Shown piece after piece: positions 1 to 64,000 of a stretch of DNA of 64,000 nt. Below the pieces are notes generated by a model that worked only from the letters and a program-made list of their open reading frames with translations, ran no database searches and was not told where the DNA came from. Made by a program: the position numbers and the translations under genes. How positions within the stretch are numbered: the stretch's first letter is position 1; each line of letters starts with the position of its first letter. The stretch is from Patescibacteria group bacterium. GTDB taxonomy: Bacteria; Patescibacteriota; Minisyncoccia; Phycocordibacterales; UBA9973. Where the stretch lies: positions 49,531-113,530 of the forward strand of contig JAGWLB010000002.1 in the NCBI GenBank assembly GCA_028865035.1, given 5' to 3'.

Positions 1-60
1 AGAATTTGGTAGAGTATAGCATAAATAAATATATTTGTCAATATAGCCAAAATACGAATA

Positions 61-90
61 TTGACTAGTCTCAATATTTATAGTAATATT
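61..90 (+). promoter_or_regulatory. sigma70-like promoter (TTGACT-N17-TAATAT) upstream of the first CDS
   Basis: Read directly: -35 and -10 hexamers with 17-bp spacing about 45 bp before the ATG at 134. Confidence 0.4.
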
Positions 91-133
91 TTTACGAATT
101 GTTATTTTCTAAAATCTATTAAATCATTTAAAA

Positions 134-1015
134 ATGAAAAGAAATTTATGTTTATTAGGGTTATTCATCTGTATGATGTGTAGCACTACTGCCTTTGCAC
201 AACAAGTAGATCTTACTACAAGTAAAAGTTGCTTGAAATCTGCAACAGATTCCGCAATATTAACACCAACTTTTGCTGGATTTAGTTCTCGTATAAGTTG
301 GGAACTTCAAAAGTTAAATCTTGAATTTGGTAACTGGGATAGCATAGGAAGCCCAAACCTAATGCACTATATTGCTTCAGATTCAGCATCTGAGGCGTAC
401 AGAATTCAAGTTAAAGATTCTGCAACAAATGTAATAGCATTTTCAAACGCTATAATAATTTGCAGGTGTGGTGTTCTTCCCGTAACCCTTTCTTATTTCA
501 CAGGTTCGATAAAAAATAATGCCATAAATATATCCTGGGAAACAGTATCGGAGGAAAATTTCTTTCACTTTGAAGTGCAACGCAGTTTAGATGGAGATCA
601 TTTTTCTACAATTGAAGTTGTACCGGCCTCAGGTACTACTGATAATACTGTAGATTATAATGCCATTGATAAAAATATAAACAATAAGTATATATTTTAT
701 CGACTAAAAATTGTCGATAAAGATGGACACTACAGTTATAGCAATGTCATTGTAATGAGAATTAATGTTCCTCTTAATAAGAACATTATAATCGCTAATC
801 CTGTAGATGATCAAATTGCTATTATTTACAATGGTTTATTAGAACAGAACAAAGCTATTGTTCAACTATATTCTTTAGAAGGAAAAATATTAAAAAATCA
901 ATCCTTTGGAAACGGTATCGTTGATGTAAGCAATCTACCATCAGGGTTTTACATTTGTAGAATCATTGATAGTAAAGGAAATATTTTGTTTCATAAAGAA
1001 ATTATGAAACAATAA
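134..1015 (+). CDS. secreted protein with an FN3/Ig-like middle region and a C-terminal T9SS-type (Por) sorting domain
   Basis: N-terminal signal peptide (MKRNLCLLGLFICMMCSTTAFAQQ). The last ~70 aa (AIVQLYSLEGKILKNQSF...LPSGFYICRIIDSKGNILFHKEIMKQ) match the beta-strand pattern of Bacteroidota T9SS C-terminal domains. Confidence 0.6.
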   Translation: MKRNLCLLGLFICMMCSTTAFAQQVDLTTSKSCLKSATDSAILTPTFAGFSSRISWELQKLNLEFGNWDSIGSPNLMHYIASDSASEAYRIQVKDSATNVIAFSNAIIICRCGVLPVTLSYFTGSIKNNAINISWETVSEENFFHFEVQRSLDGDHFSTIEVVPASGTTDNTVDYNAIDKNINNKYIFYRLKIVDKDGHYSYSNVIVMRINVPLNKNIIIANPVDDQIAIIYNGLLEQNKAIVQLYSLEGKILKNQSFGNGIVDVSNLPSGFYICRIIDSKGNILFHKEIMKQ

Positions 1016-1039
1016 ATAAAATATCCTAAAAACAAAAAA

Positions 1040-1070
1040 CCTTTGTCCTAAAAAGCAAAGGTTTTTCTCT
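1040..1070. terminator. hairpin (AAAAAACCTTTG...CAAAGGTTTTT), a bidirectional intrinsic terminator
   Basis: Perfect inverted repeat with T/A runs on both strands, immediately after the stop of the 134..1015 CDS. Confidence 0.6.
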
Positions 1071-1189
1071 TGTGCGCCGGGAAGGAATTTCTCGCCCTAC
1101 GGTCGCTGGTACTTTTCTAAGATCACAGCTCTATAGAAAAGTCTTTCGAATCCTCCACGTAAGCAAAGCAGTTTGCTTACTCAGGCGCA
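1071..1189 (-). ncRNA. tRNA-like element of ~120 nt (degenerate duplicate of tRNA-Tyr with a divergent middle), bracketed by terminator hairpins
   Basis: The 20 nt at its 3' end are identical to the tRNA-Tyr 3' end (TTCCTTCCCGGCGCACAAGAGAAAA). 5' TGCGCC pairs with 3' GGCGCA like an acceptor stem. The interior has GGATTCGAAAG plus an extra hairpin (GTAAGCAAA/TTTGCTTAC). It sits between the hairpin+T8 at 1190-1215 and the hairpin at 1040-1070 on the minus strand. Confidence 0.4.
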
Positions 1190-1216
1190 AAAAAAACAGC
1201 CGAAGCTGTTTTCTCT

Positions 1217-1301
1217 TGTGCGCCGGGAAGGATTCGAACCTTCGTAGGCCGAAGCCGACAGATTTACAGTCTGTTGTAATTGACCACTCTACCACCGACG
1301 C
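1217..1301 (-). tRNA. tRNA-Tyr (anticodon GTA), 85 nt with a long variable arm
   Basis: The reverse complement folds as a cloverleaf: acceptor GCGTCGG/CCGGCGC, anticodon loop CTGTAAA, T-loop GGTTCGAATCC. Confidence 0.85.
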
Positions 1302-1361
1302 ATATGAAAGTGAGTATACACGCTTTTCCTTAATTTTTCAAGAAAATAAAAATATGCTAAA

Positions 1362-2390
1362 ATGCAACATATGTCACAACTTTATAGTAACTCAATCTTT
1401 TGGATAGATGTAGAAAAAATTAAACCAAATCCTTTTCAGCCTAGACGAGAATTTGATGAAGCACGTCTTCGTGACTTGGCTGATTCAATACGCCAGTATG
1501 GAGTGCTCCAGCCACTAACAGTCTCACGAATGGAAGTCCAAAGGGAAGACGGTGGCTTAGCCGTTGAGTATGAGTTGATTGCCGGTGAACGACGCTTGCG
1601 AGCTTCGAAAATTGCAGGTTTAGAGCAAGTTCCTGTGATTATTCGTGTTGGCGATGATAATATGGTGAAACTCGAACTTGCTATAATTGAGAATTTACAA
1701 AGAGAAGATTTGAACGCTGTAGAGCGTGCTCGTGCTTTCTTTCGTTTAGTTGAAGAATTTAAATTTACTCATAGTCAGATTGGGGCTAAAGTCGGGAAAA
1801 GCCGTGAACACGTTTCAAACACTTTAAGGTTATTAGCTTTACCTCAAGAGATTCTTGATGGTTTATCTGCCGGTAAAATTACTGAAGGTCATACACGTCC
1901 TATCCTTATGTTAGCTGATAGGCCTGAAGAACAAATGGTACTGTTTAAAGAAATAATGTTTAAGAAAATGACAGTTAGAGATGCAGAAAAGATTGCTCGT
2001 AAAATCGCCTTTGATCGTGTGCGTAAAAAGGAGTATATGCCTGACCCAGAGATAACAGAAATGGAAGATAAATTACAAGAAGCACTTGGTACTCGTGTTC
2101 ATATAGATCGTAAAGAGAATGGTGGACAGATAATGATTGATTTCTTTTCAAATGATGATTTACGTACTATCTTAGAATTATTAAAATCAAATCAAGATAA
2201 AAATCCAAATGAAATGCTAGAGAACTTTATTGCAGCTCAAAAGGATCAGGAGCAAGAAGTCGTTGGAGAAGTAGAAGGAGATACAACCGAAGATGATAAT
2301 ATACATCTTATAGATGATCGTACGCCCGAAGAAGTTGTTCAAGCTGAAGAAGATGTAGATTTGTACAATATTAAAAATTTCTCAATTTAA
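1362..2390 (+). CDS. parB: chromosome partitioning protein ParB (ParB/Spo0J/Noc family)
   Basis: ParB N-terminal box (IAGERRLRASKIAG) and a helix-turn-helix region (THSQIGAKVGKSREHVSNTLRLL); an acidic C-terminal tail. Confidence 0.85.
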   Translation: MQHMSQLYSNSIFWIDVEKIKPNPFQPRREFDEARLRDLADSIRQYGVLQPLTVSRMEVQREDGGLAVEYELIAGERRLRASKIAGLEQVPVIIRVGDDNMVKLELAIIENLQREDLNAVERARAFFRLVEEFKFTHSQIGAKVGKSREHVSNTLRLLALPQEILDGLSAGKITEGHTRPILMLADRPEEQMVLFKEIMFKKMTVRDAEKIARKIAFDRVRKKEYMPDPEITEMEDKLQEALGTRVHIDRKENGGQIMIDFFSNDDLRTILELLKSNQDKNPNEMLENFIAAQKDQEQEVVGEVEGDTTEDDNIHLIDDRTPEEVVQAEEDVDLYNIKNFSI

Positions 2391-3856
2391 TTTTTACCAA
2401 ACGATAGGAATTTAGAAAGTAAACTATGAGACTTAAGGTAGGCATTAATATGTTTACGTGCTAATCCTGTCTTTGTGTAAACTAACCATTTAGATGAGGG
2501 GTTAGTGTTCTTGTTGACTTGTATCTCTACAATATCATTTGTTTTTAATTTTGTATGGATAGCTACGTTTTTCCCATTCACTCTAGCCCCTTGAGTATGG
2601 TTTCCGATATCAGTGTGTATTGCATAAGCAAAATCTATCACACACGAATCTTCTGGTAAATCTATAATGTCTCCTTTAGGAGTAAACACAAAAACACGAT
2701 CTTTAAAGAAATCCATTTTAATTGTTTTTAAAAATATCTCAGGTTTTTCTTTGTTAATGTTATTGTCATTTAACTTTCTAAGCTCTTGGACCCATTCAAA
2801 TTGCTGTATGTTTATATTTTTGTTTTCTTTGTATGCGAAGTGAGCTGCAATACCATATTCAGCTTCTCTGTGCATTTCATATGTACGAATCTGAATTTCA
2901 ACTATCCCACCTGTTCCAGTAAATATCGTAGTATGTAAACTTCTGTAGCCATTTAATTTTGGAGTAGCTATGTAATCTTTAAAACGATGAGGGAGAGGAG
3001 TCCATGCTCCATGTATGATACCCAGGACATGATAACAGTCTGCAATGGAGTCAACCATTACCCTTAAGGCTAGTATGTCGTATATCTTGCCGATATCCAT
3101 ATCATACTTTTTTAATTTTTTCCATAACGAATACAAATGCTTTTGTCTGTAGTCAACGTTGGAGTTTTCTATGTGATCTTCTTTTAACTTTTTTATCAAT
3201 TCATTCTTAACTTCAATCAAATACTTTTCATCAACACCTTTCTTATCTAAAAGTAATTTGTATACTTCCTTGTATTCTTTAGGGTAAGCAAATTTAAATG
3301 CAGCATCTTCAAGTCGCCCTTTGAGTTGACCCATAGAAAGACGATTAGCCAAAGGTGCATAAACTTCAAGTGTTTCGAGGGCTATTCTTTTCTGTTTGTC
3401 TAGTCTGACATGTTCAAGTGTCTCTATGTTATGTAATCGGTCAGCAAGCTTAATAACTAGTACTCTTAAATCCTCAGTCATAGATACAAAGAATTTGCGT
3501 AAGTTTTCTACATTACGTTCTATTCCTTTGTATTTTATTGTGCCGAGTTTTGTTACTCCTTTTACAAGTAGTACTATTTCTTCTCCGAATTCGTTTTTTA
3601 ATTCTTCCTCGGTTGTATTAGTATCTTCAAGTACGTCGTGTAAGAAACCAGCAGCTATAACTACTGGACCCATACCTAAGTCAGCTAAATTTTTAGCAGT
3701 TTGAAAAACATGAGTAAAGTATGGTTTACCACTTTTACGAAGTTGGCCATTATGGGCTTTAAGTGCAAAATTATATGCTTTCTCAATAAGTGCTTTTTCA
3801 CTAGCATCAATATTGGGAATAATAGAGAATATTTGGTTTATATCTACATTAGGCAT
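2387..3856 (-). CDS. rel: bifunctional (p)ppGpp synthetase/hydrolase, short Rel/SpoT form (HD + synthetase + TGS domains, no ACT domain)
   Basis: HD motif FLHDVLEDT; synthetase motif RFKDYIATPKLNGYRSLHTTI; TGS segment DRVFVFTPKGDIIDLP; length 489 aa. Confidence 0.85.
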   Translation of the reverse strand: MPNVDINQIFSIIPNIDASEKALIEKAYNFALKAHNGQLRKSGKPYFTHVFQTAKNLADLGMGPVVIAAGFLHDVLEDTNTTEEELKNEFGEEIVLLVKGVTKLGTIKYKGIERNVENLRKFFVSMTEDLRVLVIKLADRLHNIETLEHVRLDKQKRIALETLEVYAPLANRLSMGQLKGRLEDAAFKFAYPKEYKEVYKLLLDKKGVDEKYLIEVKNELIKKLKEDHIENSNVDYRQKHLYSLWKKLKKYDMDIGKIYDILALRVMVDSIADCYHVLGIIHGAWTPLPHRFKDYIATPKLNGYRSLHTTIFTGTGGIVEIQIRTYEMHREAEYGIAAHFAYKENKNINIQQFEWVQELRKLNDNNINKEKPEIFLKTIKMDFFKDRVFVFTPKGDIIDLPEDSCVIDFAYAIHTDIGNHTQGARVNGKNVAIHTKLKTNDIVEIQVNKNTNPSSKWLVYTKTGLARKHINAYLKSHSLLSKFLSFGKN

Positions 3857-3893
3857 ATATCTAATTATATATTAAAAACTTAAAGTAAGCCCG

Positions 3894-6134
3894 TTATTTC
3901 TTTTTTACCTTTATATTTTCGCCTAGTTTATGAGGATTATGGTTTTTGCACATTTTATTCGAGCACCGCTCAGGTATCGTCTTCGTACCTTCCATCATAA
4001 GAGATTGACAATATGGACAGATGTTACCTGTGGGCTTGGCTTTAATTGCATTCTTACAATCTGGATAGTTACTGCAAGAATAGAATATTCCAAATCTTCC
4101 ACGACGTTCCATCATTTTACCTTTATTGCAAACTGGACAAGTGACATCAGTCATTTTCTTTTTCTTTTCTTCTTCATCTTCTTTTATAAATTTACATTTT
4201 GGGTATCGTGAACAAGAAACAAAAGCTCCGAACTTTCCTTGTCTTATTACTAGTTTTCCACCATGTACCTTTTTCTTTTTTTCTCCTGCCTGCGCAGGCA
4301 GGCCACAGAGTGGACACATTTCACCAGTTTCCTTTGGTCCCTCAAGCTCCAAACCTTCTATAGTACGAGCTCCATCACAGTCGGGGTAACGTGAACATGA
4401 ATAGAATTTACCATTACGAGCAAGTTTTATAATCATAGATGATCCACATTTAGGACAAATCATATCAGCAGGTGCTTCTCCCATATTTGTTGCTTTGGCT
4501 AATTTGTCTTTTTCCTTGATATCTTTCTGGAATGGAATATAAAAATCTTTTAGAGTTTTCACATATTCACGTTTACCATTTGCGATATCATCAAGCTCAT
4601 CTTCCATTTCAGCTGTAAAAGTATCACTTATATATTCAGCGAAATTATTCTCCAGAAAACTCGATACTACATCTCCGGTGTCAGTAGGGAAAAGAGTGCG
4701 ACCTTCTTTTGTAACATAGCCACGGTCTTCTATGGTACGCATTATAGATGCATAAGTACTTGGTCTACCGATACCTCGTGCTTCAAGTTCTTTTACCAAT
4801 CCTGCCTCACTGTATCTGTTTGGTGGTTCAGTGAACTTTTCTGTGTTTTTAAGTTCGAGTAGCTTTAATAGTGCACCGACTTCTACAAGTGGAAGCTCTA
4901 CATCATCACCACGTGCTTCACTATCGCATGCAAGCCATCCAGGAGATATCATTCTTGATCCATTCGCTGTGAAATCTGGTATATCAGCCGATTGAATATT
5001 TGCGATAATTTTTGTTTTCATAAGTTTTGCGTCTATCATTTGTGATGATACTGTGCGTTCCCATATAAGACGATACAATTTTTTCTGTTCATCGTTGGAT
5101 CCTTCATTCATAGACTCAATATGTGTCGGACGAATAGCTTCGTGTGCCTCCTGTGCATTTTTAGATTTAGTTTTATATACACGAAGCTCTACTTGGTCTT
5201 GACCATATTTTTTCTCTATAACTTTTTTAATTTGTTCTTGAGCAACCTTAGCAAGGTTTGTGCTGTCTGTACGCATATAAGTTATAAAACCAGCTTCGTA
5301 TAATTTTTGAGCAACTTGCATTGTTCTTGATGGTGAAAAACCTAAACGAGTACTTGCTGTTTGTTGTAGTGTTGATGTAGTGAATGGTGCGCGTGGGCTA
5401 CGTTTCTGCTCAGACGTTTTTATATCAGTGACAAACCATTTTTCTTTTTCTCCTTTTGTTAATATATTTTCTACAATTTTTTGGTCACGAGGTTCATCAA
5501 CACAAGTTAGTGTTAATTTTTCTTTTTTGGGTGTTTCAAATAATCCTTCAAGTGTCCAATATTGCTCTGGTACAAAAGCACGAATTTCGCGTTCACGTTC
5601 CATAATAATACGTAAAGCAGGGGATTGTACTCTTCCTGCTGATAGTCCATATCTTACTTTTTTCCAAATAATACCCGAGAGATCATATCCTACAAGTCTA
5701 TCAAGTACTCTTCGGGCTTCTTGTGCTTTACGCAGGTTTGTATCTATATCTCGGGGAGATTTCAATGCTTCCTCGACAGCTTCCTTTGTTATTTCATGAA
5801 AAGCCACTCTTTTAATAGGTGCTTTGATCTTACTATTGCTATGTAAGATTTCTTCTATATGCCAGGCGATTGCTTCTCCTTCACGGTCCGGGTCAGTTGC
5901 GAGCATTATCTCATTTGCTTTTAATGCTAAATCTGTCAATTCATTTACAACTTTTTCTTTACCTTTTGAAATTTCATAGTGTGGAACAAATCCACCAGGT
6001 ATATCAATTGCAGTTTTGTTAGATTTTGGTAAATCACGTATATGTCCGACAGATGCACGGACAGTAAAAGCTCCATCGAGATACTTCTCAATAGTTTTTG
6101 CTTTTGAAGGTGATTCAACAATTAATAATTTCAT
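3894..6134 (-). CDS. topA: DNA topoisomerase I with three C-terminal C4 zinc ribbons
   Basis: TOPRIM start MKLLIVESPSKAKTIEKYL; catalytic-core motifs; three CPxC...CxxxxC ribbons. The middle ribbon carries an extra LPAQAGEKKKKVHGG segment encoded by the palindrome at 4285..4302. Confidence 0.9.
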   Translation of the reverse strand: MKLLIVESPSKAKTIEKYLDGAFTVRASVGHIRDLPKSNKTAIDIPGGFVPHYEISKGKEKVVNELTDLALKANEIMLATDPDREGEAIAWHIEEILHSNSKIKAPIKRVAFHEITKEAVEEALKSPRDIDTNLRKAQEARRVLDRLVGYDLSGIIWKKVRYGLSAGRVQSPALRIIMEREREIRAFVPEQYWTLEGLFETPKKEKLTLTCVDEPRDQKIVENILTKGEKEKWFVTDIKTSEQKRSPRAPFTTSTLQQTASTRLGFSPSRTMQVAQKLYEAGFITYMRTDSTNLAKVAQEQIKKVIEKKYGQDQVELRVYKTKSKNAQEAHEAIRPTHIESMNEGSNDEQKKLYRLIWERTVSSQMIDAKLMKTKIIANIQSADIPDFTANGSRMISPGWLACDSEARGDDVELPLVEVGALLKLLELKNTEKFTEPPNRYSEAGLVKELEARGIGRPSTYASIMRTIEDRGYVTKEGRTLFPTDTGDVVSSFLENNFAEYISDTFTAEMEDELDDIANGKREYVKTLKDFYIPFQKDIKEKDKLAKATNMGEAPADMICPKCGSSMIIKLARNGKFYSCSRYPDCDGARTIEGLELEGPKETGEMCPLCGLPAQAGEKKKKVHGGKLVIRQGKFGAFVSCSRYPKCKFIKEDEEEKKKKMTDVTCPVCNKGKMMERRGRFGIFYSCSNYPDCKNAIKAKPTGNICPYCQSLMMEGTKTIPERCSNKMCKNHNPHKLGENIKVKKK
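4285..4302. repeat. 18-bp GC-rich perfect palindrome CCTGCCTGCGCAGGCAGG (21-mer shared with 13138..13158), in frame inside topA
   Basis: Exact 21-nt identity (CCTGCCTGCGCAGGCAGGCCA) with the copy inside intergenic repeat A1. GC-rich in an AT-rich genome. Encodes an insertion relative to the two sibling zinc ribbons. Confidence 0.7.
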
Positions 6135-6193
6135 ATGACTCTATTAGTAGCATTGATTATATTTTTTTGCAAACAATTTACATAAAATACAAT

Positions 6194-7078
6194 TTATATT
6201 TTATGTATTTCTCCCATCTCTTCTTTTATTAATTCTTTTATCTCCATTATCGAAAGCAAAGCATTTGCTGTAGATGTATCAGTATCTAGGAGTCGAATAA
6301 GTTCATCTCTTTCTATTGGTTCACGAAGTAGCTCAATGATTCTTTTTTCTTCTTTTGAACAATCAGCATACTTTTCTTTTTCATCTAAGAATGGTTTCTC
6401 GATAGTAAAACCAAGTGCTTCAAGAACTTCTTCGCTTGTAGTCACTGGAGTGGCTCCTTGGCGGATGAGAGTATTAGTGCCTCTTGAATTTGAAGAAAAA
6501 GCTGAACCAGGTACAGCTAAGACATCGCGATTATAATCGAGGGCCATACGAGCTGTGATAAGTGTTCCAGATTTTTCCTCAGCTTCTATAATAAGAACTG
6601 CTTTTGCTATTCCTGCCATTAAGCGATTTCTTTGGGGGAATGAATATAATGTAGCTTTCCATTTTGGGTCAAGTTCAGAAATTAAACATCCACCTTTCTC
6701 TACTATATCTTTTGCTAGATTAATATTACTTTGTGGATGCAATACACTATAGTCTAAACCAGATCCTGGGAAAGATATAGTTAAGAGAGATGCCTTAAGG
6801 GCAGCTCTGTGAGCAATACTATCAATACCAAGAGCAAGCCCTGAAACAATCACAATAGGATAACCTTTTAAACCTTCTATTAATTTCTCGCATATATCAC
6901 GACCATATGATGTATATTTTCGAGACCCAACTACTGCTAGGTAAACGTATTGGCTTGGAGGCATTTTACCACGCATATATAGAGTTCTTGGAGGTTGAGG
7001 TATTTCAAGTAATGGTTTAGGAAATTCTTCAGGTTTTAATTTTATAATATCTGACATATTAGTGAGCTGTATTATCAA
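6194..7078 (-). CDS. dprA: DNA processing protein DprA (Rossmann-like DNA-binding domain)
   Basis: Motifs VVGSRKYTSYGRD and SGLALGIDSIAHRAAL; a C-terminal winged-helix-like tail. Confidence 0.8.
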   Translation of the reverse strand: MIIQLTNMSDIIKLKPEEFPKPLLEIPQPPRTLYMRGKMPPSQYVYLAVVGSRKYTSYGRDICEKLIEGLKGYPIVIVSGLALGIDSIAHRAALKASLLTISFPGSGLDYSVLHPQSNINLAKDIVEKGGCLISELDPKWKATLYSFPQRNRLMAGIAKAVLIIEAEEKSGTLITARMALDYNRDVLAVPGSAFSSNSRGTNTLIRQGATPVTTSEEVLEALGFTIEKPFLDEKEKYADCSKEEKRIIELLREPIERDELIRLLDTDTSTANALLSIMEIKELIKEEMGEIHKI

Positions 7079-7117
7079 TTTGTCTATTGTATCATTTTTT
7101 TATATACTGATACTATT

Positions 7118-8428
7118 ATGCTAGACATTAAATTCATCAGAGAGAATAAAGATATAGTAAAAGCTGGCATTAAAAAAAAGAATGCCAATGTGGATATAGA
7201 TGAACTTCTCAAGCTAGACGAGAAGAGACTTTCAATTATGGCAAGTTCTGAGATTCTTCGCAGTGAACAAAACAGAATGAACAACTCAATTGCTGCAGAG
7301 AAAGATTTTAATACACGACAGCAAATGATAAATGAAATGAAGATTGTTAAGGATGAATTTAAAGAAAAAGAAGAAGAACTTCAAAAAATTATAGCTCAAT
7401 GGCAAGCCTTAATGTTAAAGATACCAAATATTCCATCTGTAGATACACCAGAAGGTCCAGATGAAACAGGTAATCAAGTTATAAGACAATGGGGAGAGAA
7501 GCCTGAATTTTCTTTTACTCCCAAAGAACATTTTGAACTTGGTAAAAATTTAGGAGTAATAGACACAGAAACTGCTGCAGAAGTTGCTTCATCACGCTTT
7601 TCTTACTTAAAAGGTGATTTGGTCCTTTTACAGTTTGCTCTTATACAGATGTGTTTAGAAATTTTAACAAATCAAGAAACTTTATCTAAGATAGCTCAAG
7701 AAGCTGGTCTTTCTGTAAATACAAAAGAATTCATTCCTGTTATACCTCCAGTATTCATTAGACCACTAGTACAAATAAAAATGGCACGTTATCTTACTCC
7801 AGATGATCATTATATTTTCCCTAATGATGATCTTATGCTTATAGGTAGTGCTGAACATACTTTAGGTTCAATGCATATGAATAAGATTTTTGAAGAGAAT
7901 GAATTGCCTATTAGATATGCAGGTTACTCGACTGCGTTTAGACGTGAAGCAGGTACTGCTGGTAAAGATACTAACGGAATCCTAAGACAACACCAATTTG
8001 ATAAATTAGAAATGGAGGTTTTTTCTTTACCCGAGAATTCAACCCAGGAACAGAATTTTCTAGTAGCAATACAAGAGTACATATTAAAGACTCTAAATTT
8101 ACCCTACCAAGTAGTTTCCGTTTGTACAGGTGATATGGGTTTCCCAGATACTAGACAAATAGATATAGAGACTTGGATGCCAGGACAGAACAAATATAGA
8201 GAGACTCATAGCTCAGATAGCACCGGCGGTTTTCAAGCTCGTCGTCTGAATACGAGAGTACGCAGGAAAGATGGAAGAATAGAGCCTGTGCATATGAATG
8301 ATGCTACTGTTGTTGCTGTTGGTCGCACTTTGATTGCTATTATGGAAAACTATCAACAAGAAGATGGAAGTATAAAAATCCCAGAAGTTCTAAGGAAGTA
8401 TTTTAATAAAGATATTATTTCTTCATAA
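7118..8428 (+). CDS. serS: seryl-tRNA synthetase
   Basis: N-terminal coiled-coil arm; class II aaRS motifs (FRREAGTAGKDTNGILRQHQFDKLEM...); 436 aa. Confidence 0.9.
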   Translation: MLDIKFIRENKDIVKAGIKKKNANVDIDELLKLDEKRLSIMASSEILRSEQNRMNNSIAAEKDFNTRQQMINEMKIVKDEFKEKEEELQKIIAQWQALMLKIPNIPSVDTPEGPDETGNQVIRQWGEKPEFSFTPKEHFELGKNLGVIDTETAAEVASSRFSYLKGDLVLLQFALIQMCLEILTNQETLSKIAQEAGLSVNTKEFIPVIPPVFIRPLVQIKMARYLTPDDHYIFPNDDLMLIGSAEHTLGSMHMNKIFEENELPIRYAGYSTAFRREAGTAGKDTNGILRQHQFDKLEMEVFSLPENSTQEQNFLVAIQEYILKTLNLPYQVVSVCTGDMGFPDTRQIDIETWMPGQNKYRETHSSDSTGGFQARRLNTRVRRKDGRIEPVHMNDATVVAVGRTLIAIMENYQQEDGSIKIPEVLRKYFNKDIISS

Positions 8429-8434
8429 TTTAAT

Positions 8435-9298
8435 ATGAAAGATATTCTTACGTCACCACGTATGGAAGATTTGAAACGCAGCCGTCGCAAGCGACGTTTA
8501 CGAATGGTAATTCTTATTTTTATATTACTTATTACAGTTGTATATGCCCTAGCTTTCTTCTCTAGTAATCCAAAAATTACACTAAATAAAATTATCGTCA
8601 CAGGTACTCGTATTATAAGTGATACGAAAGTAGAATCAGATACTAGACAAGTAATTTCTGGTAAATATTTACACCTTTTTGCAAGAGACAACAGTCTTAT
8701 CTATCCAAAAACAAATATATATAGTACGTTAATTAAAGATTTCCCTAGGATAAAAACTCTCACCATAAATCGCAGTGGTTGGAATACTTTGACAATAGAC
8801 ATAACAGAGCGCCTAGGCTCGTATCTATATTGTGGTTCTCAGATACCAACAGTAGAATCAAATATCGGAGAAAATTGTTATTTTGTAAATAATGATGGAT
8901 ATATTTTCGATAAGGCACCATATTTTTCTGGTAATGTATACTTCAAATATTATGCTCCACTTGGAGCGGGTGAAGCAAATCCACTTGGACAGCAATTACT
9001 TACGCCAGATCGTTTCCATAAAATAGCTAGATTCATCGATGGTGTTATTGCTGTTGGATTTAAGCCAACTTACTTAGTGATAGGTAATGATGATGATTAC
9101 CTGTATCTTGACCATAAATCCACAGATACTAGTCCACAGATCATATTCAATAATGAAAATGATTTAGATCAAATATTAAATAATTTATCTTTAGCAATGA
9201 CTAAACCAGAATTTGCCAATGTTATTAATTCTAAGTATACTACTCTTTTATATATAGACTTACGGTTTAAAAATAAGGTTTTATATAAATTTCAATAA
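8435..9298 (+). CDS. FtsQ/DivIB-like cell-division protein (basic cytoplasmic N-terminus, single TM helix, POTRA-like start)
   Basis: The RRKRRLR stretch followed by a TM helix, then ITLNKIIVTGTRIISDTKV which resembles the first POTRA strand. Confidence 0.45.
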   Translation: MKDILTSPRMEDLKRSRRKRRLRMVILIFILLITVVYALAFFSSNPKITLNKIIVTGTRIISDTKVESDTRQVISGKYLHLFARDNSLIYPKTNIYSTLIKDFPRIKTLTINRSGWNTLTIDITERLGSYLYCGSQIPTVESNIGENCYFVNNDGYIFDKAPYFSGNVYFKYYAPLGAGEANPLGQQLLTPDRFHKIARFIDGVIAVGFKPTYLVIGNDDDYLYLDHKSTDTSPQIIFNNENDLDQILNNLSLAMTKPEFANVINSKYTTLLYIDLRFKNKVLYKFQ

Positions 9299-9303
9299 TT
9301 ATA

Positions 9304-10269
9304 ATGAATAATTTTTGGACAAAATTACCAAAGCCATTCTTTGTTCTGGCTCCTATGGCTGATGTTACAGACGCAGCTTTTCGTCGCGTTATATGTAAGT
9401 ATGGTAAACCTGATGTTATCTGGACTGAATTTGTTTCTGCTGATGGATTGTCTAGTCCTGGTAGAGAAGTGTTAAAGAATGATTTAATTTATACTGAAGA
9501 CGAAAGACCAATTGTCGCACAGCTATTTTCTTCAAATCCTGAAAAAATGAGAGAAGCGTCTCGGCTTTGTGCTGACTTAGGTTTTGATGGTATTGATATT
9601 AATATGGGTTGTCCTGATAGATCTATAGAAAAGCAAGGGGCTGGTGCTGCTATGATTAAAAATCAAGAATCAGCCAAAAATATTATCCAAGCAGTAAAAG
9701 ATGGCATAAGAGATGCAGGGAAAGAGATTCCAGTTTCAGTGAAGACACGTGTTGGTTATAATAAAGTTCAAATTGAAGAATGGATTCCTTTTTTACTATC
9801 TCAAGATATAGCTGTGCTTACTGTGCATGCTCGTACTCGAAAAGAAATGTCCAATGTACCAGCACGATGGAGTCACATAAAAGATATTGTTGATATTCGT
9901 AACAGAATGAATGTTAAAACAAAAATAATTGGTAATGGCGATGCTCTTAATATCAATCATGCTAGAGAGCTTGTAAAAGAAACTAGTTGCGATGGTGTGA
10001 TGCTAGGGAGAGCAATCTTTGGTAATCCTTGGCTTTTTGCGGAGAAAGAACCAAATATAGAAGAAAAATTAAAAGTTATGGTAGAGCACACGAAACTCTT
10101 CTCAAAACTTCTAGGTCAAATAAAAAATTTTGCAATTATGAAAAAGCATTTTAAAGCTTATGTGAATGGTTTTGATGGTGCAAAAGAATTAAGAGTAAAA
10201 CTTATGGAAACTAATAATGATAAGGAGGTTGAAGATATCGTTAACCAATTCATAGGGCAAGGGGAATAG
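9304..10269 (+). CDS. dus: tRNA-dihydrouridine synthase (Dus family, FMN TIM barrel)
   Basis: FVLAPMADVTDAAFRR start, the INMGCP catalytic Cys motif, and a helical C-terminal domain. Confidence 0.85.
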   Translation: MNNFWTKLPKPFFVLAPMADVTDAAFRRVICKYGKPDVIWTEFVSADGLSSPGREVLKNDLIYTEDERPIVAQLFSSNPEKMREASRLCADLGFDGIDINMGCPDRSIEKQGAGAAMIKNQESAKNIIQAVKDGIRDAGKEIPVSVKTRVGYNKVQIEEWIPFLLSQDIAVLTVHARTRKEMSNVPARWSHIKDIVDIRNRMNVKTKIIGNGDALNINHARELVKETSCDGVMLGRAIFGNPWLFAEKEPNIEEKLKVMVEHTKLFSKLLGQIKNFAIMKKHFKAYVNGFDGAKELRVKLMETNNDKEVEDIVNQFIGQGE

Positions 10270-10329
10270 TCAATTTAAACAAATTAAATTACACTCAACC
10301 TCTTTATATCTCTGTGATATACTAAGTCT

Positions 10330-11367
10330 ATGTCAGAATTAAATATAGCATTATATAGAAAATATCGCCCAGAACGTTTCTCTGATGTGGTAGGGCAGGA
10401 TCATATAGTCAAAGCTATATCTGGCGCCCTTGCTGCTTCTAAGGTTGCCCATGCTTATCTGCTTTCGGGGCCACGTGGTACAGGCAAAACTACTATTGCT
10501 CGCATAGTTGCTCGCGAGTTAGAAACATCAGCCAATGATATCTATGAGATAGATGCAGCCTCAAACAGAGGTATAGATGAAGTTCGTAATATTCGTGAAA
10601 ATGTGAATACTATGCCTTTTGATTCCAAATACAAAGTTTATATTTTGGACGAAGTACATATGTTTACCAAAGATGCTTGGAATGCTCTTCTGAAAACTAT
10701 CGAAGAGCCACCTAAACATGTCATCTTTATCTTAGCAACAACTGAACTAGAAAAAATCCCTGAAACAATTGTTTCTCGATGTCAAACATTTATACTTAAA
10801 AAACCGACAGATATAATACTTTCACAAGTTGTAAAAAATGTTGCTTCTAAAGAAGGTTATGAATTACAAGCTGGAGGAGCAGAGCTTATAGCTGTACTTG
10901 CTGACGGAGCTTTTCGAGATGCTCTAGGTACACTTCAGAAAGTTATCTCCTATAGTAAAAGTAAAAAAATTACAAAGGAAGATATAGAAAAAGTAACAGG
11001 AGCACCAAGTACAACTTTGGTGAATGAATTCTTGGAAGCTTTAGCTTCGAATAATATAGAGAAAGGTTTCTTATCTATCAGACAAGCAAGCGAACAAGAT
11101 ATCGATATGAGTGTATATTTGAAAATGATTCTTACGAAACTTCGCTATGCCCTTATTCTTCGCTACGCACCAGCCGCCAAAGAATCAATAATCAATAGTA
11201 TTTCAGTCGAGGATTTAGAATTTATAGAAAATCTTATATCAACTAAACCTACACATATATCTTCAAATTCACTTTCCATACTGCTTGAAGCATATCAGTC
11301 ACTTAGAACTTCAGTTATAAGTGAAATACCTATAGAACTTGCGTTAGTAAGGATACTTAGCAATTAA
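10330..11367 (+). CDS. dnaX: DNA polymerase III gamma/tau subunit, short form (AAA+ clamp-loader ATPase)
   Basis: Walker A GPRGTGKTT, the VYILDEVHM box, and SRC sensor motif SRCQ; 345 aa, consistent with a truncated tau. Confidence 0.8.
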   Translation: MSELNIALYRKYRPERFSDVVGQDHIVKAISGALAASKVAHAYLLSGPRGTGKTTIARIVARELETSANDIYEIDAASNRGIDEVRNIRENVNTMPFDSKYKVYILDEVHMFTKDAWNALLKTIEEPPKHVIFILATTELEKIPETIVSRCQTFILKKPTDIILSQVVKNVASKEGYELQAGGAELIAVLADGAFRDALGTLQKVISYSKSKKITKEDIEKVTGAPSTTLVNEFLEALASNNIEKGFLSIRQASEQDIDMSVYLKMILTKLRYALILRYAPAAKESIINSISVEDLEFIENLISTKPTHISSNSLSILLEAYQSLRTSVISEIPIELALVRILSN

Positions 11368-11372
11368 GATAT

Positions 11373-12398
11373 TTAGCTTAATTTAATTTCTTTTTTATAT
11401 ATAGAGATCAGGCTATATAGCAAACTTAAAACAAGTGGTCCTATAAGGATACCCTCTGGGCCCATAAGCGAAATACCTCCTAGTATAGAGAATAGAATAA
11501 AAAATGGTGGCATCTCAGTTTTCTTAGAAATTATGAAAGGTGAGAGAAGGTCGTCTATGATTGCTACGAATCCGAGTGACCATACAAGAAGACCTATAGC
11601 TTGAACGTGCATTCCAGTGAAGAATAAGAAAAGTATTGCTGGAACGAATACTAAAGAAGTTCCAACTGTAGGCACAAAAGAAGCGATGCCTGCTGTTACT
11701 GCCCATAGTGTGGCATTGGGTACACCGAATATCATAAAGCCAATGCCAGTAAGAAATCCTTGGATAATAGCTATAATAAATGTGCCTTTAATAACTTGGT
11801 TGATAGTAGTATGAAGCTTAGAGAATATTTCATTTGTATTATTTTCTGAAATAGGCCATAACATAGAAAAACTTTTTTTCCATTCTTTTCCATTTCTTAA
11901 GAAATAAAAAATGGCTAAAATCATAAACATAAACATAATAATTGTTTGGATAGTAGCTGTGAAAAAACTTGTAGTGTTTTGAGAGATAAATGATACGATA
12001 TCCGCTGCTTTTGATTCAGTGTTTACAGACATACCTTGAGGTAAGACTTTATTTATAGAATTATCGAGAGTCTTAAAAAATGTATTATTTTGGTTACTTA
12101 CAGATGATATATAATCGTATGCATTATGTGTTTGTTTTAGCACGTTTGAGCCTATGAATAAGACTGGAGCACATAAAACAACAACAAAAAGTAATACTGT
12201 AAGGAAAGAAGCAACAGAAGAAAAACCAAAAGCAAGATGATGTTTAATCCATAAGTATACGGGGTCAAGAACAACTGCAAATGCAGCAGCCATAACAAGT
12301 ATTGTTATGAATGGATATAGAATCGCAAGCATTAGAAAAATAGTAATACCAAGCAGTGCGTAAAAAAAATACTTTTCAACTAAATGCGATGATTTCAT
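11373..12398 (-). CDS. AI-2E family transporter (PerM/YdiK-like permease)
   Basis: Eight predicted TM helices and the AI-2E family-like topology and length. Confidence 0.7.
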   Translation of the reverse strand: MKSSHLVEKYFFYALLGITIFLMLAILYPFITILVMAAAFAVVLDPVYLWIKHHLAFGFSSVASFLTVLLFVVVLCAPVLFIGSNVLKQTHNAYDYISSVSNQNNTFFKTLDNSINKVLPQGMSVNTESKAADIVSFISQNTTSFFTATIQTIIMFMFMILAIFYFLRNGKEWKKSFSMLWPISENNTNEIFSKLHTTINQVIKGTFIIAIIQGFLTGIGFMIFGVPNATLWAVTAGIASFVPTVGTSLVFVPAILFLFFTGMHVQAIGLLVWSLGFVAIIDDLLSPFIISKKTEMPPFFILFSILGGISLMGPEGILIGPLVLSLLYSLISIYKKEIKLS

Positions 12399-12484
12399 AT
12401 GGGAATATTATATCATAGATAATTGCGTTATTTGTCTATTTGGTGTATTTTAAAGAGGTATTAATAGGGGATAATAAAAACATT

Positions 12485-12555
12485 TGGGGATCGTCTAATG
12501 GTAGGACAGCGGCCTTTGAAGCCGTTAATTGGGGTTCGAATCCCTGTCCCCAAGC
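12485..12555 (+). tRNA. tRNA-Gln (anticodon TTG)
   Basis: Cloverleaf: acceptor TTGGGGA/TCCCCAA, anticodon stem GCGGC/GCCGT with loop CTTTGAA, T-loop GGGGTTCGAATCCC. Confidence 0.8.
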
Positions 12556-12716
12556 AAAGTGAGCCAAGCGAGATTTGCTTGGGGAAGAAAGTGCATTGCA
12601 CTTTCGCCAGGGATGAGAAGACCTTGAGTGTATCGCACGTAGCAAAGCAAGTACGATACGAAAGGCGTACTGAATCTGTAGGATTCGAAACTCCCTGTCC
12701 CAAAGCCAATAATTTG
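12556..12716 (+). other. structured ~160-nt spacer ending in a degenerate duplicate of the tRNA-Gln T-arm/acceptor 3' end (TAGGATTCGAAACTCCCTGTCCCAAAG); att-like scar or tRNA pseudogene
   Basis: Compare tRNA ...GGGGTTCGAATCCCTGTCCCCAAG with the copy ...GGATTCGAAACTCCCTGTCCCAAAG. Several hairpins lie in between (CCCCAAGCAAA/TTTGCTTGGGG; GTATCG/CGATAC). Confidence 0.5.
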
Positions 12717-12731
12717 TTTATAGTATTAAAT

Positions 12732-13121
12732 ATGAAAAAAGAAATAAAATTCACAGCTCTATTTGTAAAAGACATAAAAGATTTATTAAAAAGATTCCCT
12801 CCTAAGCATAAGAAAATTTTTGGACATCATTCAACGATTGAATTTCAACCAACTAGTCTAGATGGCATAGAAATAGGAAAAGAATGCAGTATAAAAATAA
12901 TAGGACGAGCTTGGGATGAATTTGGAGATGACCTTCTTGTTGAAAATTTAAAATCTAAAAATAAATACCCCCACATAACCGTGTCCCGAGCAGATAATGC
13001 TCCACCACTGTACTCAAAAATACTATTTGAAAAAACTGATATAGAATACTTTGATAATGAAGAAGTTAGGGTTATTGAAGGATATTCAGATGGGAATAAG
13101 TATATTACACAGAACCTATAG
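12732..13121 (+). CDS. small 2H phosphoesterase superfamily protein (LigT/CPDase-like, two H-x-T/S-x motifs)
   Basis: The GHHSTIEF and PHITVSR motifs are spaced ~60 aa apart. The ORF track begins earlier (12498), inside the tRNA; the first plausible ATG after the duplicated tRNA 3' end is at 12732. Confidence 0.5.
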   Translation: MKKEIKFTALFVKDIKDLLKRFPPKHKKIFGHHSTIEFQPTSLDGIEIGKECSIKIIGRAWDEFGDDLLVENLKSKNKYPHITVSRADNAPPLYSKILFEKTDIEYFDNEEVRVIEGYSDGNKYITQNL

Positions 13122-13122
13122 C

Positions 13123-13216
13123 TGTTCCAACTTCATCCCTGCCTGCGCAGGCAGGCCAGACTGTAAGCCAATAATTTGCTATAATATTAACTTATGGAAA
13201 AGAAAATTATTGTTAT
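13123..13216 (+). repeat. intergenic direct repeat family A, copy 1 (carries an extended -10 TGCTATAAT and the first 8 codons MEKKIIVI of a Nudix-like gene start)
   Basis: Near-identity to 14531..14604 (GTTTCAACTTC...CAGAC.GTAAGCCAATAATTTGCTATAATA.TAACTTATGGAAAAGAAAATTATTGTTA). In this copy the palindrome CTGCCTGCGCAGGCAGG is inserted. Confidence 0.8.
13138..13155. repeat. second copy of the GC-rich palindrome CCTGCCTGCGCAGGCAGG, inserted in repeat A1
   Basis: Identical 21-mer to 4285..4305. It is absent from the otherwise homologous repeat copies A2 and A3. Confidence 0.7.
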
Positions 13217-13237
13217 AACTTCTGGTATAATATTAAA

Positions 13238-13876
13238 ATGGAAGAACAACTCACTAATTATATTAAGGAAAAGTACAATCCATTAGCCATTGTATTACAT
13301 GGCTCACGTGCAAATGGGTACGCAAAGGAACATTCTGATTGGGACTTTTTAATTTTTACATATAAAGATGTTAACCCCGCAAGAGATATTAAATTTGGTG
13401 CAAATTTTGAAATAAAGCAAGTAATACTTCCTTTGTCTGATAATAAAATTAAGGAAGGTCTTGGTTTTTTATTTAGGACCGAAAATATAAAAATATTATA
13501 TGATAAAGATAGTATTGTTCCTGCTTTGCTTACTAAAAATGAAATAGTAATTGAAAAAGGAGACACGTTCAATGAGGTAGATAAACGTGCTCGATGTGCA
13601 TTTTTAAAATCAAGTTTAGATAGTATTGAAGATTATAAAAATAATGAGTTAATTGTTTTTTCCAAAAAGGCAATATTTTATAATAAGGTTGTGCCTACGT
13701 GGTTTAGATTTCTTCATAACGAATTCAAGCCCTCAGATTATTTAGCTCTACCTCGAATTAAAAGTGATGATCCAGAATTCTATAAATTACTTGAGGAGTT
13801 TATTGATGCAGATGCTGAGCAATCAATTCTTATTGGAAACAAAATGATCAATCATATTTTCTCAGATTTAGATTAA
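13238..13876 (+). CDS. pol-beta superfamily nucleotidyltransferase with a C-terminal helical domain (KNT/ANT-like or MNT-HEPN-like)
   Basis: Motif LHGSRANGYAKEHSDWDFLIF (GS...D.D). A leaderless-type promoter (TGGTATAAT) ends 6 nt before the ATG. Confidence 0.6.
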   Translation: MEEQLTNYIKEKYNPLAIVLHGSRANGYAKEHSDWDFLIFTYKDVNPARDIKFGANFEIKQVILPLSDNKIKEGLGFLFRTENIKILYDKDSIVPALLTKNEIVIEKGDTFNEVDKRARCAFLKSSLDSIEDYKNNELIVFSKKAIFYNKVVPTWFRFLHNEFKPSDYLALPRIKSDDPEFYKLLEEFIDADAEQSILIGNKMINHIFSDLD

Positions 13877-13881
13877 GAATT

Positions 13882-13910
13882 GTTTCAACTTCGCCTCAGA
13901 CGGTAAGCAA
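13882..13910 (+). repeat. repeat family A, partial copy 2 (GTTTCAACTTCGCCTCAGACGGTAAGCAA)
   Basis: Matches the 5' half of A1 and A3. Confidence 0.6.
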
Positions 13911-13966
13911 ATAAAAACCACCGGAAATAAATTTGGTGGTTTAATAGAAGTTTCATTCAAATAATT

Positions 13967-14452
13967 TTAATCTTGGAATTTTTTGATTGCCTCGATTCTT
14001 ACAGAATCATCAAAAAATTCTTTTGGATTAATTATCCCGAGGTTGTCATCCACTAATTTAATATCAAGAGGTAAGACACCTGCAGTCGGAATAATTCCTC
14101 CGTTACCATCATCTGCACCAAACTTTGAAGAAATAAAATAAATAATTATTGTTTCTTCACCGCCGCATTGTTCAATCATGTAATTTACAATATTTATATC
14201 CTTGTTTGGCCATTTTTTTACCGGACCAATCATAATTATTTCAAAATTTTCAGGCTGATAAAAAAAATTACCAGGATCAGCATTTATAGGAAAATGAAAT
14301 TGTTTACCGGTCAAATCAAAATTTTTTGATTCACCATACCATTGTAACCAAACTTCATTACCATGTTTTTTTTCACGAAATAAGGTTGGTTTTTTTACAA
14401 TTTCTTTGCATGTTTGATGAACGGGCTCGCTCACTGGCTTAACTGTTTCCAT
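13967..14452 (-). CDS. hypothetical protein (161 aa)
   Basis: Intact ORF with no family I can recognise from sequence. Confidence 0.4.
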   Translation of the reverse strand: METVKPVSEPVHQTCKEIVKKPTLFREKKHGNEVWLQWYGESKNFDLTGKQFHFPINADPGNFFYQPENFEIIMIGPVKKWPNKDINIVNYMIEQCGGEETIIIYFISSKFGADDGNGGIIPTAGVLPLDIKLVDDNLGIINPKEFFDDSVRIEAIKKFQD

Positions 14453-14530
14453 AATTTAACATTTTAATGGTTTATTTTATTGTTGGTTTTTCTTTACATT
14501 AACATTTACTACTTATTTGTCAACAATATC

Positions 14531-14604
14531 GTTTCAACTTCACCCCAGACGGTAAGCCAATAATTTGCTATAATACTAACTTATGGAAAAGAAAATTATT
14601 GTTA
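14531..14604 (+). repeat. repeat family A, copy 3 (contains the promoter and the start of the Nudix gene)
   Basis: Near-identical to A1. -10 TATAAT at 14569-14574, ATG at 14583, giving a leaderless-type arrangement. Confidence 0.8.
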
Positions 14605-15017
14605 GAGCTAGAGCTATTATTTTAAATAATAATAAATTACTAGTAGTAAAGCATTCACATGATTCGAGCTTCGCTGCTTTACCAGGGGGTCACCTTGAAT
14701 GGGGAGAAGATATCAAGGAATGTTTATCTAGAGAAATTGTAGAAGAACTTGGAATAAACCCTGAGATTGGAAGACTACTATATGTTAATAATTTTACAGA
14801 AAAAGATACTGAGCAATCAGTAGAATTTTTCTTTGAAGTTACAAATGGTTATGCGTATAAAGATTTTGAAAATCATACAAGAACACATGCATATGAACTT
14901 GCTGATATACTTTGGATAGAGCCTAACGATCTTGTGAACATTCTACCAAAAGAATTTGAAGAAGATTTTAAATTAGGGAAAATTATTTCTGATCAAGTAA
15001 GATATATACATTCTTAA
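14583..15017 (+). CDS. NUDIX hydrolase
   Basis: Nudix box GGHLEWGEDIKECLSREIVEELG. Confidence 0.8.
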   Translation: MEKKIIVRARAIILNNNKLLVVKHSHDSSFAALPGGHLEWGEDIKECLSREIVEELGINPEIGRLLYVNNFTEKDTEQSVEFFFEVTNGYAYKDFENHTRTHAYELADILWIEPNDLVNILPKEFEEDFKLGKIISDQVRYIHS

Positions 15018-15088
15018 ACAATAAAGATTTAAATGAAATTACTCCAGACTATAAATGAAAAAGATTTTTTCTGTTATAATATATATGT

Positions 15089-15511
15089 ATGAAATTTATT
15101 AGAATATTTCTCTTAATATTAATTATTATTGGTACAGGGCTTTTGTTGACTCAAAAAATTTGGGTTCCTAAGTTTGTAAATATTATTTTAAAAAATAATA
15201 CACAACAAGAGCAACCAATAAACGATGGAACTACTAAGATTGCTTTCCCTGAAGGCGGAGAAACTTTTATTCCTGGACAGACATATACTCTCAAGTGGTC
15301 ATACGGCCCTAATCCGCTCGATATTTTTCTTATAGATACATCTCTTAGAAAATATGGAGCGTCTGTGAGTCTTTCTGATCGAGTATACCGTATCACAAAT
15401 ACTGGTTCATATGAATATACCTTTCCTAAAAATCTTAAAGATGGCATATATCAATTTAGAATTGGAAATGTTATTAGTAATAATTTTAAAGTTACTTCAA
15501 CATTAAAATAA
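15089..15511 (+). CDS. hypothetical membrane-anchored/secreted protein (140 aa)
   Basis: N-terminal TM helix; terminator hairpin at 15510-15528. Confidence 0.45.
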   Translation: MKFIRIFLLILIIIGTGLLLTQKIWVPKFVNIILKNNTQQEQPINDGTTKIAFPEGGETFIPGQTYTLKWSYGPNPLDIFLIDTSLRKYGASVSLSDRVYRITNTGSYEYTFPKNLKDGIYQFRIGNVISNNFKVTSTLK

Positions 15512-15593
15512 CCTACAAAAAGTAGGTTATTGATAATTTAAATTTTAGGATTATGTTTTAACTTTATGTTTCGTATTTTTTAAAATATTTCTT

Positions 15594-15615
15594 TCTCTCT
15601 GAGAGAGTTTGTATT
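15594..15615. promoter_or_regulatory. palindrome CTCTCTGAGAGAG upstream of the P-type ATPase
   Basis: Perfect 6-1-6 palindrome ~110 bp upstream of the ATG; possible operator. Confidence 0.25.
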
Positions 15616-15725
15616 AAAGATGTTGTTAATATCCAAAATGCAATAATTGCAAGTATATAAATAATAAATACCAGAATATATAAGCCTCTCACACTAGGTC
15701 TATATATTTTGCTATAATAAACATT

Positions 15726-18185
15726 ATGGAAATAAGAAAAGTAAAAAATAAGGAAAAGGATAATCTGAAGTCACTTTCAATGGAAGATTTACAGAAAAAG
15801 ATAGATTCCTCAGTAAACGGATTAAGTCAGAATGAAGCAGAAAAAAGATTAATTACTTACGGGCGTAATGAAATAAAAGAAAAAGAAGCAAATCCTTTCC
15901 TTAAATTTCTTACATATTTTTGGGGACCCATTCCATGGATGATTGAAATAGCTGTAATTTTGTCAGCTATGGTTGCACACTGGGCTGATTTCTTTATAAT
16001 TTTACTCCTTCTTTTATCTAATGCAGTCGTTGGGTTTTGGGAAGAACATCAGGCTGGTAATGCTATAGCTGCGTTGAAAGCAAAGCTAGCTCTCACTGCT
16101 CAAGTGAAACGTGACGGTAAATGGATTACCTTAGATTCACATTTACTTGTGCCAGGAGATGTTATACACATACGTGCTGGTGATATTATTCCTTCGGATG
16201 CTCGTTTGCTTGAAGGTGATGAAATAGAAGTAGATCAATCGACTTTGACGGGGGAGTCACTACCAGTGACACGTAAATCAGGGGATGCTGTTTTTTCTGG
16301 CTCGATTCTACGACATGGTGAAATCGACGCTTTAGTATATGCCACTGGAGCTAATACTTATTTTGGTAAAACGGCTGAGTTAGTAGAAGAAGCACATACT
16401 GTTAGTCATTTCCAAAAAGCTGTGTTGAAAATCGGAAATTATCTTATATTTTTTGCTGTTATCTTGGTGGCAATAGTTGTTTTTGTTGCAATTATGCGCG
16501 GTAATCCTATTCTTACTACTTTAGAATTTTCTCTTGTACTTTTAGTAGCAGCAATTCCCGTAGCTATGCCTACAGTATTATCTGTGACAATGGCCGTTGG
16601 AGCAAAACTTTTAGCTAAAAAAGAAGCAATAGTCACAAGGCTCTCAGCGATCGAAGAGCTAGCAGGGGTAGATATTTTATGTTCAGATAAAACTGGAACT
16701 TTAACTCAAAACAAATTGACGTTAGGTGAACCATTTAGCGTTAGGGACATACCAGTCGAGCAAGTCATACTATATGGTGCCTTAGCTTCTCGCCCAGAAG
16801 ATAAAGATTCTATAGACCAAGCTGTTATCGATGGTGTAAAAGATAAGCAAGCCCTTGGAACATATAAGGTTATACACTTTCAACCATTTGATGCAATACG
16901 TAAACGTACAGAAGCTACTGTAGTTTCTGGAGATGGAAAACAATTCCAAGTAGCAATGGGTGCTTCACAAATAATCTTAGCGATGTCTGTTAATATAAAT
17001 GAAGTAAAGAATTTAGTTGATACGGCTGTTCACGATTTTGCGACGCGAGGATTTAGGTCTTTAGGTATTGCTAAAACAGACAATGATGGTAAGTGGCGTT
17101 TCGTCGGAGTACTTCCATTATTTGATCCACCACGCCCTCAGGCCAAGAAAACCATTGCAAGCGCTGAACAAATGGGTGTAAATGTAAAAATGATTACAGG
17201 AGATCAAATGGCTATAGCACAAGAAACTGCTAAGCAACTTGGATTAGGGTCAAATATCTTTGATGCCAGTGATTTAGATGACGATAAAATATCGAAAGAG
17301 TATGTAGATGCAATTGAAAAAGCAGATGGTTTTGCTCAAGTTTTTCCAGAGCATAAGTTTCATATTGTCGATATGCTACAAAAAAGAGGTCATATCGTAG
17401 GAATGACTGGAGATGGAGTAAATGACGCACCAGCACTCAAGAAAGCTGATTGCGGTATTGCTGTTTCTGGAGCAACCGATGCGGCTCGTGCGGCTGCATC
17501 TATCGTGCTTTTGACACCAGGACTTTCGTTGATAATTGATGCGATAAAGGAAAGCCGAAGAATTTTCCAGAGGATGAATAGCTATGCTATTTATCGTATT
17601 GCTGAAACTATGCGAGTTCTTTTGTTTATGACGCTCGCTATTCTTGTCTTTAATTTTTATCCGGTTACGGCTGTGATGATTGTGATGCTTGCTCTTCTAA
17701 ATGATGGCGCCATTTTATCTATTGCTTTTGATAATGTTATTTATAAAAAGAAGCCGGAGGCTTGGCAGATGCATAAAGTTTTAGGTGTTTCAACTGTTCT
17801 TGGTGTTATTGGTGTAGTATCTACTTTTGGACTTTTTTATCTAGCAGAGAAAGTATTTCACTTAGATAATGATCATATTCAAACTTTAATGTATTTAAAA
17901 CTTTCAATAGCAGGACATCTTACTATTTTTGTAACTAGGACGAGAGGTCCGTTCTGGTCGCATCGTCCAGCAAAAATTCTTTTCTTTGCTGTTTTATGTA
18001 CTCAAATAATTGCAACTTTAATAGCTGTTTATGGAGTGTTTATGACTCCTCTTGGATGGGGATGGGCGTTGTTTATATGGATATACGCAATAGTGTGGTT
18101 ATTCATCAATGACCGTGTAAAACTTTTGGCATATCGTATTTTTGACCCATTACCATCAACACCAACTATAGCCACTCAATCTTAA
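15726..18185 (+). CDS. P-type cation-transporting ATPase (type IIIA plasma-membrane H+/Mg2+-ATPase-like)
   Basis: Motifs DKTGTLT, TGES, MITGD and GDGVNDAPALKKADCGIAV; 10 TM helices; TATAAT 8 nt before the ATG (leaderless). Confidence 0.9.
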   Translation: MEIRKVKNKEKDNLKSLSMEDLQKKIDSSVNGLSQNEAEKRLITYGRNEIKEKEANPFLKFLTYFWGPIPWMIEIAVILSAMVAHWADFFIILLLLLSNAVVGFWEEHQAGNAIAALKAKLALTAQVKRDGKWITLDSHLLVPGDVIHIRAGDIIPSDARLLEGDEIEVDQSTLTGESLPVTRKSGDAVFSGSILRHGEIDALVYATGANTYFGKTAELVEEAHTVSHFQKAVLKIGNYLIFFAVILVAIVVFVAIMRGNPILTTLEFSLVLLVAAIPVAMPTVLSVTMAVGAKLLAKKEAIVTRLSAIEELAGVDILCSDKTGTLTQNKLTLGEPFSVRDIPVEQVILYGALASRPEDKDSIDQAVIDGVKDKQALGTYKVIHFQPFDAIRKRTEATVVSGDGKQFQVAMGASQIILAMSVNINEVKNLVDTAVHDFATRGFRSLGIAKTDNDGKWRFVGVLPLFDPPRPQAKKTIASAEQMGVNVKMITGDQMAIAQETAKQLGLGSNIFDASDLDDDKISKEYVDAIEKADGFAQVFPEHKFHIVDMLQKRGHIVGMTGDGVNDAPALKKADCGIAVSGATDAARAAASIVLLTPGLSLIIDAIKESRRIFQRMNSYAIYRIAETMRVLLFMTLAILVFNFYPVTAVMIVMLALLNDGAILSIAFDNVIYKKKPEAWQMHKVLGVSTVLGVIGVVSTFGLFYLAEKVFHLDNDHIQTLMYLKLSIAGHLTIFVTRTRGPFWSHRPAKILFFAVLCTQIIATLIAVYGVFMTPLGWGWALFIWIYAIVWLFINDRVKLLAYRIFDPLPSTPTIATQS

Positions 18186-18268
18186 TATGTTATTTAATGG
18201 AATAAAAATAAAAGGCTAAACACATTTAATGAATAACCTTTTGTAAAAAAATAACAAAGAACAGTTTT

Positions 18269-18646
18269 TTAATTTTCAAACGCTGTGGAAATAATAGTTA
18301 TAGGTTGTTCAGGATCCAAACTTTCCCATTTAGTAGCATTTTTATTATTTTCCTTTAGCAATTTTACCACTTGCTTTGCTTTAAAAAAATAATACACTCT
18401 GTCGTCTATCGGTTTAGCATTTTTCGTTATTGTATTACCAGTACTTTTATACCAGAATTGGGCCATTGGTGTTACTAGTATTGTTAAGCCGATTAAACTT
18501 TTAAATAATTCTTTGTATTGAATCAAGCCGTCTACGTTAATCATTTTTACATGTTTCTTTTTGCCTATTGGAAACCAGTTTACTCCTGTCATAATATTAT
18601 TTTTATTTTTAGAAATTTTATATGTATAATAACATCTATTAAACAC
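18269..18646 (-). CDS. hypothetical protein (125 aa)
   Basis: ORF only. Confidence 0.35.
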   Translation of the reverse strand: MFNRCYYTYKISKNKNNIMTGVNWFPIGKKKHVKMINVDGLIQYKELFKSLIGLTILVTPMAQFWYKSTGNTITKNAKPIDDRVYYFFKAKQVVKLLKENNKNATKWESLDPEQPITIISTAFEN

Positions 18647-18710
18647 TTGTCAATAGTATGTTTTATAAATACAACAAGCGTCCAATCATTTTTCGTGTTA
18701 AACTTAAAGC

Positions 18711-19253
18711 ATGAGGAATACTAAAACAATCATCTTGGTTTTGATATCAACTATAATAATAGGTAGCGGAGCGTACATTATTTATCATAAAAATAAAAGT
18801 GTATCGAATGTAGCTGTTACTCCTACAATAAATACTTCGGTAGTATACAAAAATAATGAATACGGATTTACTTTTTCATTACCTGATAGCTGGAGGGGGT
18901 ATACAATTGTACAGAATACTTGGCAAGGGTATCCAGTAAATGATCCTAAATCAAATGAAACTGGACCAAAGATTTTGATACGTAATCCAAATTGGACTTC
19001 AGCTGTTCACTATGAGGATATTCCAATATTAATATTTACCACAGCACAATGGGATTCATACGTAGCTGAAGATTTTGCTGTATCCGCTGCTCCTATTCCT
19101 GCAAGTAAATTAGCTAGCAACAACAAATATGTATTTGCTCTTCCTCCACGTTGGGATTATGACTTTAGTAAAGGATACGAAGAAGCAGAGAATATAATAA
19201 AAAGTAAACCTATAATTGGATTCGACATAGATAAGTTATCAGTTACGAAATAA
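18711..19253 (+). CDS. hypothetical membrane-anchored protein (180 aa)
   Basis: N-terminal TM helix followed by a periplasmic-type domain. Confidence 0.45.
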   Translation: MRNTKTIILVLISTIIIGSGAYIIYHKNKSVSNVAVTPTINTSVVYKNNEYGFTFSLPDSWRGYTIVQNTWQGYPVNDPKSNETGPKILIRNPNWTSAVHYEDIPILIFTTAQWDSYVAEDFAVSAAPIPASKLASNNKYVFALPPRWDYDFSKGYEEAENIIKSKPIIGFDIDKLSVTK

Positions 19254-19539
19254 GACAAATAGTATTATATCTTATGTCACTGATTATGAAGTAATAACTT
19301 GTTTTACTATAGAATGATTGCAAATAAAAAAAGGGAGCGGGTCCAAACCCAAACTCCCTCTATTGCTAACCCCCAAGAAAATATATTTTTAATTAATCTA
19401 AAATGACAATTGATTTTCCTTCATACTAACATACTATAATTTATTGTCAATAGAAAAATTAAAAGTTATTATGTATCCATAAAATAAAAAAAGCCAGATT
19501 TTAATCTAGCTTTTAATCATTTTTGGGATTAGTTCGCTT

Positions 19540-20172
19540 TTACTGTTGTAAATAATAGTGTAGCTCGGGGCTTACCATTTGAACTTTATTAGCACTTTTC
19601 TTTAACTTTGCTTTGTGATTAAAGTTTCTGTTAGGTGGTATCAAATCATTTGAATGAAATTCTGGCATACCATTCAATGGTGGTAGATCTATTAGAAAAA
19701 TAGGTATTTCCTGATACTGTAGTGTTTCATTCTCTAACTCAGTATTTATTTCATCAAACAAATTACCAACATCATTTGGACACAATTTTTTATTGTGATG
19801 TGGTTCCGGCAATTTTCTTCCTTCGTGAAGATTAATTAATTTTTCGCTTATACATAAAGCATATTCCTCCCAAAGGTTGGCATATTTAATCCTTTGAGAA
19901 AAGTAAGAAATTAAAAAATTAATTTCCCCGATTAGGTGTTTAACCTTGGTGCTATTTTTTCTCTCCTCAAAAATTTGATTTTCCAAATCAAGTTTTTCAT
20001 AAAAAAATCTTTTCTTACATTGCAAATGAAATTTAAAAACTTCAGGTGCATTGATTGTAGATTTTAAACAAATTGATAAGAACTCAGTTCTTACATTAAG
20101 ATGTTTTTGATTATCTAGTTTTTCAATAATACTAGACATTTCTTTTCCGAGTAAACTGAAAGTCATTGGCAT
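19540..20172 (-). CDS. hypothetical protein (210 aa)
   Basis: ORF only. Confidence 0.4.
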   Translation of the reverse strand: MPMTFSLLGKEMSSIIEKLDNQKHLNVRTEFLSICLKSTINAPEVFKFHLQCKKRFFYEKLDLENQIFEERKNSTKVKHLIGEINFLISYFSQRIKYANLWEEYALCISEKLINLHEGRKLPEPHHNKKLCPNDVGNLFDEINTELENETLQYQEIPIFLIDLPPLNGMPEFHSNDLIPPNRNFNHKAKLKKSANKVQMVSPELHYYLQQ

Positions 20173-20263
20173 AATCTTGTAGTTTTAAAATGAAAAAATA
20201 TTTTACTTCATCGTACCACCTCAACAATTTTTGTCAATATATGCTTATAACACAATGATTAAA

Positions 20264-20272
20264 GGGGGGGGG
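20264..20272. repeat. homopolymeric G9 tract in a divergent intergenic region
   Basis: Nine consecutive G in a ~30% GC genome, 11 bp upstream of the -35 of the 20321 gene. Confidence 0.9.
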
Positions 20273-20282
20273 ATAAATAGTA

Positions 20283-20311
20283 TTGACAAAATGATGTAAT
20301 GGCGTTATAAT
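20283..20311 (+). promoter_or_regulatory. consensus sigma70 promoter TTGACA-N17-TATAAT
   Basis: Perfect hexamers with 17-bp spacing; ATG 9 nt after the -10. Confidence 0.7.
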
Positions 20312-20320
20312 ACACCTATT

Positions 20321-20710
20321 ATGAAAAAAGTATATTCTATATTTTTAATACTCGTCGTATTTATTAGTTACGGACTTTTATCAAATCCAACTAAATCAGA
20401 AGCAAGTTGGAGAGTTTCTATTGGTTTAAATTTTGGAAGAGGTTACACTCCTTATTACGGAGGTTATAATAATGTCTATCCAGGATCTGGTTTTAATAAT
20501 GGTAGTCCATATTATTCAGGTAATTACTATATGAACAGTCCTTACTACGGTGGTTACAACCCTGGTTATTATAGTTATTCCAGTAGTTCTTATTATAGTA
20601 GTTATAATAGCTATGGCTATGGTAATAATTACTATAATCCTGGATATGGTGGTTACGGAGGTTACTATGGTAGCTATGGATGTATGTCGAACGTCTATCC
20701 TTCTTGTTAA
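20321..20710 (+). CDS. small secreted Gly/Tyr/Ser/Asn-rich low-complexity protein
   Basis: Signal peptide, then GYNNVYPGSGFNNGSPYYSGNYY... repeats. Confidence 0.55.
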   Translation: MKKVYSIFLILVVFISYGLLSNPTKSEASWRVSIGLNFGRGYTPYYGGYNNVYPGSGFNNGSPYYSGNYYMNSPYYGGYNPGYYSYSSSSYYSSYNSYGYGNNYYNPGYGGYGGYYGSYGCMSNVYPSC

Positions 20711-20749
20711 TGAATAATAAAATCCCTTCAGATATCTGAAGGGATTTTA

Positions 20750-21796
20750 TTATTCTTCTGTTTGTGGTTTTTCTAAGGTTAAATTTTCTATTTCTATTGC
20801 TTCTCCAGTTATTCTCATTACATCTTTGTCTATTTTTCTAAATTCGTGATTTGATTTATTGAAATGATTCACTGTAGTAGCTATAGAATTACCAAGCTTC
20901 TGGTGAACTTCTTCGTATACCCTTAGGTGATTACCAAGCTCACCAACACGTTTGATAATATCTTTAGCACTTTCTTCTATTTGTAGAGCTTTAAGGCCTT
21001 GTAAGACAGTTTGTAAGTAAGCAAGAAATGAAGTCGGGGAAACAATTATAACTTTATATTTACCGGCAGCACGCTGTATGAGGTTCTCATTATCGTCTGT
21101 AACCGCTCCAATTTTATTTATTAGTAAATCATAATAGATTGCCTCATGAGGTATAAACATAAAAGCGAAATCCATAGTGCCTTCCTCGGGTTGTATGTAT
21201 TTTGAAGTTTCTATAATACGATTCTTTAAATCATTTACAAATATTTTTTCTAAACGATCTTTTTCTTGTTTATCATTTGTTTCCGAAATACGATTATAAT
21301 TCTCAAGTGAGAATTTTGAATCAATAGGAATAACTTTATCTTTTACAAATACTGCAGCATCAACAATAGTGCCATCTGGGAAAGGGTACTGCATCTGGTA
21401 AGATCCTGGAGGCATAACATTCTTTAAAAGTGTCTCTAAATAATATTCTCCAAGTATGCCACGCTGTTTTGGATTCTTTAGGACATCTTGTAGGTTCTGT
21501 AGTTGATCTGCGAAAGATACGACTTGCTTATTTGTCTCGTCGAGCCTTGTTATCTTCTCGGTGATATCAGCAATGATACGAGAAGTTTCACTCGATTGAT
21601 AACGCATTGTCTGATTGATTTCTTTTTGTGATTCGCCAAGTTTATTGTCTATCGTACGAGAAAGCTCATTTATCTGAGCAAGAAGCATTTGCATAGCTCC
21701 ATCATTCTGTTCAATTGGTTTCTTTTTTAAAGCAGAAAATAATCCAATAATAAGAGCTACTAGTATTAAAAGGAATATAATTATAACTGCGTTCAT
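20750..21796 (-). CDS. rmuC: DNA recombination protein RmuC
   Basis: N-terminal TM helix, a coiled coil, and a C-terminal RmuC domain (VIPIDSKFSLENY). Confidence 0.7.
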   Translation of the reverse strand: MNAVIIIFLLILVALIIGLFSALKKKPIEQNDGAMQMLLAQINELSRTIDNKLGESQKEINQTMRYQSSETSRIIADITEKITRLDETNKQVVSFADQLQNLQDVLKNPKQRGILGEYYLETLLKNVMPPGSYQMQYPFPDGTIVDAAVFVKDKVIPIDSKFSLENYNRISETNDKQEKDRLEKIFVNDLKNRIIETSKYIQPEEGTMDFAFMFIPHEAIYYDLLINKIGAVTDDNENLIQRAAGKYKVIIVSPTSFLAYLQTVLQGLKALQIEESAKDIIKRVGELGNHLRVYEEVHQKLGNSIATTVNHFNKSNHEFRKIDKDVMRITGEAIEIENLTLEKPQTEE

Positions 21797-21888
21797 ATTT
21801 TCATTTTAGCACAGCTCGTATTTTATTGATATTTCCTTCTATTTACAAATAATATAAATCATGCTATTTTGTAAAAAAAATCCATAAA

Positions 21889-22137
21889 ATGGACAATCTA
21901 AAGAAGTTTAATTTAGTTAATGTTGACACAAAAGAGGTAGAAGGTACAGGCAATGTTGATTTTCTAGGAGAAAATATTAATTCTGTAAAGGAGGTAACCT
22001 TTATTGAAAATGGAGAAGAGACAGAGTTTGGAAGAATTGGAAATGGCTTCAAAAAATTATTTGAAGATCCTATGAGTAACGGAAGATGTTTTTCACAAAA
22101 TGCACCCTCTTATTCTTTTGTAGAAGTAGAAAACTAA
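21889..22137 (+). CDS. hypothetical small protein (82 aa)
   Basis: Followed by a shared convergent terminator. Confidence 0.4.
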   Translation: MDNLKKFNLVNVDTKEVEGTGNVDFLGENINSVKEVTFIENGEETEFGRIGNGFKKLFEDPMSNGRCFSQNAPSYSFVEVEN

Positions 22138-22157
22138 ATTTGTTTTAATTCAGTAAA

Positions 22158-22190
22158 CATCAGGTATTCAGCACCTGATGTTTTTTATTG
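22158..22190. terminator. bidirectional intrinsic terminator (AAACATCAGGT...ACCTGATGTTTTTT)
   Basis: Hairpin with flanking A/T runs between convergent genes. Confidence 0.6.
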
Positions 22191-22910
22191 TAATTTACCA
22201 AGATAGTATTTTAGTGTATATATCCAATCCTCTTCATTGTCTGGGTTTTGTTCTTTTTGGGCTAACATCCATTCAAGGTAGCCTGGGTCAATATCTCTTA
22301 CTTCTTCAATAGTTTTACCGTTGTATTTTCCGAAAGCAAAGCTATTCATAAGTGAAGGTCTGGACGATATATCTATCATTTTATCGATTGCTTTTTCTTC
22401 GTCTATATTGTCTTCCTTCATTATCTTATCTAAAAGTCTTTTATACAGTTGTTCAAGAACAAGGACATCGCCAAGTGCATCGTGAGCATCAGCTTCGATA
22501 TCGATATCAAGATAGTAACGCAAATATTGTAATTTGTATTGAGGTATTACATTCTTCTTGTCTAAGGCACGAGAGACACGCAATGTACAAATAATATTTG
22601 CAGGTATGATGCCTTCCTTTTCTATAATAGCAGTATCGAATTTGGCATTATGTGCGACCATAACAGAAGTCGGATCTTCTAGTAGTAATTTTGTTGGCCC
22701 GTAGTTATCACTTTCCTGAAATACTTTTTTATCGGCGACCATTTTGTTTGTTATATGAGTGACGGCACTTGCTTCTGGGGGAATTGGGATTGGTGGTTTG
22801 AAAAGTTCACAAAAAGTTTCTTCTTCTGTTTTGTATGCTAGCTGACATAAGAAATCTTTCACTGGTTCATTGCCAGTAGTTTCAGTATCTAGAAAAATAA
22901 TTTTTTTCAT
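22185..22910 (-). CDS. DnaQ-like 3'-5' exonuclease (DEDDh) with a C-terminal DUF3820-like domain
   Basis: Exo motifs IFLDTETTG, HNAKFD and HDALGD. Confidence 0.75.
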   Translation of the reverse strand: MKKIIFLDTETTGNEPVKDFLCQLAYKTEEETFCELFKPPIPIPPEASAVTHITNKMVADKKVFQESDNYGPTKLLLEDPTSVMVAHNAKFDTAIIEKEGIIPANIICTLRVSRALDKKNVIPQYKLQYLRYYLDIDIEADAHDALGDVLVLEQLYKRLLDKIMKEDNIDEEKAIDKMIDISSRPSLMNSFAFGKYNGKTIEEVRDIDPGYLEWMLAQKEQNPDNEEDWIYTLKYYLGKLQ

Positions 22911-22982
22911 AATAATTATTGTATCACAGCAAATAAAATTCTGTATGTGGCATTATCCCATTTCTTTTGATAGAATACATTT

Positions 22983-23438
22983 ATGTCATTACACGAACAA
23001 ATCAAAAATCAATTAAAAGAAGCTATGAAAGCTCGTGATACTGTACGACTTGAAGTAATGAGAGGATTGATTACAGCATTTACGAATGAATTAGTAGCCA
23101 CAGGTAAAACACCTCAAGATATGCTCGAAGATACTGATGTCATTAAAGTCATCACCCGTGCATCAAAACAAAGGAAAGATTCCATCGAACAGTTCACTAA
23201 AGGCGGACGTATGGATTTGGTAGATGTCGAAAAATCTCAGCTAGCTGTCTTAGAAGAATTTCTGCCGAAATTAATGTCTAAAGATGAAGTCGAAAAATTC
23301 GTTAAAGAAAAATATCTTCAACTTGAAGTGAAAGATCCCACCAAGAAAGGTATGTTTATGAGCACTCTCATGAAAGATCTGAAAGGTAAAGCTGACGGTG
23401 CAATAGTTAAAGAAGTAGTTGATGTTTTGTACGTATAA
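22983..23438 (+). CDS. GatB/YqeY domain protein
   Basis: Full-length similarity pattern of the YqeY family (MSLHEQIKNQLKEAMKARD...). Confidence 0.7.
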   Translation: MSLHEQIKNQLKEAMKARDTVRLEVMRGLITAFTNELVATGKTPQDMLEDTDVIKVITRASKQRKDSIEQFTKGGRMDLVDVEKSQLAVLEEFLPKLMSKDEVEKFVKEKYLQLEVKDPTKKGMFMSTLMKDLKGKADGAIVKEVVDVLYV

Positions 23439-23446
23439 TTAAATTT

Positions 23447-23791
23447 ATGAAAATTATTTTACATTGGATTATTCTTTCGATTGCAGTTTGGGTCACGACT
23501 CAAATCGTCTCTGGTATAGCAGTGAATCCTATTTGGGTTTCACTTGTAGTGGGGGCTTGTCTGACTTTGTTTAATATGTTCATAAAACCAATTATAAACA
23601 TATTAACTTTACCTATAAATATTGTTACACTAGGTATCTTTTCTTTGGTAATAAATGGTCTACTTTTTTGGTATTTAGGGACAATCATAAAAGGATTTAC
23701 TGTTACAACTTTCGGAGCAGCTTTCGTGGGAGCTATACTTGTATCAGTAATTAATTGGATTATTAAGAAATTTTTCCATTTTAATTTCTAA
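23447..23791 (+). CDS. DUF360/YvlD-type small membrane protein (phage holin 4_2 superfamily-like)
   Basis: Four TM helices; family-typical length and motifs. Confidence 0.5.
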   Translation: MKIILHWIILSIAVWVTTQIVSGIAVNPIWVSLVVGACLTLFNMFIKPIINILTLPINIVTLGIFSLVINGLLFWYLGTIIKGFTVTTFGAAFVGAILVSVINWIIKKFFHFNF

Positions 23792-23797
23792 TTAATT

Positions 23798-24412
23798 ATG
23801 TTTACGTTAAATCATTTAAAACATTTTGTTGAACTACATGCTAACATAGCTTATATACTTATTACTCTTGGTGTTATTATTGAAGGAGAAATAGTAGTTG
23901 GTATAGCTGGTATATTTTCGAACTTAGGAGCATTGAATATTTTTATTGCATTCATAGCGACAATTATAGGTGGCGGAGCTAAATCGGTTATAGGTTATAG
24001 TATAGGCTATTACTTGCAACGTAAACACTCTGGTCGTCCTGTTATTAAAATGGTTGAAAGAAATGTTCACTACTTACTACCTAGGTTCGCCACACGGCCT
24101 TTTTGGTCAATTTTCGTATCACGGTTTTTGATTTTTGGTGCTCACTGGTTTTCTTTATTATTTTCTGGGTATAAGAAAGTTAAGGTTCGTACTTTTGCTG
24201 AAGCAGAGCTGTCTTCTTTGCTTATATGGACAGTAGCGGTTTTAGCTGTAGGTTACTTCTTTAGTATGACTGCTCTTGCTATAAGTCGCGATGTCCGTAA
24301 ATTTATAGGAATTATATTTTTGTTCTTTGTTGCTTTCTTTATCCTAGAGAAAATCATTTCTTTCATTATCGAATTAATAAATATTGATGATAAAGACAAT
24401 GCTTCAGATTAA
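23798..24412 (+). CDS. DedA/SNARE-associated (VTT domain) membrane protein
   Basis: Motif GEIVVGIAGIFSNLGALN and overall topology. Confidence 0.6.
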   Translation: MFTLNHLKHFVELHANIAYILITLGVIIEGEIVVGIAGIFSNLGALNIFIAFIATIIGGGAKSVIGYSIGYYLQRKHSGRPVIKMVERNVHYLLPRFATRPFWSIFVSRFLIFGAHWFSLLFSGYKKVKVRTFAEAELSSLLIWTVAVLAVGYFFSMTALAISRDVRKFIGIIFLFFVAFFILEKIISFIIELINIDDKDNASD

Positions 24413-24414
24413 TT

Positions 24415-25329
24415 ATGAATATATTCAAGAAAAATAAAATATTGGTCACTCACAACGGGTCTTTTCACGCTGACGATCTTTTTGCAACAGCAGCGTTATC
24501 GATCTTAAATAATGGTAACATTAAAATAATTCGTACCCGTGATCCAAAAATAATTGAAACAGGTGATTACGTTTATGATGTTGGTGGTAAGAATATTGAA
24601 GAAAAAAATCTTTTTGATCATCACCAAAAAGGTGGTGGAGGAGTAAGAGAAAATGGAATACCATACGCTGCTTTTGGACTTGTGTGGAAAGCATATGGAG
24701 AAACAATATGTGGAAACAAAGAAGTAGCTGATAGGATAGATCAAAGTATTGTTCAACCAATTGATGCCAAAGATAATGGTGTCGATATCATAATACCTAA
24801 ATTTGAAAATGTATTTCCGTATTCTGTTGAGCAAATATTTCTATCTGTAATTCCGACATGGAAAGAAACTAATAAAAATATTGATAAAATTTTTAAAAGA
24901 CAAGTTATAAATGTTGTTAAACTTTTAAAAAGAGAAATCAAGGTTGCTTCGGTAGATATCGAGGGGACGAATTTAATATTAAATTCATATAGAAATTCAA
25001 AAGATAAAAAAATTATAATAATAGAAAATAACTTTCCTCGATATTTATATCAAAATACTTTATGCAGGTTAGAAGAACCTATATATGCGATAATCCCTGG
25101 AGGCTCCAATAAATATTGGAAAGTAGAAGCGATAAAGAAAAATATTAATACAATGGAAAGTCGCAAACTTTTTCCAGAGGAATGGAGAGGTTTAATGGAA
25201 AGTAGTGGAAAACTAAAAGAAGTAACAGGGGTTCCAGATGCTCAGTTCTGTCATCAGAGCGGATTTTTCTTAACCGTCGGATCTAAAGAAGGAGCTATCG
25301 CACTTGCCGAAAAAGCATTATTAACGTAA
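24415..25329 (+). CDS. MYG1/UPF0160 family metal-dependent hydrolase
   Basis: N-terminal THNGSFHADD motif and DHHQ. Confidence 0.7.
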   Translation: MNIFKKNKILVTHNGSFHADDLFATAALSILNNGNIKIIRTRDPKIIETGDYVYDVGGKNIEEKNLFDHHQKGGGGVRENGIPYAAFGLVWKAYGETICGNKEVADRIDQSIVQPIDAKDNGVDIIIPKFENVFPYSVEQIFLSVIPTWKETNKNIDKIFKRQVINVVKLLKREIKVASVDIEGTNLILNSYRNSKDKKIIIIENNFPRYLYQNTLCRLEEPIYAIIPGGSNKYWKVEAIKKNINTMESRKLFPEEWRGLMESSGKLKEVTGVPDAQFCHQSGFFLTVGSKEGAIALAEKALLT

Positions 25330-25343
25330 GCTAAACACTCAAT

Positions 25344-26318
25344 ATGTTCATAGACGAAATAAAATTTCATGCACAAGCTGGCCGTGGAGGAGACGGGGTT
25401 GTTCGCTGGCGCCGCGAAAAGTTTATCGATAAAGGTGGTCCAAATGGCGGTGATGGCGGTCGTGGTGGTAGTGTCATAGCTGTTGCAGTATCTGATATAA
25501 ACTTACTTTCTAAATATAAACATAAAAAAGAATTTAAAGCTGAACGTGGTGATGATGGTGCTGGAGGTAGTCGTCATGGTAAAGATGGAAAAGATTTGAT
25601 TATTGAACTACCTATAGGATCAATCATTACAAATATAGAAAGTGGAGCTTCTGTATCATTGGATAAAGTTGGGCAGAAAGAACTTTTGCTTAAAGGTGGT
25701 ATGGGTGGATGGGGTAATGAGCAGTTTAAGACTTCTATAAATACTACTCCTACAAAAGCTACTAAAGGTAAGCTTGGTGAGCAAGGTAACTTTAAGATAG
25801 AACTTGAGCTTTTTGCTGATATCGGTTTAATAGGTTTACCTAATGCTGGCAAATCATCACTTTTAAATGCTGTGACACACGCACAAGCAAAAATAGGTAG
25901 TTATCAATTCACAACACTTGACCCAAATCTTGGAGATTTCTACGGTAAGATTATTGCCGATATTCCTGGGCTTATCGAAGGAGCATCAGAGGGTAAAGGC
26001 CTTGGTATTAAATTCTTAAAGCATACAAAACGTACGAATATGCTTGCGCACTTAGTGTCATTTGAGAATGATAAAGATATGATGAAAGTCTACAAGCAGA
26101 TTCGTAAAGAATTAGGAGCATATGATAAGGCAATGCTTGATAAAGAAGAAGTCATAGTTCTGACAAAAACTGACGTTGTTAATGATCAGAAAATAATCGA
26201 TAAAAAAGTTAAAGAATTTGAAAAGCTTGGAAAGCCAGTATTAACACTTTCTCTATATGATGACACTTCAGTAAAAAAGTTTATGAAAGATTTGGCTAAG
26301 ATGTTAAAAGATAAATAA
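25344..26318 (+). CDS. obg: GTPase Obg (Obg fold + G domain, no C-terminal extension)
   Basis: Gly-rich Obg domain (GGDGGRGGSV), G1 GLPNAGKSS, G3 DIPG. Confidence 0.9.
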   Translation: MFIDEIKFHAQAGRGGDGVVRWRREKFIDKGGPNGGDGGRGGSVIAVAVSDINLLSKYKHKKEFKAERGDDGAGGSRHGKDGKDLIIELPIGSIITNIESGASVSLDKVGQKELLLKGGMGGWGNEQFKTSINTTPTKATKGKLGEQGNFKIELELFADIGLIGLPNAGKSSLLNAVTHAQAKIGSYQFTTLDPNLGDFYGKIIADIPGLIEGASEGKGLGIKFLKHTKRTNMLAHLVSFENDKDMMKVYKQIRKELGAYDKAMLDKEEVIVLTKTDVVNDQKIIDKKVKEFEKLGKPVLTLSLYDDTSVKKFMKDLAKMLKDK

Positions 26319-26354
26319 AAAATTCAGTAATAAATTACTGAATTTTTTATAGTG

Positions 26355-26427
26355 TGCCCCGTGAGGGAATCGAACCCCCGACCATCTCCTTAAGAGGGAG
26401 CTGCTCTACCAGCTGAGCTAACAGGGC
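26355..26427 (-). tRNA. tRNA-Lys (anticodon CTT)
   Basis: The reverse complement folds as a cloverleaf: GCCCTGT acceptor, anticodon loop CTCTTAA, T-loop GGTTCGATTCC. Confidence 0.8.
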
Positions 26428-26515
26428 AAATAATATTAAACTCTGTTATTATTACAGATATATTAGTCTTTGTAAATGATTTTAATTTTTAATTACAAAA
26501 GAGTATAATTTAGCT

Positions 26516-26869
26516 ATGTCACAAGAAACACCAAAACCAGATAATAACTTTAATTTTAAAAAGATTGGTAGTCTTAAGTCTATACAAGAAGAAGTTAAAG
26601 CCAAAATGGAGAAAGAAGAACTAGAAAAATTGGCAAAAATAAACTCTATAAATAAATTAATAGAAGAAGCTAAAAAGAATAAGATAGATGTGGTTAATGA
26701 AATAAATAAAAAATACCCTAACGCCAAAATTTTCCCAGAATCTGTGACTGTTAATGAAAAAGGTGAATATATGAAAGGTAATTATACTTTAGAAGAATAT
26801 GCTAATTTGGTAAATAAATCTTACGATGACGATGATGTTAGCGATAATTCAGCTATGTTTAAACACTAA
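26516..26869 (+). CDS. hypothetical Lys/Glu-rich protein (117 aa)
   Basis: ORF only. Confidence 0.4.
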   Translation: MSQETPKPDNNFNFKKIGSLKSIQEEVKAKMEKEELEKLAKINSINKLIEEAKKNKIDVVNEINKKYPNAKIFPESVTVNEKGEYMKGNYTLEEYANLVNKSYDDDDVSDNSAMFKH

Positions 26870-26910
26870 GAATCTATTATTTCTCAAGGCATTTTCATTA
26901 TAATAAACAC

Positions 26911-26938
26911 TTGACTTCTTTTCTTATATGTATATAAT
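26911..26938 (+). promoter_or_regulatory. rRNA promoter candidate (TTGACT-N16-TATAAT)
   Basis: About 170 bp upstream of the 16S 5' end. Confidence 0.5.
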
Positions 26939-27105
26939 AGAACCCACAGTCTGGTTAATGCCGGCTGTATTTCTTTGATAATAGAATAGGTATGCAAAAT
27001 CATAAATCAAAAGCAAGTAAGGTCCGCATAGGTATCCAACCTGTGGCGCGACGATAAATAAGTCAGTTAATGGAATAAATGTTTTTTCTTTTGTTCCGTT
27101 CTATT

Positions 27106-28643
<1,538 letters not shown>

Positions 28644-28846
28644 TGAAACCGATCATGTATCTTATTTATAAGTACATTCGATCTTATTGAGTCGATATTA
28701 TGTGCCTCAATTGAGCACATAATGGACATTGATTTTAAGTCCTAAAAGAAATCTGACAAGGAGGGAAAGACCCCTAGAACGGAACAAAAGAAAAGATATT
28801 TTATTCTGACATTTGATTTACATCGCAACCTATTTTATTACAGAAC

Positions 28847-28876
28847 AAAAAACATCTCATTATGAGATGTTTTTTG
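28847..28876 (+). terminator. intrinsic terminator after the 16S trailer
   Basis: AAAAACATCTCATTATGAGATGTTTTTT. Confidence 0.6.
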
Positions 28877-28922
28877 TTCTGTAAGTGATATAATGAAAAT
28901 ATATTATAATTAAACTAATTTT

Positions 28923-30560
28923 ATGATTACACCAGAATTGGTACAATTCGTAAGAAGCGAGCTTGCACGCGGTGCAACTAAAGAATTAATTACCGCACAA
29001 TTAAAAACACAAGCATGGACAGACGTAGACATAAATGAAGTTTTTAAATCTGTCTCATCATCTACATCAAGTGCATCTTCCCCATATCCTAAAAAATCAA
29101 AGGTATTTTTAGGATTCGTACTTATTGTATTATTCTTCATAATTATTATTCTGGGAGGCTTTATTGCCTATGCTTCTGGTTATGTTATTCCTTTAACAAA
29201 TGTTTTTTCTGAATCTGTACAATCGTCAAAAAGTAGCACTGGTACAACTTTTGATATCGCTGTTACTGTCGATAGCTCAGGAATGAAATCATTAAAAAAC
29301 AGTGAAGGTTTTATGTCCGGAACATCAAATATTTCAACCCTCGATGCGAAAGGCTCTTACGATATTCTTGATCCTAAAAATATTAAAGGGAATCTTTCTT
29401 TACTATTAGAATCAGGAACATTCGAAACAGGTATAGATGCTAGATCTGTAGATGGTTCCCTGTATTTAGATTTAACCAAAGCTCCTGATTTTGGATTTAT
29501 ATCTTTAAAACCATTTGAGAATAAATGGGTTGTCGTACCATACAAATCCAATCCAAGCGAACTCACAAATAATCCGCTGCTTTCAGCTTCTGGTATATCT
29601 AATATAGATAATAGTCCTTTAAGTAAATTAACAGATGAACAAAAACAGCATATTGCCGATATTACCCAAAAAGCAAACTTTATAAAAATTACTAGCAGAC
29701 ACTTACCAGTAATAATTGATGGTAATCTTTCTTATCATTTTAATTTTGATATAGATTTTAATGGCATTGCTTCGTATATTACAGACATAACAAATTATCT
29801 GAAAAGTATTGATACCAATAATACAAACATTTCATCAATTGATACTACTGAATATAGTAAATGGGCTAATGCAATAAAGAATTTTAAAGGAGAAGCTTGG
29901 ATAGGGGTATTTAACCATTTGCCATATAAAATTATTTCTAATTTTGATATTTTAAACCCAGATAAACCTGAGGATGGTACTATCAATATTAATACATCTA
30001 TTGCTTATAGTAATTGGAATAAACCTGTCGTCGTTGAAGTACCACAAGGTGCCATAACCTTTGATCAATTAATGTCTTCGGTTAACTCAAATCCTTATAA
30101 TATATCTTCATCTACAAATGATAATTCAAATTCATTCATTGATGCGCAAAATAAAAGCAGAGATGCCTCTATGGAATCTATTATTAGCAATATGAGAGCG
30201 CAAGCAGAATTATTTTATAATGCTAATAATACTTACAAAGGATTTTGTACTTCACGTTCTCAGAATGGTGCTTATACCCTTGCCGTAACATTACCACAAA
30301 ATACTGTATATAAATGCAATGATTCCTCAAACGAATGGGCATCTTGGGCAAAGTTATCTACGAATAGTTACTGGTGTGCTGATTCTACTGGATTTTCAGG
30401 TAGTGGTAACATTGAAAAATCAAGTGATACTAAATGTCCTTTCCTCTATCCTACGGGTCTTATATCAGCAACACCAGCAGAGTTAAAAAATATTGAGTCA
30501 GCTAATTCTATCCCTGATAGTAGTCTCCCTTGTATCCCTGGCCCAGGTATATCTTGCTAG
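28923..30560 (+). CDS. hypothetical membrane-anchored surface protein (545 aa; N-terminal helical domain, one TM helix, large Ser/Asn-rich ectodomain with a Cys-rich C-terminus)
   Basis: Hydrophobic segment FLGFVLIVLFFIIIILGGFIAYA. Confidence 0.5.
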   Translation: MITPELVQFVRSELARGATKELITAQLKTQAWTDVDINEVFKSVSSSTSSASSPYPKKSKVFLGFVLIVLFFIIIILGGFIAYASGYVIPLTNVFSESVQSSKSSTGTTFDIAVTVDSSGMKSLKNSEGFMSGTSNISTLDAKGSYDILDPKNIKGNLSLLLESGTFETGIDARSVDGSLYLDLTKAPDFGFISLKPFENKWVVVPYKSNPSELTNNPLLSASGISNIDNSPLSKLTDEQKQHIADITQKANFIKITSRHLPVIIDGNLSYHFNFDIDFNGIASYITDITNYLKSIDTNNTNISSIDTTEYSKWANAIKNFKGEAWIGVFNHLPYKIISNFDILNPDKPEDGTININTSIAYSNWNKPVVVEVPQGAITFDQLMSSVNSNPYNISSSTNDNSNSFIDAQNKSRDASMESIISNMRAQAELFYNANNTYKGFCTSRSQNGAYTLAVTLPQNTVYKCNDSSNEWASWAKLSTNSYWCADSTGFSGSGNIEKSSDTKCPFLYPTGLISATPAELKNIESANSIPDSSLPCIPGPGISC

Positions 30561-30608
30561 CACATAAACAAAAAACATCCCAAACCGGGATGTTTTTTGT
30601 TTATGTGC
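30560..30608. terminator. long perfect palindromic terminator (22-bp arms)
   Basis: GCACATAAACAAAAAACATCCC/GGGATGTTTTTTGTTTATGTGC. Confidence 0.65.
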
Positions 30609-30862
30609 TCAAGTCAGCGGGTGCTAAACTCCAACACAATTGCCTATGTGAGTGCAGCCGCTGACTAGAGAACACAAGCGGCTACTTAAGTATTATATAG
30701 TATAGGAAATTTAAACGCTAGAGTTTATATGTATTTAAAATATTTAAATTTGTATAAACACAAAACCCTCCCGATTTCTCGAGAGGGTTTTGCTAGGCAA
30801 TTGTTTTTAATAATTATCGGAATTCTTTACTCACACTATGAGTATATCAGACACAATCTATA

Positions 30863-30891
30863 TTGTCAAGTTCTACATATTCTGGTATAAT
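30863..30891 (+). promoter_or_regulatory. rnpB promoter TTGTCA-N17-TATAAT
   Basis: Hexamers read directly. Confidence 0.6.
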
Positions 30892-30897
30892 CATATT

Positions 30898-31318
30898 GGT
30901 TTGTATTGGATAGATGCGTTCACTTTATTGTGAATGAGGAAAGTCCGAACACATATCATTGAGCAACCTGCATGCGCAGGCATGTCAATGAAAGCGTAGT
31001 GGGTAATACCCATCGTGAGTAATCATAGAGGTGCGAGCAGTGACGTCTATAATCGAAAGAGAATAGATAACCTGTACCCTTGTATGTCTGGAATTTTTCA
31101 GACAGAAACTCGGATAAGTTCAGCAGGTTAATACAGAAGATATAAAAGGGTATTTGAAGCTTCTGAGTGAAACGGCTAAATCCTTACGTGTGTGCAAGAC
31201 CGTGCTTTGACTTCTGTCAAAGAGAGTCGCTTGAGCCTTTGTGTAAATAAAGGCCTAGATAAATATCTATCGTCTGCTTTAAAACAGATACAGAATTCGG
31301 CTTATAAATACAAATCAA
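30898..31318 (+). ncRNA. rnpB: RNase P RNA (bacterial type)
   Basis: P4 strands GAGGAAAGTCCGAAC and ACAGAATTCGGCTTATA; P1 pairing TTTGTAT/ATACAAA; terminator hairpin at 31325-31356. Confidence 0.85.
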
Positions 31319-31435
31319 GATATGAAAAACACCTTGTCCAAAGCAAGGTGTTTTTCATATCTACCAGATCAATTTTAGTAAATTCAAATTTCTATTATTT
31401 GAAAATTATTAAAATTAGTTTTTTATATAAATAAC

Positions 31436-31660
31436 TTTTTATTTTTTTATTTACAAAAATTTTTTAAAAATTTAACAACATTTTTTTTACAAAAAAATAA
31501 AAAGTTATCCACACTTTTTTTGTAAAAAGTATTGCAGTAAGAGTTTATATGTAAGATAATATATGTATGAGTGTGATTAATTTTTTTACAAAATTTTTTT
31601 AAAAATTTTGTAAGGTCGTGAAATCATACATCTTTTAAAAATAATTAATTTTTTAAACAA
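31436..31660. promoter_or_regulatory. AT-rich region with five TTTACAAAA motifs (three forward, two reverse, forming palindromes) and one consensus DnaA box TTATCCACA at 31505-31513
   Basis: Motifs read directly; for example TACAAAATTTTTTTAAAAATTTTGTA is a perfect palindrome. Confidence 0.5.
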
Positions 31661-31661
31661 T

Positions 31662-31763
31662 ATGGCAGCTAAAAAAAAGGCTAAAAAAAAGACTGTTAAA
31701 AAAGTAGCTAAGAAAAAGGCAGTTAAAAAAACAGCTAAGAAAGCAAAAAAAGGTAAGAAATAA
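31662..31763 (+). CDS. 33-aa lysine/alanine-rich basic protein (AKK repeats; histone H1/Hc1-tail-like), not in the ORF track
   Basis: MAAKKKAKKKTVKKVAKKKAVKKTAKKAKKGKK; followed by terminator AAAAATCCCCTCTCTATCGGGGATTTTTT at 31777-31808. Confidence 0.45.
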   Translation: MAAKKKAKKKTVKKVAKKKAVKKTAKKAKKGKK

Positions 31764-31830
31764 TTTTACCAAATTATAAAAAATCCCCTCTCTATCGGGG
31801 ATTTTTTATTTATGTTAGAATGTTAAAACT

Positions 31831-34335
31831 ATGAGTATATTAAAGGGAATATTCGGTACAGAGAATGATCGAATGATCAAGAAATGGCAACCGTTAGTCA
31901 ATAAAATAAATAATCTTGAGCCAGAAATGAAAAAGCTTGAAGATGGTGACTTTGTTAAACAGACAGAGCTTCTTCGTTCTAGGATTGCAAAAGGGGAAAC
32001 ATTAGATGATGTTTTACCAGAAGCTTTCGCTTTAGTGAGAGAAGCATCATTAAGAATTCAAAATCAACGTCATTATGATGTTCAAATTATAGGAGGTATA
32101 GCTCTACATATGGGTAACATCGCTGAGATGCGTACTGGTGAAGGAAAGACATTAGTAGCAACTTCACCAGCTTATTTGAATGCACTTACGGGCAAGGGTG
32201 TCCACATTGTTACAGTTAATGATTACTTGTCACGCCGTGACGGTGTTTGGATGGGTCCTATATATGCAATGTTAGGTATGTCAGTTGGTGTTGTTAATTC
32301 TTTAAATACTTCTTTTGTGTATGATCCATCACATAAATCTCCAGATAAAGAAAGTGATGACGATACAAGTTCATTCAAAGTTCAATACGAATTCCTTAGA
32401 CCTTGTAGTAGAGCTGAAGCTTATGCTTGTGATATTACATATGGTACAAATAACGAATTTGGTTTCGATTTTTTGAGGGATAATCTGGCAAATAATGTAG
32501 GTGAAATTGTTCAACGTGGCCACAACTATAGTATTGTTGATGAGGTTGACTCTATATTAATAGATGAATCTCGTACTCCACTTATTATATCGTCACAAAC
32601 AGAAGATTCTGAGGATTTATATTATACTTTTGCAAAAATTGCTAAACAGTTAAATCTTGAAGAAGATTACACTGTTGACGAGAAGCTTAAGGCAATTTCA
32701 CTTACTGATGCAGGTATAACTAAAGCAGAGTCGTTATTGGGTATCTCTGATATTTATACCCAAAAGGGTATTAAATATGTTCATCATCTAGAGACTGCCG
32801 TCAGAGCGCGTGCTTTATATGAAAATAATAAAGATTATGTCGTGAAAGATGGAGAAGTTGTTATTGTTGATTCTTTCACAGGAAGATTACAGCCAGGTAG
32901 ACGATGGAGTGAAGGTCTTCATCAAGCTATTGAAGCAAAGGAAGGTGTAAAAATTGAGAAGGAAACTCGAGCTGTAGCCTCTATAACATTCCAGAATTAT
33001 TTTAGATTCTACGATAAACTTTCAGGTATGACAGGTACCGCTGAAACCTCAAAAGAAGAATTTTTAAAGGTTTATGGTCTTGACGTGGTTGTGATTCCCA
33101 CACACAGAACTATAAATAGAATTGACCACAATGATTTAATATATCAGACAGAGAAAGGTAAATTAGAAGCAGTTGCCAGTAGAGTGAAAGAGTTGAACAA
33201 GGCTGGTCAACCGGTTTTGATTGGTACGGTTTCCATTGAAAAAAATGAACTTTTATCTGCATATCTTACTAGTGCTGGTGTGCCCCATACAGTGCTAAAT
33301 GCTAAAAATCACGAACGCGAAGGTGAGATCATAGCTAATGCAGGACGCAAAGGTGCTGTTACTGTGGCTACAAATATGGCAGGACGCGGAGTTGATATCA
33401 AACTAGGCGGAGTACCATTTGATACTAAGCATTACGATGAAGTTAAATCACTTGGTGGTTTATTTGTCCTTGGTACCGAACGACACGAAGCCCGTCGTAT
33501 CGATAACCAGTTACGAGGTCGTTCTGGACGTCAGGGTGATCCCGGAGAAACTCAGTTCTATGTTTCTTTAGAAGATGATTTAATGCGTATTTTCGGTTCA
33601 GATCGTATTAAGAAAATGATGGGTCGTTTTGGTATACCAGAAGATCAGCCAATAGAGAATCGATTCATCTCTAATACTTTAGAAAATGCTCAAGCAAAAA
33701 TAGAAGGTTTTCATTTTGATTCTCGTAAGCATACTCTTGAATACGATAATGTAATGAATCACCAACGTAAAATTATCTATGATCGTAGACGCGTAATGCT
33801 AAAGGGTAGTTTTGATGATCTAAATAAATTCTTAGACGAATTGGCAGAAATTTATCCAGATTTAAAGGAAGTAATAATAGAGAAAAAGGCAGCATTTGGA
33901 GATAATGCTTTCTTTGAGACCGTTCGTCGTATTGCACTTTATACTACAGATACTCTATGGGTGGAACATTTAGAGACTATGGAATATACTATGTCTTCTG
34001 TTAATCTTAGAGCCTATGGTCAAAGAGAACCTTTAATTGAATATAAAAAGGAAGGTTTGCGTTTATTTAAGGAAATGGAGGCCTTGTTTAAGGAACAAGT
34101 AGCTTCTTTGATAAGAACTATGAACGTAGAAGGCACTGATAGACCGATAGAAGTGATAGCTGAGCAACCTGCTTTGATTTTGAGCTCTTCTGGGAGTGAA
34201 GGGGATGCATCTAATTCAAATATAAACAAATCAAGCACTCAAACTATATCAAAAAATGAACCCAAAACCGGACGTAATGACCCCTGCTATTGTGGATCTG
34301 GCAAGAAGTATAAGCATTGTCACGGAAAAGAGTAA
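31831..34335 (+). CDS. secA: preprotein translocase ATPase SecA, with a C-terminal zinc-binding tail
   Basis: Walker A MRTGEGKT, DEAD-like motif, C-terminal CYCGSGKKYKHCHG. Confidence 0.95.
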   Translation: MSILKGIFGTENDRMIKKWQPLVNKINNLEPEMKKLEDGDFVKQTELLRSRIAKGETLDDVLPEAFALVREASLRIQNQRHYDVQIIGGIALHMGNIAEMRTGEGKTLVATSPAYLNALTGKGVHIVTVNDYLSRRDGVWMGPIYAMLGMSVGVVNSLNTSFVYDPSHKSPDKESDDDTSSFKVQYEFLRPCSRAEAYACDITYGTNNEFGFDFLRDNLANNVGEIVQRGHNYSIVDEVDSILIDESRTPLIISSQTEDSEDLYYTFAKIAKQLNLEEDYTVDEKLKAISLTDAGITKAESLLGISDIYTQKGIKYVHHLETAVRARALYENNKDYVVKDGEVVIVDSFTGRLQPGRRWSEGLHQAIEAKEGVKIEKETRAVASITFQNYFRFYDKLSGMTGTAETSKEEFLKVYGLDVVVIPTHRTINRIDHNDLIYQTEKGKLEAVASRVKELNKAGQPVLIGTVSIEKNELLSAYLTSAGVPHTVLNAKNHEREGEIIANAGRKGAVTVATNMAGRGVDIKLGGVPFDTKHYDEVKSLGGLFVLGTERHEARRIDNQLRGRSGRQGDPGETQFYVSLEDDLMRIFGSDRIKKMMGRFGIPEDQPIENRFISNTLENAQAKIEGFHFDSRKHTLEYDNVMNHQRKIIYDRRRVMLKGSFDDLNKFLDELAEIYPDLKEVIIEKKAAFGDNAFFETVRRIALYTTDTLWVEHLETMEYTMSSVNLRAYGQREPLIEYKKEGLRLFKEMEALFKEQVASLIRTMNVEGTDRPIEVIAEQPALILSSSGSEGDASNSNINKSSTQTISKNEPKTGRNDPCYCGSGKKYKHCHGKE

Positions 34336-34459
34336 ATAGTAAATATACTGTAAATATAACGATTTTTATGATATATTTTCAGTAATATGTCAATAAATCC
34401 AAACTATCCTTGTTTTACAAGCTAATTATGAAACAAAAAGACTAGTTTTGTCAAATACC

Positions 34460-34500
34460 AAAACGTAAAATACCCTTATAAATAAGGGTATTTTACGTTT
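34460..34500. terminator. 18-bp-arm perfect palindrome downstream of secA
   Basis: AAACGTAAAATACCCTTA-TAAA-TAAGGGTATTTTACGTTT. Confidence 0.5.
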
Positions 34501-34528
34501 GACGACAAGAAAAACAGTGGTATAACTA

Positions 34529-34557
34529 TTGACTTTTCAAACGCTTCGTGATATTAT
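34529..34557 (+). promoter_or_regulatory. promoter TTGACT-N17-TATTAT with a 120-nt leader containing the palindrome TAATCATTTATTAATAAATGATTA (34616-34639)
   Basis: Hexamers and palindrome read directly. Confidence 0.5.
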
Positions 34558-34677
34558 CCTTGTAGGTCCAAGTATGTTGTCAGTGTGATGATGTATATGG
34601 GCTTTTTAATTTAGCTAATCATTTATTAATAAATGATTAATACCACCATGGTGTTTGGCGAAGCATAATCGCCAATT

Positions 34678-35253
34678 ATGAATAAACAAAAATTAACATG
34701 GTTCCTACAGTCATTTGTTGCTATTCCAATGGTTATAGCGACATCACCACTTACGAGTCTAACACCTTCAGTAAGTCCGACAGTAGCTCCAAGTCATATA
34801 ATAGCTCCGAATGAAGCTTCTGTGATAACAACACAAGAAACCAAAATTCGTGAAAAGCATGCTGAAGAAATTGATAAATTTCTAGCAAGCTATCATTCTC
34901 CTCTAACGGGGTTGGGTATGAAATTTGTTACCGAAGCCGAGAAGAATAATATTGATTATCGTCTTCTTGTAGCCATAGCTGGCCGTGAATCTACTTTTGG
35001 TTTGAATTCATGTAAAGGTGCAACAAACAGTTTCCTGGGTTATGGTTCATGTAAAATTAACTTTAAATCACCAGAAGAAGCTATCGAACGTGTATCTGCA
35101 AGTTTGGGTGGTAATAATGAAAATACTAAAATCCACTATGCAGGCAAGAACACTGTACAGATCCTTAGAAATTATAACTCAATCATCCCTAATTATCCTG
35201 AAGAAGTGATTGAAATAATGAAAAGTATTGATAATACAGAAAAGATAGCATAA
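34678..35253 (+). CDS. secreted lysozyme-like / glucosaminidase-family peptidoglycan hydrolase (tentative)
   Basis: Signal/TM segment; LLVAIAGRESTFG resembles the FlgJ/glucosaminidase AxxxESxxG segment. Confidence 0.4.
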   Translation: MNKQKLTWFLQSFVAIPMVIATSPLTSLTPSVSPTVAPSHIIAPNEASVITTQETKIREKHAEEIDKFLASYHSPLTGLGMKFVTEAEKNNIDYRLLVAIAGRESTFGLNSCKGATNSFLGYGSCKINFKSPEEAIERVSASLGGNNENTKIHYAGKNTVQILRNYNSIIPNYPEEVIEIMKSIDNTEKIA

Positions 35254-35279
35254 AAAATCCCCATCATTAGGGGGTTTTT

Positions 35280-38200
35280 TTATTGCAACTTTTTAAAGTT
35301 TTCGATAATTATGCTCTTCTCTCCATTTCTCTGGGTTACTTTTCCAGAAAGCGCAATAATATCATCTTTTATCAATAAACTCTTGGTTTGTTCGAATAAT
35401 TTATTAAAGACAACACAATCTATTGATCCTGAAGTATCTGATATTTTAATAAAGGCCATTAAATTATTACTTTTGGTATTTATAATTCTTACATCATTTA
35501 TAATAGCTGCAACAGTGACAGGCATTCCAACCTTTACTTCTTCTATTATTTTTTTAATTAGGACTCCAAATTTTTCAATTTTTTCTTTGTAGCTATCTAG
35601 TGGATGTCCTGATATATAAAGACCTAATAAATCTTTCTCCCAAGTTAACTTCTCATTCATAGTGGCTTCCTCTTGCTTCACTAGAGATAATTTTACTTCA
35701 GGTGTGCCAATATCACTAAAAAGTGAATTTTGAGAGGATACAATTTTAGATTCTTTATTAAATGCAAGTAAAGTTTCCAAGTTACCGATAATCATATTAC
35801 GGCTAGCTAAATCATCCATCGCACCTGATTTGGCTAACGCCTCAACTGATTTTTTGTTTAAATTTTTATGATTAATACGTTCAAAAAAATCAGTCAGTGA
35901 TTTGAATCGGCCTCTACCTACGGGTGGATTTTTTCGTTCTTCGATAATTGCATCTGCTATATCTTTACCTAAATTCTTAATAGTATATAACCCAAATCTT
36001 ATTGTCTGTCCCTCTGGTTTATCACTACCAACTACAACGGTAAAACCACCAAAGCTTTCATTGATGTTCGGAGGTAATACTTTAATATTCATTTTTTCAC
36101 ATTCGTGAACTATTTCAGCAACTTTATCAATATCACCAGATTCAGCTGTCATTATAGCTGTCATATATTCTACTGGGAAATTGGCTTTCATATATGCTGT
36201 CTGGTATGCAACACGTCCATAACTTGCAGAATGGGCTTTATTAAAACCATAAGCCGCGAATGGTTCTATTTGGTCCCATAATTGTACAGCTTTCTTATGT
36301 GGCCACTTACTGTGCTTTACACATCCATTAATGAAACGGTCCTTCTGCTCTGCCATTTCTTGAGGTATCTTTTTACCGACGGCTTTACGGAATTTATCTG
36401 CTTCACCCCAACTATAACCTGCAATATTGATGGCAATTAACAGAAGATCATCTTGGTAAACCAGCACACCGTATGTTTGTCTTAATATCGGTTCCAAACT
36501 ATCATCAAGATATTTTATTAATTTTTCATTGTATTTACGCTCTATATATAGTGGAATAAATTGCATAGGACCTGGTCTATACAGAGCCACCATAGCATTA
36601 ATATCATGTATAGTGTTGGGCTTTAATTCTTTTAGATAGTGAGTCATACCAGACCCATTTAATTGAAAAAGACCAATAGTTTCTCCTCTGGCTAACATTT
36701 CAAATGTCTTCTTGTCATCAAGGGGTATTTTATTAAGGTCGATGCTTATATTATGTATTGTTTTTACAAGCCTCACTGCATCTGCCAAAATTGCTAGATT
36801 TCTTATGCCAAGGAAATCAAATTTAGGTAAGCCTGCGTCTTCGATATTGTACATATCGTACTGAGTTATCATATTTCCACCTTTAGGATCGAATTGGATA
36901 GGGGAAAATTCATAAAGCGGTCGTGGTGCAATAACAATACCAGCAGCATGGACTGATATGTGGCGTACACAACCTTCCATTTTTTTAGCTAAATCAATTA
37001 TCTTTTTTGTATCAGCTTCCTTTTCATAAGCTTCTTTTAATTCAGGAACTATCTCCATAGCATAATCAATAGTCATAGCTGAACCCTGTGATCCAAGTGG
37101 AATCATACTAGAGATACGATCTCCTATAGTGTATGGGTATCCTAAAGCTCTAGCAACATCACGGACAGAACCCTTTGCCATCATTGTTCCAAATGTTCCG
37201 ATTTGTGCCACTCTATCTTCTCCGTATTTTTTCTTTGCATATTGAATCATCTCATCGCGTCTGTTATCTGCGAAGTCCATATCTATATCAGGTAATGATG
37301 GGCGTTCTGGGTTTAGGAAACGTTCAAAAGGAAGTTTGTATTCAAGTGGATCAATGTTTGTAATTCCAAGCAGATAAGTAGTGAGTGACCCTGCGACTGA
37401 TCCTCTAACATTAGTAAGAATACCATGATTGCGTGCATAAGTAAGAAGATCACCCACAACTAAAAAGTAAGTGGGATAACCTTTTTGTTTTATGATACCC
37501 ATTTCATATTCCAGACGATCGACATACTCTTTGGATTGCGGTAAATCTCTAAATTTAAATCCTTCATACGCAAGGCCCCGAAGGATTTCATCTGCAGTTG
37601 TACCTTCTGGGATAGGAAAATCAGGGAAGTAAGCCTTACCTAAATCAAGATCGTAAGTTTCGCATAAATTAGCTACTATTAATGTATTTTCAACTGCTTC
37701 TGGAATTTCTTTAAAATATTCTTTTGCTGTTTTTTCGTTAATAAGAGAAAAATCATCCTCGGAGAATTCAAATTTACCGTTAGTTCCATCACTTCCTGTA
37801 TTAACTTGAAGAAGAGTGTGATGAGCTTCATGGTCATCTGCACAAGGGTAATGTGAATCTTGAGCTGCGACAATGGGTATCTGCCATTTCTTGCCAAGTG
37901 CAATAATGCCATCACGGAGTTTCTTATCTCCATCTATATGTGGATGTGAATGTGCTTCAAGAAAATAATTCTCTTTACCAAAAATATCTTGATGCTCTTT
38001 CACAAGTTCATCTGCTCGTTCGAAGTTATCTGCTAATATAGCTTGAGAAAGCTGACTACCCATACATCCAGATAAACAGATAATACCCTCATGAAATTCT
38101 TTTAGAATTTCTTTATCCATACGAGGTTTATAGTAATATCCTTCAAGATTAGCAATAGTAACTAACCTCATTAGATTTTTATATCCTTGAATATTTTTAG

Positions 38201-38480
38201 CAAGTAATGTAAGGTGGTATCTTTTATTATCTATTCCAGGTTCTTTATCTTTTAGCCCACGTTCAGCAATATATGCTTCTACTCCTATGATTGGCTTAAT
38301 TCCAGCTTTGTTACACTTTTTATAGAATTCAATAGCTCCATACATATTACCGTGATCTGTGAGCGCTACAGCAGACATTTTGTGCTCTTTTGCTATGCGG
38401 ACAATGTCTTCTATTTTAGATAATCCATCTAGTAAAGAATAGTGTGAGTGGGTATGTAGATGAATAAATTTGGAGTCCAT
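35280..38480 (-). CDS. dnaE: DNA polymerase III alpha subunit
   Basis: PHP domain (HLHTHSHYSLLDG), polymerase core, OB fold; 1066 aa. Confidence 0.95.
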   Translation of the reverse strand: MDSKFIHLHTHSHYSLLDGLSKIEDIVRIAKEHKMSAVALTDHGNMYGAIEFYKKCNKAGIKPIIGVEAYIAERGLKDKEPGIDNKRYHLTLLAKNIQGYKNLMRLVTIANLEGYYYKPRMDKEILKEFHEGIICLSGCMGSQLSQAILADNFERADELVKEHQDIFGKENYFLEAHSHPHIDGDKKLRDGIIALGKKWQIPIVAAQDSHYPCADDHEAHHTLLQVNTGSDGTNGKFEFSEDDFSLINEKTAKEYFKEIPEAVENTLIVANLCETYDLDLGKAYFPDFPIPEGTTADEILRGLAYEGFKFRDLPQSKEYVDRLEYEMGIIKQKGYPTYFLVVGDLLTYARNHGILTNVRGSVAGSLTTYLLGITNIDPLEYKLPFERFLNPERPSLPDIDMDFADNRRDEMIQYAKKKYGEDRVAQIGTFGTMMAKGSVRDVARALGYPYTIGDRISSMIPLGSQGSAMTIDYAMEIVPELKEAYEKEADTKKIIDLAKKMEGCVRHISVHAAGIVIAPRPLYEFSPIQFDPKGGNMITQYDMYNIEDAGLPKFDFLGIRNLAILADAVRLVKTIHNISIDLNKIPLDDKKTFEMLARGETIGLFQLNGSGMTHYLKELKPNTIHDINAMVALYRPGPMQFIPLYIERKYNEKLIKYLDDSLEPILRQTYGVLVYQDDLLLIAINIAGYSWGEADKFRKAVGKKIPQEMAEQKDRFINGCVKHSKWPHKKAVQLWDQIEPFAAYGFNKAHSASYGRVAYQTAYMKANFPVEYMTAIMTAESGDIDKVAEIVHECEKMNIKVLPPNINESFGGFTVVVGSDKPEGQTIRFGLYTIKNLGKDIADAIIEERKNPPVGRGRFKSLTDFFERINHKNLNKKSVEALAKSGAMDDLASRNMIIGNLETLLAFNKESKIVSSQNSLFSDIGTPEVKLSLVKQEEATMNEKLTWEKDLLGLYISGHPLDSYKEKIEKFGVLIKKIIEEVKVGMPVTVAAIINDVRIINTKSNNLMAFIKISDTSGSIDCVVFNKLFEQTKSLLIKDDIIALSGKVTQRNGEKSIIIENFKKLQ

Positions 38481-38516
38481 TTCATCATTATAGCAAATAG
38501 GTTATGATAGCTCTAT

Positions 38517-39128
38517 ATGGACAAAAAGCCGAAATATATTGTTGGTATAGATGAAGTTGGACGTGGTCCAATAGCTGGACCAGTTGCTGTATGCTCTTTT
38601 ATTATAACTTTAAATAATTACGAATCTTTGATTAATAATGGGCAGAATGATTTAAAAATCAAAATAAAAGATTCTAAGAAATTAAGTAAAAAACAAAGAG
38701 AGAAGTGGTATGAATATCTGAAGAACGAAAAAAACAACGAAAGATGTAATTTTTTTGTTTCTTATGTATCAGCTGAAAATATAGATAAGTTTGGTATTGT
38801 TAAAGCAATAAATAAATCTTTAGAAACATCATTATTAAAAATCGTTTCAAACCCCAAAGACACTTTTGTTTATTTGGATGGGGGATTAAGAGCTCCAGAA
38901 CAATTTATTTATCAAGAAACAGTTATAAAAGGTGATGAGCTTCACCCTGTGATTTCATTTGCCTCAATTGTAGCTAAAGTTTCAAGAGATAAAGTTATGT
39001 ATAATTATTCGAAAGAATATCCAAAATATAGCTTTGAAAATCACGTTGGTTACGGTACAAAAGCCCACTACGAAGCAATTAAAAAGTATGGAGTATTAGA
39101 TATCCATAGAAAAAGTTTTCTAAATTAG
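38517..39128 (+). CDS. rnhB: ribonuclease HII
   Basis: VGIDEVGRGPIAGPV catalytic motif. Confidence 0.85.
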   Translation: MDKKPKYIVGIDEVGRGPIAGPVAVCSFIITLNNYESLINNGQNDLKIKIKDSKKLSKKQREKWYEYLKNEKNNERCNFFVSYVSAENIDKFGIVKAINKSLETSLLKIVSNPKDTFVYLDGGLRAPEQFIYQETVIKGDELHPVISFASIVAKVSRDKVMYNYSKEYPKYSFENHVGYGTKAHYEAIKKYGVLDIHRKSFLN

Positions 39129-39643
39129 AAGAAAAGGTGATAAATAAAGCCAACGATGGGATCAACATTTGGTCCATAAACTATAGCACCACCAAGGCCA
39201 CCTGTTATGGTTATGGCTATTAGTCCAATCAAAGCTAAGACAATCATAATAGTACTAGTCTTTAAAATATAGTTTGCAATATTAGAAATGCTTTTCCACA
39301 TATCACCAATTAAACTTTTGGAAAGTTGTTGATCTAATTCAGATTTTTTGATCCAAACTATTAAATAAATTAATGCAATAAATCCGAAAATTAGAGTAGA
39401 AGCCGCTGCAAAATTTGCATGCATATTTATAAGAGGTCTTAAATCAGCTTTAAGTAGATGTTCAGCATCGTCACCAGTACTAAGTGCTAAAAATGCAGTA
39501 AGGGTACCAGTAATAACTAGTATGGCTTTAACATGAAACCAATATACGGTATCTGCGAGTTTTTTATGCCTTATCAATTCTGCAATTGCATATAATGTCA
39601 TAAGGGCAATTGGGAAATGAACAAAAATAGGATGTATATTCAT
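39125..39643 (-). CDS. DUF2231-type membrane protein
   Basis: HPIFVHFPIAL motif; 4-5 TM helices. Confidence 0.5.
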   Translation of the reverse strand: MNIHPIFVHFPIALMTLYAIAELIRHKKLADTVYWFHVKAILVITGTLTAFLALSTGDDAEHLLKADLRPLINMHANFAAASTLIFGFIALIYLIVWIKKSELDQQLSKSLIGDMWKSISNIANYILKTSTIMIVLALIGLIAITITGGLGGAIVYGPNVDPIVGFIYHLFF

Positions 39644-39655
39644 ACGGATATTATA

Positions 39656-42229
39656 CTATTTTTTATATTTTCCTTCTAGCCATTTTTTAATATCATTTTT
39701 ATCTGACTTTAACCACGCTTCATTTGAATATACGCGCTCATAAACTTGTTCGAGTGTTCGTTCTGCTCCAGGAGCATTATTTTTCTTAAAGAATTTTTTT
39801 GCATCATTTACATCTTTTGCTTTTATGTGGTTACCAAGAGGTGATAAAAGACGAGAAAGGAAATGTCCACCCTCCCCATACTTTTTAAGAATAATCTCCC
39901 AATTTTTCTGCACATATTTCCAAGTAAGATCTCTTCCGTAAGAATTCTGCCACACAGCCCCTATTATGAATGGTGCATCTTGAGTGCGAACATCTTTTGA
40001 TAAAGCTAAGGTAAGTGTTTTAAGTAGAAGTTTCTCATTCTTGAAAGATGCCAAGGCGATACTATATCTATCTTTCTCTTCATGTAATTCTTCTTTTAAG
40101 AAAAGATTTTTAAATTGTTGGTAATCTTTTTCGTTACCATTTGCTGCGACTATACTATAGACTATAGTACGTAAATCTGAAGAAACATTATTTTTCTTTA
40201 TGTTTTTAAATAGATTTTGAGCTTTTTTAATTATCTTTGTATCACCATATTTTGCTGCTTGTGCTATAGAAAGATTACGTAAAAAAGTATCAGAATGATT
40301 TTCGTTTGATATTTTCTCAAAAGTCATTTTCTCTGCTAAAGGTGAAAAAAGTGATAATACATATGATTTATATAGGTCTTTCCATTTCTCTTCTGAAATT
40401 ATGTTATAAACTCTATTTATTCCATTAGCTAATTCAGACCAAACTATGTAATCCTTTTCATTTCTGTAGCAAAGTGAAAATTCAAGTGCATCAACTGTAG
40501 ATATATAACCACCCTCAGCCAGCGCAAATAAATCACGAATAATACCAAGTCGGTCACGTACATTCAGTGAGTTGGTTTTAATCTCATTTTTTAATTTTTC
40601 TAATGTTTCTTTATCGTATCTTGTACGTATGAATGAATTCTCACTTTTATTGATTTTTCCGATAGATGAACCAACAAGAGGCATTAATCTTTTGTTCGTA
40701 ATTATTTTTAATATTTTGTTGTCTGTTTCATATTGAAGGGGAATAGGCCAGATAGTTTTCTCTTTATCTATTTTTGCTGACAATCTGCTTGAGAAAAAGC
40801 GTTCTTGCTCTATAAAATATTTTCCTTTATTTTTTGTAAGTGTCACTAGTGGATACCCGGTTTGCCTTGTCCAAGATTTCATTATTTTTTTAATAGGTTT
40901 CTTGCTAATTTTTTCAAAAGCTTCCCAAAGATGTATTGTCTCTGTATTTTTATAGCTATGCTTCTTTAAGTAATAGCGCAAACCATCTCTAAATGTATTA
41001 TCACCAAGATATTCAGCGAGCTGGCGTATTACAGCTGAACCTTTTGCGTATGAAACCATATCGAAAATCTCGTTTATCTCATCTGGATGATTAACTGTAA
41101 CTTCTATTGGGTGTGAATTAGCAAGAGCGTCAAGACGTAGTGCTACTGCGTAACGATCTGCTAGATACAAATCCCAGACATGCCACTCTGGGAACATGTG
41201 ATCTGTACAATAATTTTCCATATATGAAGCAAATCCTTCATTGAGCCATAAATCTGTCCACCATTCCATAGTAACTAAGTTCCCAAACCATTGATGAGCA
41301 AGTTCGTGAGCTATTACAATAGCTACCCATTGTTTAGTTGAGAGCGATGAGTTTTCTTTATCTATAAGTATTGCAGTTTCTCTGAAGGTCACTGCTCCCC
41401 AGTTTTCCATTGCGGCACTCTCAAAATCTGGAATGGCAATCAGGTCAAGTACTGGAAGAGGGTACGGTATGTCAAAATAATTATTATAAAATTCTAACGA
41501 TTTGATTGCGACCTCAAGAGCAAACTCGGCTTGATGCTTTTTGCCTTTTGTCGTAAATACACGTACTTGGATTTTATCCTTTGTCATACCTTCGATGAAT
41601 TCGAACTCTCCTATAATAAATGCTAGTAGGTATGTAGACATACGAGGAGTAGAAGCGAACTCAACTATTTTATATCCAGCTTCGTGTTCTTGAATACTCA
41701 CAGGTAAAGTATTTGATATAGCTGTATGGTTACCAGGGATAATAAGCGATACATTAAAAGTAGCTTTATGTACTGGTTCGTCAAAACAAGGGAATGCACG
41801 TCTAGCATCCGTGGCCTCGAATTGAGTAGTCGCTATATGTTTAGTCTCTCCATCTATTACATATCTACTTCTGTAAAATCCTCTAAGTGAATCACTTATA
41901 ATACCTTCGAAAACAATAGAAAGTTTTGCTTTACCTTTTTTAATTAAATTTTTAAATGTGAATGTTACAGTTTCTGCTTTTGTATTATAAGAAATTTTAT
42001 TGGCATATTGTGATTGTTTACCTTGAGTTATTTCTACTGTAATTATCTTAATGTCTTTTGAATGTAGAGTAATAGATGATATAGATTTATCTATGTTAAT
42101 AGTAATAATTTCTTTACCAGTGAAAATAAATGATTCTATGTCAGGTTTTAATGTAAGGTTATAGTTGTCTGGTTTGATGTGAGTTACTAGACGAACTGAT
42201 TCCTTAGTTTTTTTATTCTTTTTATCCAT
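39656..42229 (-). CDS. pepN: aminopeptidase N (M1 family zinc metallopeptidase)
   Basis: GAMEN and HELAHQWFGNLVT...E zinc motifs; 857 aa. Confidence 0.9.
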   Translation of the reverse strand: MDKKNKKTKESVRLVTHIKPDNYNLTLKPDIESFIFTGKEIITINIDKSISSITLHSKDIKIITVEITQGKQSQYANKISYNTKAETVTFTFKNLIKKGKAKLSIVFEGIISDSLRGFYRSRYVIDGETKHIATTQFEATDARRAFPCFDEPVHKATFNVSLIIPGNHTAISNTLPVSIQEHEAGYKIVEFASTPRMSTYLLAFIIGEFEFIEGMTKDKIQVRVFTTKGKKHQAEFALEVAIKSLEFYNNYFDIPYPLPVLDLIAIPDFESAAMENWGAVTFRETAILIDKENSSLSTKQWVAIVIAHELAHQWFGNLVTMEWWTDLWLNEGFASYMENYCTDHMFPEWHVWDLYLADRYAVALRLDALANSHPIEVTVNHPDEINEIFDMVSYAKGSAVIRQLAEYLGDNTFRDGLRYYLKKHSYKNTETIHLWEAFEKISKKPIKKIMKSWTRQTGYPLVTLTKNKGKYFIEQERFFSSRLSAKIDKEKTIWPIPLQYETDNKILKIITNKRLMPLVGSSIGKINKSENSFIRTRYDKETLEKLKNEIKTNSLNVRDRLGIIRDLFALAEGGYISTVDALEFSLCYRNEKDYIVWSELANGINRVYNIISEEKWKDLYKSYVLSLFSPLAEKMTFEKISNENHSDTFLRNLSIAQAAKYGDTKIIKKAQNLFKNIKKNNVSSDLRTIVYSIVAANGNEKDYQQFKNLFLKEELHEEKDRYSIALASFKNEKLLLKTLTLALSKDVRTQDAPFIIGAVWQNSYGRDLTWKYVQKNWEIILKKYGEGGHFLSRLLSPLGNHIKAKDVNDAKKFFKKNNAPGAERTLEQVYERVYSNEAWLKSDKNDIKKWLEGKYKK

Positions 42230-42378
42230 ATTTCTAATTTTTTGTTTATATAAATTGCTATTATACTATTTTTGATAGCTGTTCCATAATTTTTATATAA
42301 AATACTTATATAACAAGGCTTATTTTATAATAGGGTATACACTTGACAAATAGCATATATATATGCTATAATACAGCA

Positions 42379-42999
42379 ATGAAAATTAAAGCAATAAAAA
42401 ATTTAATAGCAGTAATGGTTTTTACACTTTTATTCGTGAATGCAGGTTCTGTGCTTGCTTATACTCCAGATTATTCAAACCCACAAACTCAAATACAAAA
42501 CCAAAATAATGTGTATGCTCCTGCTCCATATTTTACAAATAACACAGGTGTATATGTTCCTACGTATCCGAATGATGTGCCAGTAGCTCCATTACAACCT
42601 GTTGCTCCATATATAGTGAATAGTTATTCACCATACAGTAATACAAGTAATACAAATTCAAATAGTAATACTACTGTGACTCATACTACTCCAACACAGA
42701 CTGTACCTAGAAATACAGCAACCACTACTACTATTCAGAAAGTTACAGCACCATCACCAAGTGCATCAGAGTATTCAAATACACCTGGACCTGATGTAAG
42801 AGCATTGCCGCCAGTCGTCACAACTGATGCATCTAACAATGGTTTAGCAGCTCTTTCTTTAGCTGGTACTGGTAGTTTTATGCCAAGCTCACTATGGCAA
42901 TGGTTACTAGTTGTATTATTAATATTCGTTATTATAATACTTGCTCGTTTAATTGGTAGATCTAGAGTACATGAAGTACACACAGTTGCTACACATTAA
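42379..42999 (+). CDS. secreted Pro/Thr/Asn-rich protein with a C-terminal TM anchor
   Basis: The ATG at 42379 follows promoter TTGACA(42343)-N18-TATAAT; the track's earlier start is a TTG inside the -35. Confidence 0.5.
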   Translation: MKIKAIKNLIAVMVFTLLFVNAGSVLAYTPDYSNPQTQIQNQNNVYAPAPYFTNNTGVYVPTYPNDVPVAPLQPVAPYIVNSYSPYSNTSNTNSNSNTTVTHTTPTQTVPRNTATTTTIQKVTAPSPSASEYSNTPGPDVRALPPVVTTDASNNGLAALSLAGTGSFMPSSLWQWLLVVLLIFVIIILARLIGRSRVHEVHTVATH

Positions 43000-43053
43000 A
43001 ATATATTATTTAAAAATAAAACTTCCCTCATAAAAGAGGGGAGTTTTATTTTT

Positions 43054-43179
43054 TTATTTAGATTTCTTCTTTGATGCTTTTTTCTCTAACATTAATTTTT
43101 TAACCTCTAATCTTTTCTTAGTCTTATGAGAGTGACGTGATCTCTTTTTAGGACCAAGAGTTGTATCTCTTTTTGCCAT
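43054..43179 (-). CDS. 41-aa highly basic protein (possible small ribosomal protein, bL32-like PKKRSRHSH segment), not in the ORF track
   Basis: MAKRDTTLGPKKRSRHSHKTKKRLEVKKLMLEKKASKKKSK. Confidence 0.3.
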   Translation of the reverse strand: MAKRDTTLGPKKRSRHSHKTKKRLEVKKLMLEKKASKKKSK

Positions 43180-43335
43180 ATATAAACAATGTTTGTTATT
43201 AATAAGATAAGCTATATTATACTTTAAGTTTGAAGATAATCCTATTTTTGCTTTTTTATCGATTTTTTGATAGTATTTGACTATTCAGGGGTCGGTTTAA
43301 TATCTATTTATTGACACTGTGTCCTGATAAAACAT

Positions 43336-43408
43336 TCCGGAGTAGCTCAGCGGTAGAGCAAGCGACTGTTAATCGCTTGGTCGCAGGTTCGATCCCTGCC
43401 TCCGGAGC
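43336..43408 (+). tRNA. tRNA-Asn (anticodon GTT)
   Basis: TCCGGAG acceptor, anticodon loop CTGTTAA, T-loop GGTTCGATCC; terminator hairpin at 43437-43468. Confidence 0.85.
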
Positions 43409-43470
43409 ATTTAAAAATTTTATAAGAATGTAAAGAAAAAATCCTGCCTTTTAAAAGACAGGATTTAAGA

Positions 43471-43700
43471 TTGTGTGAACCCATAAGTAGACGTTTAACC
43501 GCGTCTGCTGGCACGTCAATTAGACACTTACTTTCTCTTAGCAACATTGGCATACGTTCCGTGTTAACTACTGGCTCACTTATAAAAAGTGTTATTCTTT
43601 GGGCGGTGTGTACAAGGACTGTTTTTACGCCCTATTAAAGCTCGCTTTCGCTCAGTCCCCCAAAGCACTTTATCTAAGGTACAATCTCAAGACTATATTA
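43471..43700 (-). other. mosaic of near-exact universal 16S rRNA motifs in non-rRNA order (1400-region CCTTGTACACACCGCCC; 530-loop GTGCCAGCAGACGCGGTTAAACG; GGGCGTAAA; GGACTGAG)
   Basis: Exact 17-mer match to the decoding-site consensus and 20/23 match to the 530 loop, both on the minus strand, ~90 nt apart. These differ from this genome's own 16S at those positions. Confidence 0.6.
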
Positions 43701-43709
43701 GCATATTAT

Positions 43710-43741
43710 ACTCTTCCGAACATCCTCCCAGGTTTGGAGCC
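43710..43741 (+). repeat. cassette-associated inverted repeat, copy 1 (ACTCTTCCGAACATCCTCCCAGGTTTGGAGCC)
   Basis: Half-sites CCGAAC/GTTYGG separated by 10 bp, immediately upstream of the promoter of 43809. Confidence 0.75.
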
Positions 43742-43808
43742 ATACTTGACAAATTACTTTATATATTATATTTTAGAGTTAAATTGTTAAACTAAAAATT
43801 GAATAATT

Positions 43809-44312
43809 ATGAAAAAAGTTTTTCTTGTTCTTTTAATAACATACTCAATAGTATGTACAGGTTATATTATTTATCTAAAGTCACCTCTCAATGACCATGG
43901 GCATAGACTCTACGGAGTTAAGAATCCAAAAACTATGTTAGTTTTAGATTCAATATTCCGTGATGTAGCTAACCTTCATAGGGATTTGGTCTTTAAGGTT
44001 GGACCGAGTACTCAGGCAATTTACGACAACGGCAGAGTTGGCTTAAATTATATAAGCGACTCAACAGTGGATCTTCCATTATCTGGGCCCAGCTTCGTTG
44101 TCAGTAATCCAGAAGAATCAGCACAAAAAGCCGCTAGGATTCTAACCCGAAATGGATTTAATGCCAGAATTATTGTTAATTTTGACTCAACTTTATCCAA
44201 TAAATTAGTTTTACTTCAAAGTAACTCTATTAATTGGACACTTGTTTTTAGAAGAGATATTCTAAATATGGGCAAGAAACCAAAAGACATAGGTTTCGGA
44301 TGGGCAAAATGA
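43809..44312 (+). CDS. hypothetical membrane-anchored protein (167 aa)
   Basis: N-terminal TM helix; terminator hairpin at 44341-44370. Confidence 0.45.
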   Translation: MKKVFLVLLITYSIVCTGYIIYLKSPLNDHGHRLYGVKNPKTMLVLDSIFRDVANLHRDLVFKVGPSTQAIYDNGRVGLNYISDSTVDLPLSGPSFVVSNPEESAQKAARILTRNGFNARIIVNFDSTLSNKLVLLQSNSINWTLVFRRDILNMGKKPKDIGFGWAK

Positions 44313-44389
44313 TTTTCAAAAAAAGATGATTTTTTTATTGAAGGAATCGTGTAACAACGATTCCTTTTTTATTTATCCATATCAACCAA

Positions 44390-44421
44390 ACTCTTCCGAA
44401 CATCCTCCCAGGTTCGGAGCC
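44390..44421 (+). repeat. cassette-associated inverted repeat, copy 2 (ACTCTTCCGAACATCCTCCCAGGTTCGGAGCC)
   Basis: 31/32 identical to copy 1; perfect CCGAAC-N10-GTTCGG. Confidence 0.8.
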
Positions 44422-44477
44422 TAAATTTTAATTTGATTTGTAAGAGGAAAATTGTATAATTAAAGAAAACTTTAGTA

Positions 44478-45125
44478 ATGGAATTAAATGTATCAAAACA
44501 GTATTATGAATCACTTGATTATACTGCCATTTCTTTAATAGAAACCGTTACCCGTTTTAATACTAATTGTGGAAGTATTAACAATATTATATCGACAGAA
44601 GATAACTTTCCTTTGAAAAGGAATCCGGGAGCTAATATTGAAGATTGGAATGGTTTTTTTGTTTCTCGTAATTTTAGATTTTTATTGAAGCTAAATTGTT
44701 TTGGAAAGATAATGGAAATTCCTTACCACAAAAATATTAGCACCCTAATTAGTTGTGCTAGATATGATGAAAAGTTTAATAATGTGGTAATAAATAATGA
44801 TTATTGTCTTAGAAAAGCCAATTTTCTGAAGTCAGTAACAAACCATCAGCTTTTTGGATATCTGTTTTCTAAATCAAATGAGCTATCAATAATGACACTG
44901 GACGATATCAGTTTCCTGTGGATGATTCTAAGTACACTCCTATTTCATGAAAATTTGCTAAATCATGGAGAATGGTGCCACAACGTATTTATGGGTTGGA
45001 AAAGAAATAGTCCTTTAATAGTTCAGAGAATTGGAAAATTATGGCATCTTTCAAATGATGAATTTTATCCTGAACATTCGTATCATGTAAAAGATGAAAC
45101 ATTATTTTTCCCGGTTATCAAGTGA
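44478..45125 (+). CDS. hypothetical protein (215 aa)
   Basis: Promoter TTGATT-N16-TATAAT upstream; terminator at 45131-45172. Confidence 0.45.
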   Translation: MELNVSKQYYESLDYTAISLIETVTRFNTNCGSINNIISTEDNFPLKRNPGANIEDWNGFFVSRNFRFLLKLNCFGKIMEIPYHKNISTLISCARYDEKFNNVVINNDYCLRKANFLKSVTNHQLFGYLFSKSNELSIMTLDDISFLWMILSTLLFHENLLNHGEWCHNVFMGWKRNSPLIVQRIGKLWHLSNDEFYPEHSYHVKDETLFFPVIK

Positions 45126-45277
45126 TTATAAAGACACCATTTTATTTAACGGTGTCTTTTTAATAATATCTAGAACATTTTCCAATCTTTTCTTAATTTT
45201 ATTCCAATTAGAATTCTGAACTTGTCCACTAAAGCGAGCCAGATAGATTCTCGTTAAAGTTTTGATATAATAAACTT

Positions 45278-45832
45278 ATGAGAAAAATAATTGTACAAGA
45301 AATGATTAGTGTTGATGGATTTTTTGCTGGAGAAAACGGTGAAATAGATTGGCATAATGTGGATGCCGAATTTAATAAATATGCTATTGAATTTCTTAAT
45401 ACCATAGATTCTTTGTTGTTTGGCCGCATTACTTATGAACTCATGGCAAGTTATTGGCCTACAGAAGCTGCTTTAAATGATGACCAAATCGTTGCTTCTA
45501 AAATGAATAATCTTTCGAAAATTGTTTTTTCTAAAACCAGGAATATATTAGAATGGAATAACTCAAAAGTGTTTTCTGAAATTAATGCAGAAGAAATAAA
45601 AAAATTAAAACAAACTGAAGGTAAGGATATTGCCATATTTGGCAGTGGTACTATTGTATCTGAACTTACCAAACTAAGATTAATTGATGAGTATCGGCTT
45701 ATTGTAAATCCTATAGTTCTTGGTAAGGGTAAGTCATTATTTTCATATATAGAAAAAAGATACAAGTTACAGCTCGTAAAAGTAGAAAAGTTTAAATCAG
45801 GAAATGTTTCCCTTCACTACAGTCTTTTATAG
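45278..45832 (+). CDS. dihydrofolate reductase-like (RibD C-terminal domain family)
   Basis: MRKIIVQEMISVDGFFAGENGEIDWH start and a DHFR-like fold pattern. Confidence 0.6.
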   Translation: MRKIIVQEMISVDGFFAGENGEIDWHNVDAEFNKYAIEFLNTIDSLLFGRITYELMASYWPTEAALNDDQIVASKMNNLSKIVFSKTRNILEWNNSKVFSEINAEEIKKLKQTEGKDIAIFGSGTIVSELTKLRLIDEYRLIVNPIVLGKGKSLFSYIEKRYKLQLVKVEKFKSGNVSLHYSLL

Positions 45833-45862
45833 AATCAATAAGGGTTAAGAACATTTAATAAT

Positions 45863-45893
45863 ACTCTTCCGAACATAATCCAAGGTTTGGATC
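45863..45893 (+). repeat. cassette-associated inverted repeat, copy 3 (ACTCTTCCGAACATAATCCAAGGTTTGGATC)
   Basis: Conserved half-sites and 10-bp spacer length; the spacer sequence diverges. Confidence 0.7.
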
Positions 45894-45929
45894 TTGTTAA
45901 TTTTGTAGTAGAGATGTTATATTTCTATC

Positions 45930-46403
45930 ATGGAAGAAAGAGATACAGAAGGAGCTTTTAGATGGATTGTAAATATAATTAAAAAACATAATATACCTTT
46001 TCAGATAAAAGGTGGTTTTGCTTCACGTCTATATGGAGTAAAAAGGGAACTGGCTGATATTGATATATCTATCCCAGAGAATAGATTTGATGAATTAATT
46101 CCTGAAATAAAAGAGTTTATTGTATATGGACCAGAACAATATTTAGATGATGAATGGGATATAAAACTCATAACTCTAACTTACAAAAATCAGGATATAG
46201 ATATAGCAGGAGCATATAAAAAGAAAAACTTTGATAAGATGAACCAGAAATGGGTAAATATACCGACTAACTTTGATACTAGTGTGTATATGGATGTATA
46301 TGGTTTAAATGTACCAGTGATTTCTAAGACAGACCTAATAAATTACAAGAAACTCATTCAAAGAGATGTAGATATATTTGATATTAATGCTTTAAGTAAG
46401 TAA
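45930..46403 (+). CDS. small nucleotidyltransferase-fold protein resembling lincosamide (Lnu) or aminoglycoside nucleotidyltransferases
   Basis: IKGGFASRLYGVKRELADIDISIP parallels Lnu WLDGGWGVDVLTG...HRDIDIDFD; 157 aa. Confidence 0.45.
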   Translation: MEERDTEGAFRWIVNIIKKHNIPFQIKGGFASRLYGVKRELADIDISIPENRFDELIPEIKEFIVYGPEQYLDDEWDIKLITLTYKNQDIDIAGAYKKKNFDKMNQKWVNIPTNFDTSVYMDVYGLNVPVISKTDLINYKKLIQRDVDIFDINALSK

Positions 46404-46408
46404 CTTAA

Positions 46409-46438
46409 TATTCTTCAGAACATAGTCTCAGAATTGTA
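46409..46438 (+). repeat. degenerate fourth copy of the cassette repeat
   Basis: TATTCTTCAGAACATAGTCTCAGAATTG, about 60% identical to the others. Confidence 0.35.
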
Positions 46439-46516
46439 GTTTAGTGAATTTGTAAACGTTATTAATTTTAAATAAGTACTTACATATATGTAAACTTTTA
46501 TGATATAGTCATTGTT

Positions 46517-47119
46517 ATGATAAAAGTATTAATTTTTGATGCTGACGGTGTTCTCATAAATGGTGAGATGTTCAGTAAAATACTTGCTAAAGAATACGGA
46601 ATCTCAACCGAAATAACAGAACCATTTTTTGACGGACCTTTTAGTGAGTGCTTAGTTGGTAATATTGATTTGAAAGAAGCTATTTCTCCATATTTAGAAG
46701 GTTGGGGATGGAAAACAGGTGTGGATAGTTTCCTAGATTATTGGTTTTCTGCAGAGCACTCTATTGATCAAGATTTGATTGCATATATTCAAGAATGTAG
46801 AAAGAGGGGAATCAAGTGCTATGTTGCAACCAATCAAGAAAAGCATCGAGCTGAGTATATGCTTGATAAATTAGGATTTGTAAATAACTTTGATAAGCTT
46901 TATGCTTCTGCGCATTTAGGGCATAAAAAACCAAGTTTGGATTTCTATGAAAAATTAGTAAACGATCTCGACGGCATAAATAAAGAAGAAATCCTATTTT
47001 GGGATGATTCACCTAAAAATATAACGGCCGCACGACAATTTGGAATTAATGCAGAATTATATACTACTTTTGAAGATTTTAATAAGAGAATGAAGATTTA
47101 TCCTGATTTTGATAAGTAA
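46517..47119 (+). CDS. HAD superfamily hydrolase (subfamily IA)
   Basis: IFDADGVL motif I; bidirectional terminator at 47152-47175. Confidence 0.75.
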   Translation: MIKVLIFDADGVLINGEMFSKILAKEYGISTEITEPFFDGPFSECLVGNIDLKEAISPYLEGWGWKTGVDSFLDYWFSAEHSIDQDLIAYIQECRKRGIKCYVATNQEKHRAEYMLDKLGFVNNFDKLYASAHLGHKKPSLDFYEKLVNDLDGINKEEILFWDDSPKNITAARQFGINAELYTTFEDFNKRMKIYPDFDK

Positions 47120-47236
47120 TACTAATTCGAATATCCTATCTATTCTTCTAAGCGAGCAAATAAAAAACCCTGTTATAGGGTTTTACGGCAATTTAAAATC
47201 TTAAGTAATATGTATATATTTATAATTATGACTATA

Positions 47237-47422
47237 TTACCTGCGAATCTTATCAGAAGGCTTAATATTTAGTCTTCTTAAGATTTCACTTTTTAATTGG
47301 CTTTTGTCAAATGGGCTTTTACCATTTCCATTATCTTTAGCGTCTAATTCTATAGAACGCTGAAAATTATCTAACAATTGTTGATTAGATAAAGCTTCTA
47401 GCTCCTTTTTATTCATACTCAT
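47237..47422 (-). CDS. hypothetical small protein (61 aa)
   Basis: ORF with a convergent terminator. Confidence 0.3.
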   Translation of the reverse strand: MSMNKKELEALSNQQLLDNFQRSIELDAKDNGNGKSPFDKSQLKSEILRRLNIKPSDKIRR

Positions 47423-47510
47423 TTTAAATTATTTAAATGAAAAATATTGATTTAATTTATTGGAATATTATATCTTAATCTAAAAAATGTCAAAATGACT
47501 AAATATTACA

Positions 47511-48656
47511 TTATTGATATTGTATAAAGCTTGGTTGGGGTTCTAATTCTAGTATTTGCTTGGGTGTAAGAAGTGCGTGCGTTGGTGCGACGAGATCTGT
47601 TTTATAGAATAGTTTAATGCCTGTAAACTGTACTGGTTCATTGCTTATTATTCCATTATAAATATGAATTTTCTTTTCTGGTGTACTCCATCCATCCATA
47701 TCCATAACAATCTGAACTTCTGGTAGGGGAGTTATCTTTTTATAGTTAGTAACCATATTTTCAGTAAAACGATGCACAATAAGAACTTTCGGTGGAAGAT
47801 TATATTTTTTAACTAGAGAGGCTAAGTAATTTGCAGTATAATTAATATCCGTTGCGTCCATAGTGCCGATAATTGTACCAGGGCGCCTGTCGTTCTTCAT
47901 TGAGAATTCTGGATCTAAAGCTAGTTCTACTTGTGGAAGTTTAAGATATTCTTCCAGAAGGGGAATTTCTGTTTGCACATTACTTTTACCTACTTGCACA
48001 TCAAGTATAACTATTCCATTAATCTGTTCGGCAAGTGCAATTGCTTTTTGAATCTGGTCTGCTGGCATACGAGCACGATATTTATTATCAGCACCTGGGC
48101 TCGATTGAGCTGTAACTGTAACATAATCAATAGCAGGTATAACAGGAGTACTGGGATCAGCTTTTTTCCATTCGTCGACAGCATTTTGGAGTCTCCGTAA
48201 AACTTCTTGCGGAGGGTATTCCCCAAGTATCCCCATTTTAGTTGAATAGAAGTTACCGTAATATGCAACGATGCGATTGAATGGTAGAAGAGCTCCTCCT
48301 ATCGGATAGATTCCTTTAACAGGCCATAATGGTACAGCAGAGGGTATAGAATTGGTAGTTGTTGAAACCTTTGAGATGGGAGAAACAGGGGTTGGAGGAA
48401 CATTTGCTATCTGAAGTAACTTTGCATCGTATGCCACCTTGTCTAAAACAGCTACTGCCACAGGAGCAATAGAGGTAACACTTTTTGTGTTATTTTGTGT
48501 AGTTGAGTTATATCGAATTGTAAGTAAACTAGAAGAACTTATAAAATATGCAGTAGCATAAATAATAATCACCCCACAAAAAATCCAAGCAGTTGCTTGA
48601 AAATATTTGTTCTTGAAAATATGATTCTTTTTGGTTTGCTTAGTAGCATTCGGCAT
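47511..48656 (-). CDS. hypothetical membrane-anchored extracytoplasmic protein (381 aa from the internal Met)
   Basis: The track ORF extends to 48875 but overlaps the 48775 plus-strand gene. MPNATKQ... is followed by a TM helix and a Pro/Thr-rich linker. Confidence 0.5.
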   Translation of the reverse strand: MPNATKQTKKNHIFKNKYFQATAWIFCGVIIIYATAYFISSSSLLTIRYNSTTQNNTKSVTSIAPVAVAVLDKVAYDAKLLQIANVPPTPVSPISKVSTTTNSIPSAVPLWPVKGIYPIGGALLPFNRIVAYYGNFYSTKMGILGEYPPQEVLRRLQNAVDEWKKADPSTPVIPAIDYVTVTAQSSPGADNKYRARMPADQIQKAIALAEQINGIVILDVQVGKSNVQTEIPLLEEYLKLPQVELALDPEFSMKNDRRPGTIIGTMDATDINYTANYLASLVKKYNLPPKVLIVHRFTENMVTNYKKITPLPEVQIVMDMDGWSTPEKKIHIYNGIISNEPVQFTGIKLFYKTDLVAPTHALLTPKQILELEPQPSFIQYQ

Positions 48657-48774
48657 AATATACAGAAGTGTAGCATATAATTTTATAAATATGCTAAAAA
48701 TACCCCCTAAATCATCTATTAGAATATTTTTTAAATTAAACGTAAAGAAGTCGAGAAAGTGATATAATATAAAT

Positions 48775-49017
48775 ATGAAACAAGAATATGAAGAAGAGTT
48801 TAAATTATCTGGAGAGGAAGTGCTAAAGAAAGTTAAAGAAATAATTAAAGAAGGTAATGCTCGGAAAATTATCATAAAAAATGAAAATGGTAAAGAAGTT
48901 GTAACTATTCCGCTTACGGTGGGAGCAGTAGGAGCTGTCCTTGCTCCAGCTTTGGCAGCAATAGGTGCTGTCGCGGCTCTTCTTACTAACTGTACAATAG
49001 TTGTTGTTAAGAAATAA
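48775..49017 (+). CDS. hypothetical small protein with a C-terminal hydrophobic Ala/Gly-rich segment
   Basis: ORF only. Confidence 0.4.
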   Translation: MKQEYEEEFKLSGEEVLKKVKEIIKEGNARKIIIKNENGKEVVTIPLTVGAVGAVLAPALAAIGAVAALLTNCTIVVVKK

Positions 49018-49262
49018 TCTTTTCGATTATTGTTATACCATTATAGTTAATTTACTCTAATTATCATCTATTTATTTTTCAAAAAGGTGATACAATATAC
49101 ATATTGCTTAATATTTAATTTAGCAATAAATATATTTGACATTGTATAAAAATATATTTGTAATAATTATCTTGTAATAAATAACAAGATCGGTTCGTCA
49201 TATTAAACATAATGCTCAATCGAAAGCATTTTATTATTAATAAATTAATTTTATTAAGTTTT

Positions 49263-50612
49263 ATGAAAAAAATTTTATTAGCAAGTTCTATAGTTTTAAC
49301 AGTGCTCGGCTTAGTAGCTGCGACAGCTTATGCATCGGCACCTACTATTACAGCAGGAGCAGCTCAAAGTATAACATTACCAACTAGTTCGGTTTCACTT
49401 ACAGGCTCTGCGACAGCACAGGCTCCAGCGACTGCTATCGCAAGTTATGCATGGGTTCTTACTTCAGGTCCAGTTGTAAGTCCAGCTGTAGTAATAACTC
49501 AACCAAATCCTACTACTTCTGCAAATGCCACAGCTACAGGTTTAACAGTTCCTGGTACTTATGTATTTACACTTACTGCTACAGACAATGCAACACCGAC
49601 AGCCTTTAGTGCAACAGCTACTACAACAGTAACTGTAAATCCAGCACCAGTCGTAACTGTAAATGCTGGAGCAAATCAGACTATCACATTACCTACAAAT
49701 AATGTGAACCTATCAGGTTCTGCTACAGCTACAAGTCCTGCAACAATTGCAAGTTATACATGGACACAAGTTTCTGGTCCAGTAACAGCAGTTATAGCTG
49801 CTCCATCAAATTCTTCAACTGCCGTTTCTGGCTTAACAGCTGCTGGTACATATGTGTTCAAGCTTACAGCTACTGATAATACTACTCCAACAGCTCTAAC
49901 TGGTTCTGCTGATGTTACAATCGTTGTAAACTCAAGTACAACAAATCTTCCTGCAGGTTGTCAGCCTGGTGCACTATACAGTTCTACAACAGGTCAACCA
50001 TGTACTACTCAAACTCAAACACATGTTATTAAATCTAAGCTTGAAATTAATAGTAATGGTGACGTAAACCTTACTGGTGAATTGATGTCAAATACTGGCA
50101 CTGTTCTTACTGTGAAAGTTTGGGGTATGATATTTACAATTAATACTGCAAATGTAAATACAATTGGCCAAGTTCAAAATCTCTCTTCATTTGCCGTTGG
50201 AGACCAAGTAAGCGTGAACGGTCAAATTGATACAACTTCATCAACTCCTACTGTTAATGCTCGTTCTATAAGAGATGATATAAATAGTAACAATAATCCG
50301 ACAAGTATTGGTAATATTTTCTCTCGAGAGTTATTAATGAGAGGTATGATGGGTGACGATGTAAAGAAAATTCAAAAACTTCTTGGTTTAAGTGAAGATG
50401 GAGTTTTTGGGCTAAATACAGCAAATAAAGTAAAAGAATGGCAATCAAAAAAAGGTTTACACGTAGATGGTATTTTGGGTAAGCAAAGTCTTGGTGAGAT
50501 GGAAAAAGAGATCGAAACTGAGGGTGGCAACGATAATAGTACAAATAGTTCAGAAAATATGAATATGAATAATTCTAGTACTATTAACCGCAACAATTCA
50601 GGCGACAATTAA
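49263..50612 (+). CDS. secreted protein with two tandem PKD/Ig-like repeats, a Cys-containing LYSSTTGQPC motif and a C-terminal peptidoglycan-binding domain (PG_binding_1)
   Basis: Repeats ...QSITLPTSSVSLTGSATA...IASYAWVLTSGP... occur twice; C-terminal DDVKKIQKLLGL...DGVFGLNTANKVKEWQ. Confidence 0.65.
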   Translation: MKKILLASSIVLTVLGLVAATAYASAPTITAGAAQSITLPTSSVSLTGSATAQAPATAIASYAWVLTSGPVVSPAVVITQPNPTTSANATATGLTVPGTYVFTLTATDNATPTAFSATATTTVTVNPAPVVTVNAGANQTITLPTNNVNLSGSATATSPATIASYTWTQVSGPVTAVIAAPSNSSTAVSGLTAAGTYVFKLTATDNTTPTALTGSADVTIVVNSSTTNLPAGCQPGALYSSTTGQPCTTQTQTHVIKSKLEINSNGDVNLTGELMSNTGTVLTVKVWGMIFTINTANVNTIGQVQNLSSFAVGDQVSVNGQIDTTSSTPTVNARSIRDDINSNNNPTSIGNIFSRELLMRGMMGDDVKKIQKLLGLSEDGVFGLNTANKVKEWQSKKGLHVDGILGKQSLGEMEKEIETEGGNDNSTNSSENMNMNNSSTINRNNSGDN

Positions 50613-50776
50613 TCCATAAATCCTAATATTAAAACAATCAGCCAAGTGGCTGGTTGTTTTAAAATATGGGTATACTTTTATCATATTGAATATATATTTA
50701 TAGTTGATATACTTATCCCTAAGCGTCGAGTTCGCGAATTATTTTATTATTTAAATGAATTTTAATATAAACATAT

Positions 50777-51091
50777 ATGTCTAAAAAAGTAGTCATTATA
50801 ATAGTTTCAGTTATAGTTTTGATTTTGATTGGTGTGTGGTGGCGTTCAAGCAATAAATCAGTTCCCACAACCCAAACACAATCCTCAGATTCTCAGCCTA
50901 CTAACAATCAAACGCAAACAACTATGGGTGATAATAGTGCAGCTACTAGTAATAGCGGTCTCTCAACTTCTAGTTCGAATACTTCAGATGCAGCTCTTAA
51001 TCAGGATTTAAATAGTCTTGATGCACAAATGAATAATTTGAATAACGATAGTGCAAGTGCAGACAATGGATTAAATAATCCAAATCAATAG
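50777..51091 (+). CDS. small membrane-anchored Ser/Thr/Asn/Gln-rich low-complexity protein
   Basis: N-terminal TM helix. Confidence 0.4.
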   Translation: MSKKVVIIIVSVIVLILIGVWWRSSNKSVPTTQTQSSDSQPTNNQTQTTMGDNSAATSNSGLSTSSSNTSDAALNQDLNSLDAQMNNLNNDSASADNGLNNPNQ

Positions 51092-51122
51092 TATCTTTAA
51101 TTTAAAATAATTAACAAATCAT

Positions 51123-51920
51123 ATGAAAAGTAAAAATATATTAAATATAGTTTCCTCAATCACAAGTTCACTCTTATTTATTGGTGTGTCTATGCTACCA
51201 GCGTACACATATGCTGCTGTAACTACTACGCCAACTAAAGCAGAAGTTAATGCGGCTACACGTCTAACAAACATCATTGCTAAAAGCGATGAAGCCATAA
51301 ATGCTAGAATTGCTTCACTTAATAAAATTGATGAAAAAGTTCAACAGATGGCCCATGTTTCTTCTGCCGAGAAATTAAATATTTCAAATGAAATACAAAC
51401 AAATATTACTGGATTATCTGAACTAAAATCAAAAATTGATTCAGATACAGATGCAAAGACTGCCCACACAGACAGTAGTTCTATATATGGTAAATTCCGT
51501 ATATATGCTCTCATTATTCCACAAGGGTATATAGAAGCTTCTGCAGATAGAATAGATACAATAGTCGGTATGCTGACAACCATTAGCACGAAATTGCAAT
51601 CACGCATAAATTCAGATCAATCAGAAGGCAAAAATGTTACAGCTTTGCAAAATTCTTTGAATGATATTAATACAAAAATAGCTGATGCAAAAACTCAATC
51701 AGCAGCAGCACTAAATAGAGTTGCAAATTTATCTCCAGATGGTGGTGATAAAACCTTACTTGCTTCAAATACTGCATCGCTTAAAGCTTCTAGAGCGGAT
51801 ATTAAATTAGCAGTTCAAGATTTTAAAGCTATAAGAACAGATGTTAAAACAATAATACAAGGTTTGAAATCTGATGAGTCCAATAAATCAAATAATGATG
51901 CTGTGACAGGAAATCATTAA
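51123..51920 (+). CDS. secreted alpha-helical hypothetical protein (265 aa)
   Basis: Signal peptide; terminator at 51936-51969. Confidence 0.45.
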   Translation: MKSKNILNIVSSITSSLLFIGVSMLPAYTYAAVTTTPTKAEVNAATRLTNIIAKSDEAINARIASLNKIDEKVQQMAHVSSAEKLNISNEIQTNITGLSELKSKIDSDTDAKTAHTDSSSIYGKFRIYALIIPQGYIEASADRIDTIVGMLTTISTKLQSRINSDQSEGKNVTALQNSLNDINTKIADAKTQSAAALNRVANLSPDGGDKTLLASNTASLKASRADIKLAVQDFKAIRTDVKTIIQGLKSDESNKSNNDAVTGNH

Positions 51921-52083
51921 ATTGTGAAATATACAAAAAGCCTATCGTTATATACGATAGGTTTTTTTTGTAAATATTAGAATAAATTCTCAAATTATTA
52001 GGTATTTTTATAAAATTATACTAGTATTTATAAAAAAGCAATTTTGCAAATAGTCATTTAAAATTAAAAATAGGAGGTATATT

Positions 52084-53493
52084 ATGAGAAAAATAATTCA
52101 AGGAGGAATGGGTATTTATATTGCAACCCCTGGTCTCACAAAGGCTTCGTCAATTAATGATGATGCTTTAGGTACATTGTCCTGCACTGCCGCAGAGCGT
52201 ATAGTGCCACATATTCTTCAGATGGGTGACCCTAACGAAGATATACGTAGAGCTTTTAGTTATTTCCCTTTTCAGGAAGTTACTGATGGGATCCTTAAAA
52301 AATATTTTATCAAAGGTGGAAAACCCCCAAATAAAAATTTTAAAAGAGTACCAGCTTTCAGTATGTACCCTCGAGCGGATTTAATAAAGCTCACAGTTGC
52401 TTCTAGTTTCGCTCTTACTTGGCTTGCTAAAGAAGGGCATAGTAACCCGATTAGTGTGAATTATCTAGAGAAGATTCAGATTCCGCACATCTACCATATC
52501 ACTGGAATGATGTTAGCTGGTGCTGACTTCATAACTATGGGGGCAGGGATTACTCGTCAAATACCGTCAGTTCTAGATGCTATTGCATCAGGTGGTACCC
52601 CTAGCTACCGAGTACTAGTAGAAGGGAGTAAAGAGGGAACTAAGACTATTAGTTTTAACCCACGCTCATTTTTTGGTGGAGAATTCCCAAAAGATTTAAA
52701 ACGTCCCGACTTTTTACCCATCATATCATTAGATAGGTTAGCTTCAATTATGGTTGCAAAGTTACCAGCGAATAGTATTCAGGGCTTTGTGATTGAACTA
52801 CCGACTGCCGGTGGGCACAATGCCCCACCACGACAAAAAGGTATTTTCGATAATAAGGGTCAGCCAATTTACGGAAAGGAAGATGAAGTTAACTTTAGTA
52901 ATCTTCAGGATTTAGGTATACCATTTTGGATTGCAGGTTCATATGCTTCACCACAGGGTTTGATTAAGGCTCAATCACTCGGTGCTGTAGGTATCCAAGC
53001 CGGTTCAATTTTTGCACTTTCTGATGATTCTGGTATGGATCCAGTTTACCGAAAAGAAATCAGAAGACTTGGGTATAGGAACGAATTAATCATAAGAACT
53101 GATCCAAATGCTTCGCCTACTGGTTTTCCATTTAAAGTCATACAATTACCTGGTACACAATCTGAAGAGAATGTATACAATAATCGTAAAAGAATTTGCG
53201 ACCGTTCTGCACTTATCGTGCCTTACCAGCAAGAAAATGGCAAAGTTGGTTTCCGCTGTGCTAGTGAACCAGTGGAAGATTATAAGAGTAAAGGAGGTAA
53301 GATAGAAGATACGATAGGCGCAAGATGTCTATGTAATGGACTGTTTAGTGCCTCAGGAATTGGTAATCCAAATGAAAAGCCAATTTTCACTATGGGTGAT
53401 GACGTGAGTTTCCTTCGTTATCTTATGAAAGATGAGAACGATTCCTACAATGCTTCAGATGCGATAAAGTATTTGTTAGGTACAAAAATGTAG
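52084..53493 (+). CDS. FMN-dependent NMO/FabK-family oxidoreductase (nitronate monooxygenase / PfaD-like enoyl reductase fold)
   Basis: IQGGMG motif and TIM-barrel pattern; the only gene in the window with a perfect AGGAGGT Shine-Dalgarno 8 nt before the ATG. Confidence 0.55.
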   Translation: MRKIIQGGMGIYIATPGLTKASSINDDALGTLSCTAAERIVPHILQMGDPNEDIRRAFSYFPFQEVTDGILKKYFIKGGKPPNKNFKRVPAFSMYPRADLIKLTVASSFALTWLAKEGHSNPISVNYLEKIQIPHIYHITGMMLAGADFITMGAGITRQIPSVLDAIASGGTPSYRVLVEGSKEGTKTISFNPRSFFGGEFPKDLKRPDFLPIISLDRLASIMVAKLPANSIQGFVIELPTAGGHNAPPRQKGIFDNKGQPIYGKEDEVNFSNLQDLGIPFWIAGSYASPQGLIKAQSLGAVGIQAGSIFALSDDSGMDPVYRKEIRRLGYRNELIIRTDPNASPTGFPFKVIQLPGTQSEENVYNNRKRICDRSALIVPYQQENGKVGFRCASEPVEDYKSKGGKIEDTIGARCLCNGLFSASGIGNPNEKPIFTMGDDVSFLRYLMKDENDSYNASDAIKYLLGTKM

Positions 53494-53513
53494 TTTAATT
53501 AAATTTTTAAAAA

Positions 53514-53547
53514 GCAAAACACTCCGAATGTTTCGGAGTGTTTTTTA
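53514..53547. terminator. bidirectional intrinsic terminator
   Basis: AAAACACTCCGAA...TTCGGAGTGTTTTTT. Confidence 0.6.
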
Positions 53548-53556
53548 ATTATTATT

Positions 53557-54540
53557 TTATTTAGTGTTTGGGTTTAAGATGGCACCGGTCATAGGTATAA
53601 AGTATACGCCTACATCTTTCTTTGAGTGGACACGACCGTCCTTGTCTTTGGTGTAGATGTATAACACCTGACCTCTCTTAAATGGTTGTCCGACTGGTAT
53701 AACCATAGTCCCGTTTGGTTTTAGCTGATCAATAAGAGCTGGTGGTACATATTTTGCTGCCGCTGTAACAATGATAATATCGAAACCACCTTTGACTTCA
53801 GGCCAACCATAGAAGCCATCACCAACACGAGCTTGAATATTGTTATAACCTAGAGGTTTATAAATCTGATCGACTGCTTGACCTAAAGGTTTAATAATTT
53901 CAATAGTATATACTTGTTTTACTATACGTGAAAGAATAGCACTTTGGTAACCACTACCAGTACCTATTTCAAGTACTACATCGTCTGGTTTTGGTTTAGC
54001 TATCTGAGTCATATACATTTGTCCAAGGTAATCAGACAAAGCAGATCCCCAGCCAATTGGCCAAGGCTTTACTTTTGAAGCTGGGTTTTCATAAGTAACA
54101 TCAGCAAATGATCGGTTCTCTTGGTATTGATATTGGAAATATTCACGAGGGACTTCATTGAAAGCTTTTTCAACTGCAGGATCAGCAGTTCCAAACTTTT
54201 GCTTTAAATAAGTATCTACAATGTCATTTGCAATTGATTTCCTTTTTTGTATTTCATCAAATATATTCTGATCAATCCCTGGGTTTCTACCACTTTCAGT
54301 CATAAGACTCTGGTAACGATCAAAGGTCCAGCTTGGTGATGAAGCATCAACGGCTACAGATGAACCTTCCACCTGAGAACCTGGCGTAGAGCTTGTTGTA
54401 TTTGCTGATACGGCACTAGTATTATCGGCAGTATTTTTCTGGTTATTTACTTTGGACTTTGATTTATAAGCTATTAAAACTATTATTAAGAAAACTACTA
54501 TTATTAGTAAAGCAAGAACCTTTGATTTTTTATATTTCAT
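53557..54540 (-). CDS. pcm: protein-L-isoaspartate O-methyltransferase with an N-terminal TM anchor and a Ser-rich linker
   Basis: Motif VLEIGTGSGYQSAIL and the PIMT pattern. Confidence 0.75.
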   Translation of the reverse strand: MKYKKSKVLALLIIVVFLIIVLIAYKSKSKVNNQKNTADNTSAVSANTTSSTPGSQVEGSSVAVDASSPSWTFDRYQSLMTESGRNPGIDQNIFDEIQKRKSIANDIVDTYLKQKFGTADPAVEKAFNEVPREYFQYQYQENRSFADVTYENPASKVKPWPIGWGSALSDYLGQMYMTQIAKPKPDDVVLEIGTGSGYQSAILSRIVKQVYTIEIIKPLGQAVDQIYKPLGYNNIQARVGDGFYGWPEVKGGFDIIIVTAAAKYVPPALIDQLKPNGTMVIPVGQPFKRGQVLYIYTKDKDGRVHSKKDVGVYFIPMTGAILNPNTK

Positions 54541-54541
54541 A

Positions 54542-57013
54542 TTAATTTTTTGTGATTTCGGGATAAGTTATAAAGACAATTATATAGAAAATAATTGATA
54601 ATGCAAGTATACTCTTATAACCCAAGGAAAGTATTATAATACTAGCGAGGGGAGTTGCAATAACAGAGAATGATCCGTTAATACTCCAAGCCCAAGGTAA
54701 AAGATATTCTCTTTCTCCTCTAAACAGTGAAAGACCTAGGGAAAACGGGAAACCCAGTGCAACTGAAAGTGGTGCAATCATAACAACAAGGAATAAATAC
54801 TTTAAGAAAATTGACACAGACATTAAACTCAATAGTATCGGATCTAAGAAAAAGTACATAGCTATAACCCAGATCAGTATTACAGAACATACTAATAGTA
54901 ATCCACGACGTGGCTTGTCTAAATATTTTTCTGACATAAAACTTCCTATACCTGAGAATATAAGCATTGTTGCAATTACTGCTGCGAATCCATACATACT
55001 ATCGCTTAGTAAGAATGATGCTTTTCCTATAAGATAGATTTCAATAAAAAAGAATCCTAAACCTAAACCAGAGAAATACAAAATAGGTTTTATTATGTCT
55101 TTAGCTTTTGGTAAATACTTGCGCCAACGAATCAATGGAAGAAGTAATATGATTATTGCTATGATTATTGATTGCACCAGAACAGCCAGGTTTACCAATG
55201 ATCCCATATTCTTCTCAGGTACGAGCTCAATATTATTCAATATACTTTTTAGTTTAGATATACGTAATATTGAATAGAAATCAGGTTGATCAAATGTTAA
55301 TGGTTTAATTCTAAAAAAATTATTCTTCAGAAATTCGGTATGTTGATTTGAGAATAATTTTAAAATATCATCTCTTAACGAATCTGATACCCCGTCATTA
55401 TTGGTAACAGTATTATTGCTTGGTTCAAAAGATATTGCTGGTAAGTCATTCCAAACATTAATATTTTTATTTATACCATTAAAATATGATATATCGAATG
55501 AGCGTTTATTTGTGAACTCACTTAACTTCTGTATATCACTTTTTGTAAATACAGACGGAGAAACTAAGATACGATCATTCCAGCTTGAGCGATATACTAA
55601 CACATGATCTTGTGGCGAACTGATACCCATAGATTCGAGCGTTTGATATATAGTTTCAATTATTTTTAATGAATATGCAGTTGAATCACGAATAGAATCT
55701 GGTATAGATAGTACACCATCATTTTTAAGCATATTCATATAACCGTGAATAGCTTCAGATGTAAATGCATATTTATTGGAATCAGATTGATCTAAGAAAT
55801 TAGAAGCGATATCTATAATATCAAATTTGTTTTTATTTCCAGATTCTATAGATAGAGGAGTAGTTTCTAATAGTTTTATTTGGGGGTTAGTTAATATGCT
55901 TGATACAGAATTATTGTTTTTTACTAAAGAATATATTACTGGGTCAGGCTCTAAGGCGGTCAAAGAGTTTACTCCGAGTTGATCTGCTCTTAAAATATTA
56001 AAACCACCTTGAGTTCCTACAAGTAATACAGAAGCTTTTGGTTTAAGATAATAAGGGAATACTCCTAACGTAGCTGGAATATAAGTACCGCTATAATTTT
56101 CATCTTTAGGAATAGATGCGATACGATCACCGTCTTTATATAATCCATATGTAATTGGTGGCTCAGTTGCATTAATTAACTTTGCGTTGTTAGAAAAATC
56201 TACATTAAGACGCTCGGTAAAATTATCTAATATAAGGAAATATCCTCGAGGTGAAAGGATTTCTTTTTTGACTTTATTGCCTTGCACATGCATAGATGCA
56301 AAAATAGCCTTGTACTCATTAAAATCAGCTTGGTTATATTTAACAATAGATACCTCACATACTATTGTTAGCAAAATAAATATCACTAAAAATATGCCAC
56401 GTTTCATCCTAAATGGCGAAGATTGGAAGATAACAGCAATAATAAGTAATGGTAATAATATTGTTAAAAGTAAGAAAGGATGAATCCAGAACATTACGAC
56501 TAATATGAATAATGTTCCTACGCCAGCACCAACAAGATCAGCTGCGTACACACGGGGTATGGATTTAAGTCCAAACATAAAGTACAAACCTATGTACAAT
56601 CCAGTAGTAAAAAAGAAGGGGAAGAGAGCCCCGTAATATTTCCATATGTTAATAAGTTGTGCTAGCCAAGTGTTAGGATCTTGAAATTCTAGAGGATTGA
56701 AAGGAATAATTGTAATGGCCAAGTAGCCTAGAGTAGCAGTAACTAAAAGTATTAAAGGTATTATAGAAAGTAATTGTTTTGTATGCTTTTCAAAAAAATT
56801 TTTAAATATACTTAGTATTACACCACTAACAGCAAATCCGACCATAGTAATAGAAATAACCCAGTAACTATATTGTGACCAGCTTGTAATACTAAAATAA
56901 CGAGTTAAGGTCATCTCAAAACCAACAGCTACGGCTGAAATAATAAAAATTGGAACTAATGATATTCTCTCTAATGCATTGCCGTTAGGCTTTTTAAAAA
57001 TAAATTTAAACAT
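54542..57013 (-). CDS. large polytopic membrane protein with a central spermidine-synthase-like (class I MTase fold) domain
   Basis: The N- and C-terminal regions each carry multiple TM helices; central VLLVGTQGG resembles the SpeE GGGDGG site. Confidence 0.4.
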   Translation of the reverse strand: MFKFIFKKPNGNALERISLVPIFIISAVAVGFEMTLTRYFSITSWSQYSYWVISITMVGFAVSGVILSIFKNFFEKHTKQLLSIIPLILLVTATLGYLAITIIPFNPLEFQDPNTWLAQLINIWKYYGALFPFFFTTGLYIGLYFMFGLKSIPRVYAADLVGAGVGTLFILVVMFWIHPFLLLTILLPLLIIAVIFQSSPFRMKRGIFLVIFILLTIVCEVSIVKYNQADFNEYKAIFASMHVQGNKVKKEILSPRGYFLILDNFTERLNVDFSNNAKLINATEPPITYGLYKDGDRIASIPKDENYSGTYIPATLGVFPYYLKPKASVLLVGTQGGFNILRADQLGVNSLTALEPDPVIYSLVKNNNSVSSILTNPQIKLLETTPLSIESGNKNKFDIIDIASNFLDQSDSNKYAFTSEAIHGYMNMLKNDGVLSIPDSIRDSTAYSLKIIETIYQTLESMGISSPQDHVLVYRSSWNDRILVSPSVFTKSDIQKLSEFTNKRSFDISYFNGINKNINVWNDLPAISFEPSNNTVTNNDGVSDSLRDDILKLFSNQHTEFLKNNFFRIKPLTFDQPDFYSILRISKLKSILNNIELVPEKNMGSLVNLAVLVQSIIIAIIILLLPLIRWRKYLPKAKDIIKPILYFSGLGLGFFFIEIYLIGKASFLLSDSMYGFAAVIATMLIFSGIGSFMSEKYLDKPRRGLLLVCSVILIWVIAMYFFLDPILLSLMSVSIFLKYLFLVVMIAPLSVALGFPFSLGLSLFRGEREYLLPWAWSINGSFSVIATPLASIIILSLGYKSILALSIIFYIIVFITYPEITKN

Positions 57014-57187
57014 AAATAAGCTAGATTATATCATTAAATTGTTTAAATGCTAATGTGTTCATTTTCGGTATTCTTATAATCTTATAGTTTATTGTTTTAC
57101 TATCCTACACTAATTACAATAAATTAACCATAATATGTTTATGGTTAATTTATTGTAAAAATATTCAATTATAATAAGATATAAAAT

Positions 57188-58396
57188 CTAATTAAAAATC
57201 TTATACCGTGTATAATACCCCACAACTCCATCTGGTGAAAGTCCATAGTTTTGTTGAAAGGTAATAACTGCACTCCTTGTTTGGTAATCAAAATAGGCAT
57301 TAAGATTACTACTGCTAAGATAACCCAAGTTGTATAAGTAAGATTGTAAACAATATACATCGTCGCCAGTCATTCCTAAATATAAATTAGTTGAGAACCT
57401 GCATGATGGTTTTTGATTTGTGTTGTTATATGAGTATTGAGTGTTTATATTTTGAGTATATACAGGACTATAACCAGTAACAGTGATATAAATAGTATTA
57501 CAATTATTTGTATTTGTCTGACAAAGTGAAATACTAGTCGATCCAGCTGAATTAGCAGATATCAATGCAGACGTATTGTTGCTTGTATACATTGAACAAG
57601 GTTGTCCTGTTGTTACACTATATAGCGATGTCAAAGTACATCCAGGAACTAAATTTGATATCTGAACTGAAGCTATATTAGGATTTGAATTAGTAGATAC
57701 ATACAATCCTTGGTTGTTAGAAGTAGAAATAGTGGCAGAACTTCCTATGGGAATGATAAGTGTTGAAAGATTAAGATTTTGATTATTATAAGAATAATAA
57801 TAATTACTACCACTAACTGTAACATAAACGGTTCCGCAGTAATTCATTGAACCACTCTGACAAATTGTAATAGATGAACTTCCTGTGCTATTTGCATAAA
57901 AAGTAATAACATTACCATTAATCGATGGTGTAACTACATTCGGATTAGAATTTGTTGATACATAAAGAGAACCGACGGTAGTATTATATACAGTAATAGT
58001 AGAAGTTTGGCCTACATAAAGTGAAAGATTACTTTGGCTAAGCGAAAGATTGTTGTACGAATAATAAGGCCATAATACAGATGCGGACTGTTGACCATTA
58101 ACTATGACATAAACAGAAGTACCAGTTGTTATACCGTAATCACCAGTGTTCAAAGTTCCTGAATAGTAACCATTATAGTTTGTACTTCCTATAAATCTAT
58201 TTTGCATGCCATAACTCAGATTATAGTAAAGAGTTATAGTAGAATTTGGATCACCATTAACTGTAATGTAAATAGTATTAGTGTTACCAGTATTAGAAAG
58301 TGATAGTGTAGGTGTCATTGCGTAAGTATAATGAGCAAACAACAAAACAGTTAGAGCAATAACATTCACTATAAAAATTTTTAAATAATTTTTCAT
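57188..58396 (-). CDS. secreted Ig-like repeat protein with an LYSVTTGQPC motif and a C-terminal peptidoglycan-binding domain
   Basis: C-terminal GDDVYCLQSYLYNLGYL...DGVVGYYTRYKI; paralog of the 49263 and 60557 proteins. Confidence 0.6.
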   Translation of the reverse strand: MKNYLKIFIVNVIALTVLLFAHYTYAMTPTLSLSNTGNTNTIYITVNGDPNSTITLYYNLSYGMQNRFIGSTNYNGYYSGTLNTGDYGITTGTSVYVIVNGQQSASVLWPYYSYNNLSLSQSNLSLYVGQTSTITVYNTTVGSLYVSTNSNPNVVTPSINGNVITFYANSTGSSSITICQSGSMNYCGTVYVTVSGSNYYYSYNNQNLNLSTLIIPIGSSATISTSNNQGLYVSTNSNPNIASVQISNLVPGCTLTSLYSVTTGQPCSMYTSNNTSALISANSAGSTSISLCQTNTNNCNTIYITVTGYSPVYTQNINTQYSYNNTNQKPSCRFSTNLYLGMTGDDVYCLQSYLYNLGYLSSSNLNAYFDYQTRSAVITFQQNYGLSPDGVVGYYTRYKIFN

Positions 58397-58714
58397 ATAA
58401 TAGTATTTATTAATTTCTCTAATAAAATCGACTTTTATTTATAATATACTGTCACAAAATAGAAATGAGCTTCATGCTGCCTAACACGTATATTATAAAA
58501 CTATAGTCAAATAAAGTCATCTGTTATTGATATATCATAGGATATTTTTTGATTTATTAAAATGTTCATATTTATATTGATATATTTTACACATAATAGG
58601 TAATATAAAATTTTTTATCCATAATATTGACAACATAATTGTTGCCACAGATATAGAGGTATGCTAAAAGAAAAATTCCTATTAATAGGAATTTTTCTTT
58701 TAGCATACCTTGTA

Positions 58715-59263
58715 TTATTCTTGGATCAGGATTGTTGCTACATTTTGAGATGCATCACAATCAACTAGAAGAGTCTTTGATTTTAAGTAAACATCAGGTA
58801 GAACTATAATCTTAAATCCATATGGTTTAATAGTATAGTTGGTACCAATTTTAACTGTACGAGTTTCCGCTGATCGGTTGTCGATCATAATACCAGTGTT
58901 ATCTTTATAAGTCACTGTATTAGGACTAGCTTGACACATGTTATCTAACTGAATTCTTCTGTCTGCATATTTAGCTAATGCATTAGTATAAGATATGGAA
59001 ACAGCTCCTATACCAGTAGTCTGACTGGTGTCTTGTACTGATTCAACCTTATTTGCAGTTTGAGTATTATCAGTAGTACTAGTAGTGTTAGTATTTTCTG
59101 TTACTGGAGCAACTGCGTTTTTATTTCTAAAAACAAAGAATAGAATACCTGCAGCTACTATTATAATAACGACCCACATTAATATGTTTGAATTATTTTT
59201 ATTCATAAATTTATTTATTGTTGTTAAGAATATCTTATCCGTATAATTGACGGACGAGTTCAA
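58715..59263 (-). CDS. hypothetical membrane-anchored protein (182 aa)
   Basis: N-terminal TM helix; large palindromic terminator at 58648-58705. Confidence 0.4.
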   Translation of the reverse strand: MNSSVNYTDKIFLTTINKFMNKNNSNILMWVVIIIVAAGILFFVFRNKNAVAPVTENTNTTSTTDNTQTANKVESVQDTSQTTGIGAVSISYTNALAKYADRRIQLDNMCQASPNTVTYKDNTGIMIDNRSAETRTVKIGTNYTIKPYGFKIIVLPDVYLKSKTLLVDCDASQNVATILIQE

Positions 59264-59394
59264 TTACAGATAAAACAAACTTTCCGAGTACGACTATACC
59301 TCAGAAAATTCACTATATTAATTATAGCCTTGTTTGACTTTAATAGCTATTACTCTAAAATGTGACAAATGTGTTGATTTCTATAGGTATTTAT

Positions 59395-60006
59395 CTACAC
59401 GTTGTTTTTTAATTTAGCGATAATTTTTTTCCAAAAAAGAGATACCCCTAGTACTATTAATAAGAATATAAGCAAACTGAAATTTCCAATTAGGCTATTG
59501 ATTGCTTGCCAGCTGTCTCCAAATATATACCCAAGCATACCGTAGAACATAACGCTAGCTATAGTTCCTAATATTTCAAATGTTAAATATTTTTTGTAGA
59601 CTGTTTTACCAAAACCACAAATAAAATTAATAGTAAGAGTAGAAACAACTTCAAAGCGGCTCACTAATACTAGAGCCCCTGGGTGTTTTACTATGCCTCT
59701 TTCTATTAAAGCAAAATTTTTTGAAATTAATATTCTATTTATGAAACCAATACGAGAAAGAACTTTTCTACCATAAAATCTAGCTAACCAATATGATGTA
59801 TTATCTCCAAGTATGTTTGCTAAAATTACAACAATTAAAACTTTAGTGATACTAAAATATCCTTGGCTTGAAAAAGCAGCAGAAGCTATAAGCAACGTTC
59901 CAGATGGTATTGGTATTGCTAATGCTGCAATAAAAGTAATAATAAATAGTGCTAAATATTTATATATTAATATGTACGGTAAAATAGCCTGTACTAAAAA
60001 ATTCAT
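59395..60006 (-). CDS. DedA family membrane protein
   Basis: VTT-domain pattern. Confidence 0.6.
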   Translation of the reverse strand: MNFLVQAILPYILIYKYLALFIITFIAALAIPIPSGTLLIASAAFSSQGYFSITKVLIVVILANILGDNTSYWLARFYGRKVLSRIGFINRILISKNFALIERGIVKHPGALVLVSRFEVVSTLTINFICGFGKTVYKKYLTFEILGTIASVMFYGMLGYIFGDSWQAINSLIGNFSLLIFLLIVLGVSLFWKKIIAKLKNNV

Positions 60007-60007
60007 A

Positions 60008-60418
60008 TTAATTGGAATGCTGATAATTAGTAATAGCTTGTTTTATTTCAAATATAAATACTGACGGACTAATATTTTTTCGTTTTACATACTCGCTGAT
60101 ACGAATATTAGGATATTTTTTATCGTCAATATTTAGAGAAGTTTTCAGGTAATCTGGTGGTAATTTAAATATGAAATTTAAATAATCAAATGTCATCCAA
60201 ATTCTAATACTATTTATAGTAACAGGAGTACGAAAGTGAGATATATATCCATTATTTATATTCAAATCTTCCGCATTGTCCAGATATTTTACAGATTGAA
60301 TAAACCACAAAAATGATAATATGCATAATATTATCAACAAGATAATCCCCAATTTTTTTAATAACAGATTTTTATATTTGTGAAATTTATTCATATGTAT
60401 GTTTATTGTATCATTCAA
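60008..60418 (-). CDS. hypothetical membrane protein (136 aa)
   Basis: ORF abuts the DedA gene; one TM helix. Confidence 0.4.
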   Translation of the reverse strand: MNDTINIHMNKFHKYKNLLLKKLGIILLIILCILSFLWFIQSVKYLDNAEDLNINNGYISHFRTPVTINSIRIWMTFDYLNFIFKLPPDYLKTSLNIDDKKYPNIRISEYVKRKNISPSVFIFEIKQAITNYQHSN

Positions 60419-60556
60419 ACAAAAACTAAAATAGTACGTAAATCATAGTACAATCTAGAAGAGGTGATTTGTTGACATATCTAGTAATATTATGTAATAT
60501 TTACACATAAATACTAATTTATGTGTTTATTTATTATTTAATAAGAGATAATATAT

Positions 60557-61264
60557 ATGTCTAATAAAACTAATAATTTCAGCATAAATGTTTTACTCAC
60601 AATACTTTTTCTTGCAACTTTTATAGCAAGTGGTTTCATAATTAATAGCAAAATTGTATTTGCAGATACGACATCTTTAACTGCTACTGCTTCTCATATA
60701 GCATCTACAAAAACAATTATTTATGGGTTTAACGAACCTGTTCAACTCATTAGCCAATCTGATGGTCTTGCGTATCCTTTTACTAAAGACAAGTTTGCTA
60801 TTTACAAAGTAGATGCAAATGATAATTATAATTTATCGTCAAAAGCAAATGTAGATATTACTTCAGTTAGTTTGTCTTCAAATACGCTAACTATCACATA
60901 CTCTGGATCTCTCACACAAAGTACAAATACTAATTACATAGCAGATGCAATGGGTTATAATATTTCTGATTTAAATGGTAATAAGATTGAAAAATCAAAA
61001 CAAGTGTTTACTGTTGCTGGCAATCCTCAAAAAGTTCTCGGAGCAGAAACATTTCATTTCACACAATTCCTTAAGATAAACTCAAGAGGGAATGATGTTA
61101 TTGAACTTCAGAAATTTTTAAATTTAAATGGATATAATTGTGGTTTAGCAGATGGAATATATGGACCCAATACCAAGAATGCAGTTATGAAATTCCAAAA
61201 TGCTAATGGTTTGACAAGTGACGGTATGGTTGGTATTCAGACTCGTGGTGTATTAAATAAATAA
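60557..61264 (+). CDS. secreted protein with a C-terminal peptidoglycan-binding domain
   Basis: C-terminal GNDVIELQKFLNLNGY...DGIYGPNTKNAVMKFQ...DGMVG. Confidence 0.6.
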   Translation: MSNKTNNFSINVLLTILFLATFIASGFIINSKIVFADTTSLTATASHIASTKTIIYGFNEPVQLISQSDGLAYPFTKDKFAIYKVDANDNYNLSSKANVDITSVSLSSNTLTITYSGSLTQSTNTNYIADAMGYNISDLNGNKIEKSKQVFTVAGNPQKVLGAETFHFTQFLKINSRGNDVIELQKFLNLNGYNCGLADGIYGPNTKNAVMKFQNANGLTSDGMVGIQTRGVLNK

Positions 61265-61369
61265 TTTGTAAAGTCTACCTAGAAAACCCTGCATTTTAAT
61301 GCAGGGTTTTCTAATGTATAATAAATATGTATTTTTATACTCGAGATATGCTTAACAGATTCTTTATAT

Positions 61370-62038
61370 ATGAATGATAAGATAAAACAAATTGAAAATA
61401 TTGAAGATGTAGTTAACTATGTTTCTTCAGTTATAAATGAAAAACTACAACTTGGTAGAAATGTTCTTTGGTTTGTCTCAGGGGGTTCGGCTATTTCTCT
61501 CGAAGTTGCTATAGCTAAAAGAATTAATGTATTCGAGGCTAATAAATTAGCCGTAACTCTTGCAGACGAAAGATTTGTTAAAATAAATGACCCAGAATCA
61601 AATTGGTTTAAGTTAATTAAGGCAGGTTTTAGTATTAAAGATGCTAAATTCATACCTTTTTTGAAAGGAAAGAGTTTTACAGAAACAACGAATAGTATAA
61701 AAGAAGTATTAGAAGTAGAATTAAATAATGCTCAATATAAAATAGGAATATTTGGTATAGGAGCGGACGGTCATACGGCTGGTATTTTGCCTCACAGTAA
61801 AGCAATAAATAGTAAAGATATAATTTGTAATTATGAAACTGATTTGTATAATCGCATTACAATTACACCTAAAACTATTTCTATGCTAGACGAAGCAATT
61901 ATATCTGCAGTTGGTGAGTCAAAATGGAAAGTAATAAAAGATTTAGAACATTCTATACCCGTAAATGATATGCCTGCTCAAATTTTGAAACAAATACCAT
62001 TATTAACAATATTTACTGATTTTAAAAATAATATATGA
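61370..62038 (+). CDS. pgl: 6-phosphogluconolactonase
   Basis: Motifs GGSAISL and GIGADGHTAGILP of the NagB/Pgl family. Confidence 0.75.
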   Translation: MNDKIKQIENIEDVVNYVSSVINEKLQLGRNVLWFVSGGSAISLEVAIAKRINVFEANKLAVTLADERFVKINDPESNWFKLIKAGFSIKDAKFIPFLKGKSFTETTNSIKEVLEVELNNAQYKIGIFGIGADGHTAGILPHSKAINSKDIICNYETDLYNRITITPKTISMLDEAIISAVGESKWKVIKDLEHSIPVNDMPAQILKQIPLLTIFTDFKNNI

Positions 62039-62937
62039 AAATTGCAATAATTGGTCTAGGTAAAATGGGTTCTCAAATTGCTTCCAAATTACATAATGCT
62101 GGTCAAACAGTGATAGTTTACGACAGAAATGCAGATACTATAGATGAAATGAAGAAGTTGGGAATGATAGGTTCTAGTACAAAAGAAGAAGTTATTTCTG
62201 CTTTTTTAGATGATCAAGTTATTGTTTGGTTTATGATACCGTCTGAAATTATTGATAATGAATTAAGTATCTGGTTGAAGCTAATTCCAAACGGAAGTAT
62301 TTTGATTGACGGAGGGAATTCTAAATGGACTGACACAAAAAGAAGGGCTGAAGTTGTATCGAATAATGGATCAGCGCTTATTGACGTTGGCACAAGTGGT
62401 GGTATCTGGGGTTATCAAAATGGTTTTTCTATGATGGTTGGTGGTGATAAAAACTCTTTTAATATTATCAAACCCATACTTGATATATTAGAAAAACCAA
62501 GCGGAAAATATGAATATTTCGGTGAGAGTGGCTCAGGTCATTATGTTAAAATGATACATAACGCAATTGAATATGGAATGATGGAAAGTTTTGCCGAAGG
62601 TTATCGATTACTTAAGGAAGGTCCCTATAGAAATCTAGATTTAGTTAAGGCTGGTAATGTGTGGCAGCATCATAGTGTTATTACTTCTTGGCTTAATGAA
62701 TTGACTATGAATATTATTAGCAATAATCCCAATCAAGATGGAGTATCTGGTGTGGTTAAGGAATCAGGAGAAACACGTTGGGCTTTAGAAGTTGCCAAAG
62801 AGTATAATATAGAAACAAGTGTCATCTCAGCTGCTTTTGATGTTAGATTAGATTCACAAAAAGGTAAAGTTAATTTTGCTACCAAAATATTATCATCTAT
62901 GCGTAATGCTTTTGGAGGCCATAAAATAAATGAATAA
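62035..62937 (+). CDS. gnd: 6-phosphogluconate dehydrogenase, short NAD(P)-binding form (YqeC/GntZ-like)
   Basis: MKIAIIGLGKMGS Rossmann start and 6PGD C-terminal pattern. Confidence 0.75.
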   Translation: MKIAIIGLGKMGSQIASKLHNAGQTVIVYDRNADTIDEMKKLGMIGSSTKEEVISAFLDDQVIVWFMIPSEIIDNELSIWLKLIPNGSILIDGGNSKWTDTKRRAEVVSNNGSALIDVGTSGGIWGYQNGFSMMVGGDKNSFNIIKPILDILEKPSGKYEYFGESGSGHYVKMIHNAIEYGMMESFAEGYRLLKEGPYRNLDLVKAGNVWQHHSVITSWLNELTMNIISNNPNQDGVSGVVKESGETRWALEVAKEYNIETSVISAAFDVRLDSQKGKVNFATKILSSMRNAFGGHKINE

Positions 62938-64000
62938 TAAACCTACCATTCTTATAATTATTGGTATTTCAGGAGATTTATCAAAAAGAAAACTTTTGCC
63001 GGCTATTGGGCAAATTGGGGCAAATGGTAAGTTACCAGATTATTTTAAAATAGTTGGGGTAACTAGACAATCTGATATAAATTTAGAAAGTCTATTACAA
63101 AATACTATTAATAAAGATTGCTTACGTAAAAATACTGAAATCTTCCAAATGGACATAGAAGAAAGTATGGAATATAGAAGATTACAAGATCGTTTAAATG
63201 ATATAGAAAAAGAATTCGGGTCAACCTCTCAATATTTATTTTATTTTTCTGTCCCACCTAAGGTTACAGAATCCATTATTAAATTAATAGGTGAATCTGA
63301 TTTATTGAAACATGATATTAAACTTCTGCTAGAGAAACCATTTGGCACAGATTTAAAAAGTGCTAAAGATTTAATAATCTATATTGATAAATATTTTAAA
63401 AAAGAGCAAGTATACAGAATCGATCATTATTTAGCTAAAGAAGCAGCGCAGAATATTATAATTTTCCGTGATAGTAATTCTCTGTTTAAAAAAACTTGGA
63501 ATAAAAATTTTATAAAGAAGATTGAAATAAGTGTAAGCGAAGAAATAGGTATAGAAGGACGAGTTAAGTTTTATGAGCAGACTGGAGCATTGCGTGATCT
63601 TATCCAAAGTCATCTTTTGCAATTATTAGCTCTTGTTATTATGGATATACCCGAAAATTTTAATTTTAAAGAAATACCTCATTTAAGATATAAAGCTCTC
63701 AGTAATCTTCATTTGAAATCTGTAAAGTCGACACAGGATAGTGCTATTCGTGGTCAATACATAGGTTATCGTGAAGAGGTAAATAACTTAAACAGTATGA
63801 CAGAAACTTTTGCATCTATTAACCTAGAATCAGATGATCCAAATTGGAAAGATGTTGATATTAAATTAACTACAGGTAAAGCCTTAGATAAAAAATTTGC
63901 AGAAATTAAGATTTTATACAAAAAAATTAAAACTTATGAATCGAATGAACTATTGATAAATCTACAACCAAATGAAAAAATATCTTTAGGTATTTCAATA
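62930..64000 (+). CDS. zwf: glucose-6-phosphate dehydrogenase, 3'-truncated at the window edge
   Basis: GISGDLSKRKLLPA N-terminal motif and YRIDHYLAKE active-site motif; the start overlaps the gnd stop by 8 nt. Confidence 0.8.
   Translation, partial: MNNKPTILIIIGISGDLSKRKLLPAIGQIGANGKLPDYFKIVGVTRQSDINLESLLQNTINKDCLRKNTEIFQMDIEESMEYRRLQDRLNDIEKEFGSTSQYLFYFSVPPKVTESIIKLIGESDLLKHDIKLLLEKPFGTDLKSAKDLIIYIDKYFKKEQVYRIDHYLAKEAAQNIIIFRDSNSLFKKTWNKNFIKKIEISVSEEIGIEGRVKFYEQTGALRDLIQSHLLQLLALVIMDIPENFNFKEIPHLRYKALSNLHLKSVKSTQDSAIRGQYIGYREEVNNLNSMTETFASINLESDDPNWKDVDIKLTTGKALDKKFAEIKILYKKIKTYESNELLINLQPNEKISLGISI

Follow-up and report, generated by a model that had tools for sequence, protein, structure and literature searches.

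A conserved small-gene unit with a DnaA-box promoter and a predicted lysine-rich micro-protein upstream of secA in Patescibacteria

The AT-rich region that separates rnpB from secA in the window (the whole stretch of 64,000 nucleotides that was analysed) reads as a gene-control region and not as a replication origin. It is best explained, with a probability of about 0.6, as a compact, independently transcribed small gene together with its control region, in which a probably DnaA-modulated promoter drives the expression of a polycationic micro-protein. The unit would comprise a sigma-70-type promoter with a T/A tract in front of it and one consensus DnaA box further upstream, at about -58; a transcript of about 240 nt, whose 95-nt leader would form a stem around a hairpin and an invariant GGUCG; a coding part for a 33-aa peptide made almost wholly of Lys, Ala, Val and Thr; and an intrinsic terminator as the end of the transcript, with secA being expressed downstream from its own extended -10 element as a nearly leaderless mRNA. 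The order and spacing of the elements, their conservation, the coding character of the small open reading frame (sORF) and the link to secA have been established by the comparison of related sequences. The features of the locus, in the coordinates of the window, are as follows.

30898..31320, plus strand: rnpB (RNase P RNA), full-length match to the model RF00010 (93.6 bits, E=7e-29).
31318..31362, no strand assigned: terminator hairpin following rnpB, from a terminator scan.
31363..31501, no strand assigned: very AT-rich spacer (90-96% AT) with two forward copies of TTTACAAAA.
31436-31661: AT-rich stretch of 226 bp (85% AT), placed between rnpB and secA.
31502..31518, plus strand: 17-mer AAGTTATCCACACTTTT, including the DnaA box TTATCCACA at 31505-31513; the longest invariant block in alignment A1.
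31514..31531, plus strand: T-tract followed by A-tract, CTTTTTTTGTAAAAAGTA, between the box and the -35 element; it holds a reverse copy of TTTACAAAA (31518-26).
31532..31560, plus strand: sigma-70-type promoter with -35 TTGCAG (31532-37), a 17-nt spacer and -10 GATAAT (31555-60).
31567..31661, plus strand: structured 5' leader of 95 nt with an outer stem, an inner hairpin, GGUCG and CUUUUAAAAAUAAU.
31662..31763, plus strand: sORF for a 33-aa polycation, MAAKKKAKKKTVKKVAKKKAVKKTAKKAKKGKK, with 19 Lys (58%) and zero acidic residues.
31776..31809, plus strand: intrinsic terminator of the sORF transcript, AAAAAATCCCCTCTCTATCGGGGATTTTTT, from a terminator scan.
31813..31821, plus strand: extended -10 element TGTTAGAAT of the promoter of secA itself, 9 nt before the ATG.
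31831..34335, plus strand: secA, the conserved downstream neighbour of the module.

The score of rnpB is slightly below the RF00010 gathering score of 100. This gene is the upstream neighbour of the module and lies outside it: among the loci selected through SecA, it is present at this place only in the window and in L001, while in L002-L004 other genes are found upstream of the module. The SecA product of the window is identical to an NCBI Patescibacteria SecA, and its closest relatives belong to Paceibacterota. The window also encodes ParB (1362-2390), RelA/SpoT (2387-3856, minus strand), topoisomerase I (3894-6134, minus strand), SerRS (7118-8428) and DnaE (35280-38480, minus strand).

Relatives of the locus that were chosen through SecA, and are thus unbiased for the box, have SecA identities of 79% (L001), 78% (L002), 63% (L003), 59% (L004), 78% (L201/L202) and 84% (L203). 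All the 7 distinct close relatives selected in this way share with the window one ordered module, namely DnaA box, T/A tract, -35/-10 promoter, GGUCG leader, an sORF restricted to Lys/Ala/Val/Arg, terminator and secA, and the next most conserved elements after the 17-mer in alignment A1 were the A-run, ATT(G), the -10 ATAAT, GGTCG, AATAA and ATGGCAG. Neither the box nor a Lys-rich sORF was found in six other Parcubacteria secA loci (L204-L209) or in 30 secA loci from outside the Patescibacteria; box and sORF co-occur perfectly among the SecA-selected loci. A metagenome scan for the bare 17-mer AAGTTATCCACACTTTT, unbiased for the sORF, returned at least 120 stretches, with box variation under-sampled because the set was selected on the exact 17-mer. 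Complete modules are present in at least 33 distinct sequences, including the window and L001-L004, and about 5 more are cut by contig ends or atypical. Their leaders are about 90-205 nt long; secA then follows in about 30 of the approximately 33 modules with enough sequence, its start being 270-600 nt after the box, and the secA-linked modules cover SecA identities of 52-85%. The box with a K-rich sORF is also found without secA (L084 and L108), and in L099/L158 the same box, promoter and GGUCG leader serve a different basic protein of 50 aa; because of these loci, the box is considered to be tied to small basic-protein genes and not to secA. Among the remaining 17-mer matches listed, 27 are in clusters of at least three DnaA boxes, and at least 10 adjoin dnaA, some of them also dnaN. 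Two main natural homes of the 17-mer are therefore apparent from the sequences collected, the dnaA-linked box clusters and the secA-upstream module, and the latter appears to be conserved in one large branch of Patescibacteria (Parcubacteria/Paceibacterota).

The 95-nt leader has a predicted fold with a minimum free energy of -20.3 kcal/mol (z=-4.2), in which the outer stem GUGUGAUU/AAUCAUAC joins 31571-78 with 31622-29. In 17 relatives, aligned with a model, 91.6% of the cells of this stem were paired and both partners had changed in 4 of its 7 pairs, a result matched by no more than 0-2 of 500 shuffles. In the inner hairpin (31584-31615), the pairs of which were taken from single-sequence folds, the MAFFT alignment being out of register there, one pair is seen in relatives as C-G, G-C and U-A, in addition to G.U pairs; since G.U pairs and pair swaps fit, it is regarded as RNA pairing on the sense strand and not as a symmetric DNA site. 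The GGUCG at 31614-18, directly 3' of the inner hairpin, is found in 30 of 34 leaders among the matches listed. Its distance to the transcription start and to the ATG varies, and so does its placement, from a simple hairpin loop in some lineages to the extreme 5' end in the L004-like form. A general rule that a stem encloses GGUCG received no significant support in an alignment-free test, chance stems of 5-6 bp arising in AU-rich sequence, and an enclosing stem is claimed only for the clade that shows covariation. Another conserved element of the leader is CUUUUAAAAAUAAU at 31632-45. No family in Rfam 15 covered the leader hairpin (31569-31632) at E up to 1. With the covariance model R1, made from the leader, the matches were limited to the window-like clade, L003, L144 and, weakly, L184, and the window gave no second leader copy.

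The stem and loop of the terminator are nearly identical across the window-like clade, the distance to it from the stop codon varying from 13 to 55 nt. When the stretch 31567-31812 was folded as a single sequence, the leader and terminator hairpins were predicted to be independent, with no competing pairing. Beyond the terminator, a TGnTAnAAT element at 7-11 nt before the ATG of secA is found in the relatives as well, and the secA mRNA is predicted to be leaderless or near-leaderless, starting from its own extended -10. The same arrangement, an extended -10 at 5-12 nt before the start codon, was observed in about 15 of the 51 larger open reading frames of the window, and only 1 of the 51 has a Shine-Dalgarno motif; the 3' end of the 16S rRNA reads ...GTTCGTGGAATAATTC instead of ...GGATCACCTCC. 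Against such a near-leaderless genome background the conserved 95-nt leader stands out.

The main rival to the best explanation, an unlikely one, is that the module represents a regulatory unit for secA, with the small transcript or a poly-Lys upstream reading frame controlling secA and the peptide being secondary; the control would be exerted either in cis, via the position of the ribosome or read-through of the terminator, or in trans, the transcript being a small RNA with a dual function. Such a role would agree with the near-constant secA adjacency over the above range of SecA identities, whatever the upstream neighbour, and with the leader and the terminator loop being as conserved as the coding part. 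Furthermore, the sister lineages L204-L209 have an ORF-less small RNA unit at the same position, and its 5' end, GUGAGUGCU, shows complementarity to AGCACUCAC, a conserved loop motif in the long hairpin leader of secA, a leader that carries also GGAGGUCACC. The leader of the window begins with UGAGUGUG, similar to GUGAGUGCU, and the leader loop of L181 has GGAGGUCGA; these resemblances suggest a possible common ancestry with the sister-lineage RNA unit. However, secA has its own conserved extended -10 past a strong terminator, no alternative antiterminator pairing is evident in the fold, the stop-to-terminator distance is variable, and L084 and L108 keep the box and the sORF in the absence of secA.

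Two known kinds of upstream peptides were compared with the sORF in this connection. The Sec/YidC monitoring substrates, which include SecM and are encoded upstream of secA, secDF and yidC, resemble it as small ORFs directly upstream of secA in conserved synteny, but they are recognised by an N-terminal signal or transmembrane segment, a spacer of more than 30 aa and a conserved C-terminal arrest motif (PMC10987492), none of which is present in the sORF. A SecM-type coupling to secA on one mRNA was not seen either, the strong terminator and the separate secA promoter intervening, and the SecM-like arrest peptide was rejected on the grounds that the peptides consist of nearly only K/A/V/R/T/P, are as short as 12 aa and differ in their C-termini between subclades. 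The attenuation leaders of his, phe and thr are likewise short ORFs dominated by one codon family and followed by an intrinsic terminator; in contrast to them, the sORF has a 95-nt leader of its own, and the downstream gene is secA with its own promoter and not a gene of a lysine pathway. A lysine attenuation leader peptide was rejected as well, no mutually exclusive terminator and antiterminator having been seen in the single-sequence fold.

The perfect DnaA box reported at 31505-31513 in the first-pass annotation is indeed there, being the sole exact TTATCCACA of the 64-kb window; boxes with up to one mismatch are at the chance level in the window (19 versus 23 expected), with zero within 1.6 kb of the locus, and a second box of this kind within 300 nt is absent in 32 of 33 modules among the matches listed. 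The transcription start is placed at about 31567, and the box centre would accordingly be about 58 bp upstream of it. Among the matches listed, the end of the -10 is found 40-42 nt past the 17-mer in 31 of 33 modules, and the pattern of a T-run and then an A-run between the box and the -35 is conserved across the modules; by the E. coli consensus, this T/A tract (31514-31531) presumably corresponds to an UP element, which it resembles. The -35/-10 pair at 31532-31560 was not called in a promoter scan with stricter hexamer-match rules, because such rules require more hexamer matches. The 17-mer of L201/L202 has a single change, in its last base, and the DnaA box itself is invariant in all the SecA-selected relatives with the sORF, its 9/9 match remaining perfect across lineages down to 59% SecA identity. 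The properties of a DnaA-regulated promoter, as had been proposed for this place, are thus found together, that is, a consensus box, its fixed distance from a conserved -35/-10 and its conservation across species, and they argue for such control. A fixed position and orientation with respect to the RNA polymerase signals is as for a transcription-factor site, and an origin element would not need it.

The closest known counterparts are the promoters of dnaA, nrdAB and mioC in E. coli and of dnaA and sda in B. subtilis, where the consensus TTATCCACA is also placed beside a sigma-70-type promoter; as in the module, the target of sda is the gene of a very small protein. In the characterised DnaA-controlled promoters, several boxes at variable positions are usual, whereas in the module a single box is kept at a fixed position within an invariant 17-mer, the control by DnaA being putative here. 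A rival supposition is that some factor different from DnaA recognises the box, or that the box is a mere element of the promoter architecture whose match to the DnaA consensus has no regulatory meaning. This supposition is favoured by the lone box and by the invariant 17 bp with their partly palindromic flanks AAAAGT...ACTTTT, which exceed the need of a DnaA monomer, and nevertheless has a low likelihood in view of the perfect and invariant match, of the flanking G of the box, which we take to be the one seen in strong E. coli boxes, and of the main other metagenomic context of the 17-mer among the matches listed. Since the 17-mer AAGTTATCCACACTTTT also occurs within DnaA-box clusters beside dnaA/dnaN in at least 10 other contigs, DnaA is the obvious candidate for the binder.

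The 33-aa lysine-rich ORF, which was absent from the annotated reading frames, is supported as a real gene of H1-tail-like composition by synteny, a conserved start, codon periodicity and synonymous changes. Its orthologues, 12-74 aa long, are present in all the modules and always on the strand of the box (among the matches listed). The 34 sORFs are composed of K (52%), A (23%), V (9%), R (8%), and T and P (3% each); of about 1,090 residues a single one is acidic, and aromatic codons are almost absent too. The base T rises from 1% at the first codon position to 15% at the third, the Arg codons CGN and AGR are both used, and of the two other sense frames one contains stops in 18 and the other in 23 of the 34 sORFs. 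The tract begins with a conserved ATGGC(A/T). At the other end, the C-terminus KKRA is kept via the synonymous changes CGA/AGA, GCA/GCT and TAG/TAA, and the KKGKK of another subclade via GGT/GGA. On the opposite strand, two frames likewise lack stops in most modules, which AAR codons would lead one to expect, and the strand was therefore chosen from the promoter, the conserved ATGGC start and the position of the terminator; an antisense Phe/Leu-rich ORF, open in most modules, was rejected as having no promoter and needing transcription through the terminator. One JGI annotation includes a 29-aa gene called at the position of the sORF. The exact look-up of 10 orthologues in a collection of 15 billion proteins found none of them, and exact look-ups of the sORF product and of the SecA product of the window gave no record. 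No Pfam or NCBIfam family and no homologue by phmmer against 1.84 billion representative proteins were found for the peptide, nor did the 51-aa orthologue give a useful word-indexed match.

That the transcript is a non-coding RNA with an untranslated purine-rich tract seems quite improbable in the light of these data. In its favour are the strong conservation of the leader and the terminator, the highly variable length of the sORF, the absence of the 10 products from the protein collection and the ORF-less RNA unit at the same place in the sister lineages. It is opposed by the conserved start and strong three-base periodicity, the swaps of synonymous Arg and Ala codons under constant C-terminal residues within subclades, the near absence of acidic and aromatic codons with stops interrupting the other sense frames, and the gene call made by one pipeline.

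As to the nature of the peptide, the Lys/Ala-rich repetitive composition of histone H1-like or Hc2-type proteins is recognised in it, with tandem repeats in the long forms, and it is the composition that suggests a nucleoid role. Extreme Lys/Ala(/Pro/Val) low complexity is shared by chlamydial Hc2 (HctB) and Hc1, the H1-like proteins of Burkholderia and Bordetella, and the C-terminal tails of AlgP and HupB, as are short tandem repeats (such as KRKPAKRKAA in the sORFs of L096 and L128) and the variation in length by repeat number. The bacterial H1-like Lys/Ala proteins are roughly 120-240 aa long and have curated models, whereas the sORF peptides are of only 12-74 aa and their scores are far below the cut-offs: with the Hc2/H1-like models PF07382, NF038052 and NF038053, the best E was 0.5-1.2, at about 10 bits versus cut-offs of 40-135 bits. 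To our knowledge, none of the bacterial H1-like genes (Hc1, Hc2, AlgP, HupB etc.) has a DnaA box in its promoter. The tiny ribosomal proteins eL41, bTHX and bS22 are similar to the sORF product in size (about 25-33 aa) and charge density, but they keep their length and sequence, while the sORF family ranges over 12-74 aa through the gain and loss of repeats.

The 9-mer TTTACAAAA had been reported as five motifs, three forward and two reverse; four of them are exact copies, at 31450-58, 31486-94 and 31585-93 (forward) and at 31518-26 (reverse), and the second reverse copy, at 31606-14, reads CTTACAAAA and is only an 8/9 match. For 31436-31661, a first-order Markov model of that stretch predicts 0.19 copies against the 4 observed, and in none of 5000 simulations was a count of 4 reached, so that the clustering is above chance even at the local composition. 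The palindrome TACAAAATTTTTTTAAAAATTTTGTA is at 31587-31612 and proved to be the inner hairpin of the leader; TGTGATTAA is found at 31572-31580. Across 32 modules among the matches listed, the upstream copies of the 9-mer are restricted to the window, the copy adjacent to the -35 is present in 6 and the leader copy in 5. Conservation is seen instead in the T-run/A-run pattern, though not in its GTA core, and in the pairing of bases within the hairpin. The reading of the 9-mers as iterons or operators was therefore abandoned for want of conservation, the upstream pair being unique to the window and the rest belonging to the T/A tract by the -35 and to the leader hairpin; the copies are by-products of the T/A tracts and the AU-rich leader hairpin. 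The AT-rich region of about 225 bp was delimited correctly in the first-pass annotation, the AT content peaking at 92-96% over 31400-31500. The spacer is GC-richer in L001 than in the window, and in L003 and L004 its place is occupied by a closely positioned upstream gene.

The weakest of the readings, a chromosomal origin or a part of it, with the DnaA box and an AT-rich unwinding element and with the TTTACAAAA repeats as iterons, is favoured by a perfect box that adjoins about 140 bp of 90-96% AT and a locally over-represented 9-mer, ParB being encoded in the same window about 29 kb away; it is rejected as extremely improbable, since the box is single, tblastn for dnaA/dnaN was empty in the window and in every module-bearing locus (several of more than 10 kb), the cumulative GC skew of the 64-kb window climbs through the locus at 31.5 kb with no minimum there, the spacer and upstream 9-mers are unconserved, and signals for transcription and translation, fixed in their spacing, explain every conserved element. 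None of the marks of an oriC, namely a box cluster, a conserved AT-rich unwinding element, and dnaA/dnaN linkage with a turn of the skew, was found.

In the explanation preferred here, a small gene under a probably DnaA-modulated promoter, DnaA would bind the box and modulate the promoter, so that the amount of the polycation would track the status of replication initiation. A DnaA site near -58 would allow either a contact with RNA polymerase or competition with the alpha subunit for the T/A tract. Comparable to a protamine, Hc2 or the tail of histone H1, the peptide would bind nucleic acids as a polycation, and the leader hairpin with GGUCG may control stability or translation in a genome otherwise near-leaderless and without Shine-Dalgarno pairing. 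Several observations count against this explanation: the invariant block of 17 bp is longer than a monomeric DnaA site needs, and another factor could act there; some lineages have peptides of 12-15 aa, a small size for a classical nucleoid protein; a nucleoid function leaves the near-universal secA adjacency unexplained; and the peptide is not placeable by homology. A bolder version, put forward as a doubtful conjecture, is that in ultra-small Parcubacteria one DnaA box of high affinity controls the synthesis of a polylysine-like micro-protein (12-74 aa) which compacts or neutralises nucleic acid, while the GGUCG-leader transcript might also act on secA as a dual-function RNA. If true, bacteria would have here, in minimal form, a counterpart of replication-coupled histone synthesis, by which replication status, chromosome packing and protein export would be linked.

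The module is not described in the papers searched on Patescibacteria/CPR, DnaA boxes, and lysine-rich and small nucleoid proteins. Its ingredients, the lysine-rich nucleoid-type proteins and the DnaA-box promoters, are of known kinds, and it is their combination that is new: an invariant box at a fixed position, a GGUCG leader, a polylysine-like micro-protein of 12-74 aa and a constant secA linkage in one branch of Patescibacteria. The sORF gene is missing from most annotations, having been missed by homology searches and most gene callers, and thus exemplifies a conserved gene that can be found only via its regulatory DNA and synteny. Throughout Parcubacteria, the region upstream of secA emerges as a conserved site of small regulatory transcription units. 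For Patescibacteria, whose genomes are tiny, whose cells are densely packed and in which few regulators can be recognised, replication control and DNA organisation are scarcely known; an invariant DnaA box together with a highly charged micro-protein gives for them a specific hypothesis that is open to direct test.

The 17-mer that carries the DnaA box of the secA-linked module was found, in identical form, within the DnaA-box clusters of three AT-rich metagenomic contigs (L183, L155 and L086), at the following places:

L183, 4048-4064: 17-mer in a DnaA-box cluster immediately upstream of dnaA
L155, 2683-2699: 17-mer in a DnaA-box cluster between dnaA and dnaN
L086, about 3970: 17-mer in a DnaA-box cluster after jag-mnmE

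In two further metagenomic stretches, L099 (109-400) and L158 (1810-2100), the 17-mer, the promoter spacing and the GGTCG leader are the same as those of the module, while the gene behind them encodes a different, 50-aa basic protein (MKEKKPTKKEVSEVMKSIASKGGKATLRAHGKKHFQKLAKLSHIKRYGKK), which has no match in Pfam or NCBIfam and whose gene is not followed by secA. The orthologue of the Lys-rich sORF in L002, a relative selected by its SecA (5668-5875), is enlarged through VAKKK-type repeats and contains an apparent frameshift in an A-run, beyond which the Lys-rich reading goes on in a different frame until a second stop codon is reached. The cause is either a mistake in the assembly or genuine slippage. 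The window itself has a second small basic ORF, equally without a match in Pfam and NCBIfam:

43054-43179, minus strand: 41-aa basic ORF (MAKRDTTLGPKKRSRHSHKTKKRLEVKKLMLEKKASKKKSK), near a tRNA gene

In each of the six secA loci from other Parcubacteria lineages (L204-L209), secA starts at position 1501 and the region of interest lies 20-400 nt upstream, and neither the DnaA box nor a Lys-rich sORF is present upstream of secA in any of them. Their secA leader is a long GC-rich hairpin, with covariation in its stems and with two invariant motifs, GAGCACTCAC and GGAGGTCACC, in a large loop. Upstream of it, a separate promoter-to-terminator unit without an ORF is found in five of the six loci. 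At its 5' end this unit has GUGAGUGCU, a sequence that complements the loop motif in the leader, and the extended pairing between the two shows covariation in L207 and L209. Neither leader nor upstream unit was matched in Rfam.

The RNA genes of the window include:

27106-28643: 16S rRNA gene, solitary
30898-31320: RNase P RNA, 93.6 bits against the Rfam gathering score of 100

Compared with the class A model, the RNase P RNA carries large insertions in the alignment and, scoring just under the gathering score, is missed by a default scan. No 23S or 5S gene occurs anywhere in the 64 kb, and the 16S gene is followed by a 545-aa ORF without a Pfam match. Elsewhere, a 293-aa ORF (134-1015, plus strand) has a match to Por_Secre_tail at 34.6 bits against a cut-off of 27. 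This C-terminal sorting domain is usually tied to type IX secretion of Bacteroidota.

The 3' end of the 16S rRNA (...GTTCGTGGAATAATTC, 28600-28645) lacks the CCUCC anti-Shine-Dalgarno sequence, and a Shine-Dalgarno motif stands at only one of the 51 ORF starts across the window. The motif TGnTAnAAT precedes the ATG by 5-12 nt at about 15 of these ORFs, a spacing which implies that leaderless mRNAs would be widespread.

Follow-up and report, generated by a model that had tools for sequence, protein, structure and literature searches.

A predicted free-standing small RNA from a Patescibacteria genome that combines modules resembling the 16S decoding region and 23S rRNA

The leaders of ribosomal-protein operons, such as those of S8/spc, S15, L1, L10, L20 and Bacillus rpsD, are non-ribosomal RNAs that reproduce an rRNA site and are bound there by the rRNA-binding protein. 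They are cis-acting 5' UTR elements that each copy one binding site, and to our knowledge rRNA mimicry is known only in this form, as cis-acting operators in ribosomal-protein mRNAs. Trans-acting mimic RNAs include 6S RNA, an open-promoter mimic, the bacterial Y RNA YrlA with its tRNA-like module, and the CsrB/RsmZ sponges. These are free-standing, structured, terminator-ended small RNAs that work, or are thought to work, by imitating a nucleic-acid ligand and sequestering a protein; we know of none among them that imitates rRNA. A further point of comparison is the mitochondrial rRNA of apicomplexans and Chlamydomonas, in which short conserved cores lie out of order, with small- and large-subunit pieces mixed, and together make up the organelle's only ribosome. 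A literature search for rRNA decoys or mimics outside the ribosomal-protein leaders found nothing comparable to the RNA described here.

This RNA lies in a 64-kb stretch of DNA (the window) from a Patescibacteria metagenome-assembled genome in NCBI, whose M1 aminopeptidase has its nearest proteins in Paceibacterota/Nomurabacteria. Flanked by tRNA-Asn (43336-43408, plus strand) and a hypothetical gene on the plus strand (43809-44312), the minus strand from 43690 to 43435 is predicted, on comparative evidence, to encode a structured RNA that is non-coding, has the rRNA-sense orientation and ends at its own terminator; in it, three rRNA-derived modules are set in a non-rRNA scaffold. Like the ribosomal-protein leaders, it reproduces an rRNA site outside the ribosome. 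Unlike them, it stands alone with its own terminator and no ribosomal-protein gene downstream, combines 16S and 23S modules, and copies helix 18 far more literally (20/23 nt plus the pseudoknot). It shares the free-standing, structured and terminator-ended form of 6S RNA, YrlA and CsrB/RsmZ, with no sequence or covariance-model similarity to 6S, Y RNA or CsrB/RsmZ; its best score with the YrlA covariance model (15.5 bits, E = 2.2) covers the tRNA flank only. The short, reordered cores of mixed subunit origin recall the mitochondrial pieces, but here a complete 16S gene is present, the pieces are fused in a 255-nt fold with non-rRNA helices, and the molecule is far too small for a ribosome part. 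Its features, with helices labelled P, are as follows.

43435..43690, minus: the entire small-RNA gene (about 255 nt), bounded by the first P1 base and the last base of the terminator T-run
43695..43710, minus: promoter-like region, inferred, with two overlapping -10 candidates and a weak -35
43681..43690, minus: P1 5' strand UUGAGAUUGU, pairing with 43474-43465 and closing the whole RNA
43654..43665, minus: 5' strands of P4 and P5 (CUUUGGG and GGACU) in the RNAalifold structure
43627..43652, minus: 23S-rRNA-like 26-nt block AGCGAAAGCGAGCUUUAAUAGGGCGU, in the variable apical region (tip) of P5
43601..43617, minus: exact copy of 16S 1388-1404, CCUUGUACACACCGCCC, found by sequence match
43615-43604, minus: 12-nt bulge UUGUACACACCG (16S 1390-1401), between P5 (AGUCC, 43620-43616) and P4 (CCCAAAG, 43603-43597)
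43573..43577, minus: P6 5' strand GAGCC, pairing with 43481-43477 (GGUUC) and enclosing P7 and the helix-18 replica
43539..43570, minus: P7 hairpin, without a clear rRNA counterpart
43483..43531, minus: replica of 16S helix 18 (E. coli 500-545), P8, by imposed E. coli pairing
43465..43474, minus: P1 3' strand ACAAUCUUAA in the RNAalifold structure
43435..43466, minus: intrinsic terminator, a 12-bp stem AAAUCCUGUCUUUUAAAAGGCAGGAUUU (43466-43439 in the terminator scan) followed by UUUCUUU

The boundaries of the gene were set by alignment with a homolog (L003, below), by a terminator scan and by -10-like boxes directly upstream. Two -10 candidates, TATAAT (43710-43705) and the extended -10 TGCTAATAT (43703-43695), precede the first conserved base on the minus strand; they were read directly from the sequence, in a region unscored by the promoter consensus scan, and align with the -10 of the L003 promoter. 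No conserved ORF or coding signal was found in the small RNA. The combination of same-strand promoter-like signals, a Rho-independent terminator and no conserved ORF is that of an independent small-RNA gene, and these gene signals make independent transcription of the minus-strand RNA the most likely proposal.

Known RNA families offer no match. In the Rfam scan of the window, the small RNA reached the gathering threshold of no family (6S, tmRNA, RNase P, SRP, Y RNA, riboswitches, omega/HEARO and others), and E <= 10 gave noise only; the best non-tRNA match at the locus scored 15.7 bits (E = 3.6). ARAGORN found no tmRNA, and identities as tmRNA, RNase P, SRP or 6S RNA were rejected on the lack of both conserved motifs and Rfam matches. 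Retron msr-msd, IS110 bridge RNA and TnpB/IscB omega RNA adjoin an enzyme gene; here the ORFs within several kb in the window and on the whole L003 contig contain no reverse transcriptase, transposase, recombinase or nuclease domain. Around neither copy of the RNA was a conserved neighbouring protein gene found that would indicate a partner.

A metagenome scan with the pattern GTACACACCGCCC-N70-100-GTGCCAGCAG returned two loci. One, L004, is a chance match in GC-rich DNA. The other, L003 (JACCDV010714708.1), is a homolog from an independent metagenome, with about 80% identity over about 240 nt and the same architecture. Its neighbours are argS, whose 3' end directly precedes it, and on the other side an unrelated ORF; its rRNA-sense strand carries the promoter TTGACA-N16-TATCTT and its own terminator, which is non-homologous to that of the window and sits in the equivalent place. 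A direct repeat of 31-42 nt, duplicating the argS end and the -35 box, brackets this copy, and a second promoter copy lies 3' of its terminator; the window copy has no flanking repeat of note. Since the same mosaic occurs in a second assembly and in another context, assembly chimerism and chance are very improbable as its origin.

The two homologs share a fold of two domains closed by P1: on the 5' side a long helix (P3-P5) with the 12-nt bulge, on the 3' side a three-way junction of P6, P7 and P8. RNAalifold, run on the MAFFT alignment of the window RNA and L003, gave 63 pairs, 12 of them with both sides changed and none broken, a covariation count drawn from this one sequence pair. With the helix-18 pseudoknot added there are 65 shared pairs, and 99.2% of cells are paired, against 35-45% with slid partners; doubly changed pairs numbered 12 against 0 in every slide. 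MAFFT slightly misaligned P3, hence a recount by hand, which left about 9 clean doubly changed pairs, in P1, P5, P6, P7 and P8. P1 (10 bp) has two doubly compensated pairs and one G.U/G-C switch between window and L003, P5 one compensatory change (U-A to A-U), P6 two doubly compensated pairs, and P7 two more beside a conserved loop, A(A/U)CGUAUG. The conserved structure includes 9 G.U cells and 0 A.C cells, so the fold would break on the opposite strand. The MFE z-scores are weak: the sense strand with terminator gives -2.05, and the cores show no strand preference. Taken together, the comparison indicates that the RNA structure is probably under purifying selection. The sequence is conserved elsewhere than in the stems, which vary: the longest invariant stretches are 22 nt around the 16S 1400 match and 17 nucleotides of the helix-18 loop, as would fit these two blocks being recognised by sequence. 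The position of P6 may resemble that of 16S helix 3.

The most literal of the rRNA modules is P8. A sequence-only reading of the window had noticed a 20/23 match to the 530 loop; it is present at 43514-43492 on the minus strand (GTGCCAGCAGACGCGGTTAAACG, against the 515-537 consensus), with 0.00 such matches expected by chance. That motif is correct and incomplete, for 43531-43483 reproduces the whole of helix 18 with its pseudoknot: lower stem GUAAGU/ACUUAU, pseudoknot GUC/GAC, upper stem GACG/CGUC and 530 loop UGCCAGCAGACGCGGUUAAA. E. coli 16S 495-550, the resident 16S, the window RNA and the L003 RNA were aligned, and the canonical pairs were imposed (500-504/541-545, pseudoknot 505-507/524-526, 513-515/536-538 and the loop pairs). 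This scheme pairs 98.4% of cells over the four sequences, compared with 28-44% in slid controls, and 9/16 pairs are doubly compensated; the sole unpaired cell is in the L003 pseudoknot. The pseudoknot itself is GGC/GCC in E. coli and GUC/GAC in the window RNA, and the resident 16S has UCC/GGA. Both stems, the pseudoknot and the conserved loop are those of small-subunit helix 18, and the loop retains 515-524 and 527-531; 17/20 loop nucleotides are reproduced. P8 differs from helix 18 in lying outside any 16S gene, in its stem sequences, in the substitution of A532 and U534, and in its neighbours, which are P6 and P7 rather than h3 and h17. By this pairing, P8 is a faithful replica of 16S helix 18, pseudoknot included, kept through compensatory changes.

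The second module displays the 1400 strand. The exact 17-mer of the decoding site named in the same reading, CCTTGTACACACCGCCC, stands at 43617-43601 on the minus strand and equals 16S 1388-1404. Allowing up to 3 mismatches, the 64 kb contain only this site and the resident 16S (2 mismatches), where 0.03 are expected by chance; a 22-mer around it, UCCUUGUACACACCGCCCAAAG, is the same in the window RNA and L003. The resident 16S (27106-28643, Rfam 1349 bits) is a complete, normal gene. As had been stated, it differs at both sites, reading TCTTGTACTCACCGCCC at the 1400 block and CAGCAGGAGCGG / GTGCCAGCAGGAGCGGTAATACG at the 530 site, which excludes a self-duplication. The description of the RNA as more canonical than the genome's own 16S holds for the 1400 block, where an exact 17-mer stands against 2 mismatches. 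Since this block is canonical and that of the resident gene is not, gene conversion by the resident 16S is not what keeps it.

The native pairing of the 1400 strand is not reproduced. The partners in lower h28 and in h44 are absent, and 1390-1401 are therefore displayed unpaired. Also missing are A1492/A1493 and the aminoglycoside pocket. GGACU/AGUCC of P5 may take the position of upper helix 28, with the 3' major domain replaced by a short tip, and the G-run in the 5' strands of P4 and P5 may likewise resemble the 5' strand of 16S helix 28 (16S 925-933). A match to 16S 1493-1515 and a truncated 'mini-h44' were set aside as unsupported by the consensus fold and the alignments.

The third module occupies the tip of P5 and is 23S-like. 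The 26-nt block AGCGAAAGCGAGCTTTAATAGGGCGT (43652-43627) matches Priestia and Pseudarthrobacter 23S at 23/26 positions, Clostridioides and Aureimonas 23S at 21-22/26 and a plasmid-borne Rhodobacterales 23S at 24/26; it corresponds to E. coli 23S ~625-651 and is collinear with ~617-655. L003 holds another 23S motif in its P5 tip, AGUAGUGGCGAGCGAAA (E. coli 241-256), which agrees at 17/17 positions with Mesomycoplasma hyorhinis 23S and at 16/16 with two other 23S sequences. The 23S-derived tip thus differs between the two homologs, and it has no obvious link to the decoding site. These assignments revise two boxes of the sequence-only reading: GGGCGTAAA (43632-43624), taken there for 16S 566-574, is the end of the 26-nt block, and GGACTGAG, placed near 16S 315, is one strand of P5 with its linker, is not conserved in L003 and is expected by chance. 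The proposed order of about 315, 570, 1400 and 515 was right in describing a non-collinear mosaic and wrong in detail, the actual order along the RNA being the 23S-like block, 16S 1388-1404 and 16S helix 18.

The likeness to rRNA was also counted as a whole, by comparing the 11-mers common to the small RNA and a panel of nine rRNA sequences with those of shuffled sequences. Shared 11-mers cover 65 nt of the window RNA in the sense and 0 nt in the antisense direction (shuffled mean 15), and 54 nt and 0 nt of L003 (shuffled mean 11). The rRNA likeness is strand-specific and far over chance. Shorter similarities fare otherwise: most of several 9-12-mer rRNA matches are at chance level, and an L003 match to 23S 2460-2477 was not seen again when other 23S sequences were compared. 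Because the terminators lie on the sense strand, the G.U pairs are asymmetric and k-mers are shared in sense only, the evidence favours the rRNA-sense strand, not the antisense strand, as the probable active one.

Two family members were found, the window RNA and L003. The small RNA is present as a single copy in the 64-kb window, and an nhmmer --max search of seven loci from relatives, located through the M1 aminopeptidase (72-76% identity, ~150 kb), detected no homolog; the same loci have no tRNA-Asn. A homolog of the adjacent ORF167 (P0002) adjoins gatC, without the small RNA. BLAST of the small RNA against phages gave no match, and against plasmids only rRNA genes. Six-frame translations of both RNAs, compared with 5.8 billion proteins, gave no hit among at most 8000 candidates, a set probably filled by 16S-derived ORFs, and a 55-aa antisense ORF compared with 1.84 billion representatives matched repetitive long proteins only. 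A scan of genome contigs for GGGCGTAAA...TGTACACACCGCCC, whose first anchor is not conserved in L003, gave a single chance match, within esterase-like coding sequence from an Anaerolineaceae MAG. Viral sequences scanned for copies of the 17-mer with a base other than G after it returned three coding chance matches, and loci L012, L023, L031 and L033 are coding chance matches as well. The small RNA thus appears to occur sporadically, and its absence in relatives together with the direct repeat at L003 fits an accessory gene that is gained and lost.

A viral scan for 530-loop variants mostly recovered real SSU genes on misclassified contigs, and in addition two stand-alone matches. One (L028), intergenic in a phage replication module, is a hairpin with the exact canonical 22-mer and a perfect 9-bp stem; a terminator-like hairpin comes next. 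The other (L013), at a contig end, is a hairpin resembling h18 whose first bases coincide with the stop codon of a phage gene for 607 aa. As both stand alone, isolated helix-18 mimics may be a wider feature of mobile DNA.

The explanation preferred here, and held tentatively, is that the small RNA is a trans-acting rRNA mimic, a decoy of the decoding cleft that would titrate a factor. According to this proposal, an RNA of about 255 nt would have arisen when copies of highly conserved segments of rRNA were put together in a new scaffold. The P1 stem would close two domains, the 5' one displaying the 1400 strand and the 23S tip and the 3' one the helix-18 replica. Acting in trans, the RNA would imitate the small-subunit decoding cleft, and would capture and titrate a factor whose usual targets are the 530 loop/h18 and the 1400 strand. 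Mimicry is favoured because the exposed rRNA-identical bases are invariant, the helices drift and the 1400 block is canonical against a diverged resident 16S; invariance of exposed nucleotides over drifting helices fits the pattern expected of a molecular mimic.

Candidate ligands would include toxins that target the ribosome, factors of hibernation, initiation or assembly, rRNA-modifying enzymes such as RsmG, and protein S12. A toxin or another foreign factor would fit the accessory distribution. Protein S4 is the classic binder of the h18 region. RsmG binds free 5'-domain 16S rRNA and prefers native-like h18 (PMC9054591), so a free h18-type RNA can be a ligand. The h18 pseudoknot is dispensable for S4 binding (PMC2665224), which weakens an S4-binding mimic and makes S4 a less likely ligand. 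An aminoglycoside decoy is unlikely, as the h44 A-site loop is absent.

A different reading, which is unlikely, treats the molecule as a structured small RNA that reuses rRNA modules as building blocks, such as a stable pseudoknotted hairpin or a GNRA hairpin, for a function unrelated to mimicry, for example base-pairing regulation or the binding of an unrelated protein. The conserved RNA structure is compatible with it, as are the unreproduced native pairing partners of the 1400 strand, an apical 23S block that is interchangeable between homologs and the change of two universally conserved loop bases, A532 and U534. A scaffold alone, however, should constrain helices and not loop sequence, whereas here identity to universal rRNA is retained in the exposed 12-nt bulge and 17 nt of the 530 loop while the helices drift, and the canonical 1400 block is kept despite a diverged resident 16S.

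It is quite unlikely that the RNA is a chimera of copied rRNA fragments, selfish or neutral, that arose, for example, through template switching or microhomology-mediated joining and spreads as a small non-autonomous mobile element, with a structure that serves mobility and not the cell. The mosaic does join unrelated 16S and 23S segments, possibly at short shared sequences such as AGCGAAA (shared by the two 23S motifs) and ACCGCCC; moreover, the L003 copy lies within its direct repeat, the genomic contexts of the two homologs differ, and the RNA is missing from syntenic regions of relatives. Against this stand the lack of any nearby reverse transcriptase, transposase or recombinase, a single copy across the 64-kb window with no other among ~150 kb of loci from relatives, and the absence of a notable flanking repeat at the window copy. 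The compensatory changes across helices also argue for sustained selection on the fold.

Control of a downstream gene in cis is highly improbable. Such a leader or attenuator would use an rRNA-mimic operator and a terminator, as in ribosomal-protein autoregulation, and rRNA mimicry is the established logic of ribosomal-protein leaders (Meyer 2018, cited in PMC11109978). The RNA does end in an intrinsic terminator, and same-strand ORFs follow it in both genomes (a basic 41-aa ORF at 43179-43054 in the window, ORF186 at L003). These downstream genes are nevertheless unrelated between the two genomes and non-ribosomal by Pfam, none of the neighbours has a ribosomal-protein domain, the opposite-strand tRNA-Asn sits between the window terminator and the next ORF, and L003 has its second promoter copy after the terminator.

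The sequence-only reading had proposed a plus-strand transcript, read through from tRNA-Asn, as a multivalent antisense RNA against canonical 16S, an idea that now carries very little weight. The strand is co-directional with tRNA-Asn, read-through is conceivable because the plus-strand hairpin at 43439-43466 has no T-run after it, and complementarity to canonical 16S 1388-1404 is perfect. But the hairpin with a T-run at the end of the RNA is on the rRNA-sense strand in both homologs, as is the consensus promoter of L003, which has no tRNA upstream on its antisense side; the 9 conserved G.U pairs would turn into A.C on the plus strand, shared k-mers are sense-only, and a faithful helix-18 fold is meaningful in sense orientation only. 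Of that reading's further idea, a molecule turned against a host ribosome, the element retained is that at the 1400 block the RNA follows canonical and not self sequence.

Least probable of all is that the locus is foreign rRNA decaying as a pseudogene, or a chimera of assembly or PCR, the sober alternatives of that reading: the rRNA pieces are indeed scrambled and the source is a metagenome-assembled genome, but L003 has the same mosaic order in an unrelated assembly and context, 9-12 pairs are compensatory with no helix pair broken, neat caps close the truncated helices, a predicted promoter and a terminator belong to the locus itself, the pieces are not collinear, and RF00177 matches only at 27106-28643 with no SSU or LSU model match in 43380-43860 even at E <= 10.

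A bolder form of the decoy proposal is doubtful: that this is the first natural trans-acting ribosome decoy, a portable copy of surfaces the ribosome cannot mutate, fitted with exchangeable 23S blocks, that would soak up a factor. Were this true, a 1400 block that is canonical rather than self would mean that the ligand may be foreign: a toxin from a competitor, a host or a phage, or a host factor should the episymbiont export the RNA. The phage 530-loop hairpins would then be minimal versions of the same strategy, and some mechanism for capturing fragments of rRNA would be implied by the differing 23S inserts.

A free-standing ribosome mimic of this kind appears not to have been described before. 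Perfect or near-perfect sites for universal 16S primers and probes (515F and 1392R/1406R regions) occurring outside rRNA genes are a practical warning. Structured RNAs would gain a new class in a free-standing molecule that copies an entire 16S helix, pseudoknot included, and exposes the decoding-site strand; this one also carries 23S blocks and is sporadic among the ultra-small Patescibacteria. Should the decoy proposal be right, the RNA could serve structural and ligand-binding studies as a natural, minimal version of the decoding site, and would point to an unrecognised layer of conflict or regulation at the most conserved surfaces of the ribosome, possibly involving a new toxin, antibiotic or factor that reads the 530 loop.

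The sole known homolog of the proposed decoding-site mimic, the small RNA encoded in the window, lies after argS on the metagenome contig L003 (JACCDV010714708.1), where a direct repeat flanks the RNA gene on both sides.

L003 641-682 and 946-988: direct repeat in two copies, 31-42 nt, with 1 mismatch and 1 indel

This repeat is a second copy of the last argS codons and the TTGACA -35 box, and the duplication of the two thus supplies one promoter copy to the RNA and another to ORF186, which lies downstream. Its presence suggests that sequence was inserted or duplicated here; the RNA copy in the window, near which the following features lie, has no comparable repeat at its flanks.

43012-43053: bidirectional terminator-like hairpin, the 41-aa ORF's own
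43054-43179, minus strand: very basic 41-aa ORF, MAKRDTTLGPKKRSRHSHKTKKRLEVKKLMLEKKASKKKSK
45278-45832: RibD_C-like gene, in the same gene row as the 157-aa ORF
45930-46403, plus strand: 157-aa ORF, 2.3 kb away from the RNA
46517-47119: HAD hydrolase, also in this row

The basic ORF has no Pfam match and may encode a small ribosome-associated or nucleic-acid-binding protein. The 157-aa ORF resembles aminoglycoside-2''-adenylyltransferase (PF10706) weakly, scoring 20.0 bits (E = 8e-4), below the cut-off of 21. It belongs to a row of small, accessory-looking genes, including two further ORFs that lack a Pfam match, and any connection with the decoding-site mimic is speculative.

Hairpins resembling 16S helix 18 (h18) or its 530 loop also stand alone on two viral contigs, L028 (IMGVR_UViG_3300033068_001534) and L013.

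L028 2470-2560, minus strand: 530-loop hairpin in a phage replication module
L013 2255-2310, plus strand: h18-like hairpin, its region cut by the contig end

The L028 hairpin presents the exact canonical 530-loop 22-mer, GTGCCAGCAGCCGCGGTAATAC, on a perfect 9-bp stem, GUCACCGGC/GCUGGUGAC, and Rfam did not identify it as part of an SSU gene. It is intergenic, with an acidic 304-aa gene on one side and a 150-aa gene, read as a VRR-NUC-like candidate, on the other; a terminator-like hairpin comes next. The L013 hairpin reads CUUG-UGCCAGCAGCAGCGGUAAAA-CAAG and may have a lower stem as well; a search of the phage collection found no relative of greater length. A 607-aa ORF, taken for a putative portal gene, has its stop codon where the hairpin starts, and this UAA falls at the 508-510 'UAA' position of h18.

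Six other IMG/VR 'viral' contigs (L022, L024, L025, L029, L030 and L034) carry SSU rRNA genes of low Rfam score, tRNAs and group II introns, and look like organelle (mitochondrion-like) genomes wrongly filed as viral. In one relative (L010 13311-16506), gene calling splits the DNA polymerase III alpha gene into 4 successive fragments separated by gaps, for example 14789-15083. Frameshifts could explain this, as could an intein or intron or a faulty assembly.

23S and 5S genes are absent from the whole 64-kb window, which means that the rRNA genes are not linked.

27106-28643: resident 16S, with paired departures from consensus

Its h18 pseudoknot is UCC/GGA, versus GGC/GCC in the consensus, and U921A is accompanied by A1396U, an apparently compensatory change in helix 28. 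Both paired changes would mismatch the universal primers 515F and 1392R/1406R.

Follow-up and report, generated by a model that had tools for sequence, protein, structure and literature searches.

Tandem islands at the ssrA gene of Dehalococcoides are bounded by repeats of the 3′ end of that gene together with an adjacent non-homologous motif (PMC3146451), and the accretion of cis-mobilizable elements that lack an integrase has also been described (PMC5704250). The hotspots of the tycheposon islands of Prochlorococcus contain scattered partial tRNAs (bioRxiv 10.1101/2020.12.28.424599). Here we describe a tiny-genome (CPR) bacterium that, together with its relatives, keeps a fast-changing row of genes beside a tRNA-Asn gene. 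The analysed DNA, a 64-kb stretch referred to below as the window, had originally been predicted to hold a cassette-like array and possible insertion hotspot at this tRNA gene. Comparison with related genomes, in which the content of the corresponding region varied, supported this view and made the observation larger than first described: every gene of the array proved to be bounded by a junction element, and the same element was found in the gene clusters of relatives.

Results

A row of small genes beside tRNA-Asn

The features of the region are listed in Table 1. The window contained six copies of the junction element family (hereafter E), all on the (+) strand and all in the orientation of tRNA-Asn, and the genes past 47184 were encoded on the opposite strand. 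We give about even credence to the reading that small unrelated modules, most of them a single gene, make up an array anchored at tRNA-Asn in the interval 43336–47184. No homolog of the segment at 43467–43709 was found in the loci of relatives, and it may represent a decayed first module. Short 16S-like motifs were present in the same segment.

Table 1. Positions of the tRNA gene, junction elements, array genes and terminators in the window.
Feature	Position	Strand	Remark
tRNA-Asn (GUU)	43336–43408	+	ARAGORN; Rfam tRNA 70.9 bits; array head
Bidirectional terminator hairpin after tRNA	43439–43466
243-nt segment without intact ORF, 39% GC	43467–43709
Junction element E1	43710–43741	+	TTGACA −35 box 4 nt further on
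g1, 167-aa protein with N-terminal membrane segment	43809–44312	+
g1 terminator	44340–44367	+
Junction element E2, consensus copy	44390–44421	+
g2 (KGI58_01560), 215-aa ORFan	44478–45125	+
Terminator-type hairpin after g2	45125–45164	+	inverted repeat I23
Variant-class junction element upstream of g3	45184–45244	+	alignment to L026
g3, RibD_C (DHFR-like reductase fold)	45278–45832	+	Pfam
Junction element E3	45863–45894	+	covariance model
g4 (KGI58_01570), minimal nucleotidyltransferase-fold protein	45930–46403	+
Decayed E4 with conserved right flank	46406–46468	+	core 46410–46441
g5, HAD-IA family hydrolase	46517–47119	+
Junction element E5	47119–47160	+	mosaic of L016/L026-type parts
Bidirectional terminator, right end of array	47164–47184

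Profile searches bore out two of the family assignments made earlier, matching g3 to RibD_C (2e-22) and g5 to HAD (2e-17), and placed g1 and g2 in no known family; g2 itself was the only g2 homolog found among 5.8 billion proteins. The Lnu/ANT assignment of g4 failed the same check: this protein, formerly called a resistance-type nucleotidyltransferase, scored 20.0 bits against Pfam Aminoglyc_resit (cut-off 21) and 18.4 against NCBIfam Lnu(E) (cut-off 350), and its identification as an Lnu or ANT(2″) resistance enzyme was rejected on these scores below the curated family cut-offs. A sequence search of the PDB returned no relative of g4. The g4 family counts at least 67 proteins; where a source is named, it is Patescibacteria or Paceibacteria, apart from one entry given simply as ‘bacterium’.

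Copies and anatomy of the junction element

The junction element is a 32-nt sequence, TCCGAAC-ATCCTCCCAN-GTTCGGA-GCA, in which 7-bp inverted arms (TCCGAAC and GTTCGGA, with centres 17 bp apart) flank an asymmetric, conserved 10-bp centre, and whose 3′ end is GCA, as is that of tRNA-Asn. The sequence ACTCTTCCGAACATCCTCCCAGGTTYGGAGCC was found at E1 and E2, which were identical at 31/32 positions; identity to ACTCTTCCGAACATCCTCCCAGGTTYGGAGCC was 84% for E3 and 69% for the core of E4. In a covariance model, E2, E1 and E3 scored 52.7, 48.8 and 39.6 bits, respectively. Scanning the 64 kb for the half-site pattern gave 6 matches (3 sites on both strands) versus 0.13 expected, with none elsewhere than at the three strong sites, all of which lie inside 2.2 kb; the other 61 kb contained 0 copies. 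The near-identical elements of the original prediction were recovered, and within the 64 kb the motif search found E only in the array. E4 alone was not significant in the covariance model (8.5 bits, E=3.8). The sequence around it aligned over 63 nt with the L002 element and its flank (76% identity, E=2.8e-7) and, because of this alignment, the weak copy at 46410 (placed at 46409 when first noted as a degenerate fourth copy) is, judged by sequence comparison, a genuine, decayed element.

The initial count of elements was incomplete. The DHFR-like gene g3, which had been thought to lack one, is preceded by a variant-class element that aligned over 60 nt with L026 8413–8473 (0/5000 shuffles reached this score), and a sixth copy, E5, follows the HAD gene. 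The left part of E5 matched the L016 element (0/5000 shuffles) and its right part the 3′ end of the long variant from L026 (p=0.017). Given these two copies, each gene of the array is bounded by a junction element.

All copies of the half-site pattern shared a 10-nt spacer, which agreed with the conserved spacer length described earlier; its sequence, by contrast, does not vary freely as had been stated, since a comparison of 16 copies drawn from six genomes showed ATCCTCCCA to be conserved, including 4 invariant positions. The element spans 24–32 bp and has one inverted-repeat pair of 7–8 bp around the 10-nt centre. In E3 the centre has diverged to ATAATCCAAG; the g3 variant element contains TTCTGAACTTGTCCACTAAAGCGAGCC and has no hairpin fold, and E5 is a mosaic variant of the form ATTCGAATATCCTA...CTAAGCGAGCA. 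Several sequence classes and decayed copies of E exist, variant classes without the second half-site were found as well, and all known copies are intergenic.

The inverted arms could act in RNA by folding, in 3′ UTRs, into a hairpin whose loop is C-rich (AUCCUCCCA) and that serves mRNA stability, processing or protein binding, a reading that we consider unlikely. It agrees with the location of most copies 0–78 nt past the stop codon of a gene in the same orientation, with the arrangement in L026, L010 and L015, where E precedes a terminator and would be transcribed, and with the stem itself: 93.8% of cells pair, 13/13 one-sided changes leave a G-U pair on the strand of the C-rich loop, and shuffled sequences fold less well than the best copies (z about −3). 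However, no compensatory double change was detected among the copies compared, the C-to-T bias could be mutational, and the hairpin has little stability, reaching −6 kcal/mol in the best case and −2.7 kcal/mol in copies with GTTTGG; it measures 5 bp in the L026 class, and the variant classes form none. Moreover, E2 and the g3 variant in the window lie downstream of terminators, no co-oriented gene lies upstream of the copies at L013 5656 and L010 1407, and a CCUCC loop has no Shine-Dalgarno sequences in this genome to pair with. Assignment of E to a described RNA family was rejected, as no element matched an Rfam 15 model, whether at gathering score or with E values up to 10.

Gene clusters with E in related genomes

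Related Paceibacteria genomes carry clusters of 2 to 12 copies of E between unrelated small genes. About 12 copies were found in L026, 6 in L013 (within 5.7 kb of a 22.5-kb locus), 4 in L010 and 2 each in L015 and L002, compared to 6 in the window. All copies of a locus lie on one strand, which is kept around inverted genes (L013 5718–6260(+) and L010 754–1356(−)); E is located between convergent genes at L013 6273 and L010 767 and between divergent genes at L013 5656 and L010 1407. The flanking gene order (DNA pol III alpha, RNase HII, aminopeptidase N, mucin-like membrane protein, tRNA-Asn) is conserved, and past this flank the gene content is unrelated between genomes; the content comparison found no homologs of g1–g5 in the loci of relatives. 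Even in L010 and L016, whose flanking proteins are 95–96% identical, content and order of the modules differ. This is what the synteny check proposed earlier brought out, and the recurrence of such arrays in L010, L013, L015 and L026 contradicted the expectation that one would be unusual for a CPR-type genome.

A short, exclusively intergenic palindrome with multiple sequence classes and decayed copies, present as one isolated copy in L008, might also be a selfish REP/MITE-type repeat that colonises AT-rich intergenic DNA and has no part in building the arrays. This explanation appears very improbable in view of the clustering of the copies, with 0 in the remaining 61 kb of the window, of the strand shared by array copies without any inverted pairs seen, and of the tie between E and the tRNA-Asn flank module; neither a transposase nor a REP-associated transposase was seen.

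Promoters, terminators and the position of E

Throughout this genome, −10 boxes lie 6–8 nt before the ATG, and Shine-Dalgarno sequences were not found. The organism appears to start its mRNAs at the ATG and lacks Shine-Dalgarno sequences as well as an anti-Shine-Dalgarno counterpart. Each array gene has a predicted −10 box of its own, 6–17 nt upstream of the ATG, and the distance of 6 nt at g3 makes its mRNA likely leaderless. Separate promoters, originally noted for most of the genes, were predicted for each of them, but they are no peculiarity of the array, because −10 boxes at 6–8 nt are the rule of the genome.

In the window, −1 to 11 nt separate E from the −35-like hexamers downstream of it, and the layout of E followed, after 3–4 nt, by TTGACAAAT recurs in four genomes. 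Together with the perfect 7-bp inverted repeat, whose half-sites equal those of the Gram-positive LexA box, this placement would suit the operator proposed earlier, in which a dimeric transcription factor binds the CGAAC/GTTCG half-sites and co-regulates accessory genes. We regard such a role as rather improbable. The distance between E and the −10/−35 boxes ranges from overlap to about 50 nt, and from E to the −10 box alone it runs from 8–13 nt (L002a, L013f and L015a) up to about 75 nt; in L026, L010 and L015 a terminator hairpin stands between E and the −10 box, and two copies are placed between convergent genes, where a promoter is not needed. In addition, the centre of E is conserved and asymmetric, the copies follow the orientation of the array rather than that of the genes, some variant classes lack the second half-site, and the arms are not on the same side of the helix because of the 17 bp between their centres.

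Likeness of the junction modules to tRNA-Asn

The tRNA-Asn gene adjoins the conserved mucin-like membrane-protein gene in the window, L013, L015 and L021, and it heads the array, co-oriented with it, in the window, L013 and L015. No tRNA-Asn was seen at the array head in the examined DNA of L010, L016 and L026. The L021–L024 contigs end at tRNA-Asn, so nothing is visible downstream; in the P0008 lineage, 15/15 contigs found break in or just past this gene, and the L010 contig begins inside an E.

E shares CAGGTTCG and CGGAGCA, an 8-mer and a 7-mer, with the tRNA-Asn of the window, a modest similarity (p about 0.02–0.05), and the stretch of tRNA-Asn between anticodon loop and 3′ end aligned with the long variant element (p 0.02–0.13). 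An exact 15-nt repeat of the tRNA end is present in L015. In relatives, E forms the start of a ~100-nt module that continues through a terminator into a pseudo-T-arm/promoter motif (M2), and the E-terminator-M2 modules of L026, L010 and L015 are collinear with the 3′ end and flank of the L013 tRNA-Asn, as well as with the tRNA-end repeat of L015 (alignment A3). The resemblance of E to the adjacent tRNA-Asn that had been pointed out seems real but modest, and on these alignments it becomes convincing only via the ~100-nt module of the relatives.

Search for recombinases and a model of the array

Scanning of 48 window ORFs revealed no domain of the integrase, recombinase, transposase or HUH (single-strand DNA nuclease) type, in agreement with the earlier statement that the window holds no integrase, and the precomputed Pfam labels carried by genes up to 10 kb from the relatives' arrays likewise showed none.

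We propose, with confidence and doubt in near balance, that E serves as the att-like junction site in an array that is integron-like, anchored at tRNA-Asn and made of modules with a promoter each. We infer both recombination and an enzyme that performs it: modules would enter, leave and shuffle through recombination at E junctions or at the tRNA end, either site-specifically, through a trans-acting recombinase whose gene lies elsewhere, or, once DNA has been taken up, by homologous recombination between junction modules; the window encodes DprA. With each newcomer, older modules would move further from the tRNA, and aging junctions would decay, as E3, E4, E5 and the g3 variant may have done. 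A captured gene would probably need its own promoter, because Shine-Dalgarno motifs and their anti-Shine-Dalgarno counterpart are absent and mRNAs apparently start at the ATG.

Several observations speak for an att-like site: the clustering of E on a single strand, the variable content beside a conserved flank, the assembly breaks at tRNA-Asn, the positions of E, which fit neither a promoter nor a 3′-UTR role, the collinearity of the E modules with the tRNA-Asn end, the published island analogues, and the g4 module shared by two arrays, E-flanked on both sides in each, with the L026 homolog (77% amino acid identity) set among other neighbours. Others count against it. No recombinase was found in the window ORFs or among the labelled genes of the relatives, and the similarity of E itself to tRNA-Asn is weak (p 0.02–0.3). 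The crossover region of tyrosine recombinases is usually 6–8 bp, a length exceeded by the 10-bp centre of E; g4 homologs without E are also present (L025 and L027–L032), and E does not track the differing acceptor stem of the L015 tRNA. Neither an excision product, nor an empty site, nor an identical module in two places was observed, g4, 77% identical, being the sole shared module. A ~100-nt module with terminator and promoter could also persist for expression reasons and spread by duplication.

Comparison with known systems

Like REP/BIME sequences, E is a short, imperfect intergenic palindrome often located just past stop codons; unlike them, it is clustered in one array and on one strand, with no associated transposase seen. 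Classification as REP/BIME, which are dispersed genome-wide, often occur in inverted pairs and are associated with a RAYT transposase, was rejected, since no copy was found outside the array in 64 kb and all lie on a single strand. With the Gram-positive LexA box (CGAAC-N4-GTTCG) E shares identical half-sites and an inverted repeat near promoters; in contrast to LexA and to long-spacer operators such as CIRCE, its spacer is 10 bp long and conserved in sequence, and its placement with respect to promoters differs between copies. The LexA box was rejected because of the N10 spacer in all copies and because the neighbours are not DNA-repair genes.

Other parallels are the tandem islands at tRNA and tmRNA genes. 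As in these, a small-RNA gene stands at the start and the array runs co-oriented from its 3′ end (in the window, L013 and L015), its content varies between strains beside a conserved flank, units without an integrase are present, and old junctions decay. Its co-oriented repeats appear related to the gene's 3′ end and are likewise accompanied by a non-aligning adjacent motif. E has only an 8-mer and a 7-mer in common with tRNA-Asn (p 0.02–0.05), the ~100-nt module of relatives is collinear with the tRNA end plus flank, and L015 holds an exact 15-nt repeat. The array differs from these islands in its units, which measure 0.24–2.1 kb and mostly hold one gene, versus multi-kb islands, and which each have their own promoter; in the integrase module, which was found neither in any unit of the window nor among the Pfam labels of the relatives' loci; and in its junction, which is diverged, partly palindromic and conserved across genomes rather than an exact host tRNA end.

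Integron arrays resemble the locus in their mostly single-ORF, unrelated units, co-oriented imperfect palindromes with AAC...GTT inner ends, occasional inverted ORFs and highly variable content, and integrase-less arrays are known for integrons too (CALINs). The array is headed by a tRNA gene, with no IntI or attI, and each of its cassettes has a predicted promoter, whereas integron cassettes are mostly promoterless and stand under a common Pc. Against the integron core sites RYYYAAC/GTTRRRY, TCCGAAC and GTTCGGA each match at 5/7 positions, with only AAC/GTT exact, and the single-strand fold of E is not conserved. The attC-like site considered originally was rejected: attC sites are 57–141 bp long and contain two pairs (R″-L″/L′-R′) with extrahelical bases, compared to 24–32 bp and a single pair in E, and no IntI is present. 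Taken together, the region looks like a gene-capture hotspot, integron-like yet distinct from an integron.

Elements of one family bound all five array genes

The tRNA-Asn gene and the five small genes that follow it (g1-g5) are listed in the table together with their junction elements. The junction element (E) has the consensus TYCCGAAC-ATCCTCCCAN-GTTCGGAG-CA, in which inverted arms flank a 10-bp centre. All four 32-nt copies of the original prediction were recovered. Three sites, counted on both strands, gave 6 matches to the half-site pattern, where 0.13 were expected; the rest of the 64 kb had none. The copy at 46410, taken alone, scored 8.5 bits in a covariance model, which is not significant; the stretch from 46406 to 46468, however, aligned over 63 nt with E and its flank in a metagenome contig (L002; 76%, E=2.8e-7). 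The DHFR-like gene g3 had been thought to lack an element, but the g2-g3 spacer carries a 60-nt variant homologous to one in the array locus L026, with a score that 0/5000 shuffles reached. In addition, the sequence 3' of g5 is a mosaic that combines the element of locus L016 with the L026 long variant's 3' end. With these additional elements, all five array genes are therefore bounded by members of one family.

Features of the tRNA-Asn array and other window loci
Feature	Position	Strand	Description
ParB	1362-2390	+	
DprA	6194-7078	-	DNA-uptake recombination mediator
RmuC	20750-21796	-	
16S rRNA gene	27106-28643		3' end (about 28620-28643) ...GGAATAATTCAATT
545-aa ORF	28923-30560	+	Directly 3' of the 16S rRNA gene; no Pfam match
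41-aa ORF	43054-43179	-	Very basic (MAKRDTTLGPKKRSRHSHKTKKRLEVKKLMLEKKASKKKSK); between mucin-like membrane-protein gene and tRNA-Asn
tRNA-Asn	43336-43408		Heads array; five co-directional genes downstream
Segment	43467-43709		243 nt, 39% GC; between tRNA terminator and E1
E1	43710		31/32 identical to E2
g1	43809-44312		Membrane-anchored protein without family
E2	44390		31/32 identical to E1
g2	44478-45125		ORFan
Variant element	45184-45244		60 nt, g2-g3 spacer
g3	45278-45832		RibD_C (2e-22)
E3	45863		84% identical
g4	45930-46403		Minimal nucleotidyltransferase fold
E copy	46410		69% identical
g5	46517-47119		HAD-IA hydrolase
Mosaic element	47119-47160		3' of g5
Terminator	47164-47184		End of array; genes past it on opposite strand

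Further copies were sought by mismatch scan and with the covariance model, built from 16 copies, in the neighbourhoods of aminopeptidase N orthologs (70-76% identity) and of g4 homologues. E occurred four times in L010, where the contig start falls inside one copy, six times in L013, twice each in L015 and L002, once each in L016 and L008, and about 12 times, in three sequence classes, in L026. The spacer, predicted to be variable, was so only in the decayed copy E3; it was otherwise kept across genomes, with four invariant positions. An exact-pattern scan of 185,579 species genomes returned a single chance match, in a 49%-GC Anaerolinea contig, and of 8 metagenome matches the true copies were the low-GC L002 and L008, those of high GC being chance. 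Three viral-contig scans (E, L026-type E and a second motif, M2) gave only one chance match, inside a terminase gene, and Rfam searches of the elements at gathering and permissive thresholds gave none. A candidate at window 53518-53548 (15.5 bits) was rejected as an ordinary terminator hairpin.

A search of 5.8 billion proteins found no homologue of g2 besides itself, and exact-sequence look-ups of g2 and g4 returned no record. The family of g4 has at least 67 members, most on short contigs, and where a source was named it was always Patescibacteria or Paceibacteria, except for one given only as 'bacterium'. The label of resistance gene proposed for g4 is not warranted, since g4 resembles ANT(2'') and Lnu(E) only weakly, with scores under the curated cut-offs. 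A 77% identical homologue in L026 lies in a different array among different neighbours, with E flanking both sides. No class-1 E was found near the g4 homologues of L027-L032; L027 and L030 carry repeats of another kind, which resemble the tRNA 3' end and are similar to that of L015. In L025, from the same metagenome-assembled genome as L013, a 77% identical g4 homologue at the contig end (1-100) lies directly 3' of a tRNA whose anticodon loop carries CCA (tRNA-Trp, by eye), with no E element.

On its minus strand, the segment between the tRNA terminator and E1 contains short stretches that match universal 16S motifs, but with their order scrambled; compared with the window's own 16S, GGGCGGTGTGTACAAG differs at 1 of 16 positions and CTGCTGGCACG agrees at 11/11. 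The segment had no Rfam match and no homologue in relatives, and a structured ncRNA was rejected for lack of a fold signal on either strand. It may reflect chance or be the remnant of a decayed module.

The tRNA-Asn gene marks a hotspot of unrelated content

In relatives the flank is conserved in the order DNA polymerase III alpha, RNase HII, aminopeptidase N, (GDH) and mucin-like membrane protein, and tRNA-Asn comes next in the window, L013, L015 and L021-L024. The content 3' of tRNA-Asn is unrelated from genome to genome, and no homologue of g1-g5 was found in any relative's locus. The predicted reading of a cassette array at a tRNA-Asn hotspot is supported. All 15 contigs of one aminopeptidase N lineage (P0008, a single allele from many samples, including L021-L024) end in or ≤45 nt past tRNA-Asn, so that assemblies break at the hotspot across the population. 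The GDH proteins of loci L010 and L016 are 96% identical and their Rce1-like proteins 95%, yet the two loci differ in module content and order. Aminopeptidase N, encoded alongside, is only 76% identical between them, which suggests that this gene was replaced by another allele or has evolved unusually fast. In L013 (7276-7905, minus strand) a group I intron (RF00028, 69.5 bits) carrying an HNH-type endonuclease ORF interrupts the tRNA-Asn in its anticodon loop, and ARAGORN misses the split tRNA; L027 (1-140) begins within a similar intron, followed by a tRNA 3' exon.

Position and structure of the element

Copies of E are clustered, the three strong ones of the window lying within 2.2 kb of 64 kb and the six of L013 within 5.7 kb of 22.5 kb, and they delimit units of 0.24-2.1 kb, mostly of one gene each. 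Every copy of a locus lies on one strand, even around inverted genes such as L013 5718-6260(+) and the NMN transporter gene of L010, 754-1356(-). E was found twice between convergent genes (L013 6273, L010 767) and twice between divergent genes (L013 5656, L010 1407); it follows the terminator at window E2 and at the g3 variant and precedes it in L026, L010 and L015; and its spacing to the next -10 box varies between 8 and about 75 nt. These positions rule out simple expression roles for E, and the transcription-factor operator originally offered as one explanation is not supported.

On the strand with the C-rich loop, 93.8% of stem cells pair and 13/13 one-sided changes yield G-U pairs, a pattern that could also arise from C-to-T mutational bias. 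No compensatory changes were seen in the stem, and the hairpin is weak, at -6 kcal/mol in the best copies and -2.7 in those with GTTTGG; the L026 class pairs over 5 bp and the variant classes not at all. Because of these two results we treat duplex features (inverted arms, asymmetric centre and GGAGCA end), rather than a hairpin, as the conserved property of E. A role of the CCUCCC loop as an anti-Shine-Dalgarno mimic was rejected, given that the genome makes no use of Shine-Dalgarno (SD) sequences and its 16S rRNA has no anti-SD.

In a repeated module E takes the place of the tRNA 3' end

The original prediction also held that E resembles the adjacent tRNA-Asn. The two have CAGGTTCG and CGGAGCA in common (p about 0.02-0.05), and the L026 long variant gave an alignment to the tRNA that begins in the anticodon loop and reaches the 3' end (p 0.02-0.13); taken singly, both similarities are weak. 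Stronger evidence came from a module of about 100 nt. A conserved terminator (AAACCATATTTTATAATGGTTATTTTTT) comes after E in L026, L010 and L015, and behind it lies a pseudo-T-arm motif (..RGTTCGAACCTA), which is 6 nt away from the -10 box. The module formed by these parts is collinear with the genuine tRNA-Asn 3' end and downstream flank of L013, and it also aligns with an exact tRNA 3' end repeat in L015. As judged from this alignment, E therefore takes the position of the tRNA 3' end within an att-like module that occurs repeatedly. In the window copies, E survives with no more than a remnant of the flank (GGAGCC-TAAATTTTAA). Alternatively, the module could be conserved merely for termination and promotion.

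The pseudo-T-arm motif, M2 (TTTTTGYTRCC...RGTTCGAACCTA), was located after the conserved terminator at L010 317, L013 7211, L015 6885 and 7635, and in several copies in L026; in L010, L013 and L015 the 8-mer GTTCGAAC is confined to these sites, and it is absent from the window. The L015 repeat (7690-7860, minus strand) is an exact 15-nt direct copy of the tRNA-Asn 3' end (CCCTACCCGAGGAGC), about 150 nt 3' of the tRNA. The long hairpin that it closes contains an inverted T-arm copy. Mimicry of the tRNA-Asn acceptor-stem minihelix was rejected, since the tRNA-Asn of L015 has a different acceptor stem, which E does not track.

Predicted private promoters in a genome without Shine-Dalgarno sequences

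No SD sequence was found upstream of about 50 window genes, and most ATGs are preceded, at 6-8 nt, by the end of a TATAAT-like -10 box, a spacing that suggests leaderless mRNAs. The 3' end of the 16S rRNA is without the CCUCC anti-SD. The 545-aa ORF directly downstream of this rRNA gene occupies the place where a 23S rRNA gene is the usual neighbour. A private promoter for each module is consistent with a genome without SD sequences. Loss of the anti-SD has been published for a Parcubacteria subgroup (PMC9297842).

Route of module exchange

As predicted, no integrase was found in the window: no recombinase was detected among 48 of its ORFs that were scanned, nor, by Pfam labels, in the 10-kb flanks of the relatives' loci. 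Array proteins (the 446-aa protein of L013, the 454-aa protein of the window and others) were rejected as candidate recombinases, with no match in Pfam, NCBIfam, PHROG or PDB. We saw no excision product and no identical module at two places. An alternative route is DNA uptake followed by homologous recombination, for which the window encodes the mediator DprA; RmuC and ParB are also encoded there. The best-supported reading of E is that of an att-type junction site of a tRNA-Asn-anchored array, which would be built and remodelled through recombination at its junctions.

It is conceivable, though we consider it unlikely, that Paceibacteria (CPR) own a gene-capture platform, integron-like in function but unrelated, whose recombinase would act in trans. 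Such a platform would use a recombination site of about 30 bp derived from the tRNA-Asn 3' end and a tRNA gene as its docking site, and each cassette would come with a promoter of its own, since the host has lost the anti-SD and its translation is of leaderless mRNAs.

CPR bacteria, whose genomes are minimal, are believed to be host-attached, and their gain and exchange of accessory genes are poorly understood. A recurrent array of tRNA-anchored one-gene modules with a conserved junction site would provide a concrete mechanism for strain-level gene turnover in these bacteria, account for the assembly breaks at tRNA-Asn and tie gene capture to the rules of SD-less, leaderless expression. E and its module of about 100 nt would offer a searchable signature for accessory genes and for the missing recombinase.

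Comparison with known systems

We found no paper describing an integron in CPR/Patescibacteria. The array resembles integron arrays in its one-gene units, co-oriented sites and occasional inverted ORFs; unlike in integrons, IntI and attI are absent and E fails the attC definition, so that the attC-like alternative of the original prediction is not supported. The closest published systems are the tandem ssrA islands of Dehalococcoides, bounded by 20-bp 3'-end repeats with an adjoining motif that shows no alignment to ssrA (PMC3146451), the accretion described for integrase-less cis-mobilizable elements (PMC5704250) and the island hotspots of Prochlorococcus with their scattered partial tRNAs (bioRxiv 10.1101/2020.12.28.424599). 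The array differs from all of these in its tiny modules, in the private promoter carried by each, and in a junction element that is conserved across genomes and not copied from the host tRNA.
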